DNA of 64,000 nucleotides from Macrostomum hystrix (Eukaryota > Animalia > Platyhelminthes), in assembly GCA_950097015.1 (NCBI GenBank), contig CATNEN010000038.1, positions 14,756,001 through 14,820,000 of the forward strand, written 5' to 3'. Each line of letters opens with the position of its first letter. The first letter of the stretch is position 1. A program made the position numbers and the translations under genes. Shown here piece by piece: positions 1-64,000 of the stretch. The notes beneath the pieces are model-generated. The model saw nothing but the letters and a program-made list of their open reading frames with translations. It searched no databases and was not told where the DNA came from.

Positions 1-287
1 CTTGGCAGCGTGAACGCACTGTCCGGAATGTGTCCCTGACAGTCAACAGGGCTCTTAAGCGGAAGGGCGAAGCGGAGACTGCGATCTCAACACTAGCGAG
101 AGTGTCAGCTGATGCTTCACATGGACAGAAGGATAAAATGTTCGATAGGACGCCGAGCATGTATACCGGTTGCTCATTCCAGCACTGCACTATTAACTTT
201 ACGAAGTGATGCTCTTATTGTCATCCATACGATGAATGGATGTTGTATGGTGACGATGGGGTGACGATGGGGACGATGAATGGATAA

Positions 288-592
288 GAGGTTGTAGCCT
301 AGTGGTTAGGGCGTCGGACTCACGACTTGAAGGTCGGGGGTTCGATTCCCGACTCCACTGGAACAATTTGCGTCCTTTAGCAAGACACTTAAGTCTGCAT
401 TGCTTCAGTTCACCCAGCTGTTAAATGGGTACCAGCATCAGCTGGGATAATTGAAGGTGGGTGTGGCGTCCCCCCAGTCCGTGGACTGAACAGCCTTACG
501 CAGCCTTCAGATGCGCCGCGCAATAGCTGCGGCTGTGCTGTCGGCTGCACATCTGACCCCATTGGGGCAGGTGTAATCAATTATTAATTAAT
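288..592 (+). mobile_element. tRNA-derived CORE-like SINE (family 1)
   Basis: A box TAGCCTAGTGG and B box GGTTCGATTCC. The central segment tgcgtcctttagcaagacacttaa...cttcagttcacccagctgttaaatggg aligns with the MIR/CORE consensus. AT-rich tail; further copies at 38041 and 44905. Confidence 0.85.
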
Positions 593-1001
593 TTTACGAT
601 GAAAGACACTTTGTCTTATTGTTTATTACTGTATCATGTTTTTAAGTTCCTTAGTTGTAATAATAAATAATATACACAGTTGTATAAAACACAGCATTAT
701 ATGAAAAGAATTGTCTATAGTTGAAATATTTTTTCAGCGATAAACAATAACAAAATAGTCCGAGTCATTATTATTCTCTTGCGTAGATGTACAATAGTCT
801 ATGGCCAAGCCAAGCCAAGCTCACGCGCTATGCTTAAGATTTATCGACTAAGCCACAGCGTGTACAGTCAGTCAATATTAAAGCAACAAAAGCAACACCC
901 TTGTGCCACGAACAAAAGAATATATTTTCAAAGATTTAATATTTAAATTCTGCCAATTTAAAATACATCGAAAATAATCGAAACTTCAAACGCCAGTCGA
1001 C

Positions 1002-3704
1002 ATGTCCGAAGAACTTGACACGCCAGACAGCTCAACCACCGAGCGATTCATGCGGATGCAGCTCTCGCAAACTGTTCCGCAGTTATCGGTTGACAAACAT
1101 CCGACCGCGACCAGCTTACCAGAGCCGGAAGATCTTGACGAGCTGATCGAGCAGATCGTCAGCTCAGATCCGCCGACTAGATTCTTCGGCGTTCAGAGCC
1201 TGCGACGCCGAGTCTCGGAGGATCGCGACATGTCCTACTCGCGCCTGCTGCACAGCAAAGCCTTCGATGTCATTGTCGAAGGCCTGGGCAATAAAGAGCT
1301 GCCGGATATGCAATACGAATGCTCCTGGGTGCTGACGAACCTGCTGTCTGGCAGGCAGGAGAAATATGACCTGCTGGATCGAGGCGGTCTCTGCCAGCCG
1401 TTGGTAAACCTACTCTCTGGGGCGTCTAGCGCATTGACCGACAATCGCACCAGAGAACAGGTCTGCTGGGCTCTGGCTAACATCGTCGGGGAAAGCGCGG
1501 AATGGCGCGACCAGACATTGGTCTGCGGCCTCCTGCCAGCCCTGACAACCCTGCTGGAATCTCGGCCATCGTCAGGAATCCTGGAGGCCACTTCGCTGCT
1601 TCTGGTGAACATGTTTCGCGATAAGGAGCCCCGCGTCAGCTTTGAAGTAGCCAAAGCGCTCCTGCCCTACATCACCCAGCTGATGGAGCACCCGTACAGG
1701 CGAGTCAGAGAATTAAACTGGCAGCCCTAGACCTTCATCTCCAGACCGTTCAACCCTCCATCTCTCTTCCCGTTAACCCTGCTAACTTTAACCCTATTCC
1801 TTCATTCCTAATTGCATTCCCCAGGTCGCTGTTGCCGCACCTGCTGTGGGCAATGTCCTACCTAATCGAGGACAGCGAGCCCAGAGCCAGCCTCTTGCTA
1901 CGCGAGGACATCCTCAATCAGCTGCGCGATTGTCTTAGCAGTCGCGACGAGAACATCTTGATTCCAGCCTTGCGAGTATTCGGCAACATCGCCTCGTCTA
2001 TGACCCTGCTGCCGAACAGTGTCCTATCCAATGGTGTACTGACAAAGATGCGTCCCCTATTGGACAATGGCAATGCCAAGGTTCGAATCCAGGTGCTGTT
2101 CTTTGTTAGCATTGTGTCAGATGGGCCGGACTCCTATCTAAACCAGATTGCTCAGGAGGACTTCCTGCGCCGAGTCGGCATCATCCTGCTGGAAGCCGAC
2201 GACAGGGAGAGGCGGGAGGCATTCTGGATTGTGCCTAATTTTGTCATCACCAGGGGCAACAAGTTTGTAAGCGATGGCTTATTTAATTTATTTAAATCTA
2301 CCATTTTTCTGAATTTAAACTTTTAATGTCATTTTATTACTAAGTTTCCCGAAATCTCTTTTTTTACCCAAAATCTCATTTTTACCAGAAATCTCATTTT
2401 TACCCGAAATCTCATTTTTACCCGAAATCTCATTTTTACTCGAAATCTCATTTTTACCCGAAATCTCATTTTTACCCAAAATCTCATTTTTACCCAAAAT
2501 CTCTTTTTTTACCCAAAATCTCTTTTTTACCCAAAATCTCATTATTAGCCGAAATCTCATTATTGCCCAAAATCTCTTTTTTTACCCAAAATATCCTTTT
2601 CTACCCGAAATCTCATTTTTACCCTAAATCTATTTTTTACCCGAAATCTCTTTTTTACCCAAAATCTCATTATTACCCAAAATCTATTTTTTACCCGAAA
2701 TCTCTTTTTTACCCGAATTTTTTTTATCCGAAATCTCATTATTACCCAAAATCTCTTTTTTACCCAAAATATCTTTTTCTACCCGAAATCTCATTTTTAC
2801 CTAAAATCTCATTATTACCCAAAATCTCTTTTTTTTACCCAAAATATCTTTTTCTACCCGAAATCTCATTTTTACCCGAAATCTCCCTTTTACCCGAAAT
2901 CTCCCTTTTACCCGAAATCTCCCTTTTACCCGAAATCTCCCTTTTACCTGAAATCTCCCTTTTACCCGAAATCTCTTTTTACCCGAAATCTCCCTTTTAC
3001 CTGAAATCTCCCTTTTACCCGAAATCTCCCTTTTATTGAAAGCTCTATTTTTTCCGAAATCTCCCCCTTTCACCCGAAATTTCTCCCTTTTACCCGAAAT
3101 CTTCATTTTCCCGAAATCTTACTTTTACCTGACATCTCCCTTTCGTCTTGAGCTACGAAGTTTACCCTTTCTTAGAATCGATCCCGTTTCCAGGAATTTC
3201 ACATGTCCCGAAATCTTTCGCTTAACTAAATCTCTCCCTTTTCCCACAATATTTCGGAAAATGTCGCTACAAAATATTATATTTTCCCGAAATCTTCTTT
3301 ATTTTGCTTTTTAACCGGACCCGCAGAAGGACCTCGTGATTGAACACTGCCTCGAAGGCTTCCTGTGCATCCTCGACTTAAAAGACACTGAACTCACCCA
3401 CTGCATCCTGCTCAGTGTGCGCGAACTGCTCATCAGCGCTCTGAGACGGAAGCCGGAAGACAACGGCAAAAGTTTTGAGTCGTTGCGTGAAAAAATTCGT
3501 CGCAGCGGCGGTCTGAAGAAAATTGAAAATGTTCAGGGCATGTCAGACAATGATCTGTCCAAGATGAGCTACCAGATTATCGATCATTTCTTCTGGCACG
3601 ACGGAGAAAAATATGAACAGGACAAGCCGGATACCGCGGTCTTGGACAAAGGCGGCAAAACTGTTGAACTTACTGCGGAGGAATTCACGACGGCCAACGA
3701 ATAA
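1002..3704 (+). CDS. Importin-alpha-like ARM-repeat protein, divergent, ~505 aa; exons 1002-1699, 1825-2266, 3327-3704
   Basis: ARM motifs QYECSWVLTN, EQVCWALANIVG, WAMSYL, PALRVFGNI, REAFWIVPN and GGLKKIE. Exon phases join in frame. Confidence 0.85.
2345..3110. repeat. ~18-bp minisatellite (acccgaaatctcattttt) in importin intron 2
   Basis: Direct tandem copies. Confidence 0.95.
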
Positions 3705-4923
3705 GCGGAAATGGCTGGCGATGAGAAACCGACTGTGGAAGCTTGATACATAGTAGTTGATAATTTGCACTCCAGTAACTGAACTATAGCACGGCCAGCT
3801 CTTTTAGTTTTTTTAAGCCGTTTATACTAATAGCATATACCTCACAGCGCGACAACAAGTAGCCAGCCTAAATGCCTCATAAAACTATTTTCATTGTAGA
3901 ACAATATACATATATAAGATTGAGAATATTTTGCCACGATACTAATTGTCGATTGTCAAGCAATTCATAGTTGACACTGCATACAGTCTAGTCTCTTTTT
4001 TACGACTATTAACGATTCTTTATCTTGAATGTATCGATAAAAATACCCGAAGGCTGATGGTCATAAGAGACAGATCAACTCCGGCTGTTGTGTAGTAATA
4101 GTCGTGAAGAATATGAAATGGATTTGTGACGGTGTAACCTTAGGTAGTTTAATTGCTTATTTCTTTTATAGTAATTCGCTACAGATTGGTAGAATCTGGA
4201 ATCCAAATTGATTTGTTTAAAAGTTTAGAAATTATAGTTTAAAAGCCGGTGAAAAAAATATTTACTGGTTCTGAAGTGAACTTTAAATATTTTAAATATT
4301 TATTTGCAATATGCAATACCTCGCACAAAAAAATTGATGTTAATTGTTTTTTTACTGTTTGTTTATACAAATAACTAGCTTAACAAATTAAGATTCAAAC
4401 TTTATAAAACCGGACGAAAAGTAATTGAAACTAATATTTTTTACGAACCGATTAACTATAAATTGTCAACTCTATTTGCCACGCAAACATAAACTTTATT
4501 TTTATATTTGAAGTGCGAAAGCATAATCGTCCAAGCGACCCAGAAATCGATAGCTGGATAGTCATTTTGTTTAGAGGATTAGTTTCAAAGCGTTTTTTAA
4601 AATCCAATTTAACTTCTTCTCTTATCAGATGCTAGAAAACCTTGGCTAGAAAAATTTATTTAGAAGCGGATTCGAACGGAACTATTTCAGACTCGATAAA
4701 AAAATTATCATTATTAGGATAAAGTAAAATAAACGTTAAAGGTATTTAAAGCAGCGAGAGAGTTTCAAAAAGACAATGTTCATATTTAACTGCTATTATT
4801 AAGCTACTTATAGTAATACCTAGAAATATAATTAATCATTTTAACGCTTCTTCAAGCCGCATTCGTTGAGAGGCACTTGGATATCTGGCTCGAGTCGCGA
4901 AATTGCTGGCCATTGCTTTGAGT

Positions 4924-6038
4924 TCACTCTGAGTTCATCAGCTTGTAGAACTCTGCAAAGTTAAAATGATAAAATTTCACATGATCATTCATTATAAAAT
5001 CAGTATGTTGCCGATTTTTACGCACGGTACGTTGTTCAGATTAAAAAATTCATAAAAAAGCAAATAAACTGTTAACAAAGATTTTTAATGAATTGTATCT
5101 TCCAAAGAAACTTCACTTCAATAAGTTAATTTTTTTAAGAAGTTAACCTTAGTTTCTTTTGTTGCTACATCTATTTAATTTTTAATACTTGCATTCATTA
5201 TTATTGTAATATAAACAAATACACACTGCAATTACTATTTTTAACTAGAAAGTTTAAATTAAAAGAAACAAACCATCGAAATCGACGAATCCTGAACCGT
5301 CGGTATCTGTCTCGCGAATCATATCGTCAATGTCCTCCTCGGTCAGGTCGTCTCCAAGGCTCTTCAATAGCCACCTTGAATAAGACGGTAAGACAAATAA
5401 ACTTTATAACTTGTCTCGCGCCAGATATACTTTTAGTCTACTATAAGTAGGCTAGTCGCAAACGCGATTCACCTAAGATCCTCGACATCGATTTCGCCAG
5501 TCTTCTTCTTGTCTAGGATGCGGAAGGCGTCGCGCAGATCGCGCTCGTCCTGGTCATACTTCAGCTTTTTGCCGAATAGAGTCAGGAAGCCTTCCTGGTT
5601 GATGAAGCCGGTAGCTATTGACGGAGCGGAATGACGTCATCAGTATTACTGCTATTTATAGAAACAGATAAAGAATTCAAAGGTCTCACCGTCTTCGTCG
5701 ACAAGATCGGCCCACTCCTTCAGCTGGTCGGCTTTGGCGTTGAGGTTCAACGCCTTGAATGCCGGTCCAAGGTCCATTGTACTGATGCGGCCCTGGCCTT
5801 TCTTGTCGAACTTCTTGAATGTCTCCTTGGCGGCTGGAAGCAAGGGATGATTAATTTTGTTTGAATTGAATCCTACTCATTGTAAACACTGGCGTAATTC
5901 ACTCACAGTTGACCTTGTCTTCCGGAACAGTGAATTCGTCAACAACGAGGGCCTAAAAGAGAAAGATTTTCAGCTGATCGAATTATTGACTGGTTGCAGT
6001 GCTGATTTGGTATCATAAGCCAATCAGTTACTCACCAT
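4924..6038 (-). CDS. TnC: Troponin C (lophotrochozoan type); exons 6038-6036, 5952-5907, 5833-5690, 5614-5473, 5374-5274, 4952-4924
   Basis: Spliced protein MALVVDEFTVPEDKVNSAKETFKKFDKKGQG...KEWADLVDEDATG...DERDLRDAFRILDK...LRWLLKSLGDDLTEEDIDDMIRETDTDGSGFVDFDEFYKLMNSE closely resembles molluscan TnC. All junctions are in phase. Confidence 0.9.
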
Positions 6039-6689
6039 AATTCTTCCGTTCGCCTTTAGTCTATGGTCAAACTAGCAACAGTTGGAAGAAACTGAACGAA
6101 ACCAGCGGATCTATTCGATGAAGAAAACTTTCAGCTGCGCTGCCCAATGGACCTAGGCAACTGGCTTTGTAAGCAGTCGGTTTGCTGTCGGGCAAGACCA
6201 CTGGAGGATGGGTTGAGGATCTGGTCGCCCTACCGTCTCCCACCTTTCCTCTGCTTGGCTTCCAATCCATTTTTCCAACCTCATGCGAAGTTGTTCTGTA
6301 CGCAGGCAGGCAATAAGCGAAACTATAGGCTTAACCTTTTAGTTTGAACTGCGCACCCCCTAAATCCCTTCCCCACAAGCGTCCTTAAAAATCCCAATGC
6401 GCATCCAAGCCTCCCATTCCCTTTGGAAATGGCGCGCAATCACCCTCGGCCCTCACCTCCGATCCCGAAATTCGGTCTGTTACGAAAAGGGCTTATAGAT
6501 TTTTTTCTGCGAACATTTCTTCATACCGCCATTCCCCCAAACTTTCATCCCAGGTTTAAAGTTGCCAATGCAACCCTGAACTGCTTGCCTCTCACAAAAT
6601 ATGCTGCATGCCATTTTCGAGAGAGAAAAAATCTTTGCCTTCACATCTGTGCCAAAGTTGAAAGCACGACTGAAGCAGCAAATCTCGAT

Positions 6690-7805
6690 GCCATTCTAAC
6701 TATTCCCTTCATCTCATTCTAACTGCTCCCTTCATCTCATTCTAACTGCTCCCTTCATCTCATTCTAACTATTCCCTTCATCTCATTCTAACTATTCCCT
6801 TCATCTCATTCTAACTGCTCCCTTCATCTCATTCTAACTGCTCCCTTCATCTCATTCTAACTGCTCCCTTCATCTCATTATAACTGCTCCCTTCATCTCA
6901 TTCTAACTATTCCCTTCATCTCATTCTAACTGCTCCCTTCATCTCATTCTAACTGCTCCCTTCATCTCATTCTAACTGCTCCCTTCATCTCATTCTAACT
7001 ATTCCCTTCATCTCATTCTAACTATTCCCTTCATCTCATTCTAACTGCTCCCTTCATCTCATTCTAACTATTCCCTTCATCTCATTCTAACTGCTCCCTT
7101 CATCTCATTCTAACTGCTCCCTTCATCTCATTATAACTGCTCCCTTCATCTCATTCTAACTATTCCCTTCATCTCATTCTAACTGCTCCCTTCATCTCAT
7201 TCTAACTGCTCCCTTCATCTCATTCTAACTATTCCCTTCATCTCATTCTAACTATTCCCTTCATCTCATTCTAACTGCTCCCTTCATCTCATTCTAACTG
7301 CTCCCTTCATCTCATTCTAACTGCTCCCTTCATCTCATTCTAACTGCTCCCTTCATCTCATTCTAACTGTTACCTTCATCTCATTCTAACTATTCCCTTC
7401 ATCTCATTCTAACTGCTCCCTTCATCTCATTCTAACTGTTCCCTTCATCTCATTCTAACTGTTACCTTCATCTCATTCTAACTGTTCCCTTCATCTCATT
7501 CTACTGTTCACTTCATCTCATTCTAACTGCTCCCTTCATCTCATTAAAACTGCTCCTTCATCTCATTATAACTGCTCCCTTCATCTCATTCTAACTGCTC
7601 CCTTCATCTCATTCTAACTATTCCCTTCATCTCATTCTAACTGCTCCCTTCATCTCATTCTAACTGCTCCCTTCATCTCATTCTAACTGCTCCCTTCATC
7701 TCATTCTAACTGCTCCCTTCATCTCATTCTAACTGCTCCCTTCATCTCATTCTAACTGCTCCCTTCATCTTATTCTGACTGCTCCCTTCATCTCATTCTA
7801 ACTGA
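6690..7805. repeat. 23-bp minisatellite (cattctaactgctcccttcatct)
   Basis: Direct tandem copies. Confidence 0.95.
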
Positions 7806-8537
7806 TCCTAATATTTCTTTACAAAGAATCTATTCGTTAAATTGTAAATCATATTCCAGGAGAAAAATAGAACTTTTAAATGTTTTTTTCGTCGAGAATA
7901 TCCACTGTTTACTACTTAACGTCTGCTAAAAGTAGTATGCTAGACAAGCCAGCTACAATGACCCATCTGACAAGCTAGCCACAACAACCTTCCATTATTT
8001 TCTCTGAATATGCAGTTCAGAAAAATGTAAAACTACTTTTCATTTGCTGACACCGTTAGAACCCATTATATACAGAAATTAATAAAAGCGAATATTTAAT
8101 CCTACTTAGGTTTTATTTGACCAGGATGTGTGCAAGTTTAAAAGCTATCTGGGCCTAAACCTTTCAGTCCTGTTTGCCCAGCAGAGGTCAGAGATATTAT
8201 TTCCCCAACCAGTCTATTGGAATTGTCTGTCTCTCTTTGCTTTGAGTTAAAACAAGTGGGATTTAAAAAAACAAAGGCGATTACATAATCATGAGTTATA
8301 AGATCGAGAAGCCTTTCCATGATTCCCGTCGTTGGTCTTTGAGTCCTGAGCATTTGAACAGATTTTTATCAACAGATTTGCAATGCTTAACAATGTTAAT
8401 TGAACGGATGAATTTATACTTAAATAATTGGATGAATAAATTAATGGCAAAATATTTAATTAGGGAATATTTTGCCTAGAAAAAGTTTATGTAGGAATCG
8501 GAGGATATGGGAATGGGACGAAGTGTTAATTAGCTAG

Positions 8538-9145
8538 GATGTGGGAATTGAAGGATGCGGGAATTGGAGGATGTGGGAATTGGAGGGTGTGGGAATTGGA
8601 GGGTGTGGGAATTGGAGGGTGTGGGAATTGGAGGGTGTGGGAATTGGAGGGTGTGGGAATTGGAGGGTGTGGGAATTGGAGGGTGTGGGAATTGGAGGGT
8701 GTGGGAATTGGAGGGTGTGGGAATTGGAGGGTGTGGGAATTGGAGGATGTGGGAATTGGAGGGTGTGGGAATTGGAGGGTGTGGGAATTGGAGGATGTGG
8801 GAATTGGAGGATGTGGGAATTGGAGGGTGTGGGAATTGGAGGGTGTGGGAATTGGAGGGTGTGGGAATTGGAGGATGTGGGAAATGTAGAGTGTGGGAAT
8901 TGGAGGGTGTGGGAATTGGAGGGTGTAGGAATTGGAGGGTGTGGGAATTGGAGGGTGTGGGAATTGGAGGATGTGGGAATTGGAGGATGTGGGAATTGGA
9001 GGGTGTGGGAATTGGAGGATGTGGGAAATGTAGAGTGTGGGAATTGGAGGGTGTGGGAATTGGAGGGTGTGGGAATTGGAGGGTGTGGGAATTGGAGGAT
9101 GTAAGAATTGGAGGGTGTGGGAATTGGTGGGTGTGGGAATTGGAG
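8538..9145. repeat. 16-bp G-rich minisatellite (tgtgggaattggaggg)
   Basis: Direct tandem copies; explains the repetitive ORFs in all three + frames. Confidence 0.95.
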
Positions 9146-9644
9146 TGTACGGGATTTGAATATTTGGTATATTAGATTTGATATTTATAGTAGTAGAGAA
9201 GCAAACAAAACATTAATTATTAATGATTGTTTAAGATGTCGAAAAATTTTCTGATGAGGTAGACGACAAGGTAGAATGAAAGCTAGACGATTTGGACACT
9301 AAAACCACACAAGTGACTCTCGACTTATCTCTTTTACTTTTTTGTCAAAGCAACCAGAATAACTAAATGAAGTAATGTCACGAGTTTGACCTCCGAAACA
9401 GTTTTTTCACTGGGTAAGACACACAAAAAGCTGTGTGTGTGCGTGTGTGTGTGTGCAGCATCTTGTAGATTATTTACACAGTGGCTTAATTAAAGAACAG
9501 CAGAAGTTGATGACAAAATTTTTTAGCTATGAAGAAATCTTTGAAACTACTGACACGCGAGATGGTAAAAAATCACTAGGCAGCGAAAACCCTAGCACAG
9601 CTGCAACATATAGCGATAGAAAACCTAGTAAGTTGCAGTGATAG

Positions 9645-10145
9645 CAGATCAAAAGACAGGTAGGATGTGGACTGAAATCAGACCAAAAGACAGGTAAGAT
9701 GTGGACTGAAATCAGACCAAAAGACAGGTAGGATGTGGACTGAAATCAGACCAAAAGACAGGTAGGATGTGGACTGAAATCAGACCAAAAGACAGGTAGG
9801 ATGTGGACTGAAATCAGACCAAAAGACAGGTAGGATGTGGACTGAAATCAAGCAAAAGACAGGTAGATGTGGAATGAAATAAGGCAAAAGACAGGTAGGA
9901 TGTGGACTGAAATCAGACCAAAAGACAGGTAGGATGTGGACTGAAATCAAGCAAAAGACAGGTAGATGTGGAATGAAATAAGGCAAAAGACAGGTAGGAT
10001 ATGGACTGAAATCAGGCAAAAGACAGGTAGGATATGGACTGAAATCAGACCAAAAGACAGGTAGGATGTGGACTGAAATCAGGCAAGAGACAGGTAGGAT
10101 GTGGACTGAAATCAGGCAAAAGACAGGTAGGATGTGGACTGAAAT
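9645..10145. repeat. 33-34-bp minisatellite (caaaagacaggtaggatgtggactgaaatcagac)
   Basis: Direct tandem copies. Confidence 0.95.
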
Positions 10146-10409
10146 CCACATCCACATCCATCCTAAACTTGAAAACTGGTTTAAGAGGGAGGCAAGACTA
10201 ATGATCAAAAGTCAAGTATTGTAAGTTCCGAAAGCAGACAAATTACACGAAGTTGTTCAACCACGAACCAATCAGATTAGTTCACCAGCTTAAACTTGCG
10301 AATAAGTTTTGGAGGATTCAAGCTAGCTCTTATGTCAAAAATTCAAACTATTTATAGAAAAACACAAAAACGAAAAATTTCCCAAGCAAAGAAATTAGCT
10401 TTCAAAGTC

Positions 10410-11384
10410 ATGCTGCTCTCCGTTTGTTTTATTTTTTTGCACCTTTGGCCTGTCCTTTTATCGACCATGAAATCTGTTGAAGCAAACTGCAATGAACCAG
10501 CTTCTAGAGGAGGCAATCGTCGCCTAGTTCGCCAGCTCGTCGAGACAGTCGGTGGTCGGCAGATTCGTCAATTGGTGCGTCTGACGCGGCTACCGTTGGC
10601 TCCCGGCTGCGAGTGGATTTTGACGGAACGGGACGACTTCGAGGATCGGGAACCGGGGGTTCTAGTCGGCGACGCTAGACGGCGATCTAGTTTCGTCACG
10701 GAGCGAGATTCCAACGGTGTCTGCCGAGAGGTGCGAATCGATAGCGAGCCTCAGCAGGCCGGGGGTCGTTGGGTTCGCGAGCCGCTGGCGTTTCCGACAG
10801 TGAAACTCGACAGTCGCCTGGTAGGAAAATGCCGCTATTACCTGGGCGTGGACTGCCGGCAGCATCTGGTCGCCGATTGGGATCACAGACTGGCCTGTCC
10901 ATACACCGTCATCGGGCCGGTGTGCCCGGAGCCGCCGCGTCAAGTCGCTGTTAACCTTGGCGGTAGTCGACTCAATCAGCAGCTGATTCAATTGGACATC
11001 GAGCTGGGCGCAACGTCCAGCTGCGTCTGGGTGCTCGCCGGAGCTCGGCCGGATCGCTGGATCCGCGCCGACGATTGCGCCAGCTGTCGAAGAGTATCGT
11101 CGTCGTCGTCCTCGATCGTCAAATGTCGCCGATTTCGTCAGACAGCTGATAGAACCTCAACTCGCCACTTAGGATGCCGCTATCGACTGGGTCCTGACTG
11201 TCGAATGCACCCGACACATAGTCTAGACCCTCGCCTGCCCTGCGGTGGCAAGGAGGACAGGCGGTCACGCGACTACGGGCTAATGTCATCGTCTGCTTAC
11301 GGAGCTACTGCTACTATAAGTAGTGAACTTCGGGTTTGCTTAGTGGCTTTTCTACTGGCGAAATTTATTATAATAAGGCTTTAA
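10410..11384 (+). CDS. Intronless secreted Cys-rich protein, probably GPI-anchored, with an internal two-fold repeat
   Basis: Long GC-rich ORF. N-terminal signal peptide MLLSVCFIFLHLWPVLL; C-terminal small residues followed by the hydrophobic tail LRVCLVAFLLAKFIII. Start codon chosen by inference. Confidence 0.7.
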   Translation: MLLSVCFIFLHLWPVLLSTMKSVEANCNEPASRGGNRRLVRQLVETVGGRQIRQLVRLTRLPLAPGCEWILTERDDFEDREPGVLVGDARRRSSFVTERDSNGVCREVRIDSEPQQAGGRWVREPLAFPTVKLDSRLVGKCRYYLGVDCRQHLVADWDHRLACPYTVIGPVCPEPPRQVAVNLGGSRLNQQLIQLDIELGATSSCVWVLAGARPDRWIRADDCASCRRVSSSSSSIVKCRRFRQTADRTSTRHLGCRYRLGPDCRMHPTHSLDPRLPCGGKEDRRSRDYGLMSSSAYGATATISSELRVCLVAFLLAKFIIIRL

Positions 11385-12416
11385 GTTTGCGATGCTAAAT
11401 TTTCCTGAAATCTGAGTTAAGTACTGGCTAGGAAATTAATTATTAAATAAGTAGTTGCAAATTTAAAAAAAGAAAATTATATATATAGGTAATACGATAT
11501 AGAAATTTATGATGTAAAGTTACAATTAATTTATACAAAATAAGTTTAACTATTGAGAATACTATACGCTCTGTTCAAAGTAAAGATTTTTTTATATTCA
11601 TTTTTTAACACACAAATTTCGTATTCGTTTAAAGTTTAAAATCCGGCCCGACTTACGTTTCTTTAGAAAAATGTTTGTCGCAATTCCGTTTCGATAATAC
11701 ACATCCATACGTTTCATTGGACTAAACAGATTTAATATCATGTTCTGAGCTCTACGTGCGTTTATTTATTAAATATAATAATCACGTAAATTATGTAAGA
11801 CGGCAAACACTCACAATGCGTGTATATTTATTCAGTAAACTGTGGCAAAATTTGTTTTGTTTTAATACAGAACACAACTGTGCATAGAATTAATGGAAGA
11901 AGTTTTAGTTAAGTCTATGGAAATGTTTTGGTTTAACATTTTGTTATAAACAGTGGCGCTGCAATAATGCAAAAAGTACAAATTTGAGCACAGCCAATAG
12001 AAATGAAGCAGGGAAAGGAAAATTATCGAAAAGGTGCGGGTGTGAAAATCTGAGGAACAGTAAGTTGTTTAAATATCGACAAATAGAATACATATTTATG
12101 AACAAACAAAAAAACTGGTGATGATAAAGCTATGAAAGCTAAAAGTACATCTGCAGTTTAACTAACATGTCTTGTGTTATTTCACATCAATAAGAAAGTT
12201 GCCATTTTGAACGATTTATAATCATCGACGATCAGACCGTGAGATCCTAACAATCTAACTGCATGCAATGGCCGTAAAACATTGTACATGATTTAATATT
12301 AAGAAATGAAAAATTGTCATTTCTAGCATTGTATGATAGTAATAGTTATATTCGATCAATAGCTTTGTTAATCAATTTATTCGAAAGATTAATTTATACT
12401 AAAACTAAAACACAAA

Positions 12417-15400
12417 TTAAAGATATGAGTCAAGCTCCTGTGAGAAATTGTTGCCCTGATCATTTGACGCCGTGTTCGGCCGCGGGCTGTTGATCATACT
12501 CGCGGCGGCGGCGGCGGCTGCGGCTGGAGCGGAGATCTTAGCCGCGGTGCTGAAATCGTCGCTGAAGCCAGACACAGACCGCATCAGCGGGTTGACGTAC
12601 ATCATGGGAAACTGGACTCTCTCCAATTCGTTCGGCTGTCGACGAGGTCGCCTGTAGTCCTTGACAGCGTCCTCTTCCATCTGGCGCTGACGAGCGATCT
12701 CTTGGAGGTCCGCTTCGGACAGATAGAATGCATTGCCCTGCAGATTATCGCCTAAGCTGCTGCTGCTGTTGCTGCTGCTAGTTCTGTACTTGGGCTGGGA
12801 TGCTGCAGCATCAGCATAGGCTGAAAATTAGATTTTCAGTATCAAGTTAAAAAATTATTCTGACATTTAAGATAATTCTAACCAAGAGGTCTAGGAAAAT
12901 TTGTTATTCGGTTTGGGAGCTATTGTGAAGTAGGCAGTGTTTGAAATATCCCCTTGTAAAATAGCGTTGCTTTGCTACTGTTAATGAGCACGATACTTAT
13001 AATTATCGAATGCATCCACACATATAGCTACAGTGGCAACTCACCTTTGGGAACAATAGGCGACTCAATGACAGCCGTCTCAATTTCACCCGTACTGACA
13101 ATCACCGCATCGATGCGATTCTCATCATCGTCGGCCTTGATGTCGGTGTCATCATCCAGTTCCTCCTCTTCTTGACGAATCTCCGGCACAGTGCCTAGCG
13201 GATGCACGATCGCCCTGACCTGCTCGCCTGAGCTCACCGGCAGCTGGTGCAACTGCACCGAGTCCCACTCTGTGCCAGTGGAACCCGTGGAATGTGTCAG
13301 CCGGTCTGTGTTGGCAAACGAGCTGGCTCCGCTTGAGCCATCTAGCTGATGACGCGACGGATAGTAGGCAGGATTGTCGACGCCAGCAGCTGCCGCGCTT
13401 AGGCCCAAGGTCACGTGACCAATCTCGTGAATTCTAGCCAGACGGCCATTGCTGGAGCCCTGCAGCTGGCCGTGACGGTCCATTGTGGACGAGTCGAAGT
13501 AGGTGCTGGCTAGGCTGCGGGCTCGATGACCGCGGTACATGGAGCCCATCAAAGTGCAGCGCTTCTGGAACATCTGCATAGCGCAGTACCGGTCTGCGGG
13601 TGGATTGGGTCAACTACTCATAGTAGTATGTCTGTGAATTTGTAGCTCGGTGGTTAGAGGCATTGGAATTCTGACTGAGAGGAATTCTTTTATTGCATGG
13701 CTGCATTTTGTTTAACGAGCAATAAAATGTGTGCCTGCATCAGCTGGGGTAGCAAAAAATTGTTTAAGAAACGGATTTACACATTCACACACAACATGAA
13801 TAACAAAAATTATTTTAAACCTCAATTAATTATTTCAAGCTCCGCCAACGCCCCATGCGTCACAAGCCGAGCGAGCCAATGTACACTGGGTGCATGTACC
13901 CATGTACACCTAAAAATTTTATTTTGCTCCTACTTGTCTCTGATTGGCTGGCTAGGTCTTTTAATCTAGCGATGGCTAGCCAATGTAAACTCACTGTACG
14001 CTAAACAATATGAGTACCGGCTCGTATCTGATTGGTTGGCTATATTATATTAGCATTTTTATGGGCATTCAAATGTACATTGAATGTACGCATGGACATA
14101 TACATTCCACTTAAAGATCACTTGACTTTGATTTGTCAGTTAAAGAAAAATCTTTATTAATCTCACCCTCCAGCAAACTGGGCTGTTGACTCAATTTATA
14201 AAAATATCGTTTCACAACGTGCCGATAGCGGACGGCAAAAATCCATAGAGAGTTTGGCAGCACGATCGACTCAACCAGTAGCATTGTGATGTACTCTGTG
14301 CCGCTGCCGTCGCGTAGAGCTACCAGACTGGCGAAGTCCAGGATCTGGGAGAAGTTGGCCGATTGTAGGGTGTAATAAAAAAACTTGGGAGTTACAATAT
14401 TATATAGCAAATATAACAGAATATACTTCAAGAATAAGATAAGAGAGATCTGAGGGGTGAGATAAGAGAGATCTCAGGGATGAGATAAGAGAGATCTTAA
14501 GGGTGAGATAAGAGAGATCTCAGGGGTGAGATAAGAGAGATCTTAAGGGCAAGATAAGAGAGATCTCAGGGATGAGATAAGAGAGATCTTAAGGGCAAGA
14601 TAAGAGAGATCTCAGGGATGGGATAAGAGATCTCAGTGGTGAGATATGTGAAAGATCAGCAGGAGTAAAGAAAGAATTCAAAGATTAAGTTAAAAAGGAC
14701 TAACTAGGAAGAGTTAAGACGCGCAGTGCACTTACCAGCAAAGGAAGATGATTGCAAAAGAAGATGACGGCATTGGCCAGACTGGTAACTCGCCACGACT
14801 CCCACGAGTGTTTGTGAGCATCAAATTCGGCTGATCTTCTCAGCTGATGCTCTGGCTGCTGCTGCTGCTGCTGCTGGTGAGACTTCAAGCTTTCGCTGCC
14901 ATTCTCCACAGTCGCAACCGAATCGGCCGGAGTGCCGTCTCGTGCCGCTGCGGCTGCCACGGCCAGGGCGGTCCTGCGCTGCTGCCGCAGAAACAACAAA
15001 CCGTCGAAGCAGCAGACGGCGCAGAAGACCGCGGAGGCCAAGTTGCAGGTCAATAGTACCATTGAGTATGAGTAGTCCAACTGGCTGGGCAAGAACCGGC
15101 AGCGGTACTGATCGATGGTGGCACCGGTGGCACCGGTTGCCACGCCGGTTGGGACACTGGTAATCCTGGCCCACAGGTTCACAGGGACTAGACCTGTCGG
15201 ATGTGGTAAGCAATGCTTTTCTGATAAATTCTAGATTTGTTATTCTTTGTTATTTCTTTCATGGTATCATGACTTTGGAATAAGCATTTTGAGATTATGA
15301 CTTAAATCAAGACTTGTATATGAATTGAGATTTGGACTTCGAGATAAGCACTTTGGGATCAGGTCATTGGGATCAGGTCAATGGGTTCAGGACTTTGGGA

Positions 15401-16354
15401 TCAGGACTTTGGGATCAGGACTTTGGGATCAGGACTTTGGGATCAGGACTTTGGGATCAGGACTTTGGGATCAGGACTTTGGGATCAGGACTTTGGGATC
15501 AGGACTTTGGGATCAGGACTTTGGGATTAGGAATCTCGTTTCAGGACTTTGGGATTAGGAATCTCGTTTCAGGACTTTGGGATCAGGACTTTGGGATCAG
15601 GACTATGGGATCAGGACTGTGGGATCAGGACTTTGGGATTAGGACTTTGGGATCAGGACTTTGGGATTAGGAATCTCGTTTCAGGACTTTGGGATTAGGA
15701 ATCTCGTTTCAGGACTTTGGGATCAGGACTTTGGGATCAGGACTATGGGATCAGGACTGTGGGATCAGGACTTTGGGATCAGGACTTTGGGATTAGGAAT
15801 CTCGTTTCAGGACTTTGGGATTAGGAATCTCGTTTCAGGACTTTGGGATCAGGACTTTGGGATCAGGACTTTGGGATCAGGACTTTGGGATCAGGTCTTA
15901 GGCCCATCAATTCAGAAGGCAGCAACAGCAGCTCACCAGTGATAAACGCTGAGCAGCAACAGATGCTCAGAAGTAGCAGCGGTTTGACCTTGTTTGTCAC
16001 CCAGCCATTGTAAATCGGTCCGCCGTCCTTTCTAAGCAGGAATAGCCGGTCAACAGCGAAAAAGGCGGTTCCTACCATAGACACTAGCAGAGGCATGTGC
16101 AGGCTGAACACCAGCAGGCGACAGGTGGCCAGGGTCCACGCTGATTGGCTGAGGGCTACACTAACCAGAACCGGAGCGGCAACCAGAGCGTAGAAAATAT
16201 TTCTGACCATCAGGCCGGCTAGTATCAAATCCAGGCTTCTTAACAGAGTTCGAAAATGCAACAATACAAGGCTGAACAATAGCCAAGAAAGTGACGCGAT
16301 GCACAGCATCACCAACCAGGCGATGCCTTCGGCTCTGCTAAACTCTGAAGTCAT
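12417..16354 (-). CDS. Orphan class A GPCR, GPR153/GPR162-like; exons 16354-15937, 15193-14736, 14344-14167, 13593-13045, 12820-12417
   Basis: Seven hydrophobic segments, TM3 Cys and AVDRL motif, ECL2 CRFLP, and TM7 ESIVLPNSLWIFAVRYR resembling GPR153 LLLPVFLWACDRYR. GT-AG junctions are in phase. Confidence 0.8.
14435..14650. repeat. ~23-bp minisatellite (gagataagagagatctcagggat) in GPCR intron
   Basis: Tandem copies. Confidence 0.9.
15350..15895. repeat. 14-bp minisatellite (ggatcaggactttg) in GPCR intron 1
   Basis: Tandem copies. Confidence 0.95.
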
Positions 16355-17296
16355 TCAGTCCGCAGACAAGCAGCTCACATCCTGTTGATTGTTCTATTCA
16401 ACTAGACTGAATATTTAGTTTCCAAGAAATGAATCGTGCCCTAAGCACAACTGCGCGTGTTTATAACTGGCGTAGAGAGCTCTGTACAGAATTGGACTTG
16501 GGAGTAGGAAAGCAGCCGGGAGAAAAAAGGAGACGGGAAAAGAAGAGAAGAGAATTGAGAGGGAGAGAGAGGCGGCAAAGGTGCAGAAGAGGTAAAGGAA
16601 ATATGCAGAGGAACTGCAAGTACAGTGCACAGGGGGGGTTAGTGAAGCAGTAAAAAATAATGTACATTTATGAGCACAGGGTGAGACGAGAATTCTACTG
16701 TTCTACTATAGTTATAGTTATTCTAGTGTTTCGGAAATGTTAAATCAATCATTGGGCAATTGTGTTATGCTAATTTTGAGTATGCTGTACTGGATGGTGT
16801 TTTTCGCTCTCTCTGGTGTGTGTGTGTGTGATCGCAGAAGTGCCGCCACAGAAGTTTTATTAAGAGAAATGTAAAAATGTGAAAAGCTTTTTGCGAGCGG
16901 TAAATGAATTCGATTTTTCAACTATTGTTTTTACTCGTAGCCAAGGATCAGGGTGTGGTCGGCAGTTGGAATAAGGGAAACTAGTAACTCTGGGAGTTGC
17001 CCAAGGGACTATATTTTTTCCAGAGCCCGTATGCTGCATATATATATAATTCCAGACAAGGATATAGCTAGATTCTATATTTGAAAATGCGTTGCTCAGT
17101 TAGTTTCCTGTGCTCACAGTTGAGCACACGCATTGAGCTAGTCAAGTGGAGGTTTGAGTTGGTGTCGTCAAAAAGCGTTCTCAAAAAGCATAAAATTTGA
17201 AAAGCGACTGAAACAAGGATAATAGGATAAATAAAAAATTTTCTAGTATTATTTCAAAGAAGTTATTTTGATGCGACAGAAAAGAATGAAGTGAGG

Positions 17297-17560
17297 AAGG
17301 GATGAAGGGATGAAGGTATGAAGGGATCAAGGGATCAAGGGATCAAGGGATCAAGGGATCAAGGTATGAAGGGATCAAGGGATCAAGGTATGAAGGGATG
17401 AAGGGATGAAGGGATCAAGGGATCAAGGGATCAAGGGATCAAGGGATCAAGGTATGAAGGGATCAAGGGATCAAGGGATCAAGGTATGAAGGGATCAAGG
17501 GATCAAGGGATCAAGGTATGAAGGGATCAAGGGAACAAGGGATCAAGGGATGAAGGGAGA
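17297..17560. repeat. 8-bp tandem repeat (gggatcaa/gggatgaa)
   Basis: Tandem copies. Confidence 0.9.
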
Positions 17561-18374
17561 AATTTATAAAGGAAGTAAAGGATAAAGGGATGAAGGGAAT
17601 GAGAGATCAAGGGATTTTGGGAGGAAGGATAAAGGGAGAAAAGGATGAATGGAGAAAGGGATGAAGGGATGACCGCATGAAGGGATAAAAGGAGGAACGG
17701 ATGAAGGGATAGAGGATGGAGGGCTGGGAAGGGATTAAGGCTGGCGTGGAGGCAGGGTCAGAAATCACATAGGAGGATAATTGATCAATAACTGTCATAA
17801 GAATAATGAATCGCGGTTGGCAAGGATCTGTTCCCTGTCGCATAGACTAAAACAATTCTATATTCCAAACTGTTTGCTGCCAAAATTAGCAGCCAAACTG
17901 ACTGAGAGGAAATATGACTTCGTTGGATTGGTACTAAAGCTCTACAGCTCAACAGTTTTCTCCCTGCCAACTCACACATGCTGTAGCATTTGAGTATACC
18001 TTTGAGCATTGAGCAGTGTAAAAGAGTGTGTGACTCTACTTGAATTGCTCACTGCAAATTTTCGCTCACTGTGTGAATGTTAAACAATGGAAGAAGACGA
18101 TGGATTGTAGATTTTAGACACAGAAAAATAAATATCTCAATTATTGCCTGCTTATGTTGGCAAGATTGACTGGATTCTGTCTAGATAAACTTGAACAAAC
18201 GTATTTGCCTGGCGTGACTACCAAAAAGACTTAATTCATTTAACAAACAAAAAGCTCTGCAAAAAAACTCTGCAAAGCAAACAAAGCAAACATAAGCAAG
18301 AATTACATTTATACTACCATAGTTTTATAAATTACCGTAAACTATTATACTCGAAGTAAAAAAATATTTTTGCT

Positions 18375-19180
18375 GAACGGTTGCAGGCACTGGAACATCA
18401 TTTTTTTCATGGTCAATGATCTCGACCAGTAGACACGCAGCCAGCAAGGAGGCAATTCTGCCCATTTCGCTGACTCCTGAGCACACACGCACACAGATAC
18501 TGTACGCAGGCACACGCTCTCACAGGTGTGTACATCTGCGCTGACTTTCTCATCGTGCACGACAAGCCCCCAAGCCTTCTCTCCGCGGCTGTGCCCTAAT
18601 CTATCTATCTATCTATTTGCAGGGGGGCCCGGGGCACTTGTCGCTTTTGCGCCCATCGCGCCGCCTCCCCTGAGCAGGCACCACACACAGCAGCACAGAC
18701 CAGCCGGGGAGGGCAGGAGGCACCCAGAATAGGCAGCAGTGCCCCCCACCCCAGCCCCACACGCACAGAGCACACCAAGCCGGGGCGGAAGGCTGATTAG
18801 AAATCAGTCCTCAGGGGGGGCCGGGTGATGAGTGTACACTTATCCAATCGCGCTGACGGAAATCCAGAAAGCGCGCGGCGGTGTACACCCGCCCTCCAGC
18901 CACCCCCCGCAAGGTCTCACGCCCCAGCGCCAACGCACACAACTCACACAACGCAGAACAGGCACACAGAAGGTAGGAGCGAAGTTATTGTTTCAAGCTT
19001 TGATTGCACGAAATATGGTGCACCTCCGCCGGTCGCTACTGTCCAAACCCCCCAACAAGTCCCGAAATTAATCGTGACTTGAAGGGTGAATCGAACTAGC
19101 GTCCTTTGGAGTGCGAGGCAGCGACGTTAGCCGCTCACCCACTCGCCCCCGGCTGTGCCCTAAATGAATGTACCACTCTG
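18375..19180 (-). mobile_element. SINE family 2 copy, internally deleted and interrupted by a family-3 SINE
   Basis: Matches the copy at 40470-40845 (gaggaggcaattctgcccatttcgctgactcctgagcacacacg...). Resumes at 19164 after the insertion. Confidence 0.8.
18600..19150 (-). mobile_element. tRNA-derived SINE family 3 with (ATAG)n tail and ~14-bp TSD
   Basis: Minus-strand head ggggcgagtgggtgagcggctaacg...agttcgattc. TSD cggctgtgccctaa at 18586-18599 and 19150-19163. Confidence 0.8.
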
Positions 19181-20179
19181 CTACTCAACCCTAGATAACA
19201 ATTCTGATAACAATCTGATAACTCAATCTGATAACAATTTTACAGGCTTTGGTTGCACTATAACACAAGGGGAATTTCTTTTGATATCTGAGATCTTTTG
19301 TTAAAGAAGCACTACTTAAAGTACTATCGCATATTTCTTAAACTATTTTGAACTACAATAATGGGCGCATGAAGCAGACAAATTTGCAGGACGTAGGAAA
19401 GATTAAATCAAGGAATTCTGCCTAAAAAAAGCACCAAAGATAAGCCAGGGCCTGACGGGTAACACTCCTGTTATGTGCGAAGGATTTCGACAAGCATTCG
19501 AACTAACAGACCTCGCGGCCAGTAAATTAGGAGCCAGTGAGGCTGGCCAATGTGGGATGTGGAACAGCTAGATAACTGATTATCTGTGTGCCCGGTTCGC
19601 AGAATAAAAGGGTCGTTAAAAAACTTCCCATAGCCCGATGGGAGTCTGTCTAGGCGTTGAAGGTTTTCTATGGCACGAATGTTAAGGACAGATGTGGCCC
19701 CTACCTGGCAATAGCGTCTATTTTGTCGGGGCAGTGAGGGATAATTTCTTTCGTTCTTCGTTGAGAAAAAATCACAACGTTCTTTTCGACCAATAACTGA
19801 CCTCTCGCCTGTAGGCGCTATTGATCCGAGATCCTTCTAGGGTACTCCCCTAGACTCCCACGAAATCCTTCGCAGGACAAGATTTGGCGAAAGAGAGACA
19901 GGGAGATGTCGAAAACGGGATCGTTTAGGGGGAGGGGGGGCAAATTCTGTCCTCCAGATGGTTGCAGGAAGACAAGCAGAAGAATGCCCGTCTGGAGGGC
20001 AGAAAGGATTGTTTCACAGCCCTCGGGACCGGGAGAGTGACAGGCCCGAGATATTTTCCGACGGTTTTTTAACTTCTTTAACTCGAACTAAATCTCTTGC
20101 GCATTCTTGGATTCAATTTTTTTAAAGACTATAGCTAGCTGCTACTTTGTGTCATTTTCGAGTCACCGAGCTAGACAAG

Positions 20180-23100
20180 ATGGCGGACGATGAGCAACAG
20201 TAAGTATCTTTTAATCTACCCGAGATACATAGCTCGTATTTTAATCCACCCTAGATGCGCAAATAAATCTACCGTACATACGTCTATAAACCTACCCCAG
20301 ATACTTCTATAAATCTACCCTAGATACGTCTATGAATCTACCCACGATACGTCCGTAAATCTACCCTAGATACGCCCATAAATCTACCCTAGATAGGTCC
20401 GTAAATCTACCCTAGAGACGTCAATAATTCCACCCTAGATACGCCAATAAATATATACTAGATACGTCAATGAATCTACCCCAGATACTTCTATAAATAT
20501 AATCTATATCTTTATTTAAATCTACCCTAGATACTTCTATGAATCTACCCATGGGACGTCCTTAAATCTACCCTAGATACGTCTATAAATCTACCCTAGA
20601 TACGTCTATAAATCTACCCTAGATACGTCTATAAATCTACCCTAGATACGTCTATAAATCTACCCCAGATACGTCTAAATCTATCCTAGATACATCCATA
20701 AATCTACCCTAGATACGTCTATAAAATCTATCCTAGATACATCCATATATCTACCCTAGATACGTCTATAAATCTACCCTAGATACATCCATAAATCTAC
20801 CCTAGATACGTATATAAATCTACCCTAGATACGTATATAAATCTAACCTCGATACGTCTATAAATCTAAGCCCGATACGTCTATAAATCTACCCCGATAC
20901 GTCTATAAATCTACCCTAGATACATCTATAAATATACACTAGATACGTCTATAAATCTACCCTAGATACGTCTATCAATATACACTAGATACGTCTATAA
21001 ATATACACTAGATACGTCTATAAATATACACTAGATACGTCTATAAATCTACCCCAGATACGTCTAAATCTATCCTAGATACATCCATAAATCTACCCTA
21101 GATACGTCTATAAATCTATCCTAGATACATCCATATATCTACCCTAGATACGTCTATAAATCTACCCTAGATACATCCATAAATCTACCCTAGATACGTA
21201 TATAAATCTACCCCCGATACGTCTATAAATCTAAGCCCGATACGTCTATAAATCTACCCCGATACGTCTATAAATCTACCCTAGATACATCTATAAATAT
21301 ACACTAGATACGTCTATAAATCTACCCTAGATACGTCTATCAATATACACTAGATACGTCTATAAATATACACTAGATACGTCTATAAATATACACTAGA
21401 TACGTCTACAGTAAAACCACCATAGAAACGTGTAGATTCCTATGGATAATTATATTCATCGCATTACTTTAGGGACAGCGCTCCAGTGACAGTCGAGGTG
21501 GAATCTGATGACATCCAGCAGCACCAGCACCAGCAGGAGCAAGTGGCCGACAAGCCAAAGCACCAGCCAGTGTTTGCTGAGTAGGTTAATGGAACTATAA
21601 ATTCTATGTGAAGCCTTCACTCTGACGCATGCTTGTTTCTTGTCGCAGGTAGCTTTTTTGAGTTCAATATTTGAAGCAGTTCTTTATCACTCAACAAATC
21701 ATTTCAGAGACGAAAGCGGTCGCAACGAAGCTCAAATAAGAATGGAGGTGAGTTTCATATGACTTTACATATAAACTTTAATCACTTCTAAAGGGAGATA
21801 GAAAAGCACAATGAACGATTAAGCGCACTCAAACGAGCAAATAGCAAAAATAAAATGGGCGTCTTCAGACAAAATTAAAAAAACAACAAACGGATAAAGA
21901 AATAAACAAATAACCAAACAAAAAAGCTAACTATCAAACAAGTTAAGAAACTAAAATAACGAATAACTAACAAGTTAAGATGCCAGGAAAGAAGGAAGTA
22001 AACAAATAAAAAGTGAAGAGACCAACAAAGAAAACAAACAAACAAATAGTCAAATAAACAACAAACAACCAAACAAACAACCAATAAAAAATCTAACAAC
22101 CAAAAACCAACAACCAAACAAACAAACAAGCAAACAACAAACAAACAAACAACAAACAAACAAACAACAAACAAAATAAACAACAAACAAACAAACAAAC
22201 AAACAAACAAGCAAACAACAAACAAACAAACAACAAATAAACAAACAACAAACAAACAAACAACAAGCAACAAACAAATAAACAACAAACAAACAAACAA
22301 ACAGGCAATCAAACAATCGAAGAAACTAAGAAACAAACAAATTAAATAAGAACCGAAATCCCTCCACAGGAGGAGAAGAAGAAGCGCATGGCCAAGATGC
22401 AGGAGGAGATGAAGGAATACGAGGAGATGCGCAAGGAGGAGCGCGAAAAGTTGGTCTCCGAGATTGCGGAACTCAGGGCTAAGCGAGTGAGTAGCCATTG
22501 AGTAAATTTCACTATTTTCTTTCATTCTATTTGACAATTTTGGTCAAATTTAAACTTTGCCTCGTTCTCACAGGAGCAAAGGAAGCAGGAGAGAGCCGAA
22601 GAGGAGAAACGACTGGCGGAGCTGAGGGCCGTCGAGGAGCAGAAGAGACGCGCTGAGGAGGTCAGTACTGAACTCAAACTGCAGCTTTTCATTGCACTCA
22701 AAAACTGTCAATTTATTTATTAGGGTTAAATTTTGCATTATCAACAGAAAACTTTTTCTTCTAGAGTTTTTTTACAAACTTGAGTAATTAAAGTTTTTGA
22801 CAGTATCTAAACCTGTTAGACAGTATCTAAACCTGTTAGACAGTATCTAACCTGTTAGACAGTATCTAACCTGTTAGACAGTATCTAAACCTGCTAGACA
22901 GTATCTAAACCTGCTAGACAGTATCTAACCTGTTAGACAGTATCTAACCTGTTAGACAGTATCTAACCTGTTAGACAGTATCTAAACCTGCTAGACAGTA
23001 TCTAACCTGTTAGACAGTATCTAACCTGTTAGACAGTATCTAAACCTGCTAGACAGTATCTAACCTGTTAGACAGTATCTAAACCTGTTAGACAGTATCT

Positions 23101-26100
23101 AAACCTGTTAGACGGTATCTAACCTGTTAGACAGTATCTAACCTGTTAGACAGCTTATGAAACCTGTTTGAGAGAATCTAACCTGTTAGACAGTATCAAT
23201 ACCTGTTAGGCAGTTGCTTGTTAGATGGTTAACTTGACTTCCAAAAGCAAAAGTTGAAAATCTGCACATGAGTAGTCTACTTAAAGCCTCTCGAATTCCC
23301 GATCATTTGAGGAGGAGCGCCAGCGTAGGAAGCGCGAAGAGGAGGCCAGGCGTCAGGAGGAGCGAGAGAAGAAGAAACGCGAGGCCGAGGAGCGGAACAA
23401 AAGCCAGCAGAGCCTACGCAACTTCACTATCAACAAGAAGTCCGGTAGCGAGGTGAAAATTTATCCCACATTTCAAAGTTTTTTTTTATTTTTAGCTCAG
23501 AAAATTATAATTCTTTTTTTTATTTCTAATTTTTATTGTCGATAACATTTAAGGCTTTTACAAAATTACAAAATGTGAACTTGAAAAGACGCGATTTCCG
23601 ACGTTTGGGATTTCTGGAAAGTTGGGATTCCTGGACTTTCAGGATTTCCGGACTTTTGGGATTCCTAGAAATTAGGGATTTCTGGAAATTAGGGATTTCT
23701 GGAAATTAGATTTTGCTATAAATTTTCAAATTACATCTCATTTAGGAAACTCGGAAACCGGGTGGCATAGTGGCAGAGCGGTTAACGCGTTTCCCTCTCA
23801 AGGTCCCCGAGCTCGATTCCGCGGTGAGGCCACATTTATTTGGGGCGCAGCCGCGGTCGAGAGAAGGCTTGGGGGGCTTGTCGTGCAATTTACACCTATG
23901 AGGGCAAACCTCCAAGGCACAGTGAGAATGTACACTGACTGACGATGAGAAAGTCAGGGCAGATGTACACACTTGTGTGAGTTGTGTGCCTGCGTACGGT
24001 ATCTGTGTGCGTGTGTGCTCAGGAGTCAGCGAACCGGGCAGAATTGCCTCTTCGCTGCAGCCGCAGTTCTACTGTCAGGAAGTTATTTATAACTCCTGGA
24101 GCGTGTGGGTGAGCGCTCTAAAGGGAGTAAGTCCGGGTCCAGAAGGACGGATCGGTCATGGAGAGTGCCCCGAGAGGGGTCCGGTCCTTTTAGTCGCGTC
24201 AGGGGCCGGGTCCAGGGGTCTGGGCTCGGGGTCGGTCCGGGGGACGGTCTCTTCTGGTCCCCACGGGAGCAGCGCAGCGCGCTTCCTTAAATAGTCCTGC
24301 AGAATGCCAACCTCGAGATTCATCAAACTAACCCACATCCTCGCCGGCCTGTCAACGAGGAATCGGAGCGGCGATGCGCCACCCCGATTGCCCAATGAAC
24401 CAGCGGCGAGGAACGACAGATGCTCCTCTAGGAGCAGCCGCAGGCAGTACTCGGCCAATAATTGCTACTCCGCCAGGACAATGGGAAGCGCAGGCGCCGA
24501 CCTGCCTACAGTGACAATACATGTATCTAAAGGGGAAAGGTCATATAGTCGAGCTGGGCTCGGATTACACTAAAGAAGTGGGGACAGGAAGAATTATTGA
24601 TCACTCATAATGCCCGAGTGATTTCTGATATCTGATCGCGGTTTGGAGGGGAATTATGACCTAAACTAGCTCATACAGTAAATTTATGGGCCCGCGATCG
24701 CAGTCATTCCTACATGGGTTAAGACAGATCCAGGGAGAGGGGATCGATGGCTACTTAATTCACCGCCGCCCCAAACCCGGCCCTAAAATTAATGACCTTG
24801 CTTTTGTGGCCAGCTGCTAGTTATTATTATTCATTACTTAAAATTTCGAAAAAATTTGGCTGGCTCACACCCTGACTCGATTCTCGTAGTACACTCGACA
24901 TCAGATTTATGCATAAATCTGAGCTATCCGGGAATTAGTATTACGTGATTGGTTAGTTGACCTAGCCAATTCAAACAAATTAGAACAAGTTTAAAAAAAA
25001 TTCAATATTAAAAGAGAAACTCAAGCAAAAGCAAGCTTTTATTTGGTGCTTTGTTTTGATAAATGTATATGAAAACAAAAATATAATATTATTAAAATAT
25101 AAGAATTTGTGATTTTTGCTGCACCTCTTTTGTTTTCCGGTTTCACATTTTGAATATTTGCAAAAAGCGGTGACAACACGTTCTTTTCTCTCTTTCTAAC
25201 ATTCAATTTTAGACTGATCAAGGTCAACATGTGAGTACAAATTGATGATCTTATAATTTCACTGAATTATAAAATGCGTATCATACTACTCGCAATTCTT
25301 ATTTGAAGTAAGTAGTTTCTATCGTGCACGCGTCGCTTGAAAAAAATATATATAGCTTTGTCTGCTTTATGAAGAAATTTTTGCAAACGAAAGTTTTTTA
25401 AATAAGCATCAGGCAATAAGATATGAACCGAATGATTTCCAGTCGAAGAGTGCATTCGAACAAACTTTTACCTTGCTTATTAGCTTCGTCTCAGTTGCTT
25501 TCCAAATGTTATAAAGTAGCATGCCGAACTGGCTTTTAAAGTGTACTTTAGAGCTTGAATAAAATAATAATCTTTAGGTGGGGACACCGCCCATCAGTAC
25601 CCATCATGAACACGTTATTAAACTCTCTACATATAGAAAAGCCATCATAATACCCTGCATAGTACATCTTGTCTATTTCGATGGGAAATTAATATTACCC
25701 TAGTTAGTCAATTATCCATTTAAATGGGAAATTAATCCCATAGTAAAAAATCACTTAATATAGGAAATCTATCCCCTGGTTTTTAACTAATAGATTCAGA
25801 TGGGAAATGAATCCCCTAGTTTGTAAATAATCCCATTGGATGGGAAATGAATCCCCTAATTTATAAATAATCCCTTCAGATGGGAAACTAATCCCCTAGT
25901 TTGTAAATAATCCGACTGGATGGGAAAGTAATCCACTAGTTTGTAAATAATCCCTTCAGATAGGAAATTAATCCCCTAGTTTGTAAATAATCCCATTAGA
26001 TAAAAAAGCTGTCTTCATTGAGTCAATTCAACAATCGCCAATCGATCGCAAATTCCCAAAACATTCGGAAACCTCCCACCAGACGGGACCGACTGGCGCA

Positions 26101-29100
26101 GACGAAGCCAAGGAGGGCAAGAGCAAGGAGCAGCTGGAGGCTGAGAAGAAGGCCGCGCTGGAGCAGCGGCTGCAGCCGCTCAGCATCGACGGCTTCGGCG
26201 AGTCGCAGCTGCAGGAGAAAGCTAAGGAGCTGTTTAACAAAATCTACTCGCTGGAGGGTGACAAATACGATCTGGAGCAGCGCTTCAAGGCCCAGAACAT
26301 GGAGGTGAATGCTCAAGATATTTGCTTCTAGTCTCCAGGCACAAGGAATTCTAAACTTAGCAACTTATAATCATGTTCAGTCAAATACGTTCTAGACATG
26401 ATACTCAAACGAGTAAATGATTTTTTGACATGGTATCTAAAATTCAAGGCTTAAAGTCAAGGAAGTCAAGGACTTCAAAAACGTTTAACCAAACTATCCG
26501 AGTGAGTCTAGGATTTCTAAAACATAGTATCTGAGTGAGTCTAGGATTTTTAAACATAGTATCTGAGTGAGTCTATAGGATCTCTAAACATAGTATCCGA
26601 GTGAGTCTAGGATTTCTAAAACATAGCATCCGAGTGAGTCTAGGATCTCTAAACATAGCATTCGAGTGAGTCTAGGATTTCTAAAACATAGCATCCGAGT
26701 GAGTCTAGGATCTATAAACATAGTATCTGAGTGAGTCTAGGATTTCTAAACATAGCATCCGAGTGAGTCTAGGATTTCTAAACATAGCATTCGAGTGAGT
26801 CTAGGATCTCTAAACATAGCATTCGAGTGAGTCTAGGATTTCTAAAACATAGCATCCGAGTGAGTCTAGGATCTATAAACATAGCATTCGAGTGAGTCTA
26901 GGATCTCTAAACATAGCATTCGAGTGAGTCTAGGATCTCTAAACATAGCATCCGAGTGAGTCTAGGATCTCTAAACATAGCATTCGAGTGAGTCTAGGAT
27001 TTCTAAAACATAGCATCCGAGTGAGTCTAGGATTTCTAAACATAGTATCTGAGTGAGTCTAGGATCTCTAAACATAGCATTCGAGTGAGTCTAGGATCTC
27101 TAAACATAGCATTCGAGTGAGTCTAGGATTTCTAAAACATAGTATCTGAGTGAGTCTAGCATCTCTAAACATAGCATTCGAGTGAGTCTAGGATTTCTAA
27201 AACATAGTATCTGAGTGAGTCTAGGATCTCTAAACATAGCATTCGAGTGAGTCTAGGATCTCTAAACATAGCATTCGAGTGAGTCAAGGATTTCTAAAAA
27301 ATAGCATCTGAGTGAGTCTAGGATTTCTAAACACACCAAGTTGAAATAAATGATCCACTTTCTTTCAGATGGTTGAACTCTCAGAGCGCGCCAGACAGAA
27401 TCAGAAGGGGTAAATAAAATAACATATTTTAGTGGCGATATTTAAATTCAATTGAGGAATTATATCCCTCGTCGCTTCCACACCTTTTTAGCGGTCAAAA
27501 GGGCAGCACAAACAAAGTTCAGACCGCGCCGTAAGCTTATAAATTGAGAAATTGATTCTGCTTTTTAAAAAAAGCTTTCTTTGTAAAATGTTCATTCATT
27601 TTAACAAAACGATGATTCATTGTTTACTATGGTAACTTCTTTTTCCAGGGACCCGTTGGCCGAGAAATTAAGCGGAATTCCAGTAAGCTAAAACAAATAT
27701 TTAAAGCTAAGAACTTGCTAACACAGAACAATCAGACTTTTAATTGATGCATGGTCCATGTTTTAGAATAGCTTATTTATAGCATACAAATCCTATTCTA
27801 TAATCAATTAAATGTGTACTTTAGAATATGTACAATCCTCTAATCATAATCTGTACAGTTCTTACTGAAGAATGTGTACAATACTCTCTTCAGAATATGT
27901 ACAATCCTCACTTTAGAATATGTACAATCCGTACTTCAGAATGTGTACAATCCGTACTTTAGAATGTGTACAATCCTCACTTTAGAATGTGTACAATCCT
28001 CACTTTAGAATGTGTACAATCCGTACTTTAGAATGTGTACAATCCGTACTTTAGAATGTGTACAATCCGTACTTCAGAATGTGTACAATCCGTACTTTAG
28101 AATGTGTACAATCCTCACTTTAGAATGTGTACAATCCTCACTTTAGAATGTGTACAATCCGTACTTTAGAATGTGTACAATCCTCACTTTAGAATGTGTA
28201 CAATCCGTACTTTAGAATGTGTACAATCCGTACTTTAGAATGTGTACAATCCTCACTTTAGAATGTGTACAATCCGTACTTTAGAATGTGTACAATCCTC
28301 ACTTTAGAATGTGTACAATCCTCACTTTAGAATGTGTACAATCCGTACTTTAGAATGTGTACAATCCTCACTTTAGAATGTGTACAATCCTCACTTTAGA
28401 ATGTGTACAATCCGTACTTTAGAATATGTACAATCCGTACTTTAGAATATGTACAATCCGTACTTTAGAATATGTACAATCCGTACTTTAGAATATGTAC
28501 AATCCGTACTTTAGAATGTGTACAATCCGTACTTTAGAATGTGTACAATCCGTACTTTAGAATGTGTACAATCCTCACTTTAGAATGTGTACAATCCTCA
28601 CTTTAGAATGTGTACAATCCTCACTTTAGAATGTGTACAATCCGTACTTTAGAATGTGTACAATCCGTACTTTAGAATATGTACAATCCGTACTTTAGAA
28701 TATGTACAATCCGTACTTTAGAATGTGTACAATCCGTACTTTAGAATGTGTACAATCCGTACTTCAGAATGTGTACAATCCGTACTTTAGAATGTGTACA
28801 ATCCGTACTTCAGAATGTGTACAATCCGTACTTTAGAATGTGTACAATCCGTACTTTAGAATATGTACAATCCGTACTTTAGAATGTGTACAATCCTCAC
28901 TTTAGAATGTGTACTATCCTTTCTTTAGATTCTGTACAAGATTCTCTTTAGACTCTGAACAAGACTCTTTAGAATGTGTACAATCCTTTCTCTAAATTGT
29001 AAAATGTAGATTGTGTACAATGCCATATTCTGCACCGTGTACTTCCAGCCCAAGATCATCATGTACAGCCAGTACGAGCGAGTGAAGGATCGCAGAGATT

Positions 29101-29261
29101 TCGGAGAGCGTCAGGAACTATTCAAGGGCCCAATTTACGGAGTCGAGTACGAGAGAATCATGCCGTCTAACAAGGTCATCATCACCGACCAGGGCCCCAG
29201 GGTGGTTGGCGAGAACAACAACGAACATGGCAACGGGCAGACGGAAAATGCCGAGGAGTAA
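20180..29261 (+). CDS. TnT: Troponin T; exons 20180-20199, 21473-21580, 21708-21747, 22370-22486, 22574-22660, 23312-23452, 25213-25230, 26083-26304, 27369-27409, 27492-27530, 27649-27682, 29049-29261
   Basis: E/R/K coiled coil, RNFTINKK, KSKEQLEAEKKAALEQRLQPL, LEGDKYDLEQRFK, PPKIIMYSQYERVKDRRDF (invertebrate TnT C-terminus). All junctions are in phase. Confidence 0.9.
20210..21410. repeat. 23-bp minisatellite (aatctaccctagatacgtctata), TnT intron 1
   Basis: Tandem copies. Confidence 0.95.
21900..22340. repeat. (CAAA/CAA)n microsatellite-like tract, TnT intron 3
   Basis: Low-complexity A/C tract. Confidence 0.9.
22798..23215. repeat. 19-20-bp minisatellite (gacagtatctaacctgtta), TnT intron 5
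   Basis: Tandem copies. Confidence 0.95.
23760..24070 (+). mobile_element. SINE family 2 copy
   Basis: tRNA-like head gtggcagagcggttaacgcg...gagctcgattcc; body shared with the copies at 40470, 53625 and 59060. Confidence 0.85.
25680..26000. repeat. ~40-bp degenerate minisatellite (gatgggaaatgaatcccctagtttgtaaataatccc...)
   Basis: Tandem copies. Confidence 0.8.
26495..27332. repeat. 32-33-bp minisatellite (gagtgagtctaggatctctaaacatagcattc), TnT intron 8
   Basis: Tandem copies. Confidence 0.95.
27810..28985. repeat. 23-bp minisatellite (tagaatgtgtacaatccgtactt), TnT intron 11
   Basis: Tandem copies. Confidence 0.95.
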
Positions 29262-30084
29262 TTCAACAGACTTAGAATCCATAATACTCAGCCCTTCTAA
29301 CCAGCACTTAAAGCACTTGAAATCTATAACGTTAGGATAATAAAAAAATGTCTATTTAAACTAATCGTAGAAGAACTTTGCAGCCTTACTAATCCAAGTT
29401 TCTACAACTGTTTAAGGAAAAACATACTTGCTCATTCATTACTAACAGTAGCTTATAATATGTTTTAATAAAAAGTTTTATAGGTTTTTTGTTTAACTAA
29501 AATGATTCAATTCTTTCGTTCACAAAAAAGCCGTTAAAATAGCTCGTAGTTGCTGTAGACAACTCAGCAATTAAATCTCAATAAAATTTCTATATCATTT
29601 TATGTAATACTATTAGGCCAGCTGTTTTCATTTGATACTGTTATAATTTATTTCTGACCTATAAAAATTTCTGTGACTATGATAAACTATGACATATTTT
29701 TTCCTAAACTGTTTTTAAACGAAATGAAAAATGAAGACAAGACAAACATAATTGTCCATTATAAAAACTTTATTTGTAAAATTAGACAGGTAAAATAGTT
29801 TTTTTCCTATGAATTTCAGATTAATAATCTATAAAATTAGTTTTTTAAATTATGTCCACTCAAAGTCAGACGCAATAGAAGTACGACAGAAGGTCCAAAA
29901 CGTGGAGCAGTGCAAACTTTAAATCCAACGCTTCGAAGGACAATTACGCTCGCATATAGGTAAAAATAAAATAATAAGAAAATCAAAACTATAGTTTTCA
30001 AATTTCTTACTTTTGCAACTGTTATTAAAATTCGAAATCAAACAATCAAAAAATCTAAATGACAAAATCCATGCCTGTTCGTGA

Positions 30085-30905
30085 CTGCTCATGGGTCATG
30101 ATGGAAATGACGTCTCTCGGGTCATGACGGAAATGACTGATCATGGATCATGAGAGAAATGACTAATCATGACAGAAATGACTGCTCATGGGTCGTGATG
30201 GAAATGACTGATCATGGGTCATGACAGAAATGACTGATCATGGGTCATGACAGAAATGACTGATCATGAGTCATGACAGAAATGACTGATCATGAGTCAT
30301 GAGAGAAATGACTGATCATGAGTCATGACAGAAATGACTGATCATGAGTCATGAGAGAAATGACTGATCATGAGTCATGACAGAAATGACTGATCACGAG
30401 TCATGAGAGAAATGACTGATCATGAGTCATGAGAGAAATGACTGATCATGAGTCATGACAGAAATGACTGATCAGGGGCCATGACAGAAATGACTGATCA
30501 TGAGTCATGAGAGAAATGACTGATCATGAGTCATGACAGAAATGACTGATCATGAGTCATGAGAGAAATGACTGATCATGAGTCATGAGAGAAATGACTG
30601 ATCATGAGTCATGACAGAAATGACTGATCAGGGGCCATGACAGAAATGACTGATCATGGGTCATGATGGAAATGTCTGATCGTGGTTCATGACAGAAATG
30701 ACTGATCATGAGTCATGAGAGAAATGACTGATCATGAGTCATGAGAGAAATGACTGATCATGAGTCATGAGAGAAATGACTGATCAGGGGCCATGACAGA
30801 AATGACTGATCAGGGGCCATGACAGAAATGACTGATCAGGGCCATGACAGAAATAACTGATCATGACAGAAATGACTGATCATGACAGAAATGACTGATC
30901 ACGAA
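30085..30905. repeat. 26-bp minisatellite (catgacagaaatgactgatcatgagt)
   Basis: Tandem copies. Confidence 0.95.
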
Positions 30906-31051
30906 CAATGACGATTATTATTGAATCCAACTTATTGAAGGGGAGAAAACGTTAAAAAACAATAAGGGGTAGAGAGTCAATAAAAATATTCCTAGAAAAA
31001 TACCCACATTTCGATATTTCAAAGTCTTCGTTATCCAATCAGTCGCTAACC

Positions 31052-33210
31052 CTAAACCAGTGCAGCCAATTGTTGCACGGTGACATTGCGACCGCCGCAA
31101 ACAACGACAACAATGTCTCCAGATTGCACACTCTCGGGCAGGCGTCGCTCGTAGATGACGGACAGAGCGGCCCCGCAGGCAAGCTCGCTAAGCATGTGGT
31201 GCTCTTCTAGGAAACGCATCGATGCCCTGGCGGCCTCGGCGTCGGTGCAGACAACGCAGGAGGCGGCGTCGTTTCTAAGAAACTCCTGAACAGCCAGCCA
31301 GGCGGCGGAGCAGATCTGCGAAGCTCCCAGGCTGGTGGCTTTGGAGGTGATGCCAGGCAGGGTGACAGGACGGCCGGCTGTCACAGCGGCCGACAGGCAG
31401 TCGGCACCGACGGTCTCGGCCGCAACTAGCATTGTGGAAGACAGGCCGTGCCTGCGAAGACCTTCGGCGATGCCGCTGAGTAAGCCGCCGCCGCCGACGG
31501 CGACAATAATAGCGGCAGGAGGAGACGGCAGCGTTCCGGAGCTGCTGGCGCCCTGAGGAATGTTGAAGGCGTGTGTCTGAAAGACTGACGACAGGAGAGC
31601 CTGAAGGATTGAGGACAGGAAAGCCTGAAGGATTGAAGACAGGAGAGCCTGAAGGATTGAGGACAGGAGAGCCTGAAGGATTGAGGACAGGAGAGCCTGA
31701 AGGATTGAGGACAGGAGAGCCTGAAGGATTGAGGACAGGAGAGTCTGAAGGATTGAGGACAGGAGAGCCTGAAGGATTGAGGACAGGAGGGCCTAAAGGA
31801 TTGAGGATAGGAGAGCCGGAAAAACAGGAAGGCTTGAAGTTGAAGGATAAAAGGCAGGGGTCCTGAAATGTAAAATACAAGCCTGAAGGATGAAATACAG
31901 AAGCCTGATGGATGAACTACAGAAGCCTGATGGATGAAATACAGAAGCCTGATGGATGAACTACAGAAGCCTGATGGATGAACTAAAGAAGCCTGAAGGA
32001 TGAACTACAGAAGCCTGAAGGATGAACTACAGAAGCCTGATGGATGAACTACAGAAGCCTGATGGATGAACTACAGAAGCCTGATGGATGAACTACAGAA
32101 GCCTGAATGGTCAAAGACCATCTCAAATAAACCTAGAATGGCACGACAACAAAAGCAGCCTCAGTCACTCCGCACTCACCGGCAGAATCTCGTCGACAAG
32201 CGAGCTGTTACCCAGCCAGACATCCGGGTGATCGTACGGGTGCACCAGCAGGCTATTGGCATCGGATTCAACCAGAGATTCAGCCTTCGAATGGGCGTCT
32301 CGCCACACGGAGCCGTGTACGAGCACCTCGGCGCCTTCGGCTGCGATGCGTCGACGCATGGACTCCGGGGTGCTGCTGGGCACCACCACAGTGCAGGGCA
32401 GGCCCAGGTGAGAGGCCGCGTAGGCGGCTGCTAAGCCCGCATTGCCGCCGCTGCTGCTCACTACCTGGATGAGTAGGTGGAGGGGTTTGAGCAGCGGTGA
32501 GACTTGGCTGCATTCACTGTTGGCTAATTGGTTACCAAATTTGGCTAATTGGTTGTCTCATAGACTAATTGGTTGCCTATAATAAACTAAATGGTTATCT
32601 AAAAGACTAATTGGTTGTTTAATATACTAATTGGTTGTCTAATTGACTAATTACTTGTTGAACATACTAATTGGTTGTCTAATTGATTAATTAGTTGTTT
32701 AATATACCAATTAGTTGTCTAAATGACTAATTGGTTGTCAAATAGACCAATTGGTGTGCTAATAGACTAAATGGTTGGCGAATAGACTAATTCGTTGGCT
32801 AATTGACTAATTGGTTGGCTAAAATAGACTAATGACTTATCTAGTATACTAATATTAGCATATAATACTAATATGCTAATATGCAAGACAACTAATGGCC
32901 AATTTGTTGACTAAGTTGGCTAAATAGATGCCTATAAGAAAAATAAGTTTTCTAATAGACTAATCGGTTGCCTAATAGACAAATCAGTTGGGTAATTGAC
33001 ATCAAGGCAGCCGCCTACCCGCCCGCAGCCTCGCTCAGCAATGGCCCTCTGCACCATGCAGCCGATGCCGCGAATCTTAAACGACCCAGTCGGCTGACAA
33101 TTCTCCAGTTTGAGCCAGACACGACAGCCGGGCCTGCCCAGAGCATCTGTCAGCGAGCGGCTCTCAATCAGCGGACTGCAAATGTGCAACGGCGCCTGAT
33201 TGGACGGCAT
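31052..33210 (-). CDS. SDS: L-serine/threonine dehydratase (SDS/SDSL family); exons 33210-33019, 32464-32180, 31552-31052
   Basis: PLP-lysine motif KLENCQPTGSFKIRG, SSGGNAG, VGGGGLL, ELACGAAL and VVVCGG. Phase-0 GT-AG introns. Confidence 0.92.
31590..32105. repeat. 24-bp (gacaggagagcctgaaggattgag) then 22-bp (agaagcctgatggatgaactac) minisatellites, SDS intron
   Basis: Tandem copies of two related units. Confidence 0.9.
32520..32990. repeat. Degenerate ~20-bp repeat (gactaattggttgtctaatt), SDS intron
   Basis: Tandem degenerate copies. Confidence 0.8.
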
Positions 33211-33354
33211 TTCCGAATCCAACTTGGCTGCGAATGAAGGGATTCGAATTAAAGGCTTGATTTATATTTTAGGACAGTTAAATAATGTTAATGGGATTAC
33301 AAACCTTCAAATGATTTTTGTATTTTAGGGAAAATTCTGCATCCAAATCTTGAT

Positions 33355-34310
33355 ATCAATGGTGTTGGGAAGATTCCCAATCCCAGAAATCGGGATCGTC
33401 AAGATTTATTTTGGGAACATTTCAAATCTGAGGATCTTGTAGTATTGGGAAAATTTATCTTATAAGGATTTATGGTTTTAGGAAAATACACATTCTGAGA
33501 ATCTAGATGTTAAGAAGATACCTGATCTGAGGATCTATGATGTTAAGAAGATACCTGATCTGAGGATCTATGATGTTGGGAAGATTTTTGATCTGAGAAT
33601 CTAGATGTTGGGAAGATTCCTGATCTGAGGATCTATGATGTTAGGAAGATACCTGATCTGAGGATCTGTGATGTTGGGAAGATTTTTGATCTGAGAATCT
33701 AGATGTTGGGAAGATTCCTGATATGAGGATCTATGATGTTAGGAAGATTCCTGATCTGAGGATCTATGATGCTGGGAAGATTTTTGATCTGAGAATCTAG
33801 ATGTTGGGAAGATTCCTGATCTGAGGATCTATGATGTTAGGAAGATTCCTGATCTGAGAATCTAGATGTTGGGAAGATTCCTGATCTGAGGATCTATGAT
33901 GCTGGGAAGATTTTTGATCAGAGGATCTATGATGTTGGGAAGATTCCTGATCTGAGGATCAATGGTGTTGGGAAGATTTTTGATCTGAGAATCTAGATGT
34001 TGAGAAGAGTTTTGATCAGAGGATCTAGATGTTGGGAAGGTTCCTGATCTGAGGATCAATGGTGTTGGGAAGATTCCTGATGTGAGGATCAATGATGTTA
34101 GGAAGATTCCTGATCTGAGGATCTATGATGCTGGGAAGATTTTTGATTAGAGGATCTATGATGTTGGGAAGATTTTTGATCTGAGAATCTAGATGTTGGG
34201 AAGATTCCTGATCTGAGGATCTATGATGTTAGGAAGATTCCTGATCTGAGAATCTAGATGTTGGGAAGATTCCTGATCTGAGGATCTATGATGTTGGGAA
34301 GATACCTGAT
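33355..34310. repeat. 30/33-bp minisatellite (gatgttgggaagattcctgatctgaggatctat)
   Basis: Tandem copies. Confidence 0.9.
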
Positions 34311-34323
34311 CCATTAGTAGCTT

Positions 34324-34472
34324 CTTTCCACTACATACGTAATATTGTAAGGCCCGTGTATTGTACCACAGCAGCCAACTGGCCTATGAAAATGATGTAG
34401 ATTTTTATAATTGAACCTGGCACCCAAACTGACAACTCGTCTGTCAAATATTGCAATTCTCATCCGAGCTCA
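34324..34472 (-). ncRNA. Candidate structured ncRNA, diverged copy C of the double-hairpin family
   Basis: Homologous to 38670-38827, with compensatory stem changes. Confidence 0.4.
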
Positions 34473-34699
34473 ACTGGGTTCTAGTTGATTATCGATTGAC
34501 ATTTAAATTATATATCCTATTGGTTTTTAGGGGTTTGACGATCCGAAATTAGGAATCACAGTGTGGTTTGACCTTTAAACAAATAATTGGGGATCAGGGA
34601 GCATGGCGATTCTAAACTGAGATAAGGAAGTGTGACAACCTGTAATTAGTAAGGATCAGGGAGTGTTGCAAAATATACTTTAAATGACATCAATAAGTA

Positions 34700-35590
34700 T
34701 GGCGATCCCAATTTGAGGATCTGCAAGGATGGAGGTCACTTTTTGAGGATTTGGGGATCTTGTGATCCGAATTTGAAGATCTGAGAATCTTGGCATCCAA
34801 AATGGAGGACTTGGGAATATTGGGATCAAAACTTGAGGTCCTGAGAATATTGGGATCAAAATTAGAGGTCCTGAGAATATTGGGATCCCAACTTGAGGTC
34901 CTGAGAATATTGGGATCCCAACTCGAGGTCCTGAGAATATTGGGATCCCAACTTGAGGTCCTGAGAATATAGGGATCCCAACTTGAGGTCCTGAGAATGT
35001 TGGGATCCCAACTTGAGGTCCTGAGAATGTTGGGATCCCACTTTAAGGGCCTGGGAATATTGGGATCCAAATTTGAGGTCCTGAGAATGTTGGGATCCCA
35101 ACTTGAGGTCCTGAGAATGTTGGGATCCCAACTTGAGGTCCTGAGAATGGTGGGATCCCAACTTGAGGTCCTGAGAATGGTGGGATCCCAACTTGAGGTC
35201 CTGAGAATGTTGGGATCCCAACTTGAGGTCCTGAGAATGTTGGGATCCCAACTTGAGGTCCTGAGAATGTTGGGATCCCAACTTGAGGTCCTGAGAATGT
35301 TGGGATCCCAACTTGAGGTCCTGAGAATGGTGGGATCCCAACTTGAGGTCCTGAGAATGGTGGGATCCCAACTTGAGGTCCTGAGAATGTTGGGATCCCA
35401 ACTTGAGGTCCTGAGAATGGTGGGATCCCACTTTAAGGGCCTGGGAATATTGGGATCCCAACTTCAGGTCCTGAGAATCTTGGGATCCCAACTTGAGGTT
35501 GAGAGAATATAGCAGTGATCCCAAATGGAGGATCGCAGAATCTTGTCATGCCAACTGAAGTCTCTGGGAATCTTGGGATCTCAACTTGAG
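34700..35590. repeat. 30-bp minisatellite (tgggatcccaacttgaggtcctgagaatgt)
   Basis: Tandem copies; source of the spurious repetitive ORFs. Confidence 0.95.
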
Positions 35591-36091
35591 GATCTAGGTG
35601 TGCGTTGAACGTAAATTTAAGCATGCCAGTGCCTGGTTAGGGTTAAGTGGTTTAAGTAGTTAGGGTATGAATAATTTAACAAAGGCAAGCAAGACGAAAC
35701 AGGTGATAATTTACCGATGAAATTTATTTAAGCCGACTGACAGCTGATAAATTCACTTATTTATTGCTTTTTTGAGTAAGCACTATTAATTATTTCGATT
35801 ATTAGAAAAATAAAGCAATTAAAAAGTTAGGACCGACAATAGAAAGCTGATTGACATGGGTTGAAATGCATTGCCTACTGACTACTGCTACTGTAGATTA
35901 ACCGATTGAGCGGATAAAAAGCACTGAATTAAAAAGCGAAAATTGTTTCATGTCTTCCGTACTTTTACACAATTTTCATTTTATAATTAAACAAAAATAC
36001 GAAAATAAAGCACAGAGAGCATTCTAATTAATTACAAGTTATATATAAAATTAAGTCAGACAAAATTAATTATAAGACACATAAGATTATT

Positions 36092-36565
36092 GACCTGTTC
36101 TAGTCTAGATATTCAGCTAGTGAGTTTACCTGTTCTAGTCTAGATATTCAGCTAGTGAGTTTACCTTTTCTAGTCTAGATATTCAGCTAGTGAGTTTACA
36201 TGTTCTAGTCTAGATATTCAACTAGTGAGTTTACCTGTTCTAGTCTAGATATTCAGCTAGTGAGTTTACATGTTCTAGTCTAGATATTCAACTAGTGAGT
36301 TTACATGTTCTAGTCTAGATATTCAACTAGTGAGTTTACATGTTCTAGTCTAGATATTCAACTAGTGAGTTTACCTGTTCTAGTCTAGATATTCAGCTAG
36401 TGAGTTTACCTGTTCTAGTCTAGATATTCAACTAGTGAGTTTACCTGTTCTAGTCTAGATATTCAGCTAGTGAGTTTACCTGTTCTAGTCTAGATATTCA
36501 GCTAGTGAGTTTACCTGTTCTAGTCTAGATATTTATCTAGTGAGTTTACCTGTTCTAGTCTATAT
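36092..36565. repeat. 35-bp minisatellite (acctgttctagtctagatattcagctagtgagttt)
   Basis: Tandem copies. Confidence 0.95.
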
Positions 36566-37074
36566 ATCGATACAGTATACAGTCAACACCTTTGCTTTGG
36601 CCATGTAAAAAGCATGCATATCTTAGAAATTAGAGTTGTATATAGCTAGCAATTTAAATATAACGTGCAACACAAGCTGTTAGGCATGCTTAAGTTACAA
36701 ATCATGTTTTCTTGTATGGCATGTGCATTCACAACGACCAATGATTATAGAAAGGCTTTTCAATTAGCCGACCTAAAAAAGATAATTAGTTACACAAAGA
36801 CTTGAATTGAGAATATGATTAAGCAAATTTGAATATATATGTTTGCTGCTAAAAAATTATATAAAATGCTTCACCTGAATGAACTAAACTAAAATTGGAA
36901 AGAGCAAAAAATATGAATTTTCGAAAGAGAAATTGGGAGTAGCATTTTTAGTCACAACAGAAAATTATTATGATTATAGAAGCAATATAAATAGTTGTTT
37001 ATAGTCGTTCACTGCCTCAAAAGACAGTTAAATTAGCAATAGCGAGCCAGCTGAATAATTGATGTGACGTCATC

Positions 37075-40000
37075 TTAAACAGCCAGGTCGCGTTTCAGTA
37101 GTTCGCTATCAGCTGGCAGGGCCGGGGTCAGGGCCACCTTTCTGAAGATGCTGCAAGTTTTAATGCCGGGGTCAGACTTAGAGTGGGGGGAGAAATAGAA
37201 TTGCTGAGAAATAGAACAGAGTGAGAAATAGAATGGAACGAAAAATAGAATGGATGAGAAATATAATGGGCGGGAAATGGAAAGAGGTGAGAAATATAAT
37301 GGGTCAGAAATAGAATGGGGTGAGAAATAGAATGGTTTGAGAAATAGAATGGGGTCAGAAATTGAATGGAGTGAGAAATAGAATGGGGTCAGAAATAAAA
37401 TATAGTGAGAAATAGAATGGAGTGAAAAATAGAATGGGGTTAGAAATAGAATGGGGTCAGAAATATAATTGGGTGATATTTAGAATGGGGTCAGAAATAG
37501 AATGGGTGATAAATAGAATCATGTGAGAAATAGAATAGATGAGAAAACGAAAAGAATGAGAATTGAATGCGTGAGAAATATTTTGTGATGAGAGATAGAC
37601 TGAGTGTAAAGTGGGTGAGATATCAGGATTTCAGGTGATTAAGATAGAGTTGTATGATGCGCTAGAGAAGTGGGTGATAATTGAAGAGAAGAACGGTGAG
37701 AATCATGCAGATGAATGAGAAATGATCTGGTATTGGCAAGAATCAACTCTATCACTCACGCATTGGAGTACTTTAGAAAGGTGGTACTCTGCTGCCGCTG
37801 GCCAATGGGAGCCAGCTGCTTAGCCGATATGGCATTAATCTGGCGCGCAATCGGCATTAATTGAGCCTCTGTCCAGGCTGTGCTGTAGCTCAGGTGCTCA
37901 GGCCAGGTGGGCTCCATGCCTAGCTGAGCTCTGGCTAACCAAAGCGAGGCGGCGGCTTTCGCACTCTCGCGCTCCATGTTGAGTTGATGATCTAGCAGGG
38001 TGAGCTCCAGTAGGTACCTGCCAGGTTTCAAACAGTTACTCAATCAGATGATAAATATAATAATTGATTACACCTGCCCCTATTGGATCAGATATGCAGC
38101 CGATAGCACAGCCGCAGCTATTGCGCGACGCATCTGAAAGCTGCGTACGGCTGTTCAGTCCATGGACTGGGGGGACGCCACACCCACCCTCAATTACCCC
38201 CAGCTAATGCTGATACCCAATTAACAGCTGGGTGAACTGAAGCAATGTCGTGTTAAGTGTCGTGTTAAAGGACAAATTTTTTTTCCAGTGGAGTCCGGAG
38301 TCGAACCCCCGACATTCAAGTCTTTCTGTTCAGTCCATAGAATGGCGGAATGCTGATTTAGGCGTCTTGCTAAAAGACACAAATTAAAGTCGGGAATCGA
38401 AGCCCCGACCTTCAAGTCATGAGTTCGGCGCTCCAACGACTAGGCTACAAGGCTCCAATTAAACGTGGGAATGGGATTTAAATTCTTAAGGCGCTATTCA
38501 GCCTGCGGCTCAGGTCCATGTAGATCAGCTTCACAGTCTAATGAATGAAGTCCCTAATAAATATTGCGGTCCTGAATAAAATAAGATAAAATCTGATTCA
38601 AACTGTTTTATTATGACATCATCCGGGGCCGGCTTAAATCAATACTATAATTATACTGTATTATCAAACTTATGTCCACTGCGTGACTAATAGACCAGAG
38701 TACTGAGTAGCATAGCAACCAGCTGGCCTACGATAATCGCAGAATTGACTCAATCTGGCACCCAAACTGCCAACTCAGATCAGACATTTTTGCTAATTAC
38801 TGTCATAATCCGAGCTCAACTGGGTGCGAGATAGGCATCAAGAACACAATTACCCTAATTTGAGGGATTTAAGAGTCTAAATCCCATGTTTAGGGATCTG
38901 AGTGTGCGAATCTAATTTTTGGGATTTGAGAGTAGAATTCTTTTTTTTGGGATTTAAGAGACGACATCCAATCACAGGGGGCTGAGTTAGGGAGGGGATT
39001 TTATGGAGCTGGTTTAACAGTTTGAATTCTATTTCAGGGTCGAGCTGGGAGTAGAAATCCAACTTTACTCAATAGGGAGCACAAATAAAATTTTTGGGAT
39101 TTGGAAGTCCAATTCCCATTTTAGGAATTTCAGACGCCTGTAATTTTATTACAAGGACTCAAGGAGACCAAATCTCAAAATTGATTATAAAATTAATGTC
39201 CACTGCGTGACTAATAGACCAGAGTACTGAGTAGCATAGCAACCAGCTGGCCTACGATAATCGCAGAATTGACTCAATCTGACACCCAAACTGCCAACTC
39301 AGATCAGACATTTTTGCTAATTACTGTCATAATCCGAGCTCAACTGGGTGCCAAAATAGTTTTATTCCAAAAAAATTAAACAGAAACAACAATTGTTTTC
39401 AAATCAAAAGTCGAACCTAGCCAGGTAGGACATGGCGTGATTGTCGTGATCCACAACGCGCAGATAGCGACGCAGAAAATTATAGGACAGCGGCCAGTTG
39501 ATGCGAAAGTCGATAGCAGCCAGAATCTGCTGCTCCATGGCCATCACTTGACGATTCGAGTAGGCGTCTAGAGTGAGTAGGGTCTGCGGAATAGGAAATA
39601 GTTTATTCAATGTCTGCTGATGCTGCTTTCAATGTTTAAACGGCTGGGTGAACTACTCAATCAATGAGGAATTAATGGTTTCGCCTTTTGGCTGGGAACG
39701 AACTCGTGACCTCTCGATAGACTACAAGCTCGCTATATTAGAAATGATAATTGCAGTCAAAGCTCGAATTTTTCAAGCATAAATAAGTCACACACACAGG
39801 CACACACTCGCAAATGTGTATACACCTGCCCGGAATTTCTTCTTTGTCAGACAGGCAGTGTATACTCTTCGCGGAATCGAGCTCGGGGACCTTGGTGCGA
39901 AGTTCCATTTGCGAACATTGAGCAATGCACTAAATTCCTCATTGCTTCAGTTAACCCAGAGTGACGTCACACACCCAGTCCATGGACTGAACAGCTGGTG

Positions 40001-41843
40001 TACACAGTCTTTAGAAGCGATCTGCTTTGCCAAAAAATAGACTGAAAAAGGCACAAAACTCACCAACTGTTTCAGCTGCACAGCGAATAACTCCTCCTTC
40101 TTAGTAGCAATCCACAGGCAAGCGATAGTTAATAGCTGCAGATTCTGCTTAGAGATACTACTCGGCCTGCGGCTCAGGTACATGTAGATCAGCTTCACAG
40201 TCAGGTAGAGAGTCTCATAATTGAGCTCTAGACTTTCGTGAGCGTTAACTAGCCAGTCGAGCAGCACCAGGACCATGTCCCAGCGTAGAGCTGCTGACGA
40301 GGAGCTCTGAGTAGACATCAGCGGCTGCTGCTGTAGAAAATCAATCAGTGGCAGGTCCCGCCTGAAAAAAATATATTTGCTTCTTATTTACGTAATGCAC
40401 CTGTACAAGCACCCACCCCAGTTGATAACAACGTAGCTAAAGTACTTAGGCAAACAGTGAGAGTACAATAATAATAATAATAATAATAATATTAATTGCA
40501 GGAAACCTGCGGGCAATGGCACATCATTTGGTGACACTAGACCCGCAACCAGCGAGGAGGCAATTCTGCCCATTTCGCTGACTCCTGAGCACACACGCAC
40601 ACAGATACTGTACGCAGACACACGCTCACACAGGTGTACATCTGCCCTGACTTTCTCATCGTCAGGCAGTGTACACTCTCACTGTGCCTTAGAGGTTGGC
40701 CCTCAAGGGCGTAAATTGCACGACAAGCCTTCAAGCCTTCTGTCTGCGGCTGCGCCCCAAATGAATGTGGCCTCGCCGTGGAATCGAACTTAGGGACCGT
40801 GGTGCGAGAGGCAAACGCGTTAACCTCTCTGCCACCGACCCCGGGGAGCACAATAATAATAATAATAATAGCAGGAGGGCTGCGGGCAATGGTACATCAT
40901 TTGGTGACTCTATAGACCCGCAGCCAGCGAGGAGGCAATTCTGCCCATTTCGCTGAGTCCTGAGCACACACGCACATCTACCCGGAATTTTTATTATCGT
41001 CAGGCAGTGCACATTTCACTGTGCCTTTGAGGTTGGCGAGTCTCAGGGGCGTAAATTGTACGACTAGCCCCCAAGCCTTCTCTACGCGGCTGCGCCTAAA
41101 ATGAATGTGACCACGCTGCGGAATCGAGCTCAGTGACCTTTAAAGCATTGACCGTGAAACCCATGAATGAAGTCAAATGTAAACCTGTAGTCCTCCTCCA
41201 AGTCCTGATCGATAAAGAACGACTCCAGCACGTAGGGATAGTGATCCAGATACTGACAGCTGCCGGTTAGCACTGCCAGCACACTGTCTCGTCCAGCCAG
41301 TTCCTTATAGAGAACCAGTGGAAGCTCTTCCCGGCGAGGCGGCGGAGGTGCCGATGCCAGTTCCTGACTAGCTCCGCTGCCAAATAGGCCGCCAATACCC
41401 AAATTGCTCTCCTGGCTCAGTTTTAAACCGTCGCCGTTGGCTAGATCCCGAGGCTGACGACTGGCGCCGGTGCGACGCGATTTCTTAACAACGGCCTCTT
41501 TGCCATCGGCGATTGCCACAGAACGACGCTTGGAGCCGCGACGCTGCTGTTTCTGATTATTCGTGACATTGCTTAGGCTGTTCAGAGCTTTGCGACCGGC
41601 GGCGGCGGCATCGTCAACAGCGGCTGCTCTGGCGCCAGCCGGGTTGGTAATCTCTGATGACAGGCGACGCTTTTGAGCACGAGTGAGTACGCTGGCATTC
41701 TCTAGATTTGCTAGATCAATAGCAGCTTGCTGCTGCTGCTGTTGCTGCTGTTTTAAAGGCTTCACGCCTCTGATAAGGGCCTGCAGAAATCCGCCACGCT
41801 TACCATGATTGTTTGTGACAGCTGTGGTAGTGGCTGCGGCCAT
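37075..41843 (-). CDS. CCNB3: Cyclin B3-like (divergent); exons 41843-41185, 40361-40064, 39583-39417, 38017-37760, 37150-37075
   Basis: D-box RKALNSLSN; cyclin box LLDWLV..LNYETLYLTVKL..LQLL..K.EE; B3-type PLSYNFLRRY and LARYLLELTL. Junctions are in phase; the exon-1 donor (gtttac) was inferred from phase. Confidence 0.85.
37190..37600. repeat. Degenerate ~19-bp repeat (gagaaatagaatggggt), cyclin intron 4
   Basis: Tandem copies. Confidence 0.85.
38055..38455 (-). mobile_element. CORE-like SINE family 1 with duplicated tRNA head
   Basis: Reverse complement of 288-592, with two B-box-containing head segments (~38295-38320 and ~38388-38455). Confidence 0.8.
38670..38827 (-). ncRNA. Candidate intronic H/ACA-like double-hairpin RNA, copy A
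   Basis: Two long hairpins on the host-gene strand, followed by ACA; near-identical copy at 39194-39352. Confidence 0.5.
39194..39352 (-). ncRNA. Candidate intronic H/ACA-like double-hairpin RNA, copy B
   Basis: Differs from copy A by a G-C to G-U change in the basal stem; flanks are unrelated to those of copy A. Confidence 0.5.
39790..40020. mobile_element. Degraded fragments of SINE families 2 (-) and 1 (+) in cyclin intron 2
   Basis: ggaatcgagctcggggaccttggtgcga (family 2) and ccagtccatggactgaacag (family 1). Confidence 0.6.
40470..40845 (-). mobile_element. Full-length SINE family 2
   Basis: tRNA-like head ggtcggtggcagagaggttaacgcg...agttcgattcc, shared body and (TTA)n tail. Confidence 0.88.
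40852..41140 (-). mobile_element. Second, 5'-truncated SINE family 2 copy in tandem
   Basis: Same body and tail as 40470-40845. Confidence 0.85.
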
Positions 41844-44394
41844 AACTTCTTAGTCTCTGATTTCTATCTGCTGTTGCTATGTGGATAGTGACTGGCTTGA
41901 ACTGGGCTTAGTGACAGAGAGTGCCAGGCCACTGGAATGACAGAATTAATTTTATAATGAGAAACTTGAAACAAATGCCTACTTGCTAGTTTTGATATTT
42001 TCTTTTGACATTGAAGGCTAATAAACAATGATTGATTATGTTTATGTAAGCAGCATGTAACATGCAATAGAATTTCAAATGGATTAATAAAATGTCAAAA
42101 TTGGCAACTTTTTTAAAACTACAAAATAAATGTAAATGTTTTCTAATTATTAGTTACTTTTGTCCCAACAATAATATTATCTTGATCTTAACTAATCTAA
42201 TTAATATATATATTAGAAAGAAAGCATTCTAATGAAAAAATAGCCCTTCTTTTATGCACTTCTTATTTCAATTCAAATTGGTAGCATTATGTATTCAATC
42301 TGGTAGCATTATATGGCAGATATTTATTGTCTTTATTTACTTTCACTTATAGCCTTGCTGTATTATTGCTGTAAGTACTCTTTATTGGTCTTTATCACTC
42401 TTTATCTGTCTTTATCACTATTCAATCAATCTTCAATTCAGTCTTCAGTCCGTCTTGGGCTTTACCTGTGGATCTAAGGTTACAGCTCTTCTTTCCCTAT
42501 ATTCACTTCTTTTCTTAGTATCTTTAAATTACTTTGAGACAAACACTTTCAATATTTCTTTATTCTGAACATGAATGTTTCAAAACATACAAGACATACA
42601 AAACATTGATTCTCTGCTTTCTCTTACTTGTGTATTTATACTGTTTTTCACTCCCCTTCTTCACTTCATTTTAACTGTTTATATTTTGGTGCATTCAGTG
42701 CATAAAAACAAATTTTGGTGTATTTTAACAAATCAAAGTGTATTTAAACAAAAATTATGGTATTTCTAAAAAATGCATGTAGCCCTATCTCATATAGCTA
42801 AAGCTACAGGGAATTGTTAATTTTTTTATTAAGTGATAGCTTAAAAATAATATTTAAGCTAGGCTTATATATATATATTAGCATAGTTAGCTATAGTATT
42901 AGTTTGTATTATACTTATGTCTTGGCCAATTGTTAAAATCCTATTCTGCATTTTTTGCAAAAAAATAGTTCATGGACATACACTGAAAATTATAAAACTT
43001 TTAGCTCAAAAGTATGACATGGCACAGAATATGTTGACCTTGCAGTCATTAGGCTAGTGACTATTCCAAAAGGTCATTCAATCCTATGGCTAGACCACAC
43101 TGCACTACAATGTGGTCTAGTGGTGTGATACCAGAAAACTTAGGTAATATGATTGACAGCTCAATGTAATTTTTTACTTATTACAGAGTCAATAGTGTTC
43201 TTACAGGGATTAAAAATGCATGAAAAGGAAACAGAAGCCATTAAATCCAAAAGGCCTATAAGTTACAGACCTAGCCTATATTAAGACTAGACCCTTATAC
43301 TAAGAGGAAGAGGGTAGCTAATAATGGTCGACAATACTACAACTAGGCCTAGCTAGCTGGCTAAGTAGGTCCCAGATGGAATCTAACTAGGCCTAATTTG
43401 CCAAAGCAATGCTTTATAGGTCTATACCTATGCCCTAGTTCTAACCTCAAAATTTACAAACCAGTTGGTAGCAAGGCTTTATGCTTTTAATTGGCCTTGT
43501 AGGATCAGGTACATCTAAAAATGACAGGCCTAGCTAAATAAATAAACTAGTAGCTTTTTAAATGCAACTCGCATAATCAGTGCCCAAGCAAGAATGTTTG
43601 CGTGGCTTTATTAGCCACGAAAGCCATGTCCCCAATAAGTTATAACCATAAAGTTAGTGCAAAGGTAGCGACAGCTTGATGTCCGCTTCGTTATGATATG
43701 CAAGCTAAGCATGCTTAGGCCGCCTAAGCTAACCGCAAAGCATTTAGGTTATCCTTGCCCTTAAAGGCAAAGAGCCGCAAAAATAGAATTAATTCCTTAA
43801 ATGGATAGTTTAAAAATATCCATGACTTAATGATTCAAACAATAAATGGTGGGTATAGTCAATAGACTATAGACTGGTCCTAGAGAGACAAGACAAAACG
43901 GGAAAGAAGGCAAGGTAACAAGCCAAAAGTAAAACGCTCAACTTGCACGCACTGCGGGCCCAATCACCAGAAAACAGTTTTTAAGTCTGCGCCATAAACC
44001 CGAAAAGAGATTGCAAAGTAAAACTTTATTTAGTATAGTTAAAAAATATTCGCCTGTCTCGTTTCACAAATATTTTTTGCTGCAATAAAACCATATATAA
44101 TTTTCAGAAATTAAGGGCTTCAAAAAGCATTCCGTACTTTCCTTTTGCCTTCCCATATCTATGAGATGAGCATTTCCAGTCGTGTATGCCTTAACGCCAT
44201 CGTGAAGGACTTAATCAATAGAGTTTGGTTTTAATAAAAAAAAATAAATAAAATTAATTAAATTTATCCAAAACAACAACAATATGAATATTATTGCATA
44301 AATTAATTGTAAAATGTTAATTCATAAATTACTTTTTTGAGTAAGGACAAACTGCTTTTGTAGAGAAGTCAGCGGACGGGAAGCAGCCTGCCTG

Positions 44395-44765
44395 CTTAGG
44401 AACGCGAGTGCGCGGCAATAATGGTGCGGGCGCTGTCTGCTTGCATTATATTGCGGTGCCGAGGCGACAGATGATTCTGCCAGGTGTCGATCAACTCGAG
44501 TGCGTGAGGGCAGATAATTGATGCGCCCTGCGTCTCGACGCCAAACGCAGGCCGAATTAGTCCTCGCGGATGCAAAGGTCGACCGGCATACTTGGCGGAC
44601 TTGCGCGCCTCGGCTGCTGCTGCGGCGGCACGAGGGGCGACAGCAGTGCGTGCAGGTGGCTTGGGGCGCAGATGTGAGTGACTGTCGCGTCCCAGGCAAA
44701 CGGCAGACCCACTCGAACACCGCCAGTGACGCCGTCGAACCGCGGCGGGAGTCCCTCCGAACGTT
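44395..44765 (-). pseudogene. Degenerate C-terminal remnant of a CRE/R2-type non-LTR retrotransposon (REL endonuclease region)
   Basis: RFDG...LPFAWDATVTHICAPSHL, then after a frameshift AAAAAEARKSAKYA...AFGVETQG. Confidence 0.65.
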
Positions 44766-44904
44766 TAAAAAGTTCTGAGAACATTATGCTCAGCGCTGTA
44801 TATACAGTATACGTACAGTGCGGTATGTTAATTATTTGCAGCAAAATTAAGAGTAAAGTTGCTAAAACAATGGAAGAAATGTGCACAAAGAGATCGAGAG
44901 TTTG

Positions 44905-45212
44905 AGATAGAGCGTCGGACTCACGACTTGAAGGTCGAGGGTTCGATTCCCGACTCCACTGGAACAATTTGTGTCATTTAGCAAGAAACTTCACTTTGCA
45001 TTGCTACAGTTCACCCAGCTGTTAAATGGGTACCAGTATCAGCTGGGATAACTGAAGGTGGGTGTGGCGTCCCCCCAGTCCATGGACTGAACAGACTTAC
45101 ACAGTCTTCAGATGCGCCACGCAATCTGAAGATGAGCCGCATAGCTGCGGCTGTGCAGTGGGCTGCACATCTGGCCAAATTGGGGCTGGTGTAATCTGCA
45201 ATTATTATTATC
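44905..45212 (+). mobile_element. CORE-like SINE family 1, 5'-eroded
   Basis: High identity to 310-592. Confidence 0.85.
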
Positions 45213-46030
45213 ATACGCACATATCTGTTTGCATATTTGAAAGACTGCTTTACTCTACCCAATGCAGCTGCATGTTGTGGCAATTTTTTCTTCAACTCAA
45301 GCTAGAAATATACCGGTGAACAGAGCTTCAAGCTGTACAATAATTTGGGTTGTAAAAAGCTAAGTACACTTGTATTTCTGCATACAGCCATTGATGCAAA
45401 TTCTAAATGAATAGGTCGCTATCCGCAGAATGAGTTACAGGCTTATTGGTGAGTGTACAATTGTGTAGCGTTCTAATTATAGCAATTCTGGCGTCAAGTT
45501 TAAAAATAATTCTGGGTTTGTATTAGACACTAACAGAGGGAACGCGGGTCGTCTAAATGCTTGCGATTGCAATCTGCTGCCGTGTTTAAAAAGACCTAAA
45601 TAGGAGCCGTGTCATATACTCACGAAAAGTCTTATAAGAAAACGAAGCCTAAATTGGAAGTTCAAGTCTGCCCCCTGTTATATTATTATAATACAGACCA
45701 ATTACAAGGCATGAGTTCAGAGGACGTACAAGACAAGGTAAGCTGAAACCACTGAATATATATATTTAAATAGATTCTGTAGATTTATATGGAACTAGCT
45801 TTTTTTGCCCGTTGTTTCTGGGGCAGAAATTTAAAGCAAAGCAGTAAGCAATTCACGTCTCTGTATTAACTTTATAGTGAAGGTCACCATATATTCATTT
45901 ACTGCATTAATGAAAAGTGAAGAGTTTGTTTAAGGCGTTTTAAGTAAAAAATAAGTGAAAAGTTTGTCCAAACAGCCCCCTCTTGATTACTTCTTTAGAA
46001 ACATGTCTCTTAGCCACTCCTCTATACAGT

Positions 46031-46304
46031 CAGTGGCAGATCCAGCAATTTTGTTTTGGGGCGGTCTGTCAGGGGAGCGCCATGAGAATCACAGAGTGGG
46101 TGCCAGCGGCCGAAAAAGGGCGCCAGGAGCCAAGAAAGGGCGCCAGCGGCTGAAAAACGGGAGCCAGCGGCTGAAAAAGGGGCGCCAGCGGCCGAAAAGG
46201 GGCGCCAGTGCTGCGACTGGCGCCCCTGGTGGGGGCATCTTATTCCCATGATTAAAATTTATGGGGGCGACTGCCCCCCCGCCCCCCCCCTAAATCTGCC
46301 TCTG
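46031..46304. mobile_element. hAT-type MITE nested in the Helitron
   Basis: TIR cagtggcagat/atctgcctctg; 8-bp TSD tatacagt at 46023-46030 and 46305-46312. Confidence 0.85.
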
Positions 46305-46456
46305 TATACAGTATGCATGTACACGCGTATACATAAGGAAAATAGCCATGGCATAACAATAACAATGTCAAAGAAACAAAATTAAACTGGTTCAGAGTTC
46401 AGAGTTAGACAGGTCAAGGTCAATTCGTGACTACTTTTCTATTAATTGCTTGCGAG

Positions 46457-47420
46457 TCACCTCAAGGCCTGGGGATACACCACATTCTTCGTTCTTCCCC
46501 TTGGTGCGAAAATGAATAGGCCAGCTGGAGTTCCAACACGGGAGCAGGCGACATAAAGCTGCCCATGCGAGAAGCAAGGAGTCTCCAGGTTGATGCCAGC
46601 TACCTTCAGCGACTGTCCCTGAGCCTTGTTAATAGTCATCGCAAAGCACACTCTCACAGGGAACTGCAGTCGCTTGAACTGAAATGGCAGGTCCGTGGGG
46701 ATAATTGGAATCCGGGGAACGAACACAGACTCTCCTCTGCCAGATCCAGTCATTATCGTGGCCTCAATCACGTGTGGGAAGAGCCGCCTGACTATCAGTC
46801 TGGTGCCGTTACACAGCCTTGGCGCATTCAGGTTGCGGAGGAGCATAATTGGTGCCCCAACTTTCAGCTGCAAGTTGTGCGATGGAGTTCCAGGAGGATC
46901 TAGAGAGTTCAGAAACTCAACAGGATACTCCACAGCGGTGTCATCAGTCAACGTTGTATCAATTGACTTGTAGGTGAAAACTGCACCTGGCAACTCCTGA
47001 AGCAGTTGGTAGTTAATTTCGTTGGCGGCATCATTTCTAGGACACAGAATTGCCCTCTCTGACAGCCAGTCAACGTCAGCATATCGAACCATCAGGTTCG
47101 GGTAAACTTTTGCCTTGAGCTCCTGCACTGACTGCACAATGGTTCCGATTGTAGCGATCGATGACTGCCCATCCTCGGTGCTAATCTCCAGCAGACCATT
47201 GCCGATTCGCAATAGATTGGCAGAGAACTCATGAGCTGTTTAGTCTCCTTGAATTGTAGCTCTCATGTTTGTTCGTAGGTGCAACTTCACAACCGATGGC
47301 CACAGGTGAGATGATTTTAGGCAAGCATTAATCTCATCAGCAGGAGTGCCACGCGGAATCACAGGCAGCGTCTGTCTAAAGTCTCCAGACAGCAGCAGAG
47401 TGACACCACCCATCAGTTGA
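46457..47420 (-). pseudogene. Helitron PIF1-family helicase C-terminal half, disrupted
   Basis: GDFRQTLPV, LCNGTR, FAMTINKAQGQSL and HGQLYVACSR. In-frame stop at 47240-47242; Rep and N-terminal parts absent. Confidence 0.9.
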
Positions 47421-48179
47421 TCGCCAGCCTCTCTCTTTCTTCTATCCCAGGCTGGCTGGAGAGAAATATCGCCCTGCGCACTGGGACGCCACCGCACTCA
47501 CCGCACTCAGTCTCAGTGCTGCTTGGGGGCCAGTAGACAGTCTAGGGGTTTGGGCTGTGTACATTCACGGCTTGAAATACAATGTACAGTCTGGGGCTTC
47601 GGCGCCCGGGGAAGGGAGGGGGTGGCTGTAATAAAATTTGGCCCGCAGAGTGGCGGAGGGGAGTTGGGGGTGGCTGTCCTCGGAAAACAAAAAGTGACTC
47701 ACTTTGAGATGATGCAGCTTTGCTCTGGATTGAGTAGAGATGTTCAAAATTGACAGCATTGTTGTAAAACATGTAAAGTGTAAGTGGATCAAATTTGGAG
47801 AAAATCTGACAAAGTGGGGCGACGATATGTCGAATTGAGTGATTTTTTGACGATTTTTGAGCAGTTTTTTGCACTTTTGAGCAGGAAGGAAATGATTTTT
47901 CGGGAATTTGAGTAGCCTATTGCACTCAGCGTAGGTGGTTTTAGGTATGTGCAAAGTTTGGTGCGATTTGGTTGAGCGGTTTCGGCGTCTATAAAGACAA
48001 AAGGTTGCACACACACAGACAGACACACACACACACAGACAGAGTTTTCACTTTTATATATATAGATTTAACTGGCCTAATTAAGCCAGACATGTACCGA
48101 TAAATACTAAATAATCCGTGGACGTAATTTAGTGCACTGGTGTCCAACTAATTTTCTTCAAACCATTTCTTCCTCCTGA

Positions 48180-49500
48180 CACTTTGACGTCCAATCACAT
48201 CGACACCCAACCACATCAACACCCAAACACATAGACATCTAACCACTTCGACACCCAAACACTTCGACACCCAACCACTTCGAGACACAACCACATCGAC
48301 ATGCACCCAATCAAATCCACACCCAACCACATCGACACCCAACCACATCGACACCCAAACACATCAACACCCAAACACATAGACATCCAACCGCTTCAAC
48401 ATCCAACCACATCGTAATCAAACGCTTCAACATCCAACCACATCGTAATCAAACCACTTCGACATCCAAACACATCGACATCCAACCACATCGTAATCAA
48501 ACCACTTCGACATCCAACCACATCGTAATCAAACCACATCGTAATCAAACCACATCGTAATCAAACCACATCGTAATCAAACCACATCGTAATCAAACCA
48601 CATCGACATCAAACCACTTCGACATCAAACCACTTCGACATCAAACCACTTCGACATCCAACCACTTCGACATCAAACCACTTCGACATCAAACCACTTC
48701 GACATCAAACCACTTCGACATCAAACCACTTCGACATCAAACCACTTCGACATCAAACCACTTCGACATCAAACCACTTCGACATCAAACCACTTCGACA
48801 TCAAACCACTACGACATCAAACCACTTCGACATCAAACCACTTCGACATCAAACCACTACGACATCAAACCACTTCGACATCAAACCACTTCGACATCAA
48901 ACCACTTCGACATCAAACCACTTCGACATCAAACCACTTCGACATCAAACCACTTCGACATCAAACCACTTCGACATCAAACCACTTCGACATCAAACCA
49001 CTTCGACATCAAACCACTTCGACATCAAACCACTACGACATCAAACCACTTCGACATCAAACCACTTCGACATCAAACCACTTCGACATCCAATCACTTC
49101 GACATCAAACCACTTCGACATCAAACCACTTCGACATCAAACCACTTCGACATCAAACCACTACGACATCAAACCACTTCGACATCAAACCACTTCGACA
49201 TCAAACCACTTCGACATCCAACCACTTCGACATCAAACCACTTCGACATCAAACCACTTCGACATCAAACCACTTCGACATCAAACCACTTCGACATCAA
49301 ACCACTTCGACATCAAACCACTTTGACATCCAACCACTTCGACATCAAACCACTTCGACATCAAACCACTTCGACATCCCATCACATTGTAATTTCAACA
49401 TCAGCATCGAACCACATCGTAATGAAACCACTTTGACACCCAACCACATTGTAATCAAGCAACTTCGACATCCAATGTACCACATCGTAATCCAACCAAA
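48180..49500. repeat. 16-bp minisatellite (aaaccacttcgacatc)
   Basis: Tandem copies. Confidence 0.95.
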
Positions 49501-49554
49501 AATGACAGATTAAGCACTTTGATGCAACTAACCAACTTTGGTCTGCGGCGTCAG

Positions 49555-51443
49555 ATGATCGGTGCCATGACTACATCAAGTGGCATCAGCACTGGGATGT
49601 CAGGAAACTGCTACAACAGGGTGCGAATGTACTTGCGACTGACGAGCTTGGCAACACAGCCGCTCATCTGGCAGCCAAGTCAGACAATTTTCCAACGCTG
49701 GCTATGCTACCGTTTGAAGCCAAATGGCGGACTAATAAGGCCGGCAACACGCCTCTGATGGAGGCTGTGATTAGAGGCAGTCGGAGGTGCGCGATTCACC
49801 TGCTCCACCTGTTTCGGCAGAAGCGATACTTCGACAAAAAATCGAAACTGTTGGGAATAAAGAATTCGGAAAATAGAACTGCATTGGATTTAGCAAAGGA
49901 GTCAACGGAGATAACTCAGCAGATTATTTTGTAAGAAGAATTCTACAATCTGTACATTAACAAATCTATTGGGCTAACCACACTAACCTAAACAGCTAAC
50001 TGTTTAGCCGGCAGAATCTTGAACCTAGAATCGTACCAGGAATCCTACAGCAAGAATCGCTTGAGGAGTCGTGTAATGAGAATTGTAGCAGTATCCGTTC
50101 AAATAGAATCGTACTAGAAGTCGTTCCGGCAACAATTGTACCAGGAATCGTACTAGGAATCGTACCAGGAATCGTACTAGGAATCGTTCCATGAATCGCA
50201 CTAGGAATCGTACCAGGAATCGTACTAGGAATCATTCCATGAATCGCACTAGGAATCGTACCAGGAATCGAAGCAGGAGTCGTACAACAAAAATGTTCTA
50301 AGTGCAACTATAATCGCCGCAGGATTTAGGCAAGAATCGCAAGAGTCGTAGCAGGAATCGTACCAGGAATCGTAGCATGATTCGTAAAACTGGAATCTTA
50401 GCAGAAGCTGTACTATTAGAACTTTAGAAGCAGGATTCAAGCAACTAGAATCGTAGCAGGATTCATGCAACTAGAATCGAAGCAGGATTCAAGCAACTAG
50501 AATCGCAGCAGGATTCATGCAACTAGAATCGTAGCAGGATTCATGCAACTAGAATCGCAGCAGGATTCATGCAACTAGAATCGCAGCAGGATTCATGCAA
50601 CTAGAATCGCAGCAGGATTCATGCAACTAGAATCGCAGCAGGATTCATGCAACTAGAATCGCAGCAGGATTCATGCAACTAGAATCGCAGCAGGATTCAT
50701 GCAACTAGAATCGCAGCAGGATTCATGCAACTAGAATCGCAGCAGGATTCATGCAACTAGAATCGCAGCAGGATTCAAGCAACTAGAATCGCAGCAGGAT
50801 TCATGCAACTAGAATCGCAGCAGGATTCATGCAACTAGAATCGTAGCAGGATTCAAGCAACTAGAATCGCATCAGGATTCATGCAACTAGAATCGCAGCA
50901 GGATTCATGCAACTAGAATCGCATCAGGATTCATGCAACTAGAATCGCATCAGGATTCATGCAACTAGAATCGCAGCAGGATTCATGCAACTAGAATCGC
51001 ATCAGGATTCATGCAACTAGAATCGCAGCAGGATTCATGCAACTAGAATCGCATCAGGATTCATGCAACTAGAATCGCAGCAGGATTCATGCAACTAGAA
51101 TCGCATCAGGGTTCATGCAACTAGAATCGCAGCAGGATTCATGCAACTAGAATCGCAGCAGGATTCATGCAACTAGAATCGCAGCAGGATTCATGAAACT
51201 AGAATCGCAGCAGTAATTATTATTACCGTAATCGCCTTCTCGAATCCAATGTCGCCATGGAATCCCAGGTGGGCCAGTCGCCGCTGCTGCACGCGGCCTA
51301 TTTCTCGTCACCAGACAAAGTTGGGCCAGCGCGTCAACTGCTGGACTGGGGAGCCGACAAGAACCAGAAGGACCTGGCCGGCAGGAGTGCTCAGTCTCTG
51401 GCCAAGATGAACGGAAGAAACCGGCTGGTTGATGAATTGAGCT
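49555..51443 (+). CDS. Ankyrin-repeat protein exons (49555-49930, 51269-51443); gene model incomplete
   Basis: LLQQGANVLATDELGNTAAHLAA, GNTPLMEAV, GQSPLLHAA...LLDWGADKNQKDLAGRSA. Splice sites present, but the two exons do not join in phase directly. Confidence 0.65.
50020..51212. repeat. 12-bp (ggaatcgtacca) and 26-bp (gcaggattcatgcaactagaatcgca) minisatellites
   Basis: Tandem copies. Confidence 0.92.
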
Positions 51444-51467
51444 TGTGAGTTCTTACACATTCACTGT

Positions 51468-52120
51468 GCTGTTTTTGAGAATTGGCTGTTTTTGAGAATT
51501 GGCTGTTTTTGAGAATTGGCTGTTTTTGAGAATTGGCTGTTTTTGAGAATTGGCAGTTTTTTGAGAATTGGCTGTTTTTGAGAATCAGCTGTTTTGGGAA
51601 TCAGCTGTTTTTGAGAATCAGCTGTTTTTTGGGAATCAGCTGTTTTTGAGAATCAGCTGTTTTTTGGGAATCAGCTGTTTTTGAGAATCAGCTGTTTTTG
51701 GGAATCAGCTGTTTTTGAGAATCAGCTGTTTTTGGGAATTGGCAGTTTTTTTGAGAATCAGCTGTTTTTGAGAATCAGCTGTTTTGGGAATCAGCTGTTT
51801 TTGAGAATCAGCTGTTTTTTGGGAATCAGCTGTTTTTGAGAATCAGCTGTTTTTTGGGAATCAGCTGTTTTTGAGAATCAGCTGTTTTTGGGAATCAGCT
51901 GTTTTTGAGAATCAGCTGTTTTTTGGGAATCAGCTGTTTTTGAGAATCAGCTGTTTTTTGGGAATCAGCTGTTTTTGAGAATCAGCTGTTTTTGGGAATC
52001 AGCTGTTTTTGAGAATCAGCTGTTTTTGGGAATTGGCGATTTCTTTCATATTGGCTGTATTTGAGAAGTTTCTGTTTTTGAGATTAGGCTGTATTTGAAA
52101 GGATGCTGTTTTTGAGAAGA
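51468..52120. repeat. 17-18-bp minisatellite (gctgtttttgagaatca)
   Basis: Tandem copies. Confidence 0.92.
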
Positions 52121-52784
52121 TGCTGCTTCGTTGTCGCTCTGAATTTGAATACTAAATACTAAATTTGAGCTATATAATTCAATTATCATATGAGCTTAAA
52201 TATCATATTTGCAGTCCTGGAAACTTTGAGCACCTTCGCGTCAAATGATATTTGCCTCTGCAGCGAAGAAAAAAATATGATGAAGATTGACTACTGCCTA
52301 CGTAGAATTGAAGGTTTCGTTTGTCTTTTCTTCCTCAAGAAATTTTACACTAGACTTTATAGATTATTTTTGATTCGAAGGTCGTTGGTTCGAATCGCAG
52401 CTCATTGGAGAAAATTTTTACCGTCGAGCAAAGCAACTATTATATATAGTCTCTCTATCTAGATTTGAACTTTTTAACTTGAATTTTTCAACGTTTTAAA
52501 CTCCGTTAATTGTCTTCAACGCACTCACTATTTTATACTATTTCATAGTTCACTCTTTATTTATTTATAATATTTATTGTGTTTTGATCAAACAAAACTT
52601 TGCAAGAGTTTTAATACAAATTATGTGTTTAATCACTAATATCATTATATGTACATGTATATATACAACGTATATAAATATAATTATTATTACGTTTATA
52701 AGTTTGTCATAAAAAAGTTCGAAATTAAAAACTGCCTTCTTACATTTCTATCAACTAATTTTCAGTAATTTTTTAAGTGGATGC

Positions 52785-52972
52785 TGTATTTGAGTAGAGG
52801 CCGTATTTGAGTTCAGGGTGTATTTGAGTACAGGTAGTATTTTATTAGAGGCTGTATTCTAGATGAGACTGTATTTGAGTAGAGGCTGTATTTGAGTACA
52901 GGCTGTATTTGAGTACAGGCTGTATTTGAGTACAGGCTGTATTTGAGTACAGGCTGTATTTGAGTACAGGCT
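52785..52972. repeat. 17-bp repeat (tgtatttgagtacaggc)
   Basis: Tandem copies. Confidence 0.88.
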
Positions 52973-53082
52973 ACTCAATAAAAAGCATGGCAGAGATCTA
53001 AGTGAGGCCGATTGGCCCGCAAGCAGCGCAGCTATATACATTTTTTGACGATGCGATCCGTGGTTCGAATCTCTAAAACTGC

Positions 53083-54636
53083 TCAGATGAGCCGCAGCTC
53101 GCGCAGACGCTCTGCTTCAGCCAGCCGAGCCTCCAGCTCCAGCTGATCCTTATCGGCCAGGCGGTCCATGGCGCTCTTGAGCTGGCGTGTAAATTCCTGA
53201 TCGCACAACGAGGCAACCGGCCTGCCGGCTACGCAATAGCGACTGTCGTTGCCTAGCAACCGTTGTAGACGACGTCGGGCAGTCGGCGGCGGCTCGATCG
53301 CGACGCGCAAGCCGGCCAGGTGAGAACGACGGCTGGCTTCGAAGTCGAAGTCGCGTCGTACAGCTTCGGCGATGGCCTCGCGCCAACGCGGATCTCGGTA
53401 GCTCTGCCGATGATCACGTTTCCGACCCTGTTGATGGGATGAAAATTTGGGGATGGCTGTCCCACATTCACACTATTTTAGTAGGCATATAATTTCACTA
53501 CTGATCATATACTTTGTCGCAAGTCAGTTTATTAATTGACGCACGCGCGTAGCTACTTATTGAAAATGTCGTACCATACAGCGAATACTTGATTTTGTAA
53601 AAATATTTCATGTAAAAAATGTAAGGGGGTGAGTGGCAGAGCTGTCTAACGCGTTTGCATCTCGCACCAAGGTCCCTGAGCTCGATTCTGCGTCAAGGCC
53701 ATGCACATTTATTTGGCGCGCAGCCGCGGAGAGAAGGCTTGGGGACTTTTCGTGCAATTTTCGCCCTTGAGGGCCAACATTTAAGGCATGGTGAAAATGT
53801 ACACTGCCTGACGATGAGAAAGTCAGGACAGACGTACACACCTGCGTGAGCCTGTGCCTGCGTACAGTACCTGTGTGCCTGTGTGCTCAAAAGTCAGCGG
53901 AATGGGCAGAATTGCCTCCTCGCTGGCTGCGGGTCTAGTGTCACTAAATGATCTAGCCCGCAGTCCTCCTGCAGCAATTACGAGTAATAATATTATTATA
54001 CTTTATTAACATAAAGTAAACTATTATAATAAGCTAAAATAATGAACCGAATCGAGTGCTTGTTAAACAGATTGAAAGTAACTAATAAGATCTTACACTC
54101 AATTGCTGACGATGCTGCTGCTGCTGCTGCTGCTGCCGCTGATGCTGTTGCGAATCGAATACTTCGTCTTCGTCCTCCTCTTCGTTAAGCTGTACACAAT
54201 TCCTGCCCATGCCGGGCTTAAATGAGACCCCGCCGGCGCCGCCGCCGCTGCAGCTGCCGCCACTGCCGCACAGGTGCCTGTCGATAACGCTGTCCCAGCT
54301 GGACGAGGTGAGAAACACGGAGTCTTTGCGCTCCCTGCGACGCCTGTTGCCATCGTTTTCGTTGAGCCACGGGAACGGATTCGAGTCGGACAGTGAGGGA
54401 AAATGAAAGTGCTCGATTGAGAGGCTGGGATGTCGGTGGAACATGCCGTGAGACAGGATGGTGGGGTGACAAGTTTTCTGCTTGTTATGCTTTGCGGGCA
54501 ATTTCCAGGCTTGCAAGCTTGTGCCAGAATTTGTCGCAGCAGCAGCAGCAGCAGCGTTAGCGGCATTCGCTTTCCGTCTATTGGCGGCAGACGCAAAACA
54601 TGGATCCAACTTTGAACGCTGTTTCGACTGTTGCAT
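53083..54636 (-). CDS. Hypothetical protein, ~294 aa, low-complexity with a C-terminal coiled coil; exons 54636-54097, 53427-53083
   Basis: Two GC-rich ORFs joined by a phase-0 GTAAG...CAG intron; no recognised domain. Confidence 0.6.
53625..53998 (+). mobile_element. Full-length SINE family 2 (intronic, antisense to host gene)
   Basis: tRNA-like head and shared body and tail. Confidence 0.85.
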
Positions 54637-55219
54637 TTTCTTGCAATATCTGCTTTAAAGGGCTCGCAGGAGCGGAGTTTTGTTATAACTAAAATTAGGA
54701 TCTGAGATAAAATAGTCTTTCTATGCGTTTAGACCTGCGAGGAAGAAATAAATTGTTGCTTGACTTCTTCTAGTAACCATGGTTACCACAGGAAGTGTGC
54801 GAAGCAATTTAGTTATTCAGTTCCAAAACCGATTTAATTAAGGCGCTGCCAAGCATTCGCAGGCAAAGCCGGATTTTTTCTACGATTTCACTTTCGACTC
54901 ACGTAATAAGAGCCAGTAGCGATGGCACACATTGCTTGTTTGAATAATTCAAAACAAGCTTTTTTGCTGATTACCCCTGGCACCAGAAAATATCTGATTA
55001 TAATTCTGAGACGCTATTTTCATTTTTTGTCTCTCCAGGGACCATTGCTTAAAATGCCACCTATAATATAAATAAGTCTACCAGTCACGTTCTGTAAAAA
55101 ACCTGAAAGTTTCTTGAGCCGACAGAGCGACTTAGTTGAAACTGATTTCAAACATTCTGTGTATCTGATAGGGATCCTCAATTTATCGAGCAGAGATTTG
55201 CCGACAAACTAGTCGAGAA

Positions 55220-56130
55220 GGTATTCCCCACTCTATCTGACAGGGATTTCCCAGTCTATCCGATAGGGATTCCCCAGTCTATCTGACATGGATTTCCCAG
55301 TCTATCCGATAGGGATACTCTAGTCTATCTGACATGGATTCCCCAGTCTATCTGACATGGATTCCCCAGTCTATCTGACATGGATTCCCCAGTCTATCTG
55401 ACATGGATTCCCCAGTCTATCTGACATGGATTCCCCAGTCTATCTGACATGGATTCCCCAGTCTGTCTGACAGAGATTCCCCAGTCTATCTGACAGAGAT
55501 TCCCCAGTCTATCTGACAGAGATTCCCCAGTCTATCTGAAAGGGATTTCCCAGTCTATCTGACAGAGATTCCCTAGTCTATCCGATAGGGATTCCCCAGT
55601 CTATCTGACATGGATTCCCCAGTCTATCTGACAGAGATTCCCCAGTCTATCTGAAAGGGATTTCCCAGTATATCCTATAGGGATTCCCTAGTCTATCTGA
55701 CATGGATTCCCCAGTCTATCTGACAGAGATTCCCCAGTCTATCTGAAAGGGATTTCCCAGTATATCCTATAGGGATTCCCTAGTCTATCTGACATGGATT
55801 CCCCAGTCTATCTGACAGAGATTCCCCAGTCTATCTGACAGAGATTCCGCAGTCTATCTGAAAGGGATTTCCCAGTATATCCTATAGTGATTCCCTAGTC
55901 TATCAGACAGGGATTTCCCACTCCATCTGACAAGGATTCCGCAGTTTATCTGACAGGGAGTCCCCTGTAAATCTGATAGGGATTTCCCAGTCTATCGGAC
56001 ATGGATTCCCCACTCTATCTGACAAGGATTCCGAAGTCTATCTGACAGGGAGTTCCCAGTCAATCTGACATGGATTCCCCAGTCTATCTGAAAGGGATTC
56101 CCAGTCTATCTGTGGGATCCGATAGGAGTT
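55220..56130. repeat. 23-bp minisatellite (ggattccccagtctatctgacat)
   Basis: Tandem copies. Confidence 0.92.
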
Positions 56131-57012
56131 TCCCAGTTGTTTTAATAGAAAAATCCTTAACTACTATACTATGTTAGGGATATAAATAAAGTTTATTGCT
56201 CCCGTAAAGCTTAACCAATAAAAGAGCCTGATCTGATGGGCTCATCTTTGAAGCCCTATTTTCCTATTTATTAAATGGATTGCACTGAGCAGCTTGAGTG
56301 TACGAATTTAAACTGATGCTTTGCCAAAAAAGTCAATTTCTCTATTTCTGCCACTTAAATCCAAACTTTACGAGTCTTTGAGAGCTGGGAAAAACAGAGG
56401 GAAGTAACAAATAATATGGAAGCCAATACAGAATTGTTGCCATGCAATTTCTCTACTCCGAATAGCCAATCAAATCCAATACTTCTTGATAGGAGTCAGC
56501 AAACACTTATAATTGTGAATTTGGCTCCAACAAATAACATAGCATATACGCTCGGATATACAGTGGGTTAGGCCACAACAGACCCTATATTATATACGTC
56601 CAACCAACCCCAACCAACTGTGAGCTGCAGTTGCATGTACTCTCAACTACCGGGGTGGGATGCAGTGCGTATATAGTTAGCAAGCAGTGATGATGATGAA
56701 GCTGCCTTAGCTGGCAAATATGTGGAAATGGGAGGCTGATGTGAGGCTTGGACAGGGGACGAGGGCAGCTGGTTACTGGGAGAAGAAAATTTCCCAGCTC
56801 TGCTGCAATTTCTGCTGTAACTGGCCAATCGGAACCGACCATGCAACCTGGCAGGCCAGGTGTATGCACGGGAGAAATGGCGTTTGATTACACATAATAG
56901 TCCGCGACATCCCCCAAGGACTATCAGCTGCCACCCACAGCTCATACGACTATTGCGAAGCCACGCATGGACCAGCCTTTCACACATTGACAAGCTTCAA
57001 TTGCTTCTGGAA

Positions 57013-57663
57013 ATGGCTCCGACACAGTCGACGCCAGTTAAAGTGCAACAAGAAACAGCGGCGGCCGCGGCCGTGATTGTTGAGTCTTCGATGACTGGCA
57101 AATCGGGCTTCAACAATGTCAAGCCGCACAATGCCATCTGGCTGGTACACTTGAGCATAGCTTTGACCCTGGCTGTCCTGCTCACGCTGTCGTTTCTGCA
57201 CTACAGACATCGAAGGCGCGCCGCAGCGCAGAGGAGGACCTACAGCTCGCTGGCGAGGAGTCTTCATCGCCAGGCCCAAATCGACAGTCGACTGAAACGA
57301 TTACGCAACGACCGACAAACGGCAGCAATGAGTCGCGACCGGATGAATGAGGCGAAGAGACTGGTTCACAGTCAAGGCCGACAGTCTGGCCAGATGTGGA
57401 GTGTCATCGGCTGCTGCCTGCTGCGGCACAGTCAAGACGACGGGGCTAGGCCGAGAAATCAGTTGCAGCTGCAGCAGCAGCAGTTTGAGCAGCATTCACA
57501 GCAGCATCATCAGCACCAGGCTCAGCTGGTCATGCCAGCTAGCGGGGGACGCGCGAGTACAAATATGATTCTGGGCGCCTTCAGACCGCAACAGCTGAGT
57601 ACATCGACAGCGGGTCACTGCGCCAACACCTCGTCTGCTGGCGGCGGGTCATATTTTTTCTGA
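57013..57663 (+). CDS. Hypothetical single-pass membrane protein
   Basis: ORF with hydrophobic AIWLVHLSIALTLAVLLTLSFL followed by basic RHRRR and polyQ; start codon inferred. Confidence 0.55.
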   Translation: MAPTQSTPVKVQQETAAAAAVIVESSMTGKSGFNNVKPHNAIWLVHLSIALTLAVLLTLSFLHYRHRRRAAAQRRTYSSLARSLHRQAQIDSRLKRLRNDRQTAAMSRDRMNEAKRLVHSQGRQSGQMWSVIGCCLLRHSQDDGARPRNQLQLQQQQFEQHSQQHHQHQAQLVMPASGGRASTNMILGAFRPQQLSTSTAGHCANTSSAGGGSYFF

Positions 57664-57994
57664 TGCAAGACTTGATTGGCCTTCAGAAAGCCAATCCTGT
57701 CATTGTTGCTATTTTTTTTAGAAAATGTTCACAGCCCAATCCGTCCGATTGACCGACTGAAGCCAATATAAAAAAATGCGCCATTAACACTAGAAATTTT
57801 GTCTGCCAAATGCGCAGCTAGACAAAATAATAGTCACGTGACAGGTGATCTGAGCCAATAAGCGACTTATTACGCGTTATCAGTTATCAAATCGTTATCA
57901 AAAGCTATCTATGATTTCTATGAATTCTTTATTGACTAGCTGGTTCTGTTGAACTGTTGTTGTTCTGTCATTATTTATATTCGCTAGAACAATC

Positions 57995-58765
57995 CGAAGG
58001 AATCTGATGCTGGTTAGACATGAAGGGTCTAGGAAGAAGGGATCTGATGCTGGTTAGACATGAAGGGTCTAGGAAGAAGGGATCTGATGCTGGTTAGACA
58101 TGAAGGGTCTAGGAAGAAGGGATATGATGCTGGTTAGAGATGAAGGGTCTAGGAAGAAGGGATATGATGCTTGTTTGAGATGAAGGGTCTAGGGTGAAGG
58201 GATATGATGGTGGTTAGAGATGAAGGATCTAGAATGAAGGATCTGATGCTGGTTAGACATGAAGGGTCTAGGAAGAAGGGATATGATGCTGGTTAGAGAT
58301 GAAGGGTCTAGGGTGAAGGGATATGATGCTGGTTAGAGATGAAGGGTCTAGGAAGAAGGGATATGATGCTGGTTAGAGATGAAGGGTCTAGGGTGAAGGG
58401 ATATGATGCTGGTTAGAGATGAAGGGTCTAGGAAGAAGGGATATGATGCTTGTTTGAGATGAAGGGTCTAGGGTGAAGGGATATGATGCTGGTTAGACAT
58501 GAAGGGTCTAGGGTGAAGGGATATGATGGTGGTTAGAGATGAAGGGTCTAGAATGATGGGATCTCATGCTGGTTAGAGATGAAGGGTCTAGGATGAAGGA
58601 ATCTGATGCTGGTTAGAGATGAAGGCTCTAGGAAGAAGGGATCTGATGCTGGTTAGAGATGAAGGCTCTAGGAAGAAGGGATCTGATGCTGGTTAGAGAT
58701 GAAGGCTCTAGGAAGAAGGGATCTGATGCTGGTTAGAGATGAAGGGTCTAGGAAGAAGGGATCTG
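57995..58765. repeat. 40-bp minisatellite (gaagggatctgatgctggttagacatgaagggtctaggaa)
   Basis: Tandem copies. Confidence 0.95.
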
Positions 58766-59059
58766 GTGACTAGGAGTAGGACAGATGGCACTAAAGCAAA
58801 AAATGTTTATCTGTTCTTATCTGCATTCTTGTATTGAGTATTGAGCGGATTTCAAGGGTCACATGGGAGATCGAAAGGGTCTGCTATTAACACCGCTTTT
58901 AAATTATCAATCTATGAGTTTAGACCCCAGTCATTTTGCTCATCTCATTGATTTTCGTCACTATCTCTCACAGGTCACTTAGCGGCTTAAATAATTAAGT
59001 GCTCGTGGGTTTTTAGAGACTCAAACAGAACTACCAAGTATTGCTTAACAATACATAAT

Positions 59060-59760
59060 ATAATATAATAATAATGGCAGGAGGGCTGGGGGCAATGGCA
59101 CATCATTTGATGACACTAGACCCGCAGCCAGCGAGGAGGCAATTCTGCCTCATCTCTCCTCTGCCCCATCTCAAATCACAACCCGAGTTTTCAAAATCTA
59201 GATCCTAATAGACCCAGACCCTGATCCAATTTATCTTTCCTCTAAGTCTAATCTCCCCCTGTATCATCTCCCCCCTGTATTATCTCCCCCCTGTATCATC
59301 TCTCCCCTGCCTCATCTCTCCGCTGCCTCATCTCTCCCCTGCTTCATCTATTCCCTGCCTCATCTCTCCCCTGCCTCTTCTCTCCCCTGCCTCATCTCTC
59401 CTCTGCCTCATCTCTCCCCTGCTTCATCTATTCCCTGCCTCTTCTCTCCCCTGCCCCATCTCTCCCCTGCTTCATCTATTCCCTGCCTCATCTCTCAGCG
59501 CACGCACACTGATACCGTACGCAGGCATACGCTGACACAGGTGTGTACATCTGCCCTGACTTTCTCATCGTCAGTCTCATCGGACACTCAATGTGTCTTA
59601 AACGTTGGCCCTCAATGGCGTAAATTGCACGACAAGCCACCAAGCCTTCTTTCCGCGGCTGCGCCTGAAAAGAATGTGGCCTCGTTGCAGAATCGAGCTC
59701 AAGGACCTTGGTGCGAGAGGCAAACGCGTTTATGACCGCACTGCCACTCACCTCACCCAC
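59060..59760 (-). mobile_element. SINE family 2 interrupted at ~59149-59496
   Basis: Tail part at 59060-59148; head and body at 59497-59760. Confidence 0.8.
59149..59496. repeat. Left arm of a long inverted repeat (unique segment plus 16-bp repeat), partner 61830-62307
   Basis: atcacaacccgagttttcaaaatctag... is the exact reverse complement of the segment ending at 62307. Confidence 0.9.
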
Positions 59761-60549
59761 TCAGTCTTGCTTTAAAGTAAACTAAACTAAGCAGGTGTGG
59801 CTTAAAAAGAGACATGTAAAATTATAACAGCATTTTGTAAGAACAAGTTTAAATGTTATTCTATTATAGAATCAATTAGCTAAGGAAAACAAACAATATA
59901 TTAGACAAAGACCAGATATATAAGAACATAAAGTCTGGACAACAAACCATAATAAGCTATTGTATGTACGATGCATTATGAACTATTATATATTGTGCAG
60001 TAATAATGCGACGATTAATAATTTAACAAAGACAAGCAGATCTTCTTTCAGTAAAAAACAAAGACAGAAAACCGACTAATAACAACAACGGGATAATATT
60101 TAACAAACACTAAACTTACACAATGTCGTAACAATCGTAGTTAAACAATAAATGAATTTAGTTTTAAAAGCATTCGAGCTACATCAGAATCGGAGGCTGA
60201 GTATCAGTATAGCGTGCAAAACTCTTTATATACATCCTACTAACAGTATAATAATATGAATAATAATAGTTCTTGTCCTGATTAAAATGCGATTCTATTA
60301 AAAAACTAGCGATAAGTTAAAGCATTTGAGATGACAATAAGACAGTGTCAGTTACATCTTTTACATGCTACAATTATTAAACAAGACTCGATACAAAACA
60401 GCTAAAAACAATAGCAATATTGGTGAATAGTGAAGGCTTCAAACAAAAATATTATTAATAGCGCAGTTAATATGTGAATATATTACAAGGTTATATAATT
60501 TACAAATGGAATCATTTTAACGGGTTTTAAAATGTACAATTTTTTTCAA

Positions 60550-61185
60550 AGAATCCCACATCAGCAGGTGCCAGTTTAATCCCACCTAAACAGGTGCCAA
60601 TTTAATCCCACCTGAGCAGGTTCCAGTTTAATCCCACCTGAGCAGGTGCCAGTTTAATTCCACCTAAACAGGTGCCAATTTAATCCCACCTGAGCAGGTG
60701 CCAGTTTAATCCCACCTGAGCAGGTGCCAGTTTAATTCCACCTAAACAGGTGCCAATTTAATCCCACCTGAGCAGGTGCCAGTTTAATCCCACCTGAGCA
60801 GGTGCCAATTTAATCCCACCTGAGCAGGTGCCAGTTTAATCCCACCTGAGCAGGTGCCAATTTAATCCCACCTGAGCAGGTGCCAGTTTAATCCCACCAG
60901 AGCAGGTACCAGTTTAATCCCACCTGAGCAGGTACCAGTTTAATCCCACCTGAGCAGGTACCAGTTTAATCCCACCTGAGCAGGTGCCAATTTAATCCCA
61001 CCAGAGCAGGTACCAGTTTAATCCCACCTGAGCAGGTGCCAGTTTAATCCCACCAGAGCAGGTACCAGTTTAATCCCACCTGAGCAGGTACCAGTTTAAT
61101 CCCACCTGAGCAGGTGCCAATTTAATCCCACCTGAGCAGGTGCCAATTTAATCCCACCTGAGCAGGTGCCAGTTTAATCCAACCC
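60550..61185. repeat. 26-bp minisatellite (aatcccacctgagcaggtgccagttt)
   Basis: Tandem copies. Confidence 0.95.
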
Positions 61186-61829
61186 ACCTAAGGCAGTATA
61201 TTCCTACTTAAAAATGTAAGCAATTTGTATGAAGCAGAAAAAAACAACAAAAACGGAATAATTTTAATCAAGGATGCAATCAATAGACTTCAATGCAAAG
61301 TAAAAGAAAAAAAGTCACATGTGTGACTCAATTAATTGACAACAAAATCAGGCATATGACTGATAAAAGTGTGGATTGCAAATTTGCAATACAAAAACGC
61401 TAAATATGCTACTTAGAAACCTGTACTAAGTAGTGAAATGTGTGACAACTAACAAACAAAACAGAAATAGAAAACCTAGACTAAATCCAATATATGTGAA
61501 CGTATCAAAAACTGATTTTTTAGAAATATATTTCACAATACAACTATCGCTATTGGGAAAATTTTTGCAACTAAGATTTAGCATAAACTTATAGTGTGAA
61601 TTTAGCTATTTATTACAATCATATTCCGACAGTGCGCGCTATATTAGTTATAAAAAACCATAGACTGTGATGGGAGCGCCGTATATTATAGATAAAAAAT
61701 CCCACACACTAGCAGGTGCAATGGGTAGGTGCAATTACGAAGTATATATAAAGAGGCCAAAAAGAGAATCTAAGAGACTATAACGCATCCGATTGACTAA
61801 GGACAAAAAATGAGATTAGGACGGCTAGC

Positions 61830-62307
61830 GATGAGGCAAGGGAGAGATGAGGCAGGGGAAAGAAGAGGCAGCGGAGAGATGAGGCAGGGGAGAGATGAGG
61901 CAGGGGAGAGATGAGGCAGGGGAGAGATGAGGCAGGGAATAGATGAAGCAGGGGAGAGATGAGGCAGGGGAGAGAAGAGGCAGGGGAGAGATGAGGCAGG
62001 GGAGAGAAGAGGCAGGGGAGAGATGAGGCAGGGAATAGATGAAGCAGGGGAGAGATGAGGCAGGGAATAGATGAAGCAGGGGAGAGATGAGGCAGAGGAG
62101 AGATGAGGCAGGGGAGAGAAGAGGCAGGGGAGAGAAGAGGCAGGGGAGAGAAGAGGCAGGGGAGAGATGAGGCAGGGGAGAGATGATACAGGGGGGAGAT
62201 AATACAGGGGGGAGATGATACAGGGGGAGATTAGACTTAGAGGAAAGATAAATTGGATCAGGGTCTGGGTCTATTAGGATCTAGATTTTGAAAACTCGGG
62301 TTGTGAT
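61830..62307. repeat. 16-bp purine minisatellite (ggggagagatgaggca) plus unique segment; right arm of the inverted repeat
   Basis: Tandem copies; inverted match to 59175-59496. Confidence 0.9.
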
Positions 62308-62398
62308 GTCTAGATTAAGATACATTAAGATAAAAAACGTCAAAGAAAGGATTTAAACAGCTAAATTGCCATTCGGGGTAGGTCTAAAATAGAACAGC

Positions 62399-62776
62399 TC
62401 ATGATGAGACAGCATTGTGACCGATGTGAAGCTGCGGCGCCACAGCAAGACCCTGGGCTGGCAGAGCCTGTGGCAGTTGCTGCTGCTGCTGCTGCTGCTG
62501 GTGTTGCTGCTGAACAAGATGATGATGATGATTGTGCTGCGGCTGGTGCTGCATGGGCCCAATCGGAGCAAGGCTGACCTGAATTGGCTGGCCGGGATGG
62601 TGGGCAAACCCGGGATGGTGCTGCATGTGATGCTGCTGCTGCTGTTGCTGCTGCTGAAGCTGCTGATGCTGCGGCGGGCGCTGCTGCTGATGATGCTGAA
62701 TAAACTGCTGCAGTTGCGGACCCTGGATTAGGTGAACAATTTGAGTTGGGCGCATTGCAGTCTGCTGGTGTTGTTG

Positions 62777-62812
<36 letters not shown>

Positions 62813-64000
62813 ATGGTGATGCTGCTGCTGCTGGAAAAAATGATCCAGCGAGGCCCGCTGATCCAGAGCGATGAAGTGTGGCTGGCGCAGCTGATGGTGC
62901 TGCTGCTGCTGCTGCTGGTGCTGCTGCTGCAGCAGGGCATGCATCTCATTTGGCGGCTTCTGCTGAATGGTGAATGGCACGCCGAAGTTAACAGCGCCGT
63001 GCTGGGTAACAACAACGCGAGAGAGGCCGACACTCTGCGGCGCCGTCTGCGCCACCTGCGGTTGCTGCTGAGGTGGCGGAGGCGGCGGTGGCAGAGGCGG
63101 CGGTTGCGGCTGTGGCTGCTGCTGCTGCTGCTGCTGCTGAGGCGGCAATGGCTGCAAAGGCTGTTGTACCTGTTGCACTTGTTGCTGCAGCTTGACCGGA
63201 TCAACCTGGATTTTGGCAGAATTAGGTGGGTAAGAAATTTGGATGGGTGTGGCGGCATTACACCCTGACAAGTCCACGAACTAAATGAGTTGTGCACAGC
63301 TATTGAATGCACCTGACAAGTCCCCTGACAAGTCCACGGACTAAATGAGTTGTACACAGCTATTGAATGCACATGAAAAGTCCCTTGACAAGTCCACGGA
63401 CTAAATGAGTTGTGCACAGCTATTGAATGCACCTGACAAGTCCCTTGACAAGTCCACGGACTAAATGAGTTGTGCACAGCTATTGAATGCACCGCGCAAT
63501 AGCTGGTAAAAAGTTTCCGGATTGAGCATGATAATAACGACAAAAAATCCAAATCGCTCACCGTTTTACCCTTGCTGCGCATGTAGTCACCGAGAATCTT
63601 CTCCATCTGGGAGGGCTGCTGCTGCTGCTGTTGCTGCTGCTGTTGCAACAGTTTGGCAGCCTGCAGGCTGCCGCGTGGACGCAGCAGCGGCACAGCGGCG
63701 GCTGCCATCGAGCTCGGCGTCATTGGCGCCGTCGATTCTCCGTCAGTGAACTCAAACGGACTAGCCGACACAGCCGAAGCCGCGGACGAAACTGAACCAG
63801 ACGAAGCCGTTGTCGCGCCGTTGGAGGAACCAGTCGACGCGTCGTTAGATTCGGTCACTAGTCCATCACCAACTGACTTGGCTGCTGCTGCGGCGGCTGA
63901 ATTAGCCTGCGGAGTTGGCTGGGGCCGCTTCCATTCGAGTTTGAGCACTCCGCCGCGGCTAATCTCTTCGAATAGTTGCATCATCATGCAGTCAGGGGGC
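62399..64000 (-). CDS. PAGR1: PAGR1 (PA1)-like protein, 5'-partial, with a polyQ/H/P tail; exons >64000-63562, 63205-62399
   Basis: PPDCMMQLFEEISRGGVLKLEWKRPQPTP, PFEFTD..TP, RPRGS and MEKILGDYMR parallel the PAGR1 motifs (RLYELL..G.LEL..RRPPTP, EFDFDD.P.TP, LDKVLSDMKR). Phase-0 intron. Confidence 0.7.
63240..63505 (+). repeat. Four tandem 60-bp units derived from the SINE family 1 3' region
   Basis: caagtccacggactaaatgagttgtgcacagctattgaatgcacc resembles SINE ccagtccatggactgaacag..cacagtcttcagatgcgcc; flanked by the SINE motifs gggtgtggcg and gcgcaatagctg. Confidence 0.75.

What the first reader, a model, noticed from the sequence alone, without database searches (positions are those of the whole stretch)
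34324..39352. Three-copy double-hairpin ncRNA candidate (H/ACA snoRNA-like) with compensatory changes
Seen: a ~157-nt unit duplicated almost exactly in cyclin B3 intron 3 (38670-38827, 39194-39352) with unrelated flanks, plus a diverged copy at 34324-34472. On the minus (host) strand, hairpin 1 is GCACCCA/UGGGUGC, an internal loop, AGCUCGGAUUA/UGAUCUGAGUU and GACA/UGUC. Hairpin 2 is CUGCG/CGCAG and UAGGCCAG/CUGGUCUA, followed 15 nt later by ACA. Many G-U pairs form only on this strand. The single A/B difference is G-C to G-U. Copy C has CUACA/UGUAG (two compensatory pairs) and AGGCC/GGCCU, while loops diverge. The hairpin-1 loop strands AGUUGA and GGCAG are complementary to the recalled 18S rRNA segment CUGCC(C/U)UAUCAACU. 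Caveats: the H box is imperfect (AGAUUG), copy C ends AAA, and the target fit is one nucleotide off ideal. Inference: an unannotated, locally duplicating structured RNA family, either H/ACA-like or a miRNA pair.
Basis: partly seen in the sequence, partly recalled or inferred. Interest (0 to 1): 0.8.

Follow-up and report, generated by a model that had tools for sequence, protein, structure and literature searches.

The report
Duplicated flatworm ribosomal-RNA guide RNA
Two near-identical copies of a 158-base double-hairpin sequence sit in one intron of a flatworm cyclin gene, with a likely decaying third copy nearby; it is likely an ordinary, unlisted small nucleolar guide RNA, predicted to mark a ribosomal RNA uridine that frogs are known to modify with a different guide.

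Summary
The three copies are real (A/B differ at 1 of 156 nt; C about 71% alike). A and B lie in sense in one spliced intron of a B-type cyclin gene of a Macrostomum-like flatworm and fold only on that strand (z -3.6 and -3.0). They have box H/ACA anatomy: two pocketed hairpins, AGA 16 nt and ACA 15 nt below the pocket tops. A second lineage keeps unit B while its flank diverges. Pocket 1 makes 11 Watson-Crick pairs round one 18S uridine, with one mismatch next to it (22 of 600 shuffled pockets score as well). That uridine is human U359: unmodified in human and yeast, but pseudouridine 324 in two Xenopus species, set by a SNORA58-like guide; this unit gives no SNORA58 match. Covariation is not significant with three rows. 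Copy C fails box H and its second hairpin does not fold, so it is probably decaying, though its pocket fits a natural 18S variant. A microRNA reading of hairpin 1 is weaker but not excluded. Expression as a discrete RNA and the host's own 18S letters are unknown. Verdict: new member of a known class, modest interest.

The parts
38670..38827 (-). Copy A, predicted box H/ACA RNA (5' end may reach 38835)
   Evidence: fold z -3.57 on minus strand
39194..39351 (-). Copy B, predicted box H/ACA RNA (5' end may reach 39359)
   Evidence: covered by one 162-nt contig of run X3 at 39198-39359 and by a flank-diverged contig of run X1
34322..34479 (-). Copy C, diverged paralog, likely decaying: pocket 1 kept, box H and hairpin 2 damaged
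38758..38827 (-). A hairpin 1 (lower stem, pocket 1, upper stem)
   Evidence: z -5.12, 0 of 500 shuffles
38816..38821 (-). A pocket 1, 5' strand AGUUGA (B 39340-39345, C 34470-34475)
   Evidence: six Watson-Crick pairs with 18S 3' of the target
38767..38772 (-). A pocket 1, 3' strand UGGCAG (B 39291-39296; C 34429-34434 reads UGUCAG)
   Evidence: five pairs, first base mismatched
38751..38756 (-). A box H variant AGAUUG, 16 nt below pocket top (B 39275-39280; C 34413-34418 reads AGGUUC)
38679..38742 (-). A hairpin 2 with a 7x7 pocket, no target found (B 39203-39266)
38673..38675 (-). A box ACA, 3 nt after hairpin 2 (B 39197-39199; C AAA 34325-34327)
38018..39416 (-). Host intron (GT-AG) of the B-type cyclin gene holding A and B
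   Evidence: joint in contigs of X2 and X3; Pfam cyclin domains in flanking exons; exon order

Best explanation
Copies A and B are intronic, sense-strand double hairpins with box H/ACA geometry that likely encode one small nucleolar RNA, predicted to guide conversion of the 18S rRNA uridine equivalent to human U359 into pseudouridine. Shown: the duplication, host intron and strand, fold, box positions, complementarity to eukaryotic 18S, constraint on the unit relative to its flank. Inferred: release from the spliced cyclin intron by trimming (two copies in one intron would need a cut between them or would leave a two-ended longer RNA); binding of dyskerin/Cbf5, Nop10, Nhp2 and Gar1 at each hairpin; opening of the A-U pair at the pocket top so that AGUUGA and GGCAG clamp the rRNA on both sides of the unpaired U-A; modification of that U. 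Pocket 2 is likely an orphan. A and B are a local duplication kept alike by selection and probably gene conversion; C is an older duplicate that kept pocket 1 long after the rest drifted and is now likely weak or dead.
For: Strand-specific fold. AGA one base after the lower stem and 16 nt below pocket 1; ACA 15 nt below pocket 2 and 3 nt after hairpin 2; the rule is 15 +/- 1 (PMC8522698 passage). ACA in a given 3-nt window occurs at 0.041 in local non-coding DNA. The sixth A of box H is variable and position 2 is G in about 80% (PMC5824354 passage; PMC7075261 passage). A/B identity ends one base after ACA. A versus C: 30 of 31 columns identical round pocket 1 against 67 of 114 ungapped columns elsewhere, Fisher p 2e-5 (region chosen after seeing the alignment). 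Run X1 contig: 20 listed substitutions in 118 nt of flank, at most 6 in 131 nt of unit B, worst-case p 0.002 (one contig, depth 4.6). Pocket 1 ranks the 18S site first in 7 of 8 rDNA units; 22 of 600 shuffled pockets score as high on one unit's 1799 uridines. The site is pseudouridine 324 in X. tropicalis and X. laevis (PMC6984369 supplement), so it is modifiable in vivo. Only three copies in 64 kb.
Against: The base pair just 5' of the target U is a mismatch (U.C or U.U), and pairs next to the target are described as critical (PMC6800473 passages); predicted guides often do not modify endogenous rRNA (PMC8522698 passages). Box H is off consensus, and if the RNA keeps 4 or more extra 5' bases the AGA is predicted to be base-paired (unpaired probability under 0.3 in A and B). 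Target P is only about 0.04 and the pocket strands were picked knowing the proposed target. No significant covariation. Pocket 2 has no consistent target. No Rfam H/ACA match. The host's own 18S sequence was not obtained; 10 of 100 tallied 18S loci read CUGAC, which adds a mismatch for A/B.
Confidence: 0.62

Rival explanations
1. It is a box H/ACA RNA, but pocket 1 does not modify the 18S site: it is an orphan, or it works on another RNA such as the look-alike 28S segment or a spliceosomal RNA.
For: Mismatch next to the target U. A look-alike 28S segment pairs with 6 bases of the 3' strand and 5 of 6 of the 5' strand if one more target base is left unpaired. A 24-nt block in the 5' arm of hairpin 2 is kept between A and C (20 of 24) and is unexplained. 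snRNAs were not available to scan.
Against: The 18S site gives 11 Watson-Crick pairs in standard U-N geometry and ranks first; the 28S fit needs extra distortion and a second mismatch; the 18S uridine is modifiable in Xenopus. The hairpin-2 block pairs with rRNA no better than shuffles (12-14 nt runs; 19 of 40 shuffles reach 12).
Confidence: 0.2
2. Hairpin 1 is an intronic microRNA precursor (5p starting near UUGAGC), and the rest of the unit is duplicated context.
For: The lower stem extends over the supposed box H: 6 of 7 further pairs in B (random flank 0.018), 5 of 7 in A (0.11), giving a stem of about 33-35 bp. 16 of the first 22 bases pair in A, 15 in C. The first 12 bases of the candidate 5p are identical in C. 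Only Rfam hit over the unit is mir-750, 17.8 bits, E 0.18.
Against: mir-750 score is far below its 60-bit threshold, and the part matching its 3p seed region is not identical to the consensus and differs between A and C. The extension is not kept in C (3 of 7, 0.53). The unpaired loop strand and both lower-stem arms are the best kept part, as in a guide pocket. Hairpin 2 is 40-42 nt, too short for Dicer (size limit from my knowledge), yet is kept to the ACA. Does not explain ACA position or the 18S fit.
Confidence: 0.11
3. The unit is a DNA-level element: a small transposon fragment or a duplicated enhancer whose conserved blocks are protein-binding sites, and the fold is incidental.
For: The conserved blocks share a CAGTT/CAGCT core; the genome is rich in local repeats; covariation is not significant.
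Against: Three copies, one strand, no terminal repeats or target-site duplication seen in the sequence. In runs X2 and X3 (293 and 400 contigs laid in all) the tables show one contig each on the unit at depth 2.6-3, against summed depth in the thousands on the SINE-like pieces of the same intron. Folding is strand-specific; changes G-C to G-U (A/B) and G-U to G-C (C) keep pairs.
Confidence: 0.07

Closest known systems
Intron-encoded box H/ACA snoRNAs (dyskerin/Cbf5 pseudouridylation guides)
   Same: Hairpin-hinge-hairpin-tail, ANA and ACA boxes at 15 +/- 1 nt, bipartite pocket, sense intronic position, local cis-duplication (PMC2653536 passages), one guiding and one orphan pocket (common: PMC5824354 passages).
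   Different: Box H lacks its sixth A; 158 nt or more; two copies in the same intron; host is a cyclin gene; no Rfam family matches.
Xenopus pug18S-324 (SNORA58-like), guide for 18S pseudouridine 324 = human U359 (PMC6984369)
   Same: Same predicted target uridine; also found as extra duplicated copies (two in X. tropicalis).
   Different: No match to the SNORA58 model at E up to 10; host there is UBAP2L. I did not see its sequence or the pairing figure, so independence is inferred, not shown.
mir-750 precursor family (Rfam RF03330)
   Same: Weak shape and sequence likeness of hairpin 1 (17.8 bits).
   Different: Threshold 60 bits; seed-side letters differ from the consensus and between copies; large internal loop.
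sno-lncRNAs (two snoRNAs in one intron capping a longer RNA; PMC4696412 passage)
   Same: Two snoRNA-like units in one intron, 366 nt apart.
   Different: No evidence for a joined RNA; the spacer is diverged in run X1.

Membership tests
Box H/ACA snoRNA (copies A, B) | Hairpin-hinge-hairpin-tail fold with internal-loop pockets | tested here: met
   MFE fold, z -3.57 and -3.04, minus strand only
Box H/ACA snoRNA (copies A, B) | Box H (ANANNA) in the hinge | tested here: inconclusive
   AGAUUG: first and third A present, sixth is G; sixth A described as variable; may be paired by the 5' flank
Box H/ACA snoRNA (copies A, B) | ACA box after hairpin 2 | tested here: met
   ACA 3 nt after the stem; A/B identity ends one base later. 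The true 3' end was not measured.
Box H/ACA snoRNA (copies A, B) | 15 +/- 1 nt from pocket top to box | tested here: met
   16 nt for pocket 1, 15 nt for pocket 2 (read from the sequence)
Box H/ACA snoRNA (copies A, B) | Bipartite pairing round an unpaired U-N of a target RNA | tested here: inconclusive
   11 Watson-Crick pairs, one mismatch next to the U; 22 of 600 shuffles; host rRNA not available
Box H/ACA snoRNA (copies A, B) | Sense position in a spliced intron | tested here: met
   GT-AG joint 38015-39415 in X2 and X3
Box H/ACA snoRNA (copies A, B) | Stable RNA bound by dyskerin; target pseudouridylated | not testable with these tools
   Only contigs were available, which cannot show ends, strand or level
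Box H/ACA snoRNA (copy C) | Box H 15 +/- 1 nt below pocket 1 | tested here: not met
   AGGUUC at that place; nearest ANANNA 10 nt further on
Box H/ACA snoRNA (copy C) | Second hairpin and ACA ruler | tested here: not met
   Hairpin 2 z +0.76; forced fold 3.8 kcal/mol worse, AAA 22 nt below the upper stem
SNORA58 family | Match to the family covariance model | tested here: not met
   No hit at E up to 10 in 5301 or 251 bases
mir-750 | Family score and conserved 3p seed | tested here: not met
   17.8 bits against 60; seed-side letters differ
microRNA precursor in general | About 22-nt duplex reads with 2-nt overhangs | not testable with these tools
   No raw small-RNA reads offered
MITE or SINE | Many dispersed copies, terminal repeats or tRNA head, target-site duplication | tested here: not met
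   3 copies in 64 kb, same strand; one listed contig per run on the unit; whole genome not held

The most novel reading that the evidence does not exclude
A flatworm has independently evolved a guide for the same 18S uridine that only Xenopus modifies among nine vertebrates and yeast, and its paralogs have split by rRNA variant: A/B read the CUGCC form and C, by one pocket change, reads the CUGAC form, so that co-existing rDNA types would each have their own guide; the two copies in one intron may also cap a roughly 680-nt H/ACA-ended long RNA.
Probability: 0.07. Interest if true: 0.65.

Novelty: new member of a known kind. Interest (0 to 1): 0.3.

Why it matters
Searches of the paper library found no description of Macrostomum snoRNA guides, so this is a usable first entry with a precise, cheap test: one 18S uridine. 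If the target is right, the position has been picked up at least twice in animals by apparently different guides, which supports the view that rRNA pseudouridine maps turn over by lineage. It does not change any mechanism.

Tried and rejected
No RNA holder was listed on record: no evidence either way. The spacer 38887-39075 had no cover in the three runs and neither X2 nor X3 covered 38887-39197: not used. The X3 contig's ends (39198, 39359) fall close to the predicted RNA ends, but it is one contig at depth 3, and the X2 contig runs 59 nt past A's stem into the intron; a weak hint only. A gapped pocket-1 pattern found 0 matches in the metagenome collection. The host's own 18S letters could not be obtained. 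Rfam: no hit at gathering level on the unit. Model R1 had hairpin 2 misregistered by four columns and was discarded; R2 finds only its three training copies, next hit E 0.32. Four registers of pocket 2 gave no site shared by the 8 rDNA units. The equivalent uridine is not among Arabidopsis Psi-seq sites and apparently not among Drosophila ones (first listed rows with that context are 325 and 326; 2 of 7 places seen, file cut). Paper searches for 18S + U359 + pseudouridine and for snoRNA + pseudouridylation + Platyhelminthes + 18S returned 0. Considered from my own knowledge and dropped on sequence: telomerase RNA (no full template upstream), scaRNA (no UGAG in apical loops), Sm-class RNA (Sm-like run not kept in C). 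The bacterial promoter scan is not meaningful here. One search's stem-extension rows were off by one base and were redone; one search's script stopped part-way and was finished.
Full report
Observation. BLAST of copy A against the window returns B (164 of 168 identical with flanks; 1 difference in the 156-nt core) and C (89 of 126 columns, E 4e-8); the next hit is a 26-nt match at E 0.011. A covariance model built from the three copies finds only those three, next hit E 0.32. The A/B difference turns the closing G-C of hairpin 1 into G-U. Flanks of A, B and C do not align better than shuffled sequence (96-285 of 300 shuffles score as high), apart from about 10 similar bases on each side seen in the alignment. 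On the minus strand A folds at -56.4 kcal/mol, z -3.57, B z -3.04; on the plus strand z is about -0.5. C folds no better than chance as a whole (z -0.32); only its hairpin 1 does (z -2.9, 6 of 500).

Setting. The flanking exons carry Pfam cyclin N and C domains. The nearest protein is a Macrostomum lignano hypothetical protein, 79% identical over 61% of the query; it maps to five minus-strand exons and its best solved relatives are cyclin B1, so 'B-type cyclin' is shown and 'B3' is not. Contigs of runs X2 and X3 join 38015 to 39415 with CT..AC ends, a GT-AG intron on the minus strand that holds A and B in sense. C lies about 2.6 kb beyond the last coding exon and 1.1 kb before the start codon of a PALP-family gene; a splice-acceptor-like site 17 nt before that start codon suggests C could sit in an upstream intron or outron, which is inference.

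Constraint. [quoted passage not shown] A contig of run X1 (coded organism A) covers 39076-39324 with 26 substitutions; the 20 that were listed all lie in the flank (39110-39183), so at most 6 fall in 131 nt of unit B (worst case p 0.002). It is one contig at depth 4.6 and 43 table rows were not shown. Covariation proper is not shown: 2 of 36 pairs change on both sides, 49 of 500 shuffles reach that.

Anatomy. In A and B, AGAUUG begins one base after the lower stem and 16 nt below the top of pocket 1; ACA lies 3 nt after hairpin 2 and 15 nt below its pocket. The described spacing is 15 +/- 1 (PMC8522698, passages; about 14 in PMC5778458, passages). The sixth A of box H is variable, with G at position 2 in nearly 80% (PMC5824354, passages), and the box sits one or two bases from the stem (PMC7075261, passages). 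By chance an ACA falls in a 3-nt window at 0.041 and an ANA at 0.25 in local non-coding DNA. C has AGGUUC, AAA, and 22 nt from upper stem to AAA: it fails two features and is not filed as a working member. Against the H/ACA reading, the 5' flank can pair with the AGA: 5 of 7 further pairs in A (random 0.11), 6 of 7 in B (0.018), 3 of 7 in C (0.53), and with 4 or more extra 5' bases the box is predicted paired.

Target. I fetched 111 eukaryotic 18S loci with a motif outside the target. Of these 2 were too short and 9 lacked the segment by my pattern; of the other 100, 57 read CUGCC(C/U)UAUCAACU, 22 have G for the first C, 10 read CUGAC. Scanning every U of 8 rDNA units, pocket 1 of A/B ranked this site first in 7; the exception is a CUGAC-type unit, where C's pocket ranked it first, as it did in no other unit. 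The duplex is six pairs 3' of an unpaired U-A and five pairs 5' of it, with one mismatch adjacent to the U. On one unit's mature rRNAs (1799 uridines) 22 of 600 shuffled pockets scored as high over three registers. Pairs next to the target matter and extra unpaired bases can abolish activity (PMC6800473, passages), so the fit is good but not ideal. The supplement of PMC6984369 (part 1 of 12 read, plus searches; sections 7 and 10 read; figures not seen) shows this uridine is human U359, marked U in human, mouse, chicken, axolotl, newt, lizard, zebrafish and yeast, and pseudouridine 324 in X. tropicalis and X. laevis, assigned to a SNORA58-like guide. The unit has no SNORA58 match at E up to 10. 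The site is not listed in Arabidopsis Psi-seq (PMC6793436, passages and supplement searches) and apparently not in Drosophila (PMC9997552, passages and a partial supplement search). A look-alike 28S segment fits less well. Pocket 2 has no consistent target. All of this uses other eukaryotes' rRNA; the host's own 18S letters remain unknown, and this leaves open whether A/B or C fits best.

MicroRNA rival. With the extension, hairpin 1 has a stem of about 33-35 bp; 16 of 22 candidate 5p bases pair in A, and the first 12 are the same in C. The only Rfam hit is mir-750 at 17.8 bits against a threshold of 60; the family is reported lost in parasitic flatworms, not in all (PMC3840308, passages; PMC6468455, passages). 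The seed-side 3p letters differ from the model and between A and C, the best-kept bases include the unpaired loop strand, and hairpin 2 is only 40-42 nt. I give this 0.11.

Expression. No holder is on record as RNA. X2 and X3 contain spliced cyclin contigs and one low-depth contig each on the unit (38712-38886; 39198-39359). Contigs cannot show ends or strand, so a discrete RNA is not shown.

Mechanism and comparison. It most likely works as, and on present tests belongs to, the intronic box H/ACA class: trimmed out of the intron, loaded with dyskerin and partners, pocket 1 positioning one 18S uridine (steps inferred from class knowledge; PMC10557570, passages). Cis-duplication with kept guide regions is a described pattern (PMC2653536, passages). 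Two snoRNAs in one intron can yield a longer two-ended RNA (PMC4696412, passage); nothing here shows that. Paper searches pairing Macrostomum with snoRNA or non-coding RNA annotation listed no description of this RNA (listings only), and the library lacks most subscription papers; bioRxiv supplements and genome annotation files were not seen.

Verdict. Real; likely a new member of a known class (about 0.8 for H/ACA, about 0.6 with this target). Interest 0.3: ordinary in kind, with one testable twist, the apparent convergence on the Xenopus-specific site and a paralog whose single pocket change matches a natural 18S variant.

Noticed in passing
window 38060-38460, 288-584, 44910-45205: A tRNA-derived SINE-like element in three places; the copy at 288-357 scores as tRNA in Rfam (31.8 bits) but ARAGORN finds none; hundreds of divergent contigs pile on it in runs X2 and X3.
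   Followed up: partly
window 37087-37158 (-): A further cyclin exon beyond the apparent in-frame stop at 37756; a GTGAGT donor sits at 37759, so the gene ends further on than the ORF suggests.
   Followed up: partly
window 38711-38734 and 34360-34383 (approx., -): A 24-nt block in the 5' arm of hairpin 2 is kept between A and C (20 of 24) though its partner strand is not; it holds a 12-nt self-complementary stretch that could form a 4-bp stem with an AGYU loop. Unexplained.
   Followed up: partly
window 41130-41843 (-): First cyclin exon runs into an in-frame stop shortly after the region matching P0001 (match ends 41148) and is only 60% identical with gaps; exon end not worked out.
   Followed up: no
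window 46457-47497 (-): Pif1-type helicase fragments in two frames, Helitron-like.
   Followed up: no
window 31052-33261 (-): Three-exon PALP-family (serine dehydratase-like) gene on the same strand 4 kb downstream of the cyclin, with an acceptor-like site 17 nt before its start codon; possible trans-splice or operon arrangement.
   Followed up: no
window 25987-26331 (+): Troponin exon (Pfam PF00992).
   Followed up: no
whole window: Very dense minisatellite arrays (periods 8-40 nt), several inside introns; C is wedged between a 33-nt and a 30-nt array.
   Followed up: no
L001-L009: Nine bacterial genome assemblies in the species collection carry eukaryotic 18S or whole rDNA contigs, apparently contamination.
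   Followed up: no
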